Shown here: positions 1 through 21,830 of the stretch, in pieces
How positions within the stretch are numbered: position 1 is the first letter of the stretch
Layout: every line of letters starts with the position of its first letter
DNA from: an uncultured archaeon
GTDB lineage: Archaea > Asgardarchaeota > Lokiarchaeia > Sigyniarchaeales > SOKP01
Length of the DNA stretch: 21,830 nucleotides
Direction: 5' to 3'
Assembly (NCBI GenBank): GCA_964493715.1
Contig: CAZBPC010000054.1
Coordinates: forward strand, 1-21,830
Program-made: the position numbers and the translations under genes
The notes under the pieces: generated by a model
The model's input: the letters and a program-made list of their open reading frames with translations, nothing else
Databases searched by the model: none
What the model was told of the DNA's origin: nothing

Positions 1-932
1 CCAAAAGCTTCAGTGCAAAAAGTTGGCATCAATGTGATTTTAGAATTTTGATATAATTTGTCTAAATCTCTTCCGGTAACTCTTTCTATATTTAAAATTT
101 TAGCAATATATTTAGGAGATTTTAGTTTTGGTAATATTTTGCCAACAATTAAGATTTTATAATTAGCTGGAATTCTTTTAGAAAGGCTTAATACAAATTC
201 TAAACCTTTCGGGGCCGCATCAGATTTGGGTATTAAAAATAAGATATGATTTTCTTTTTTCAAATCTTTAGGAATGTCTTTCCTCATTATAGGTGTAATA
301 TTCATTACTTTTATTGTATTAGGATTTAAATTTGAGGAAAGGATAGATTTCATTAGGTTAGATGCAACAATATTAATTGTAGCATGTTTAAATAAATAGA
401 GATTAAAGCGAGCGACATAATACCGTGCTTTGTATCCTAAAGTTGTTAAAATCGAACTTAAAGTAAATCTCCAATTGGTAGGTTTATTGCCAATGATTTC
501 TCTTAATGTTCTCCATCTATTTATACAATCAATACAAACTTTTTTGTTTTCTATCCCTTTACATGCGATTCCATAATTAAAAATATCAACATTCTTAGAA
601 CAGATCAGATTTGTATCTCTTATAATGTTTATAACTGGAACTTTAGTCAGTTTCCCTGCAATTATTGTTGGAAGCGACAATCCTGTTTGAACTAATATGA
701 TTTGAGGTCTATGTTTTTTGATGGCTCTAAAAATCTTTGGAATTAAGGTATAATAACCTATTCCAAATAAATTATAGATTTTACGTAGCTTTTTATCTAT
801 ACCAATCAATAAGCGTTCTATTTGGTGTTTATCAGATGACTGTAGACCCTCTATTATCTTTAAAAAGCTTTTTTCGGCCCCCCCAATAGATTTTTTATTA
901 TAATTATAACTTATTGCTAAGATCCTAACGAT
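1..932 (-). CDS. GT-B fold glycosyltransferase, family 4 (3' end runs off the window)
   Basis: Not in the ORF track; translated by hand. The frame is open from 935 to base 1: IVRILAISYNYNKKSIGGAEKSF...PQIILVQ...PVINIIRD...PKGLEFVL...ILIVG...LMPTFCTEAFG. GGAE and EAFG are GT4 motifs. No in-frame ATG/GTG/TTG precedes the N-terminal strand, so the start is placed at ATC 932 (uncertain). Confidence 0.85.
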   Translation of the reverse strand, partial: MVRILAISYNYNKKSIGGAEKSFLKIIEGLQSSDKHQIERLLIGIDKKLRKIYNLFGIGYYTLIPKIFRAIKKHRPQIILVQTGLSLPTIIAGKLTKVPVINIIRDTNLICSKNVDIFNYGIACKGIENKKVCIDCINRWRTLREIIGNKPTNWRFTLSSILTTLGYKARYYVARFNLYLFKHATINIVASNLMKSILSSNLNPNTIKVMNITPIMRKDIPKDLKKENHILFLIPKSDAAPKGLEFVLSLSKRIPANYKILIVGKILPKLKSPKYIAKILNIERVTGRDLDKLYQNSKITLMPTFCTEAF

Positions 933-1275
933 TTGTCATCACTCTGAATAGTAGTTAATATCTTAAATTCAAAATTTCATAAAAATCTTTTTTTTTTTGC
1001 TACTTTCGACATTTATTTTACCACTATTTCTCAATTTAAATAATTCAATTCAGATCCAACCACCCAAATTGTATTTGGAAATCTTATAATCTTGAAAATG
1101 ATAACATTAATGGATAGTGTTTCAGAATTATCGATTATATCTCATTAAATTTATGAAATCCTTCTTTTTTTAATTTAAATTTTAAATTATTTTTCTTTAA
1201 AATTTTAATTGGTTATTAAAACTGTCCTTCTTTGTTAATAATTAATTTAAAATAAAATAGAATATAATTAATCTC

Positions 1276-2427
1276 ATGGATAACCTAATTCCAATTGAAG
1301 AGGTTCTGGAAACTAATCCTCGCGTGCAAGAACTCGAGAAAGAAGGATATATTATAACTCCTGAGAATATTAATCAATATATTGAATCTTTTAAAGACAG
1401 AAAGTCTGCAAAACCGAATCCAGATTATTGGAAAGAAAAGAGAGTCTTAATAACGGGTATTGGTGGATTTGCTGGGAGTCATTTGGCAGAACAATTAATA
1501 GGCTTAGGTTGTGAAGTTCATGGTACGATAAGACGTCATGCAGTTCCAATGCATGAAAATATTGAACATCTTAGAGGTCATATTACTTTACACGAAGCAG
1601 ATATTACAAGTGCTGAACGGATATATGCAATATTCGATGAGATAAATCCTCATGCTGTGTTCCATTTAGCTGCGGAATCTTTTGTACCCACTTCGTTCAG
1701 AGAACCAGTAAGGGTTATAACAAATAATATTGTAGGTACAATGAAAATTTTTGAAGCTGCTCGTAGATTTGGAGAAGATCTTGAAAGTATTCAAGTAGCG
1801 TGCAGTAGTGAACAATATGGTCTCGTAAATCCTTCTGAAGTACCGGTTACTGAAGAAGAAAAGAAAAATCCCTTCCGTCCTCGGAGTGTTTATGGTATAA
1901 CAAAAGTCTCAACAGAACAAATTGCATTGCTATATCATAATTCCTATGGCGTCCCTTCTGTTATCACACGAGGATTTAATCACGAAGGTCCAAGAAGAGG
2001 TATTCAATTTGTTACTAGTGTAGTACATAGACAAATTGCTGAAATTTTAGCTGGAAACCGTAAAAAAATAGTTATAGGAAATCCAAATGCTATTAGGGAT
2101 TTCACACATGTCAAAGATACAGTAAATGCATATGTTCTTCTTAGTGAAAAGAAAATTTATGGAGATCCATTCAATGTATGCTCAGGAATGGGGATATCAA
2201 TAGCAAATTATGTATCTTTAGCTAAAAAAACGTATAATATTGATGTAGGCGTATTTGTAGATCCTGATAGATTACGACCTAGTGAAGTTCCTCTTTTAAT
2301 CGGTAGAAATGAAAAAATTAAAAACAAAATTGGTTGGTATCCAACTAGAACTATTATAAATATAATACAAGAAGGAGTTAAATATTTTCAAGATCATCCA
2401 GAACAATTAGGAATTGAAGCCCATTAA
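1276..2427 (+). CDS. gmd: GDP-mannose 4,6-dehydratase-like extended SDR (nucleotide-sugar dehydratase)
   Basis: VLITGIGGFAGSHL Rossmann motif, HLAAESFVPTSF, SSEQYG, YGITK (YxxxK), FNHEGPRRG-FVT and RPSEV-LL-G all match Gmd. The related reductase Rmd is not fully excluded. There is an N-terminal extension of about 50 aa. Confidence 0.8.
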   Translation: MDNLIPIEEVLETNPRVQELEKEGYIITPENINQYIESFKDRKSAKPNPDYWKEKRVLITGIGGFAGSHLAEQLIGLGCEVHGTIRRHAVPMHENIEHLRGHITLHEADITSAERIYAIFDEINPHAVFHLAAESFVPTSFREPVRVITNNIVGTMKIFEAARRFGEDLESIQVACSSEQYGLVNPSEVPVTEEEKKNPFRPRSVYGITKVSTEQIALLYHNSYGVPSVITRGFNHEGPRRGIQFVTSVVHRQIAEILAGNRKKIVIGNPNAIRDFTHVKDTVNAYVLLSEKKIYGDPFNVCSGMGISIANYVSLAKKTYNIDVGVFVDPDRLRPSEVPLLIGRNEKIKNKIGWYPTRTIINIIQEGVKYFQDHPEQLGIEAH

Positions 2428-2573
2428 ATTTTTATTTTATCCACTTTTCTAATAACTAAATTTTTGTATTTATCATCATAATCTTTAGCTTATTTACTGA
2501 ATTGAGCTGTTGAATTATTAAAATTCTCAACAAAATTATTGGTTCTAAGAAACCAAGGATTATCTTTAGAATT

Positions 2574-3248
2574 TTGCATAAAATTAGTCCATTGAAAAGA
2601 ATGTATTATATTATTAAATCAGAGATAATTAAGAAGATATCTTTAAAACAGCCCCCATATAGTTTACAGATTCATAATAAGATAATAAGTACATCATGGG
2701 ATCCCATTAGATATGGAACAATCGCTTTAGCAATAAATACTATTAAAAAGGAAAAACTACATGGTCATTTTGCAGAACTGGGAGTATTTCAAGGAAACAC
2801 TAGTAAAATAATCCATCAATTAGCACCTGAAAAAAAATTATATTTATTTGATACATTTGAAGGTTTTCCAGTAGAATTTTTAGAAAACAAAGGAGATTTA
2901 AACAGATTTAAAAATACTCAATTAAAATCGGTAAAAGAAAATATTGGTAATTTAAACAATATAATCATACGAAAGGGAATCTTTCCTATGACTACAAAGG
3001 GTTTAGAATCTGAAACATTCGCTTTTGTATATCTTGATGCAGATCTATATAAATCTACTATAGAAGGGTTAAAATTTTTTTATCCAAGAATATCTAAAGG
3101 AGGGTATTTATTTATTCATGATTACCACAATCCACAAGAATCAAATGCTGGAGTTATGCGAGCTGTAAATGAATTTATGATAGATAAAATCGAAAAAATA
3201 TTAGAGATACCAGATGTACTGGGGTCAATAATAATAAGGAAACTTTAA
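2574..3248 (+). CDS. TylF/MycF-family SAM-dependent sugar O-methyltransferase
   Basis: Motifs G-FAELGVFQG, LYLFDTFEGFP, KG-F-T, FVYLDADLYKST, GG-LFIHDY and GV-RAV-EF. The TTG start at 2574 is uncertain; there is an in-frame ATG at 2601. Confidence 0.88.
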   Translation: MHKISPLKRMYYIIKSEIIKKISLKQPPYSLQIHNKIISTSWDPIRYGTIALAINTIKKEKLHGHFAELGVFQGNTSKIIHQLAPEKKLYLFDTFEGFPVEFLENKGDLNRFKNTQLKSVKENIGNLNNIIIRKGIFPMTTKGLESETFAFVYLDADLYKSTIEGLKFFYPRISKGGYLFIHDYHNPQESNAGVMRAVNEFMIDKIEKILEIPDVLGSIIIRKL

Positions 3249-3308
3249 ATATCTAAGTCTGAATTGATGCGAAATCTTCATTATAAGTTAAAATTCTTTT
3301 TTAATTTA

Positions 3309-3771
3309 ATGAGTGATCACAATGAATGTAAGGTTGTGTTTCAAATAACTATTGATGCATTAAACCTTAAACATTTGAAGGGTTATGGTTATGATCGAAA
3401 TACTGCCCCCTAATTTAGAGAAATATATTCAAAAAGGCTCTACTTTTTTTACTGATGAATATGTTTTTTCAGAGTGTTTCCAAAAAAATGGTTATTTGAA
3501 AAGAAATAATAAAGAAGGAGATAAACTAATCTCAATTAAAGCAAATAATTTTAAATACATATTTGATGAAGAGCAAGACCAAGAATTTCTTTTTGACATT
3601 CAAAGTGATCTAAGCGAAAAAAAAAATCTAATTAAAGATAATTGTCTAAAACTTACTGAATTTCGAAAAATTAAAGATGAGCATCTCCAAGAAGTAGTTC
3701 AGACTTCTGAAGAACAGTTAAAAATTTTAAGAGCAATCTCAACATTTAAAAATCACATAAAGGATATATAG
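3309..3771 (+). pseudogene. Sulfatase (alkaline phosphatase superfamily) pseudogene with a +1 frameshift and a large internal deletion
   Basis: 3309-3413 encodes MSDHNECKVVFQITIDALNLKHLKGYGYDRNTAP*, a sulfatase N-terminus (ITID...HL..YGY.R.T.P). It continues as NLEKYIQKGSTF in the next frame after the C5 run at 3406-3410, then jumps to the C-terminal motifs (ISIK-NNFKYI, EFLFDIQSDLSEKKNL). The catalytic C/S-x-P-x-R region is absent. Confidence 0.85.
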
Positions 3772-3773
3772 GA

Positions 3774-4502
3774 TTAGGATAAATTTAAAACCTGCTTTTG
3801 TATTTCAATTAATTCAGATATTCCTTTTTCTCCTATATCTAAAATTTCCTTTAAATTCTCTTTATTGAAGGGTGCACCTTCAGCGGTACCTTGAATTTCG
3901 ATAAGTTCCTGGTCTTCATTTTGTATAATATTAAAATCAACATCTACTTTCGAATCTTCGTCATAATTTAAGTCTAAAAACACCTTGTTATTTTTAATAC
4001 CCAGGGAAATTGCTGCAGTCACTTTATACTCAGGAAATGCATAAATCCGTTGATCGTTATAGAGATAGTTAATTGCATCAAAGACAGCAACGAATGCCCC
4101 TGTTATTGATGCACATCTTGTACCTCCATCTGCTTGGATGACATCACAATCGATTTTTATTGTCCGTTCACCTATTTTCTCGTAATTAAATGCAGCTCTC
4201 ATACTTCTCCCAATTAGTCTTTGAATTTCTTGAGTTCTACCCTTAATCCCTCTTTCTCTTTCTCTATTATTTCTCGTTTGTGTTGCTCTAGGAAGCATGT
4301 TATACTCTGCAGTTATCCAACCTGTCCCAGTATCGGCTAGAAATCTGGGTACTGACTCCACTACTGATGCAGTAACTATTACCTTAGTTCCTCCTTGAGT
4401 TATTAAAACTGAACCTTCAGGATATTTGAGATAATTCCTTTCAATAGTGGTTTTCCTAAGTTCATCAAGCTTTCTTCCATCAAGTCTTCCGTCTCCTAAC
4501 AT
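3774..4502 (-). CDS. rph: Ribonuclease PH, bacterial type (phosphorolytic 3'-5' exoribonuclease)
   Basis: GWITAEYNMLPRAT, GRTQEIQRLIGRS, DCDVIQADGGTRCASITG, LDLNYDEDS and EIQGTAEGAPF are bacterial RNase PH signatures. Confidence 0.93.
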   Translation of the reverse strand: MLGDGRLDGRKLDELRKTTIERNYLKYPEGSVLITQGGTKVIVTASVVESVPRFLADTGTGWITAEYNMLPRATQTRNNRERERGIKGRTQEIQRLIGRSMRAAFNYEKIGERTIKIDCDVIQADGGTRCASITGAFVAVFDAINYLYNDQRIYAFPEYKVTAAISLGIKNNKVFLDLNYDEDSKVDVDFNIIQNEDQELIEIQGTAEGAPFNKENLKEILDIGEKGISELIEIQKQVLNLS

Positions 4503-4638
4503 ATTTATCTTACCATTCTTTATATGATATTAATCCATGAGTTTAATACGATAATACGTTCAATTAATTGAAAGTTGTATTATTAAAATAGTTTTAGAAT
4601 AAGATTGAAATTCGATTAAAAGAATTTAATTTCTATCT

Positions 4639-5730
4639 TTAATTTGCTGGATAAGAGCCTAATATTTTTAGCCACACTACATTAGTTTCGATTAATTGTA
4701 GCGCTTCTTTAACATAATCATTATCTTTATCACCTTCAAAATCGACGAAAAATATATATTCCCACCGGACTTTTTTAAAAGGTCTTGATTCTATTTTTGA
4801 TAGATTAATCTTTGCTTCCGAGAAAATTTTTAATACCCAGTACAAAGCACCTGGTTCGTGCTTGGTGACAAATACAATAGAGGTTTTTATCTTTCCTTCT
4901 TTTATCAAGTTTTCAATTTTTGAAATTACCAAAAATCGTGTATGATTGGTGGTGTCATCTTCAATCATGGCATTGGCTACATCAAGTCCATAGATCTCAC
5001 TGGCAAATTCAGTTCCAATTGCAGCATAAGTAGGATCATTTAATTTTCTAACCCTTCTTATAGCTTCTGCTGTAGAACTTACATCTATCAAGTTTGCATT
5101 GGGTAAATTAGCCTTAATCCAAGAACGTGTTTGGGAGAAGGCTTGAGGATGAGAGAATATGTTTTGTATGTCATTTATATCGGCTCCTTTTAATGAAATT
5201 AAATTTTGGATGATTCTAAATTCAATTTCACCATAGATAATTAGATTTCGGTCAATCAATAAATCGAGAGTTTCTCGTACAGTTCCTTGAAGTGTGTTCT
5301 CAATTGGGACGACACCATATTCTATTTGTCCTTTCTCAATATTATCGAATATCTCACTTAAATCTTTAAAAGCAATGAACTCAGAACCTGCTTTAGGAAA
5401 AAATTTTAGTGCTGCTTCATGTGTGAAGGTTCCTATTGGGCCTAAATATCCTATCTTTGAAATTGTGTCTTGGATAACTTTACTAGCGCTAATTATTTCC
5501 TTCCATATAGCTTCAATACTCGACTTTTTAAATACCGTTCCTTTTCTTTTAATTCTATCAATGACTTCTTTTTCACGATGGGGTTGCGATACATTTAAGT
5601 TAAGAGCTTTCTTGATACTTCCAATTTTAATTGCGGTATTTCCCCTTTTATTAAGAAGATCTACCATTTGGTCATCAATATCATCAATTTTTTTCCTAAG
5701 ACTTTCAATCTCTTTCTCATCTTGCGTCAT
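4639..5730 (-). CDS. pheA: Bifunctional chorismate mutase / prephenate dehydratase (P-protein: AroQ-CM + PDT + ACT)
   Basis: N-terminal LRKKIDDID...LLNKR...RE (type II CM), YLGPIGTFTHEAA, GVVPIENT, SHPQAFSQ, NHTRF, and an ACT domain with INLSKIESRP...WEYIFFVDFEG. Confidence 0.95.
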   Translation of the reverse strand: MTQDEKEIESLRKKIDDIDDQMVDLLNKRGNTAIKIGSIKKALNLNVSQPHREKEVIDRIKRKGTVFKKSSIEAIWKEIISASKVIQDTISKIGYLGPIGTFTHEAALKFFPKAGSEFIAFKDLSEIFDNIEKGQIEYGVVPIENTLQGTVRETLDLLIDRNLIIYGEIEFRIIQNLISLKGADINDIQNIFSHPQAFSQTRSWIKANLPNANLIDVSSTAEAIRRVRKLNDPTYAAIGTEFASEIYGLDVANAMIEDDTTNHTRFLVISKIENLIKEGKIKTSIVFVTKHEPGALYWVLKIFSEAKINLSKIESRPFKKVRWEYIFFVDFEGDKDNDYVKEALQLIETNVVWLKILGSYPAN

Positions 5731-5760
5731 GCGATTTAGCTCGAATAATAATTTTATGAT

Positions 5761-7437
5761 TTACTTAATTTTTTCCAAATTTATCTCAAATGCAGATACA
5801 GGAAATTCTAATTTAAAATTTAAAATTACCTCAGGATGTAACTCCCCAATTTTTCCAACCTTATTACTGTTGATATAAATTTCTCCATATCGCCCATTGA
5901 TATATGTTGGATTGGTACTTGGTTTTATCTCATAATTTTCTTGAAGATTGAGTGATGTAATTATATAATCAACTACAGATCTTGCTTCAGTAAAATCAGC
6001 ATCCTTATGATATGTTACTCCTGTGAGATGAACGTCTCTTCTTGCTCCAGTTTCTTCTTCAGGAGCTAATACAATAACATCTCCTACTTCAAATATTCTA
6101 ATTGGTTTTTCTTCAGAACGATTCAAGCGTAGAGTGTCCATGATGTTAGGTAAAAGTGTTACCCTTGTTGTATCAAACTCATTTGAAACTGGATTTAATA
6201 TCTGAATTAAATTTTTTTCATCTTTCTCTTGATTCATGTAATTGAATTGTTTATCTGAGTTTGATAAAATGAAATTCACTACTTCTAAATATCCCGCACC
6301 AATCATTATCTTACGAATTTTATTGGAGAATTCATGAATATAATGGTAGTTTCCAATCCCACCATCATGTATTGTCAGTGGTAAATTTACATACCCATAC
6401 CCTATAGCACATTCCTCAGTGAAGTCAACAGGATGCATGATATCTCCCCGGTAGGAAGGAACCCAAATCTCCAAATACCCTTTTCGCTTTGCTTTATTAG
6501 CATTTAGTCTAACTTTTTGGAAGCACTTAATCATCTCTTCATCATTCAATTTTAAACCTAAAACATTGTTAATGTAATTAGTTCTTACCTCCCATTTTTT
6601 TGGATTAAAGTCAGGAGTTATTATATCTTTTCCTCCTTCATATTGAACTGTAACAGTTTCAATTTCTGCACCCATATCTGCTAATGTTGTTGAAAGTATA
6701 TTTAATGCTAAATTTACAGCTTGAAAATCAGTTCCGGTAAGATCTAAGAATAAATTCTTGGTTTCTTCGGTAACAGTCGTTAATTCTCCATTAATTATGG
6801 GTGGAAAAGACAAGACTTCATCGTTATTATCAAATATGATTGGGTAGAGCTCTTTCCCTTCCAAGATTTTAGCATATTCTATTCCTTTTTCGTGAAGAAG
6901 CAAAATTTCTTCAAGGTTCATTGGATAACCGTCTCCATGCAAAGGAGTAAAACTTACAGAATCGGGTTTAACAGCAGTGTATCTATAGGGTGGACTAACT
7001 TTATCCAAATCATGAACTCCTATCGCAACCTTCTTTCGATCCCTTCCTACTGCCCAATGAAGATGTTCTTGAATGGTCATAAGAGTGGCGACCTCATCCT
7101 CATCTAAATCAATATTTCTTACAACCCCACATACAATATAAGGTCTGACTTCTTTAACACTAGGATCCACCTTCATAACAATCTCACCAGAAGTGAGTTT
7201 AAAAATGGGAATTCCTAAATCAATCTCGTAATATCCTCTTAGAGCTCTTGCGATTCCTTCAGGACTGGAAAAGTCAGGTCTGTTTGGATTATATTCTACC
7301 TTAATTGATCGTTCTTCTTCATTAATATTTTCTAAATCCAAACTTATCCACTGTAAATCATATTCCAATTCTTTTATATCTAATTTTTTACCCACTAATC
7401 GCTCTAATCTATCTATCTTCAAGTCTATTGTTGGCAT
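5761..7437 (-). CDS. pheT: Phenylalanine--tRNA ligase beta subunit, archaeal/eukaryotic type
   Basis: MPTI start, NPNRPDF-S-EGIARAL, QEHLH...GRDRKKVAIGVHDLDK, VLSFPPIING, VPSYRGDIMHPVD. It is 558 aa and lacks the bacterial OB-fold and anticodon-binding domains. Confidence 0.96.
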   Translation of the reverse strand: MPTIDLKIDRLERLVGKKLDIKELEYDLQWISLDLENINEEERSIKVEYNPNRPDFSSPEGIARALRGYYEIDLGIPIFKLTSGEIVMKVDPSVKEVRPYIVCGVVRNIDLDEDEVATLMTIQEHLHWAVGRDRKKVAIGVHDLDKVSPPYRYTAVKPDSVSFTPLHGDGYPMNLEEILLLHEKGIEYAKILEGKELYPIIFDNNDEVLSFPPIINGELTTVTEETKNLFLDLTGTDFQAVNLALNILSTTLADMGAEIETVTVQYEGGKDIITPDFNPKKWEVRTNYINNVLGLKLNDEEMIKCFQKVRLNANKAKRKGYLEIWVPSYRGDIMHPVDFTEECAIGYGYVNLPLTIHDGGIGNYHYIHEFSNKIRKIMIGAGYLEVVNFILSNSDKQFNYMNQEKDEKNLIQILNPVSNEFDTTRVTLLPNIMDTLRLNRSEEKPIRIFEVGDVIVLAPEEETGARRDVHLTGVTYHKDADFTEARSVVDYIITSLNLQENYEIKPSTNPTYINGRYGEIYINSNKVGKIGELHPEVILNFKLEFPVSAFEINLEKIK

Positions 7438-7447
7438 GTGCTTTACC

Positions 7448-8989
7448 TCATTTGTGATAAGATTGTTGCCTTAACCATTTAATAGGATTTATATAAAAAT
7501 CTCTAATATCTTTTCGATCATAATATAACATTGCAATCCTCTCAAGACCTTGACCCCACGCTAAGACCCTTGTTGGTTCTTTAATTCCGAAAGGATATGT
7601 AACTTCAGGTCTAAATATTCCTGATCCTCCCATTTCTAACCATTCACCTAATTTATCATAATAAACTGATACTTCCATGCTTGGTTCAGTATATGGAAAG
7701 AATCCTGGTCTCGTGATAATCTTTTTAAAACCTAATTTTCGATAAAACTCCGAAAGTAAACCGATTAAGTCACACAAATTTACATTATCATCAATAACAA
7801 TTCCCTCAATTTGAGTAAATTCTGCTAAATGTGATTTATCAACTTTTTCATTTCGAAAAACGCGATCAACAGAAAATACTTTTATTGGTTTTTTATCAAT
7901 CTCGAGATAGTATTGTGCTAATTTCCGAACTGTGGTTGCTGTGGTGTGAGTTCTAAGGAGTGTCTTTTTAGCTATATTTTCATCCCATTTATATCTCCAT
8001 CCAGTTGAACCGCTTTCTCCTCCGTTTTCATGAGTGTTTTTAACAGCCAAGACTCTTTCTTTATCTGGTAATTTAGAGATCTTTGGGTTATCAAGATAAA
8101 AAGTATCGTGCAATTCTCGAGCTGGATGATCTTGTGGTTGATATAACGCATCAAAGTTGAAAAAGGCACTTTCCACGATTGGGCCCCTTATTTCAGTGAA
8201 GCCCATTGAAAGAAATACTTCACGAATTTCATTAATTAAATTAATTATTGGATGAATTTTTCCTGCTTTTAATAATGGACCTGGTTTTGTTACATCAAAT
8301 GCTTTTAATTCAACATCTTTCCAAGATCCCGTACTTAACATCTCTGAACTTATTTTGCTCACTTGTAGTAATTCTTCTATATCATCTAGATCAAGCTTCT
8401 TTCCTTTCTCTGTAAGAAATATTATTCTTTGGGTTTTTTGCGTTTTATTTATCAATTTACGTTTATTTAAAACATCAATAATAGTCAATTCATCTGGAGA
8501 TAATTCTGAATAATTTAATACTTTTTTTTTATTGAAAATATTAAGAAATTGTTCAATTTCCGTTTTTGGAAATTCTTCCGCCGTTAAAAAGATCATGCTC
8601 TCTCCACTCGCTTTACTTTGAGCAATCCACTTATTTTGTTTTAAATTAGAAAGGCCTATGTAGAATAAAGGTTTCTCCATTTTTGATAATTTTATAAATT
8701 TTTCGATCGAAATTTCTTTCAAATCTTGATGAATCATTATTTCAAGTAATTGGCGTTCAGGTAACCCTGATTTTAGATATGTCATCCCTTCTTTATTTAA
8801 TGATATATGATTAATTTCTTCTTCTTTGAAACCACCTAAATCATATGAAATTAAATCATTAATCGCAGACATTAAAACGACATAATCTATATTCAAGTCA
8901 TTAGCTAAATCTGACGCAATTATTAAACCCTGTTTCTCTCGCAAATTTTTTAAAATATCAATAACTTGTTTCCGAAGTATAATCTTCAT
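7448..8989 (-). CDS. pheS: Phenylalanine--tRNA ligase alpha subunit, archaeal/eukaryotic type
   Basis: FNFDALYQPQDHPARELHDTFY, LRTHTT, RVFRNE-VD-SHLAEF-QIEG, FFPYTEPS, EMGGSGIFRPE, WGQGLERIAM, plus the long N-terminal region of the archaeal/eukaryotic type. Confidence 0.97.
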   Translation of the reverse strand: MKIILRKQVIDILKNLREKQGLIIASDLANDLNIDYVVLMSAINDLISYDLGGFKEEEINHISLNKEGMTYLKSGLPERQLLEIMIHQDLKEISIEKFIKLSKMEKPLFYIGLSNLKQNKWIAQSKASGESMIFLTAEEFPKTEIEQFLNIFNKKKVLNYSELSPDELTIIDVLNKRKLINKTQKTQRIIFLTEKGKKLDLDDIEELLQVSKISSEMLSTGSWKDVELKAFDVTKPGPLLKAGKIHPIINLINEIREVFLSMGFTEIRGPIVESAFFNFDALYQPQDHPARELHDTFYLDNPKISKLPDKERVLAVKNTHENGGESGSTGWRYKWDENIAKKTLLRTHTTATTVRKLAQYYLEIDKKPIKVFSVDRVFRNEKVDKSHLAEFTQIEGIVIDDNVNLCDLIGLLSEFYRKLGFKKIITRPGFFPYTEPSMEVSVYYDKLGEWLEMGGSGIFRPEVTYPFGIKEPTRVLAWGQGLERIAMLYYDRKDIRDFYINPIKWLRQQSYHK

Positions 8990-9019
8990 GATTCTCTATC
9001 CATATGTAATACTATTCAC

Positions 9020-9059
9020 TATATAAATCTAAATTTTTAACCTATTTAAATCTTTTGTG
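9020..9059 (-). promoter_or_regulatory. Candidate BRE/TATA promoter elements upstream of pheS
   Basis: The minus strand reads CACAAAAGA-TTTAAATA (TATA at 9050-9043), with a second TTTATATA at 9027-9020. These lie 31-61 nt upstream of the pheS ATG. The AT-rich context makes the match weak. Confidence 0.4.
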
Positions 9060-9152
9060 GATAATTTAGCTTGAAATGCATCTATCTCGAACTAGAGAAG
9101 ATATTTGAATAGCAACTTGAGAAGATTTGGATTTTTTAACATAATAAGATTA

Positions 9153-9207
9153 TAATCCGCAGCCAAGGAAGCAAAATTCTAATAAGAACTATTCCCTTGG
9201 CGGACTA
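9153..9207 (-). promoter_or_regulatory. Long GC-enriched RNA stem-loop in the coaD-pheS intergenic region
   Basis: Minus strand: TAGTCCGC/GCGGATTA (8 bp), GCT bulge, CAAGGGA/TTCCTTG (7 bp), then AGTTCT/AGAATT closing a TATT loop. Three G-U pairs on the minus strand would be A-C mismatches on the plus strand. Confidence 0.65.
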
Positions 9208-9284
9208 AAAAAGTTTAACATAAATGAAGCTTGTTTGAATAATCTACTTTTCGATAAGGTTAAATTCAAAATTAAATGACTCAT
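9189..9284 (-). CDS. Candidate leader peptide / small ORF MSHLILNLTLSKSRLFKQASFMLNFFSPPRE (or MLNFFSPPRE from ATG 9221)
   Basis: Translated by hand. It has four Phe in the last 16 residues, a TATA-like TATAATATAAATA starting 31 nt upstream of the ATG, and its stop lies inside the stem-loop. Translation is unproven. Confidence 0.35.
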   Translation of the reverse strand: MSHLILNLTLSKSRLFKQASFMLNFFSPPRE

Positions 9285-9317
9285 AATTAACAAGCTTTCA
9301 TATATTTATATTATACT

Positions 9318-9340
9318 AAAAGAAAAGGAAACTAAAAAAG
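9318..9340 (-). terminator. Oligo-T archaeal-type terminator after coaD
   Basis: CTTTTTTAGTTTCCTTTTCTTTT follows the coaD stop within a few nt on the minus strand. Confidence 0.5.
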
Positions 9341-9344
9341 TTAA

Positions 9345-9785
9345 CTACTGCAGTGTTGCTCTAATTGAAGTAGAGCTTATTTTATTCTTGTTCTTATCAA
9401 GAATTAAAGGAATCACGATTATGATTAATGGTTTAAAACCCTTTTCTTCTCTGATCTGGTTAATGTTTAAAGCGCCTTGATAGGTCTCTTGACTAACTAT
9501 AATTCCTTCATAATCTGCTTCATTTATAGGAGGTCCATAAGGATCCTCTAATTTTACTATTTCTACTCTTGACAAATCTGACGTATCAGAGATGTAGAAT
9601 TTTAAAAATTCTAATCGCTTTTGATAGTTTTCGATTTTGGAGTGGAATTTCTTTTTTGTTAAGAGGTTATCACTTGTCAACCCAATCACTACCTTTTCGG
9701 ATAATGATAAAGCAATCATTATTAAAGATTTATGACCATCATGTAAATGATCGAAAGTTCCTCCTATTCCAACTTTTTTTAAAAT
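9345..9785 (-). CDS. coaD: Phosphopantetheine adenylyltransferase, archaeal/eukaryotic type
   Basis: The frame extends 22 codons upstream of the ORF-track ATG (9719): ILKKVGIGGTFDHLHDGHKSLI, containing the HxGH motif. It also has IGLTSD, LEDPYGP, IIVSQET and KISSTSIR. The start is placed at ATT 9785, 7 nt after GGTGG (uncertain). Confidence 0.92.
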   Translation of the reverse strand: MLKKVGIGGTFDHLHDGHKSLIMIALSLSEKVVIGLTSDNLLTKKKFHSKIENYQKRLEFLKFYISDTSDLSRVEIVKLEDPYGPPINEADYEGIIVSQETYQGALNINQIREEKGFKPLIIIVIPLILDKNKNKISSTSIRATLQ

Positions 9786-9818
9786 TTTAGGACCACCTTC
9801 GCTCTTTTGAGGAAAAGT

Positions 9819-10253
9819 TTAAGTTTTAGCTTGTGCGGTATCTTTCAATTTTGTTTCTTTGGCTTGTTTCTTTGCTACTGATTTTTTCAGCTTAACACTA
9901 TAGATTTGGCTTATTTTCATTGTATCATTGCAATTTTCACATGAATCAACGATTTTAAAAACGAAATCACCAGATTCGTAATTTCTTACCTTTGTTAGTT
10001 CACACTTCTCGCACTTTAAAATAGATAAAGTCTGTCTTGTTGGTTCTTCTTCTTTTTTTTTGACTTGAATCAATGTAGAACCAATACAAATCAAAGTGAA
10101 TCCAATAAAGAAATTATTCATTTGACCGGCATCACCCAGATATATAAAAAGCGCTCCAACAATAATTAATGCGATTAATACCACATTTTTCAAAACCTTC
10201 TTGGTTGATACTCCTTTTTTTAAGATTTCATCGTCATCTTCTTCGTCAATCAT
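9819..10253 (-). CDS. Archaeal-type membrane protein with two TM helices and a C-terminal zinc ribbon
   Basis: Two hydrophobic segments followed by CEKC...R-YESGDFVFK...CENC...MKISQIY. It is transcribed divergently from the DUF1512 gene. Confidence 0.75.
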   Translation of the reverse strand: MIDEEDDDEILKKGVSTKKVLKNVVLIALIIVGALFIYLGDAGQMNNFFIGFTLICIGSTLIQVKKKEEEPTRQTLSILKCEKCELTKVRNYESGDFVFKIVDSCENCNDTMKISQIYSVKLKKSVAKKQAKETKLKDTAQAKT

Positions 10254-10384
10254 AAAATTAGTTCTCTAAATAGGTTTATCTTTATAATAGAAAAGAATAA
10301 AAGATTAAATAAATTTTGTTATTATGAAAACTAAATCGCTAAAACCGAAGGATTTAGGACTTTTAAAAATATGGAAGGATTGTA

Positions 10385-11530
10385 ATGATTTACATGTTAA
10401 TGATAACGCAAACGGACCCGTTAAGTTTAGTAATTAACTTGCTTTTTTTCGTAATGATCTTCATGTCAATGTTTTACGGTACAAAAATTCAGATGTGGCG
10501 GTCATCCAAAGAGGTCGAAGCAGGATTAGAAAAACTAAAAACATGGAATGACGAATGCAAAGAGATTTTGTTGAAAGTATTCAAAAAATACGCTGATACA
10601 AAGGAAATGGATAAAGATTTACAGTTAAAACTTGAAGATTTTCTCTCATTTATAACGATTGAACCTGTATCGCTTGATCCATATGGGATAATACCAAAAT
10701 TAGATCATATCATTGACGTAAGAGATGATCGATTTAAAGAAGAAGTTGCCATATTAGCTCCGAATGTGACTCCAGGAAGTCCTGAAGCTCAAAATTTGGA
10801 GAATATAGTTGAAGCTGCTGGAGCGGTGGACTATATTTATCGACTAATTAAACACTTCTTAATTATGGGAAAAAAGTCAAAATCATACATACTTTTAATG
10901 CAGATCTCTATGCAATTATCTATAATTTTAGGGATGGCAAAGAGTTATTATAGAGCGACTAAGGCTTTTTCAGAAGGCAGTCCAATAGGTGATGGTTTGG
11001 GACCCATGGTAGCAGGGAGTTTTGTACGAAATGTTGCTCAGAAAGATGATGTTAAAGCATTAGAAATCGCGAAAGATACAATTGTGCAAGAAGTAGATTT
11101 CGAAGATCGAACTGTATATATTGTTAGGGCAAAAGGACCCGGAGGAACAGTTGGAAAACCTGGCACTGCTATTAAAAACTTGGTTGAAGACCAAGATAAA
11201 AACATATCTCGTATTTTCATGATTGATGCTGGTCTAAAACTTTCAAGTGATAAAACAGGATCTATTGTTGTTGGTGTAGGAGCGGCCATAGGCGGAATTG
11301 GTGTCGAAAAATATTATATAGAAGATTCGAGTACAAAAAAGACTATCCCGATTGATGCAATTATATGCCGCCAATCACTTGAAAATGCCATCACCGTTAT
11401 GACACGACCCATAACACAATCCGTGCCCGCCATTGTAGAAAAAATTAAGATGGGAATACGAAAAAGAACAGAAAAGGGTTCTAAAATAATCGTGGCGGGA
11501 ATTGGTAACACTATAGGTGTTGGTGTTTAA
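10385..11530 (+). CDS. DUF1512 family protein (N-terminal TM helix)
   Basis: I-PVSLDPYGIIPKL-H, G-PIGDGLGPMVA, AKGPGGTVGKPG, IDAGLKL, GVGAAIGGIGVEK and IIVAGIGNTIGVG recognised as the archaeal DUF1512 family. Confidence 0.85.
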   Translation: MIYMLMITQTDPLSLVINLLFFVMIFMSMFYGTKIQMWRSSKEVEAGLEKLKTWNDECKEILLKVFKKYADTKEMDKDLQLKLEDFLSFITIEPVSLDPYGIIPKLDHIIDVRDDRFKEEVAILAPNVTPGSPEAQNLENIVEAAGAVDYIYRLIKHFLIMGKKSKSYILLMQISMQLSIILGMAKSYYRATKAFSEGSPIGDGLGPMVAGSFVRNVAQKDDVKALEIAKDTIVQEVDFEDRTVYIVRAKGPGGTVGKPGTAIKNLVEDQDKNISRIFMIDAGLKLSSDKTGSIVVGVGAAIGGIGVEKYYIEDSSTKKTIPIDAIICRQSLENAITVMTRPITQSVPAIVEKIKMGIRKRTEKGSKIIVAGIGNTIGVGV

Positions 11531-11690
11531 TTTATAAGGTTTTTATCACTAATTTTTCATTACTTTTATGTCTTTAATATTTTTTTTCATATTTGATATT
11601 TAATCATTTGAAGAAAATTAATTAATACAGACTGAATTAAAGTTAATTAATATGTTTTAAAAATCAAAAAATTAAAAGTGAGAAAAAATA

Positions 11691-12149
11691 ATGAAAGTAT
11701 TTTCTGAAGAATGGGCTAGAGCTTATGTTGCTGCTATAAATAATAATGCAAATTATAAAGCTGCTGCTTCTTGGTGGGAAGGGGACTTCCTATTTATAGT
11801 TGAACCTAGTGGTAAATTAACAAAAGAGATCAAAATGTTCATAGGATTATACAAGGGAGATTGTACAGGAGCAAAAATATTAGGTCCAGAAGAAAAACAT
11901 GTTGTTTTAAAGCCAGGATCCGATCCAGTACCTTTAAAAGAAGGTGAACCCCCGGCAGTCGAATTTGTCTTTTCAGGAACGTATGATAATTGGTTAAAAG
12001 TGTTAAAGAAGGAACTCGATCCAATTCAAGGTTTAATGGCTGGAAAATTCAAACTAGTGGGAAACATGGCGAAAGTCATGCGTGCCACGAAAGCAGCACA
12101 GGAACTTGTTAATAGTACCGCAGTAATGAGCGGTGTTGAGTATTACTAA
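11691..12149 (+). CDS. SCP2 sterol/lipid-binding domain protein
   Basis: FSEEWA...IN-N-Y...A-WEGDF, FVFSGTYDNW-VL-ELDPIQGLMAGKFKLVGNMAKVMR. Confidence 0.88.
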   Translation: MKVFSEEWARAYVAAINNNANYKAAASWWEGDFLFIVEPSGKLTKEIKMFIGLYKGDCTGAKILGPEEKHVVLKPGSDPVPLKEGEPPAVEFVFSGTYDNWLKVLKKELDPIQGLMAGKFKLVGNMAKVMRATKAAQELVNSTAVMSGVEYY

Positions 12150-12156
12150 TCTAACA

Positions 12157-12180
12157 TCTTTCTTTTTATTTTCTAATTTT
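12157..12180 (+). terminator. Oligo-T terminator after the SCP2 gene
   Basis: TCTTTCTTTTTATTTTCTAATTTT begins 7 nt after the stop. Confidence 0.45.
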
Positions 12181-12303
12181 ATATTTCTACAAATTCATCT
12201 ATAAATCCATTAAACTAAAATATTAATTGGACTATGGAAAGATTATTATATTTTATTCAATATTTATCATAACAAAATATCTAATGATAAATGTGAAAAA
12301 AAA

Positions 12304-13317
12304 ATGGGCTTATCTAGTAAAAACTTTATTGTCAAGGATTTAGTCATTGATGACGAATATGGAACTATAGATTCCACAGCTTCAATACAAGATGCAGCCA
12401 AAAAAATGAAAGAGTTAGGAGTACCAGATCTAGTAGTTATAAAAAATAATAGGGAGAACGTTCTCGGTGTAATTGCTGATTTTGATATCGTTCAGAACAT
12501 TGTAGCAGAAGGAATTGATCCAAAAGCTACAAGTGTAATCTCTGCAATGTATAAAATCCAACCTGTTTCTCTTGATACACCCGTCACAGAAGCATTCACA
12601 AGAATGCAAGGGTTACATGTAAATGTTGTACCCGTGGTCTCTGACAACAAGTTGATTGGGGTATGCACCATTCAAGATTGTTGGAGCTACATTCCTGATG
12701 TGGATGTGGATGAGGTAGGATTGATACCCGTTACAAATACGAGGAATGCTGAATTTTGGTTTGCTAGTACAAGTTCAATATTAGGTTTTGTACTGGGTAT
12801 TTTATTACCCTTAATCGGTGTATATGGATTTTTTATAGGGAATCAAGCCGAACTCTTAAGTTTCTTTGGCATGGCTGATATACGAGGTGGGGTGTTAACT
12901 TTTGAATTATTTGAAACACGTGGAACTGATTTTCTAGTACCGTTTCTTAATTTAGTGGCACGAAATGGTGTTATTTGGGTATTTATAGTGATCTGTAGCT
13001 TTCTTGTACTGACATTTGGCATACTAGGATTGTTTTCCCTCATATATGCAAGTTTTTCAGATGCAAGAAATATTCGTATCGGAAAGATCGTGCGCTCAAT
13101 AATTCCCCATCTTTTAGTGGGTTTCTTGGTACTAGAATGGATCCTTTTTGGAATTGCTTTTGCAATAGCGTATCCTCACGCGAATGTACTTATAGATGGA
13201 TTAGGTTTAACAATGTCAATCATTTCGATGTTACTCTTTTTAGGAGCAATTTATAGAGATTACATATTTCGCCAAAAAGGAAGCGCTGAGACTTTAACCA
13301 ATGAGGTGAAAAATTAA
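12304..13317 (+). CDS. CBS-pair (Bateman) domain fused to a C-terminal membrane domain of about 4 TM helices
   Basis: Residues ~10-128 form two CBS motifs (ASIQDAAKKMKE...LVV...LGVIADFDI; TPVTEAF-RM...VPVV...LIGVCTIQD), followed by four long hydrophobic segments. Confidence 0.82.
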   Translation: MGLSSKNFIVKDLVIDDEYGTIDSTASIQDAAKKMKELGVPDLVVIKNNRENVLGVIADFDIVQNIVAEGIDPKATSVISAMYKIQPVSLDTPVTEAFTRMQGLHVNVVPVVSDNKLIGVCTIQDCWSYIPDVDVDEVGLIPVTNTRNAEFWFASTSSILGFVLGILLPLIGVYGFFIGNQAELLSFFGMADIRGGVLTFELFETRGTDFLVPFLNLVARNGVIWVFIVICSFLVLTFGILGLFSLIYASFSDARNIRIGKIVRSIIPHLLVGFLVLEWILFGIAFAIAYPHANVLIDGLGLTMSIISMLLFLGAIYRDYIFRQKGSAETLTNEVKN

Positions 13318-13319
13318 AA

Positions 13320-14840
13320 ATGCCTCGTGGGGGTGGCAGTAGAGGAGGTGGAGGTTTTCGAGGCGGTAGTATGGGTGGAGGATTTCGAGGTGGAGGATTT
13401 CGAGGTGGAGCTGGTAGCTTTAGAACCGGTGGACGACCCAGTGGGGTCCCATTTGGAAGGACGGGATCAACAAGAATAGTCTCAAGATCACCAAGTGGAC
13501 CTTATAGACACTCATATTACGGTCCAAGTCGAAGATATTACGGATACGGTCGGGGATATTATGGATATGGATTTTACAGACCATGGTATCGGAGATGGTG
13601 GTATTCCCCGATGTGGGCGGGTTATTATTATCGACCTTGGTATTATTCTCCAATGTATGTTGGTGGAGGAGTCATCTTTGCGATTATTTTCTCCTTGATA
13701 TTATTACCCTTGCTTGGTGTTGCAATATGGTTTCCCTTCAGCTCAGCAGATAATTCTGGTTATGTAACCTATCGTTCAACTGAAACATTAGATTTAAATG
13801 ACTATTGGTATGAATATGAAAACATTAAAGCAGGTAATGATATAACTTATTCAGTTCAATCTTACTCCAGTGATATAACTTTTGCGATCTGGGACAATCC
13901 ATTCGAGATGCTTCCAAGAACTACGAAAATTGGTGGTGATGCAAATAATATCAATCTCATTTACAATGAATTTCAATATTACTTAATTTATTTAAGACTT
14001 GGGTCTTCTCTTACGTATAATTTTAATGCATCAAGCTCTATTGATTTCTTTATAGCTGATAGTTATGATATGGATGAATGGAATACAGGAAGTTCACCAG
14101 TATTTTACGTAGATGATCCAAACACAGTCACAGGAAATGGTGTATTACCTATTTCAGTAGCGAATTATTATTATGTCGTATGGTATAATGATCTAGCATC
14201 TCCCGTTGATGTGAATTATACGATTACGTATTCTGCGGCGAATGTTGTGAGCTTTACCAGTACTAATTTTTTTATTGAATCAGTAGACACAGTATCAACG
14301 AACTCTTTTACGGTTCCAACTGATGGTAATTGGTATTTTTTTGTATACTTCGATCCAATGAACTATGATCCATTGATCTCTCTTGAAGAGAGCACGACAA
14401 TCACATTTGATGTAACCTATGACACGGGGATTACGAGTGTTGATAGATGGTTAGATGTGCAGCCATTCTTGATCACTCTAATTGTCGTTGTAGGGATTAT
14501 AATCATTGTTGCCTTTGTCGCACGCAAGAGCCAGAAGAAACTCAAGACTAAACCAGAAGCAAACGTATCTCCAAAAACTGAAAAAACCCTGACAACAGAA
14601 CCAGTATCTCAAACAGTCAAACAACAACCTGAAACGACTTTAAAATGCGTGCGATGTGGATCAAAATTAAAACCAGATTCTCAATACTGTCCAAATTGTG
14701 GAGGAAAAGTAGAGGGAAGAAAAATTGGTGAATCAGGAGTAATAACCCCGGCAGAATCCAAAATATGTTCATATTGCGGAAGTAAAGTCACACCGGGAGC
14801 AAACTTTTGCAAGTGGTGCGGAACTCCAATAGCTAATTAA
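13320..14840 (+). CDS. Two-TM membrane protein with an N-terminal RGG- and Tyr-rich low-complexity region, an external beta-rich domain and C-terminal double zinc ribbons
   Basis: Five RGG motifs in the first 31 aa, a Y/R/W/G-rich stretch to ~aa 113, TM helices at ~116-140 and ~383-401, and CVRC/CPNC plus CSYC/CKWC. A GAGGTGA RBS lies 10 nt upstream, inside the CBS gene. Confidence 0.85.
   Translation: MPRGGGSRGGGGFRGGSMGGGFRGGGFRGGAGSFRTGGRPSGVPFGRTGSTRIVSRSPSGPYRHSYYGPSRRYYGYGRGYYGYGFYRPWYRRWWYSPMWAGYYYRPWYYSPMYVGGGVIFAIIFSLILLPLLGVAIWFPFSSADNSGYVTYRSTETLDLNDYWYEYENIKAGNDITYSVQSYSSDITFAIWDNPFEMLPRTTKIGGDANNINLIYNEFQYYLIYLRLGSSLTYNFNASSSIDFFIADSYDMDEWNTGSSPVFYVDDPNTVTGNGVLPISVANYYYVVWYNDLASPVDVNYTITYSAANVVSFTSTNFFIESVDTVSTNSFTVPTDGNWYFFVYFDPMNYDPLISLEESTTITFDVTYDTGITSVDRWLDVQPFLITLIVVVGIIIIVAFVARKSQKKLKTKPEANVSPKTEKTLTTEPVSQTVKQQPETTLKCVRCGSKLKPDSQYCPNCGGKVEGRKIGESGVITPAESKICSYCGSKVTPGANFCKWCGTPIAN
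13347..13410 (+). repeat. Coding 15-nt repeat GGTGGAGGATTTCGA (GGGFR)
   Basis: Exact tandem copies at 13374-13388 and 13389-13403, a partial copy at 13404-13410, and a one-mismatch copy at 13347-13361. Confidence 0.85.
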
Positions 14841-14875
14841 ATCATCATCCCCAAATATTAAATTTAAATAACTAA

Positions 14876-14889
14876 TTTTTCTTTTTTTT
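14876..14889 (+). terminator. Oligo-T terminator after the CBS/RGG gene pair
   Basis: TTTTTCTTTTTTTT lies about 35 nt after the stop. Confidence 0.45.
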
Positions 14890-15006
14890 AAATCTTTTAA
14901 TGCTTTTATATATCTTCTAAGCTATTCATTTATAATCTCTGAATAACTTTTTTATACAATTAACATTTTGTAATATAAATCAAAACCTATATAATCCCGA
15001 TTCTCA

Positions 15007-15810
15007 ATGGCGTTAATTGATAAAGATTTATCAACAATAGTAAAAAAGAGTATTTACTTTTTTGATCTCGATGGTACGACATATTTAGGGGATACGCTAT
15101 TTGAAGGCGTGTTGGAGTTAATAGAACTTCTCAAAAAAAAGAAAAAGAAATTTTTTTTTCTCTCAAATAACTCGAGCAAATCTACTAAAGATTATCTAAT
15201 CAAATTAAAAAATCTTAACATTGATATATCGCAGGAAAATCTGATTTTATCTCAGCATCCAACCATCGATTATTTAAAAAAAAAGTCCTTTAAGAGAATT
15301 TTCTTGATGGGTACTGAATCGCTTAAAGAAGAATTTAGAGAACAAGGATTTATTTTATCCGAAAATGATCCCGAAATTGTAGTACTTGCGTTTGATCAGG
15401 AGTTAACATATGATCGTTTAGTCAAAGCAGCGATCTTACTCCAAAATGATATTCCCTATATTGCAACCCATTTAGACAACAGATGCCCTACTAAGAACGG
15501 ATACATACCTGATGCTGGAGGAATAGCTGCTTTGCTTAATAAAGCCACGGAAAGGATGCCAAGAGTCTTTGGTAAACCAAACAAAGAAATGATTCTTTTC
15601 AAACTTGATTCATTGAATATTGATCCCAGCAATGCCGCTATGTTCGGAGATCGATTATATACTGATATAAAAATGGGAATAAATGCAGGAGTTACAACAT
15701 GTTGCGTGTTATCAGGAGAAACCACTTTGAGCATGATTAATGAGAGTGAAGAATTTAAACCAGACTTCACTATCGAGGGTATATGGGATCTTCTGGATGC
15801 TTTGAAATAA
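15007..15810 (+). CDS. HAD-IIA hydrolase, NagD family (nucleotide/sugar phosphatase)
   Basis: FDLDGTTY, LSNNSS, IPDAG, FGKPN, FGDRLYTDI, VLSGET. Confidence 0.93.
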   Translation: MALIDKDLSTIVKKSIYFFDLDGTTYLGDTLFEGVLELIELLKKKKKKFFFLSNNSSKSTKDYLIKLKNLNIDISQENLILSQHPTIDYLKKKSFKRIFLMGTESLKEEFREQGFILSENDPEIVVLAFDQELTYDRLVKAAILLQNDIPYIATHLDNRCPTKNGYIPDAGGIAALLNKATERMPRVFGKPNKEMILFKLDSLNIDPSNAAMFGDRLYTDIKMGINAGVTTCCVLSGETTLSMINESEEFKPDFTIEGIWDLLDALK

Positions 15811-15975
15811 CCATTAAATTCCCATTGGTCTCATGTTCAGTAATTCGAAAATTTTATTTCTTAATGGATATTATTACATATATCATGCTAAAGGCTTTAC
15901 AAAAAGACCTTTTAAATAAAAGTTCTTACTTTAATTGATTAAATTTTACATGATAATATAATAGTGATTAGATAA

Positions 15976-18681
15976 ATGAGCTCTTTAAAAGAAAACGAAG
16001 ATAAACTGATTTACAAGTTTGAGGAAGGGAGCAAAGAACTAAAATATCTTTTAGGAGGAAAAGGAGCAGGATTAGCTGAGATGACGCGGATGGGTTTAAA
16101 CATACCTCCCGGGTTTACCATCACTATGCAAGCCTGCCACTTATATTTTGAGAAACCAGAGAAATTTATGAAAAAATTGATCCCTCTTGTCAATAGTCAT
16201 ATGAAAGACTTAGAAATTAAAGCTAAGAAGAAATTCGGTGATATAAAATCCCCATTGTTGGTTTCGGTTAGATCTGGGTCATTTATAAGTATGCCTGGTA
16301 TGATGGACACAGTTCTAAACTTGGGCTTAAATGATGAATCAGTCATTGGTATGGCTGAACAAACAGAAAATCCACGCTTCGCTTATGATAGCTATCGTAG
16401 ATTTATTCAAATGTTTGGAGATGTTGTAATGGGGATTGGAGATGAAAAATTTGAAAGAATTCTTGTTAAATCTAAACGTGAAATTTCTCGTACTGCACAA
16501 GATACAGATCTCACTGTTGTAGATTTACAAAAGGTAATCGCAGATTATAAAGCTCTATATGAAAAAGAGATTGGTTCATCATTTCCTCAAGATCCATACA
16601 AACAACTAAATTTAGCAATTGAAGCAGTTTTCAAATCCTGGAATAACAAGCGTGCCATAACATACAGAAGAATAAATAATATACCTAATTATGGGACCGC
16701 CGTAAATATTCAATTAATGGTATTTGGGAATAAGGGATGGGATTCCGCTACTGGAGTAGCTTTTACAAGAGATCCATCAACTGGTGAGAATATAAAGTTT
16801 GGTGAATACTTAGCGAATGCTCAAGGAGAAGATGTGGTCGCAGGGATTAGAACTCCTAAGAAACTTTCAGAGATGAAAGAGGAATTTCCTAAAATACATG
16901 AACAGCTAATTGCAGCAATGAATAAACTTGAAAATCATTATAGGGACATGCAGGATATCGAATTTACGGTTGAAAAAGGAATTCTTTACCTTTTACAGAC
17001 AAGGAATGGGAAAAGAACTCCTTCTGCCGCGGTGAAAATCGCAGTTGATATGCTTAAGGAGGGGCTTATAAGTAAAGAAGAAGCAATAATGAGCATCGAT
17101 CCCTTCAAAATATCCAAATTATTATTTAAAAGCATTGATGAAAATGCGATTGTACGAGTATTAGCTAAAGGTATTAATGCTTCTCCCGGAGCTATATCTG
17201 GAAAAGCAATATTTGATGCTGATACTACGGAGAAATTAGCAAATGCAGGAGAAACTGAATTAATCCTAGTACGTCCCCAAACTAAACCGGAGGATGTTCA
17301 CGGTTTATTTGCATCAAGCGGTGTATTAACTCAATTTGGCGGTAAAACTTCTCATGCCGCCGTAGTAGCAAGAGGTATGGGAAAACCTGCCGTTGTTGGG
17401 GCTCAAGATATAGAAATCGATGAAGAAAACAAATTATTTAGAGTCGCAGAAACAGAGGTACATGAAGGGGATTACATTACAATAGATGGTACCACTGGAC
17501 GAGTAATTGAGGGAAAAGTACCATTAGTAGAACCCGAAATTAGTGGAGAATTCTCTGAACTTTTAGCAATTGCAGATGAGCTTAGAACATTGGGTGTAAG
17601 GGCTAATGCAGACACACCCGTTGATGCTACAACTGCCTTAGAATTTGGAGCGGAAGGGATAGGCTTATGTCGTACAGAACATATGTTTATGGCCCAAGAT
17701 CGGCTGCCCGTTGTGCAAGCTATGATAATGTCCCGAACAATAGAAGACCGAATGGACGCTCTCAATAAAATTTTACCGATGCAAAAAGGAGATTTTTATG
17801 AGATTTTCAAAATAATGGAAGGGAAACCAGTAACAATTAGATTACTAGATCCCCCTCTTCATGAATTCTTACCTGAATTGATGACTGTCGTGTTAGAAAA
17901 CCAAGAATTGATAATGACAAATAACCTATCAAAATCACTCCTTAATACAAGTCCATTGGATGAAGAAATAAAAAAGAAGAGAAAGGTAATTTCGCTTATT
18001 AGATCGCTCTCTGAGGAGAATCCGATGATGGGATTACGAGGTTGTAGACTTGGGATAGTCTGGCCTGAGATTAATGAAATGCAAGTGAAAGCAATATTTC
18101 AAGCAGCCTGTGAATTAAAAATTGAAGGGATAGATGTGATTCCTGAAGTGATGATCCCCTTGATAGGAATGATCTCTGAATTAACATATGTCAAAAAACA
18201 GCTTATGAGTGTTGCTAAAGATACAATAGATAGTTATGGTGTAAAATTGGATTATAAATTTGGCACCATGATTGAAATCCCAAGGGCAGCTTTAACTGCT
18301 AGTGAGATTGCGACTGAAGCCGAATTCTTTTCATTTGGAACAAATGATCTTACCCAAATGACATATGGTTATAGTCGCGATGATGCCGAAAGTAAATTCC
18401 TCCCTATCTACTTAAACAAGGAGATCCTCAAAGAAAATCCTTTTGATACATTAGATCAAGATGGTGTCGGAAAATTGATGAAAATGGCTGTTAAAGATGG
18501 AAGAAAAACGCGGTCTGACTTAAAATGCGGAATCTGTGGAGAACATGGTGGTGAACCTCGCTCCATCAAGTTTGCGCATTCAATAGGTCTAAATTATGTG
18601 TCTTGTTCTCCTTATAGAATCCCCATAGCGAGAATCGCTGCGGCACAAGCAACAATTGAACAGAAAAATTCTAAAAAATAA
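15976..18681 (+). CDS. ppdK: Pyruvate, phosphate dikinase
   Basis: LLGGKGAGLAEM, PLLVSVRSG, SMPGMMDTVLNLG, GGKTSHAAVVARG (phospho-His), GIGLCRTEHMF, FSFGTNDLTQ, GICGEHGG. Confidence 0.98.
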   Translation: MSSLKENEDKLIYKFEEGSKELKYLLGGKGAGLAEMTRMGLNIPPGFTITMQACHLYFEKPEKFMKKLIPLVNSHMKDLEIKAKKKFGDIKSPLLVSVRSGSFISMPGMMDTVLNLGLNDESVIGMAEQTENPRFAYDSYRRFIQMFGDVVMGIGDEKFERILVKSKREISRTAQDTDLTVVDLQKVIADYKALYEKEIGSSFPQDPYKQLNLAIEAVFKSWNNKRAITYRRINNIPNYGTAVNIQLMVFGNKGWDSATGVAFTRDPSTGENIKFGEYLANAQGEDVVAGIRTPKKLSEMKEEFPKIHEQLIAAMNKLENHYRDMQDIEFTVEKGILYLLQTRNGKRTPSAAVKIAVDMLKEGLISKEEAIMSIDPFKISKLLFKSIDENAIVRVLAKGINASPGAISGKAIFDADTTEKLANAGETELILVRPQTKPEDVHGLFASSGVLTQFGGKTSHAAVVARGMGKPAVVGAQDIEIDEENKLFRVAETEVHEGDYITIDGTTGRVIEGKVPLVEPEISGEFSELLAIADELRTLGVRANADTPVDATTALEFGAEGIGLCRTEHMFMAQDRLPVVQAMIMSRTIEDRMDALNKILPMQKGDFYEIFKIMEGKPVTIRLLDPPLHEFLPELMTVVLENQELIMTNNLSKSLLNTSPLDEEIKKKRKVISLIRSLSEENPMMGLRGCRLGIVWPEINEMQVKAIFQAACELKIEGIDVIPEVMIPLIGMISELTYVKKQLMSVAKDTIDSYGVKLDYKFGTMIEIPRAALTASEIATEAEFFSFGTNDLTQMTYGYSRDDAESKFLPIYLNKEILKENPFDTLDQDGVGKLMKMAVKDGRKTRSDLKCGICGEHGGEPRSIKFAHSIGLNYVSCSPYRIPIARIAAAQATIEQKNSKK

Positions 18682-19045
18682 ACTTATTTTATCTCTACTA
18701 ATCTCTTATTATTTAAAACATACTTGTTCGATAGTTCATATTCGAATTTATTTCAGTAATATACAATTAAAAATATTAGATCAAGGTTTCCTTATCTTTG
18801 TTCTTAGCTCGTTTTAAATAATTAGACTATTTCGTAATTGATCAGACACAATCATTTTTAAAGATTTTAAAGATGTTTTATATGTCCAACCATATAAATG
18901 TCCTTAGTAGAATGAACTATTAACATCCATAAAAAGTTCAAGAGAGGAATTCTCCAAGAAATTGAACAGAAAATTAAAAAATATAAATAACCTTTCTAAT
19001 ATTTATTTTATAATAAAATATAAAATCATATAGAGCCGCATTACA

Positions 19046-19789
19046 ATGGATTTGGGCATCATATCAGTAGTTCAAGGATCCTTAAGTTTAATTTATATCA
19101 CGATAACTTTAATTTTAAGTGGAATCTTTATTTTTAAATACTTTAAGCTTGCAATGTTAGAACTCCTTTTTGTAGGATTAGCATTAATTGGGATGGCAGG
19201 TCCATGGTTTCCTGAGGGTCTAGGTTTTCTAATAATAGCTTTAACAAATGGAGCGTTGAGCGACCAATTTTACCTAAATTGCGTTATCATAATTTTTATT
19301 ATTTTTACAGCATATCTTCCAATAGCAATTATGTCTTGGTTAGCTGCAATAACAAAATTATTGAGCGTAAAAAAGAGGAAACTAATTCTAAATTTGCTAA
19401 TGATAATTTTCATTGTGTTTGAAATAGCCTTTTTCACCCTCGCATCTCTTAATTTAAACTATATTGGGACTTTCATTGATCCCTTTAATTCTATGGAAAG
19501 TCTATTTATAGCAATTTTTTATATTAGCGTTATGGTATTAGTATTACTCTCTGGGTTAACTTTTTCAATTATTTCAATAAAGTCTGAATTTCCTAAAGTT
19601 AAACTAAAAGGAAAAATTCTATTATTAGGGTTTATAATGTTCTTAATAGGTGGTTCTTTACCTTATTTAGTGTATGATCTTGTTGCCTTAATAATTACAC
19701 GAATTATCGTGTTAATTAGCTCTATATTAATGTATTTAGGATTTTTACTCCCAAATCGACTCTTAAAGTTATTTAAGATTGAAGAATAG
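19046..19789 (+). CDS. Stand-alone 7-TM membrane protein of unknown function
   Basis: Seven hydrophobic segments with short loops and no soluble domain; no retinal-binding Lys in helix 7. Confidence 0.75.
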   Translation: MDLGIISVVQGSLSLIYITITLILSGIFIFKYFKLAMLELLFVGLALIGMAGPWFPEGLGFLIIALTNGALSDQFYLNCVIIIFIIFTAYLPIAIMSWLAAITKLLSVKKRKLILNLLMIIFIVFEIAFFTLASLNLNYIGTFIDPFNSMESLFIAIFYISVMVLVLLSGLTFSIISIKSEFPKVKLKGKILLLGFIMFLIGGSLPYLVYDLVALIITRIIVLISSILMYLGFLLPNRLLKLFKIEE

Positions 19790-19898
19790 ATTAGGCAAAA
19801 ACAAATTACAGCGAATTCTCAATTAATCATTTTAAACCATAAAGAATAAATCAAGATTGAGAATTTAATTAATCTATAAGATTGATTGAGGTCAGAAA

Positions 19899-21017
19899 AT
19901 GAATTTATCTTTAGATGAAAAAATAGCGCTACTCAAAGAAGTTGGGGAAGAAATCATCGAAATTGAGGAATTACGAAAACTATTCACGTGGAAAAGAGAA
20001 CATAATCAAAAAATTTATGCTTATGACGGATTTGAACCATCTGGAGACATTCACATTGCTCAAGGGTTACTTAGAGCTATTAACGTGAATAAAATCACTA
20101 AAACTGGTGTGAAGTTTAAATTTCTGGTTGCAGACTGGCATGCTGCTGCAAATCATAAATTTGGTGGAGATTTAGACGTAATTAAGAAAGTAGGTGATTA
20201 TTTTATCGAAGTATGGAAAGCTTGTAACATGGATTTAAGCATGGTTGAGTTTGTTTATGCGTCTGAGTTAGTGAAAGATCCTCAATATTGGGAGCTTGTC
20301 TTAAAAATAGCAATTAATAGCTCTCTAAATCGTGTAAAGCGATGCACCCAAATAATGGGTAGGGAGGATAGTGATTCATTATCGGCTTCTCAAATCCTAT
20401 ATCCGTTAATGCAATGCGCAGATATCTTTTTTCTTCCTGCTGATATATGTCAATTAGGATTAGATCAAAGAAAAGTCAACATGCTGGCAAGAGAAGTAGC
20501 AGGTAAATTGAATAAACCAAAACCAATATCTTTAAGTCATCACATGTTAATGGGTTTAGGAAAACCTCCTGAAACTGATTTAACGGGAATCGACCGTGCG
20601 GTAGAACTTAAAATGTCAAAATCAAATCCCGATTCAGCTATTTTCATGTTAGATACAATTGCTGATATTAGACGCAAGATTAACAAAGCTTACTGTCCTC
20701 CAAAAGATATAGAAGAAAATCCCGTTTTAGAATATTGTAAGTACATCATATTTGAATTGATCGATGAGTTTAAGATTGAAAGACCCGAAAAATATGGAGG
20801 AAACATTAGTTATAAGACATTTAAGGGATTAGAAAAGGATTATAGTACTGGAAAGCTTAATCCCCCCGATTTAAAACAAGCCGTAATAAAATACTTGGAT
20901 CAATTAATTGAACCAATGCGTAAGCATTTTGAAAAAGATCCAAAAGCCAGAGAATTATCTGAATTTGTAAAAAGGGTATATAAAAAGGAAAAAGAAAAAA
21001 AAACCAAGAAAATCTGA
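19899..21017 (+). CDS. tyrS: Tyrosine--tRNA ligase, archaeal/eukaryotic type
   Basis: YDGFEPSG-IHIAQG (HIGH equivalent), ADWHA, YPLMQCADI, QLGLDQRKVNMLARE, KMSKS. Confidence 0.97.
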   Translation: MNLSLDEKIALLKEVGEEIIEIEELRKLFTWKREHNQKIYAYDGFEPSGDIHIAQGLLRAINVNKITKTGVKFKFLVADWHAAANHKFGGDLDVIKKVGDYFIEVWKACNMDLSMVEFVYASELVKDPQYWELVLKIAINSSLNRVKRCTQIMGREDSDSLSASQILYPLMQCADIFFLPADICQLGLDQRKVNMLAREVAGKLNKPKPISLSHHMLMGLGKPPETDLTGIDRAVELKMSKSNPDSAIFMLDTIADIRRKINKAYCPPKDIEENPVLEYCKYIIFELIDEFKIERPEKYGGNISYKTFKGLEKDYSTGKLNPPDLKQAVIKYLDQLIEPMRKHFEKDPKARELSEFVKRVYKKEKEKKTKKI

Positions 21018-21085
21018 AAAAAAAACCAGAAAATAAAAAAGATAAAGAAGAAAAGAAGAAAGAAAAAGAAGATAAGAAAAATTAG
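20994..21085 (+). repeat. Purine-rich low-complexity tract with a duplicated G-A9-CCA unit
   Basis: GAAAAAAAAACCA occurs at 20994-21006 and 21016-21028, followed by an almost purely A/G stretch to ~21081. Confidence 0.7.
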
Positions 21086-21101
21086 CCTCTATTTCAATAT
21101 T

Positions 21102-21731
21102 ATGTTAAAATTATTAGCTATTGGAGACTCACACATTCCTCGCAGGGTAAAAGAAATCCCTTTACAAGTATATGAGGCTCTAGAAAAATTAACCGAAAGC
21201 GGTCTTTTTGAGTATACTTTTTTTACCGGTGATGTGATCGATGCTCCCAAATTTCTTGATTTCTTGAAGCTCAAAACAAGAAGAGATCTTTTTATCGTGC
21301 TTGGAAATATGGATTATTACGGAGGCAATCGAAACGTTCCAATTTACCAAAAGCTTGAAATTCCCATGAAAGAGAATGAATCTTTAGTAATTGGATTAAC
21401 TCATGGAGATCAAATAAGTCCTCGTGGTGATCATTCACAATTAGAATCATTAGCATCAGAACGGAATTACCACGTACTAATCTCAGGTCATACTCATCAT
21501 GAAGATGTGGCTCTCTCGGAAAATGGAACATTACTATTAAATCCTGGGAGTGTCACAGGAGCATGGTCATTCGTAGCGAGTGGAAATCCAAGTTTTTTAA
21601 TAATAACAATCGAGGAATCCACCTCTAATATAGACATTGATTTATATATATTAAATAAAAAGAATGATAGATTTGAAGAGAGAAGATTTAATTTCTTATA
21701 CAAGAATAACAAGATCGTTAATCGATTTTAA
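21102..21731 (+). CDS. vps29: Vps29-like metallophosphoesterase (MJ0936/YfcE/Vps29 family)
   Basis: LAIGDSHIPRR, TGD, IVLGNMD, IGLTHGDQISPRGD, VLISGHTH and NPGSVTGAW...PSF are colinear with eukaryotic Vps29 (GDLHIPHR, IGLIHGHQVIPWGD, ILISGHTH, INPGSATGAY, PSF). Confidence 0.8.
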   Translation: MLKLLAIGDSHIPRRVKEIPLQVYEALEKLTESGLFEYTFFTGDVIDAPKFLDFLKLKTRRDLFIVLGNMDYYGGNRNVPIYQKLEIPMKENESLVIGLTHGDQISPRGDHSQLESLASERNYHVLISGHTHHEDVALSENGTLLLNPGSVTGAWSFVASGNPSFLIITIEESTSNIDIDLYILNKKNDRFEERRFNFLYKNNKIVNRF

Positions 21732-21732
21732 T

Positions 21733-21830
21733 TCAGCCTTTAATTTTTTCCAGTACTAAAATTTTTGGGAGCTTCAACAATAAACCAAGATTTCTCTTTC
21801 CCGAACTTCCCTTACTAAATTGAAGTTTAG
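21733..21830 (-). CDS. Probable 3' end of a convergent gene (partial, unknown product)
   Basis: The open minus frame ...KLQFSKGSSGKRNLGLLLKLPKILVLEKIKG* ends 1 nt from the vps29 stop. It is too short to identify. Confidence 0.4.
   Translation of the reverse strand, partial: KLQFSKGSSGKRNLGLLLKLPKILVLEKIKG

Follow-up and report, generated by a model that had tools for sequence, protein, structure and literature searches.

A putative phenylalanine-sensing leader precedes pheS-pheT-pheA across a family of Asgard archaea

The gap upstream of pheS in an uncultured archaeon of the Asgard lineage Sigyniarchaeales contains a short, Phe-codon-rich open reading frame (ORF) whose end overlaps an RNA hairpin, and across 12 genera of the family the same combination was found at 53 of the 54 pheS loci that could be evaluated, the 54th being masked. 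Judging from the comparative sequence evidence, we consider it probable (roughly 60%) that this element is a cis-acting Phe gauge, read by the ribosome, that controls the pheS-pheT-pheA operon. The window analyzed here is a 21,830-nt stretch of DNA (contig CAZBPC010000054.1), in which the features listed below are relevant to this interpretation.

9345..9719, minus strand: pantetheine-phosphate adenylyltransferase-like gene (CTP_transf_like, coaD-like; Pfam PF01467)
9334..9339, minus strand: T6 run directly past the stop codon of the coaD-like gene
9303..9315, minus strand: TATA-like run TATAATATAAATA, candidate promoter P1 of the leader, read from the sequence
9289..9301, minus strand: upstream stem, 5' strand, predicted to fold with 9236-9224
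9224..9236, minus strand: upstream stem, 3' strand, within the leader ORF and reaching the Phe codon at 9224-9222
9189..9284, minus strand: leader ORF, 31 codons plus TAG, from the sequence and frame statistics
9153..9207, minus strand: hairpin 1, from strand-specific energy, consensus helix and pairing counts
9077..9100, no strand assigned: conserved block CTTCTCTA-GTTCGAGA-TAGATGCA, a partial palindrome
9020..9060, minus strand: putative promoter P2 of pheS, nearly invariant across genera
7448..8989, minus strand: pheS, phenylalanine--tRNA ligase alpha subunit (Pfam; NCBIfam NF003210, 525 bits)
5761..7437, minus strand: pheT, phenylalanine--tRNA ligase beta subunit (Pfam B5, B3_4, tRNA_synthFbeta)
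4639..5730, minus strand: pheA, chorismate mutase / prephenate dehydratase with ACT domain (Pfam CM_2, PDT, ACT; NCBIfam prephenate dehydratase match, 276 bits)

Leader ORF and hairpin upstream of pheS

The Phe leader before pheS had been proposed from the sequence alone, and the underlying observation was confirmed, with all of its coordinates holding: the gap before pheS measures 355 nt (8990-9344), a TATA-like run occupies 9315-9303, a 31-codon ORF spans 9284-9189 and tandem Phe codons (TTT TTT) lie at 9212-9207. The element is bordered upstream by the coaD-like gene (9345..9719; NCBIfam NF001985, 116 bits versus a cut-off of 104), which lies outside it. At the site of the T6 run past this gene, a TTTTTT(T) run is conserved in the genus alignment and is the probable terminator of the coaD-like gene; oligo-T is an established archaeal termination signal (PMC8716108). 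No second copy of the coaD-like/pheS gap was found in the genome, and the single-copy status of the region ruled out a repeat or mobile element.

On the pheS strand, the leader ORF runs from ATG 9284 to TAG 9191-9189 and encodes a 31-aa peptide (MSHLILNLTLSKSRLFKQASFMLNFFSPPRE), with an alternative start at TTG 9293. Its Phe codons, concentrated in its second half, are located at 9239-9237, 9224-9222, 9212-9210 and 9209-9207, and their share of the ORF (4/31 codons) is at the low end among loci. The position of the P1 TATA-like run would yield a transcript that is leaderless or nearly so and starts near ATG 9284; genome-wide, TATA-like motifs show a second peak 30-40 nt before start codons.

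Alignment of the leaders across loci argues for a coding frame. The frame set by the stem is free of stops over 25 codons in 48/50 loci, against 13 and 0 for the other two frames, and it contains 97 TTY codons versus 34 and 47 in the others. Leader length, counted from the first ATG, GTG or TTG, is most usually 29 codons (22 loci) and falls between 25 and 36 codons in 46/50 loci, and the stop is located three codons past a CCA in 44/50 loci; stop codon usage changes (TAA 38, TAG 6, TGA 6) while its position remains constant. Between three and six Phe are found among the last 14 leader codons in 52 of 53 loci, whereas its N-terminal half shows no sequence conservation at the peptide level. A canonical start codon is absent in 2/50 loci, and likewise in two of the three loci of genus g12, and the predicted start is TTG in 12 of the 22 genus loci. 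In relatives, the motif AATGAATnCTTGAG is found on the 5' strand of the upstream stem and includes a Shine-Dalgarno-like GAGAWGA; in many loci this lies about 14 nt 5' of the upstream ORF (uORF) start, matching the usual Shine-Dalgarno distance in the genome. The upstream stem itself returned a mean z of -2.25 in a duplex test on 48 loci, 29 of which scored below -2. A short ORF rich in cognate codons thus lies upstream of the operon, and we infer from these frame statistics that it is translated. A frameshift switch at the tandem TTT TTT was considered and set aside, given that the consensus AAA TTC TTT ATT provides no clean slippery heptamer and that loop lengths vary.

The ORF runs directly into hairpin 1, which comprises 6+9+6 pairs, three of them G-U. 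Its core arms are located at 9201-9193 (GCCAAGGGA) and 9170-9162 (UUCCUUGGC), and its lower stem pairs 9207-9202 with 9158-9153 across a UGC bulge. The last four leader codons and the stop codon make up the 5' arm, placing the stop (9191-9189) inside the hairpin. Folding analysis upheld the proposal that this interrupted hairpin is strand-specific: the sense strand folds at -22.7 kcal/mol (z -4.41; 0/200 shuffles as good), whereas the antisense strand reaches -13.2 kcal/mol (z -1.99; 6/200). RNAalifold returned hairpin 1 as the sole consensus helix, with 91.6% of alignment cells paired and 6/11 pairs changed on both sides; at one stem pair, GC (30 loci) alternates with GU (15) and AU (8), and across the stem cells G-U combinations (39) far outnumber A-C (7). 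The strand-specific energy, the two-sided pair changes and the excess of G-U over A-C together indicate that hairpin 1 acts as RNA on the pheS strand.

Several elements of this arrangement are fixed across loci. The stem GCCAAGGGAA/UUCCCUUGGC and an unpaired UGCGGA tail are nearly invariant across the 12 genera, so that sequence conservation in the stem exceeds covariation, a pattern also compatible with a protein-binding site. The spacing between the arms varies from 18 to 45 nt. An invariant FF pair lies 5 nt from the core stem, and the stop is found 10 nt inside the 5' arm in 44/50 loci and directly before the arm in genus g12.

Distribution of the leader and its Leu, Trp and His counterparts

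The proposal had called for a conserved Phe uORF and a covarying stem in relatives, and the comparison was favorable, with the ORF, its Phe codons and the hairpin present family-wide and with compensatory and G-U changes in the stem. Within the genus of the archaeon analyzed here, the hairpin and a Phe-rich ORF are present in all 22 evaluable loci, and in the 11 other genera of the family they were identified in 31 of 32 loci (27 by pattern and four by eye), the remaining one being masked by N; in all, pheS occurs in more than 100 genomes of the family. One genus of a second family harbors a GC-rich version in 2/2 loci, with a leader ending in ...PFIFNGPGN* and the stem CCCCGGGAA/UUCCCGGGG. 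The leader is present at three loci without a coaD-like gene upstream (L017, L026 and L028) and absent from the sister family, which retains the coaD-pheS adjacency with gaps of 85-141 nt; together, these cases link the leader to pheS rather than to the coaD-like gene.

Leaders of similar design precede other amino-acid genes in the same genome. Among cognate pairs chosen from the top of a crude genome-wide scan of 5488 small ORFs, for which 18 downstream genes were looked up, we identified a Leu-rich uORF before the archaeal leuS (8/8 loci), a Trp-rich uORF before trpB2 (10/16 loci) and a His-rich uORF before hisIE (3/5 loci), the downstream genes being identified through NCBIfam. In the Leu, Trp and His copies of this genome, as well as in the Leu and Trp copies of its relatives, the stop codon abuts or lies within a hairpin; it immediately precedes the arm in the Leu and His leaders, and in the Trp leader it falls in the loop. 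Among the regulatory codons, conservation is highest for those closest to the hairpin: FF sits 5 nt away, the final Trp codon falls within the stem and the Leu codons run up to the stop, as would fit a stalled ribosome blocking the hairpin. A cognate codon run, a stop at a hairpin and conservation, the features expected of a class of archaeal amino-acid leaders, were thus found for Phe, Leu, Trp and His. The scan also returned non-cognate matches, for example ORFs rich in Met (upstream of an FMN oxidoreductase gene), Trp (upstream of carA) and Ile (upstream of an aminotransferase gene).

The region between hairpin 1 and pheS

A separate pheS promoter had been suspected near 9050-9020, and elements strongly conserved across genera were found there. 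P2 comprises the BRE/TATA element CCACAAAAGATTTAAATA, with TTTAAATA at 9050-9043 starting 61 nt before the pheS ATG, and a second TATA-like element (TTTATATA) at 9027-9020; across the genome, TATA-like motifs are most frequent 56-65 nt ahead of start codons. A conserved BRE/TATA at the usual promoter distance implies that pheS could be transcribed without the leader. It is therefore very probable, on this motif evidence, that pheS has its own promoter downstream of hairpin 1, and at least a portion of the pheS transcripts probably begins beyond the leader. Given this promoter, the link between the leader and pheS expression is a presumed one.

We found no set of mutually exclusive antiterminator and terminator hairpins in this region, nor a terminator hairpin with a U-tract before the structural genes. 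The 3' arm had been suggested to have a weak alternative partner; the GGATT/AATCC pairing does exist (9158-9154 and 9133-9129), but it is kept only in the four closest relatives, and when the 3' arm was tested for duplexes with the 75 nt that follow, no conserved alternative emerged across 50 loci (mean z -0.18; 5/50 below -2). The caveat that no clear U-tract follows the hairpin holds as well and speaks against a Phe-sensing attenuator: the window has no T run of at least four between hairpin 1 and pheS, and across the family a T4 occurs within 14 nt after the hairpin in 17/53 loci and a T5 or longer within 60 nt in 27/53, with none consistent. The output of the leader would be something other than a classical terminator/antiterminator pair.

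The conserved block at 9100-9077 (family consensus YTCTAATTCRWGATAGAGC) forms a partial palindrome 66-69 nt after hairpin 1, with pairing in 240/360 cells versus 130-155 in slid registers; its G-U (39) and A-C (36) counts are similar, and it hence carries no strand signal. The block might serve as a DNA operator or form a weak second hairpin in the RNA, although the RNA hairpin was rejected as a candidate for lack of an excess of G-U over A-C and of significance in the genus alignment. A second small ORF within 9100-9040 was discarded as well, since the alignment revealed early stops in that frame in relatives.

Proposed mechanism and alternative explanations

As a whole, the Phe-sensing interpretation is strengthened by the conserved ORF, Phe codons and hairpin and by the cognate leaders, and weakened by the results on the alternative partner, the U-tract and the separate pheS promoter. 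From the layout of these elements we infer ribosome stalling, a polarity in which the folded hairpin is OFF, and an output step, as follows. P1 would give rise to a short transcript carrying the 31-codon leader ORF and hairpin 1. With charged tRNA-Phe plentiful, the ribosome would pass the Phe codons, terminate at the stop within the hairpin and depart, allowing the hairpin to fold; this would be the default OFF state, in which P1 transcripts end or are processed before pheS and P2 alone feeds the operon. With charged tRNA-Phe scarce, the ribosome would be held at the Phe codons, and at FF, no more than 5 nt from the core stem, it would occupy the lower stem together with the start of the 5' arm. 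Hairpin 1 could then not fold, and P1 transcripts would extend into pheS-pheT-pheA. The output step may need a trans factor recognizing the conserved stem and the UGCGGA tail. A stalled ribosome is likewise reported to block an mRNA structure in the mycobacterial Cys leaders (10.1101/834739).

The same parts could operate with the opposite polarity, following the classical trp logic. A ribosome waiting at the upstream Phe codons would then let the hairpin fold and give the ON state, in which the folded hairpin would protect the transcript or antiterminate by shielding the 3' arm and the U-rich sequence around it from the aCPSF1 machinery of termination and cleavage; a ribosome at the stop within the 5' arm would hold the hairpin open, giving OFF. 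The stop lies in or beside the 5' arm in every version, so that a terminating ribosome would always cover the arm, and those Phe codons that precede the stop by 9, 11 and 16 codons are distant enough to leave the hairpin free. Moreover, a U4-8 tract is located directly 5' of the 3' arm in 16/22 loci of the genus, and aCPSF1 is described as binding U4 tracts (PMC8716108). Outside the genus, however, this tract is rare (2/31 loci), and under this polarity the signal would be countered by precisely those Phe, Trp and Leu codons that lie closest to the hairpin and are the best conserved. We regard the opposite polarity as unlikely. A post-transcriptional output, in which the stalled ribosome shields a long P1 transcript from 5'-to-3' decay or alters processing at the hairpin, so that Phe limitation would stabilize the pheS-pheT-pheA message, appears less likely again. 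Stalled ribosomes stabilize the erm leader mRNAs of Bacillus, the leader apparently lies at the extreme 5' end of its transcript, the window presents no terminator-like signal after the hairpin, and no conserved alternative hairpin was detected in the 75 nt beyond it. This explanation nevertheless requires P1 transcripts to reach pheS, leaves the sequence conservation of the stem unexplained and is at odds with the conserved P2, which would free most pheS mRNA from the leader.

Two further explanations dispense with the Phe codons as a sensor. The hairpin might be an RNA operator for a protein, either the synthetase or another regulator, or the transcript might act in trans as a small RNA or encode a micropeptide. 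Bacterial attenuator stems covary freely, and the near invariance of the stem and the UGCGGA tail across 12 genera, unusual for such stems, fits an RNA operator, as does the separate pheS promoter downstream. An RNA operator alone, however, leaves unexplained the open frame, its fixed length and start position and the turnover of stop codons; the Leu, Trp and His counterparts precede cognate genes; and the unconserved N-terminal half speaks against a functional micropeptide. We consider this group of explanations improbable, to much the same degree as a post-transcriptional output. Least plausible by far is a DNA-level reading, in which a transcription factor controlling P1 or P2 uses the inverted repeat as its operator and the ORF arose by chance in AT-rich DNA. 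A conserved inverted repeat close to two promoters, with a second partial palindrome lacking a strand-specific signal downstream (9100-9077), could be read in this way, but the G-U excess in stem cells (39 versus 7 A-C), the far better fold of the sense strand, the variable arm spacing (18-45 nt) and the ORF statistics (48/50 open versus 13 and 0) all argue against it.

Among known systems, the closest in layout are the E. coli pheM-pheST and pheL-pheA leaders, which are leader-peptide transcription attenuators (Rfam Phe_leader). As in these, a short Phe-rich ORF precedes pheST or pheA genes, the end of the ORF overlaps an RNA hairpin and the presumed signal is a ribosome awaiting Phe-tRNA. 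In contrast to them, the leader described here resides in an archaeal host, has a single hairpin conserved beyond doubt with no terminator/antiterminator pair found, lacks a consistent U-tract, conserves its stem in sequence and is separated from pheS by a promoter. The cmscan proposed as a check (8700-9600, both strands, E up to 10) yielded no match to Rfam leader families, Phe_leader included, and its seven matches were at chance level and all to unrelated families. T-boxes (RF00230) are also cis-acting leaders that precede aminoacyl-tRNA synthetase genes and report tRNA charging, but they read uncharged tRNA directly and without a translated ORF, whereas the evidence on the Phe leader favors a translated frame; the RF00230 covariance model gave no match at E up to 10. 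No tRNA-Phe gene was among the tRNAs that aragorn listed for the assembly (16, then 27). The mycobacterial 'Cys ribulon' (10.1101/834739) shares short and probably leaderless ORFs with cognate codon runs before cognate genes, a design common to several loci per genome and a stalled ribosome thought to block an mRNA structure. It differs from the archaeal locus in that pheS here starts 172 nt past hairpin 1, and no complement of either hairpin arm was seen by eye in the pheS start region, the duplex test having spanned 75 nt downstream.

Leader-peptide attenuation is a textbook bacterial mechanism that needs the coupling of transcription and translation as well as hairpin-driven termination; archaea couple the two processes, yet terminate differently. 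Archaeal termination relies on U-tracts and aCPSF1 (PMC8716108). A full-text literature search found no published description of an amino-acid-sensing leader peptide in archaea, and the Phe leader resembles amino-acid gauges read by the ribosome, which have so far been described in bacteria alone. It also flags unannotated small ORFs overlooked by gene callers, and its signature can be searched for upstream of other amino-acid genes. More tentatively, and as a possibility that we rate well short of even odds, this Asgard family might run a Phe/Leu/Trp/His leader regulon without terminator/antiterminator pairs, in which the starved ribosome would open a single sequence-conserved hairpin whose folded form would be read by a trans factor of the eukaryote-like archaeal machinery for termination or processing, such as aCPSF1 or a dedicated RNA-binding protein. 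If true, attenuation would here take a form that is new in mechanism, and in the domain most closely related to eukaryotes. Should the Phe leader itself work as proposed, ribosome-read metabolite sensing would be present in the lineage nearest eukaryotes, and the leader would provide a defined cis element of about 140 nt for probing the cross-talk of the archaeal ribosome with the transcription or RNA-processing machinery.

Leader ORF and hairpin upstream of pheS

The pheS, pheT and pheA genes follow a 355-nt gap in which a sequence-only reading had proposed a Phe-sensing leader. The TATA-like run, the ORF with its tandem TTT codons and the hairpin enclosing the stop codon are all where that reading had placed them, on the minus strand:

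9719-9345, minus: pantetheine-phosphate adenylyltransferase-like (coaD-like) gene
9344-8990, minus: gap between the adenylyltransferase-like gene and pheS, 355 nt
9315-9303, minus: TATA-like run
9284 (ATG) to 9191-9189 (TAG), minus: leader ORF, 31 aa, MSHLILNLTLSKSRLFKQASFMLNFFSPPRE
9212-9207, minus: tandem TTT TTT in the leader ORF
9207-9153, minus: interrupted hairpin 1, with three G-U pairs and the leader stop codon inside
9060-9043, minus: nearly invariant BRE/TATA; TTTAAATA begins 61 nt before the pheS ATG
9027-9020, minus: second TATA-like box
8989-7448, minus: pheS
7437-5761, minus: pheT
5730-4639, minus: pheA (chorismate mutase / prephenate dehydratase / ACT)

The gap is single-copy in the genome and, taken whole, its structure is not out of the ordinary (z -1.84). 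A T6-7 run right behind the coaD-like stop codon (9334-9339), kept throughout the genus, is probably the terminator of that gene, and the leader therefore requires a promoter of its own.

All 41 related genomes contain pheS. Of the 21 genus loci with a coaD-like match, 20 have about 347-367 nt between that gene and pheS (286 nt in the 21st, L014; L017 has no such match and falls outside this count), and gap length holds steady though the upstream protein drops to 48% identity. The genus alignment revealed a nearly invariant GCCAAGGGAA - variable loop - TTCCCTTGGCTGCGG and, 5' of the stem in the originally proposed frame, a conserved peptide tail, S-F-x-F-x-F-F-(I/N/S)-(L/P/S)-P-R-(E/D)-stop. 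Read from its first ATG or TTG, the ORF has 29 codons in 15 genus loci out of 22 and 31 in four; L014 has lost its start through a 5' deletion.

An order-wide survey located pheS in 134 of 152 genomes, and the upstream 450 nt were taken for 40 loci spread over genera. A strict pattern recovered the hairpin in 27 of 32 loci from 11 other genera of the family, and inspection by eye added four with one mismatch (L059, L065, L070, L071), the relevant stretch of the last locus, L073, being masked by N. In the variant of genus g12, ...SLFFI-stop lies immediately 5' of a CCCAAGAGA/TCTCTTGGG hairpin, and two loci of a second family encode M-T-x-R-...-P-F-I-F-N-G-P-G-N-stop, ending within a GC-rich CCCCGGGAA/TTCCCGGGG hairpin. 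No comparable leader or hairpin was found in ten loci of the sister family, where the gap before pheS is 85-141 nt; L027, L029 and L090 were left out of the presence/absence verdict. The ORF, Phe codons and hairpin, whose conservation had been proposed as a check, are thus kept across genus and family. In the GC-rich second family, a second long hairpin, GGGGATGTTTC...GAAACATCC, lies 3' of the Phe leader hairpin (L026:1223-1420 and L028:1228-1425), with TTTT and TTTTT runs after it in L026; this layout is the most terminator-like observed among all versions of the element.

The CCA codon of the stem served to fix the reading frame in 50 loci. The 25 codons upstream are stop-free in 48 of them, the corresponding counts for the other two frames being 13 and 0; ORF length is 25-36 codons in 46 loci (exactly 29 in 22), and the stop lies three codons past CCA in 44 (stop usage: TAA 38, TAG 6, TGA 6). 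Over the 45 nt preceding the stem, the 22 genus sequences contain 97 in-frame TTY codons versus 34 and 47 for the two alternative frames, counts that come from related sequences and do not amount to a P value. Many loci carry a purine-rich GAGAWGA about 14 nt 5' of the leader start, the distance at which Shine-Dalgarno motifs peak in the source genome. The N-terminal half of the peptide is not conserved in sequence, a pattern that suits a leader peptide more than it does a functional micropeptide.

RNA pairing, candidate switches and a probable pheS promoter

Hairpin 1 folds at -22.7 kcal/mol on the sense strand (z -4.41, equalled by 0 of 200 shuffles), versus -13.2 kcal/mol (z -1.99) on the opposite strand. 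Over an alignment of 55 sequences, 91.6% of stem cells are paired and six of 11 stem pairs are changed on both sides (one being GC 30, GU 15, AU 8), with all five measures lying above most or all shuffles and above slid registers. Stem cells include 39 G-U pairs versus 7 A-C pairs, consistent with RNA of the pheS strand being paired and unfavourable to a DNA palindrome; together with the strand difference in z, this bears out the RNA-level structure suspected earlier. Sequence is conserved over most of the stem and in the unpaired tail UGCGGA, covariation being carried by few positions. On the 5' side, the region before the start codon pairs with ...TCAAGATTCAT... in the ORF to form a second stem reaching the first conserved Phe codon (mean z -2.25 over 48 loci; 29 below -2, 37 at -7 kcal/mol or lower).

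A duplex search of the next 75 nt identified no conserved partner of the 3' arm (mean z -0.18, with 5 of 50 loci below -2), and the GGATT/AATCC alternative pair put forward in the sequence-only reading is restricted to four close relatives. The window contains no run of at least four T between hairpin and pheS; 17 of 53 loci have T4 within 14 nt past the hairpin and 27 of 53 have a run of at least five T within 60 nt, and a U-tract lies just 5' of the 3' arm in 16 genus loci out of 22 versus only 2 of 31 elsewhere. With no conserved 3'-arm partner and inconstant T runs, nothing recognisable as the switch that defines bacterial attenuators is present. In working mode the element may be likened to the E. 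coli pheM-pheST and pheL-pheA leaders. Unlike these, it has no alternative hairpins in the 75-nt duplex search of 50 loci, no consistent U-tract and a promoter between itself and pheS; it falls outside their families, the 355-nt gap having returned no Rfam model match.

The intervening promoter had also been suspected. The BRE/TATA at 9060-9043 is nearly invariant and lies at the genome's usual distance, TATA-like motifs peaking genome-wide 56-65 nt upstream of start codons, which argues that pheS very probably has its own promoter downstream of the hairpin. The hairpin lies 172-179 nt from the pheS start in 22 of 22 genus loci, despite variable spacer sequence. A conserved partial palindrome (9100-9077) with no strand-specific signal is found 66-69 nt 3' of hairpin 1; it has a TCTA-N8-TAGA core and stands at a constant 45 nt 5' of the pheS BRE/TATA. 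Two copies of a direct repeat, AAGATTTA(A/G)A, lie 21 nt apart in the 9077-9100 / 9020-9060 region. Palindrome and repeats may constitute an operator for a transcription factor, which would give pheST-pheA a second layer of control.

Counterpart leaders and proposed mechanism

We ranked 5488 small upstream ORFs of the source genome (G000) by single-residue enrichment, a crude measure, and took candidates from the top of the list, identifying 18 downstream genes. Several matches turned out to be cognate to the downstream gene, and non-cognate ones exist too. The top match, on contig C122 upstream of 871-1908, is a small ORF rich in Met and with internal repeats, MTIMMEIGMTIMMEIGMMMITMIMMM...; 322 nt separate it from the FMN oxidoreductase gene that follows. 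The cognate candidates are:

G000 C66 ~5070-5110 (L034:322-360; L115): His leader, ...HLHHHQHHK-stop, then hairpin, upstream of hisIE
G000 C11 ~10500-10711 (L037:232-442; L099): Trp leader, MLTEKMTFWRWQWQWRS-stop, 156 nt before a TrpB-like gene
G000 C19 ~38790-38960 (L041:270-441; L091): Leu leader, ...LALDDLLVLLLLL-stop, 129 nt before archaeal leuS

All three have their stop inside a hairpin or abutting one. All eight leuS loci found in relatives keep M-x-S-N-N-T-A-L...LVDLLAVLLLL-stop and the hairpin. This 12-bp hairpin begins directly behind the stop, its loop carrying a TTTTTCTTTT tract in six of eight loci and a shorter T-rich version in the source locus and L097. At E <= 1e-60, no more than 8 of 41 family genomes gave a match to the N-terminal 300 aa of the source LeuRS, though LeuRS is expected to be universal; this may be an effect of the search filter, or the family may have two divergent types of LeuRS. 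In 10 of 16 family loci there is a W-x-W-x-W ORF with the hairpin of the source Trp leader; this small GGCGTT/AACGCC hairpin holds the stop together with the last Trp codon, and a conserved CATTGGWTTAAAYCA motif follows it in family loci. The His-rich ORF is found in three of five loci (the source locus, one of the same genus and, as an H8 run, one of another genus). The weight of these putative counterparts lies in conservation and common design rather than in a formal test.

The leaders share a geometry: their regulatory codons extend almost to the hairpin, a few bases away at most, and the stop is inside its 5' arm or next to it. Footprinting and toeprinting place ribosome cover at about 9-10 nt past the A-site codon, so a ribosome at the last Phe codon (9209-9207) would mask the lower stem and the first 4-5 core-arm bases; one at the leader stop would cover the whole 5' arm. 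The folded hairpin would be the default OFF state, and a starved ribosome would hold the hairpin open. We prefer this polarity because the Phe, Trp and Leu codons closest to the hairpin are the best conserved; the opposite polarity is a serious rival. The preferred logic has been demonstrated for mycobacterial Cys leaders (10.1101/834739). Archaeal termination relies on U-tracts bound by aCPSF1, with Lokiarchaeota orthologues acting likewise (PMC8716108). Conservation of stem and tail in sequence suggests that a trans factor reads the folded hairpin. The folded hairpin would stop or process transcripts from the candidate leader promoter at the TATA-like run; we infer this whole mechanism, polarity included.

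Full-text searches, subscription journals and supplements excepted, yielded no report of archaeal amino-acid-sensing leader peptides. The observation of an ORF and strand-specific hairpin before pheS is confirmed, and the present analysis contributes negative findings on a switch, a probable promoter lying between leader and pheS, and an argument from spacing. Comparative evidence gives good support to the element as a putative Phe-sensing leader with a proposed mechanism.
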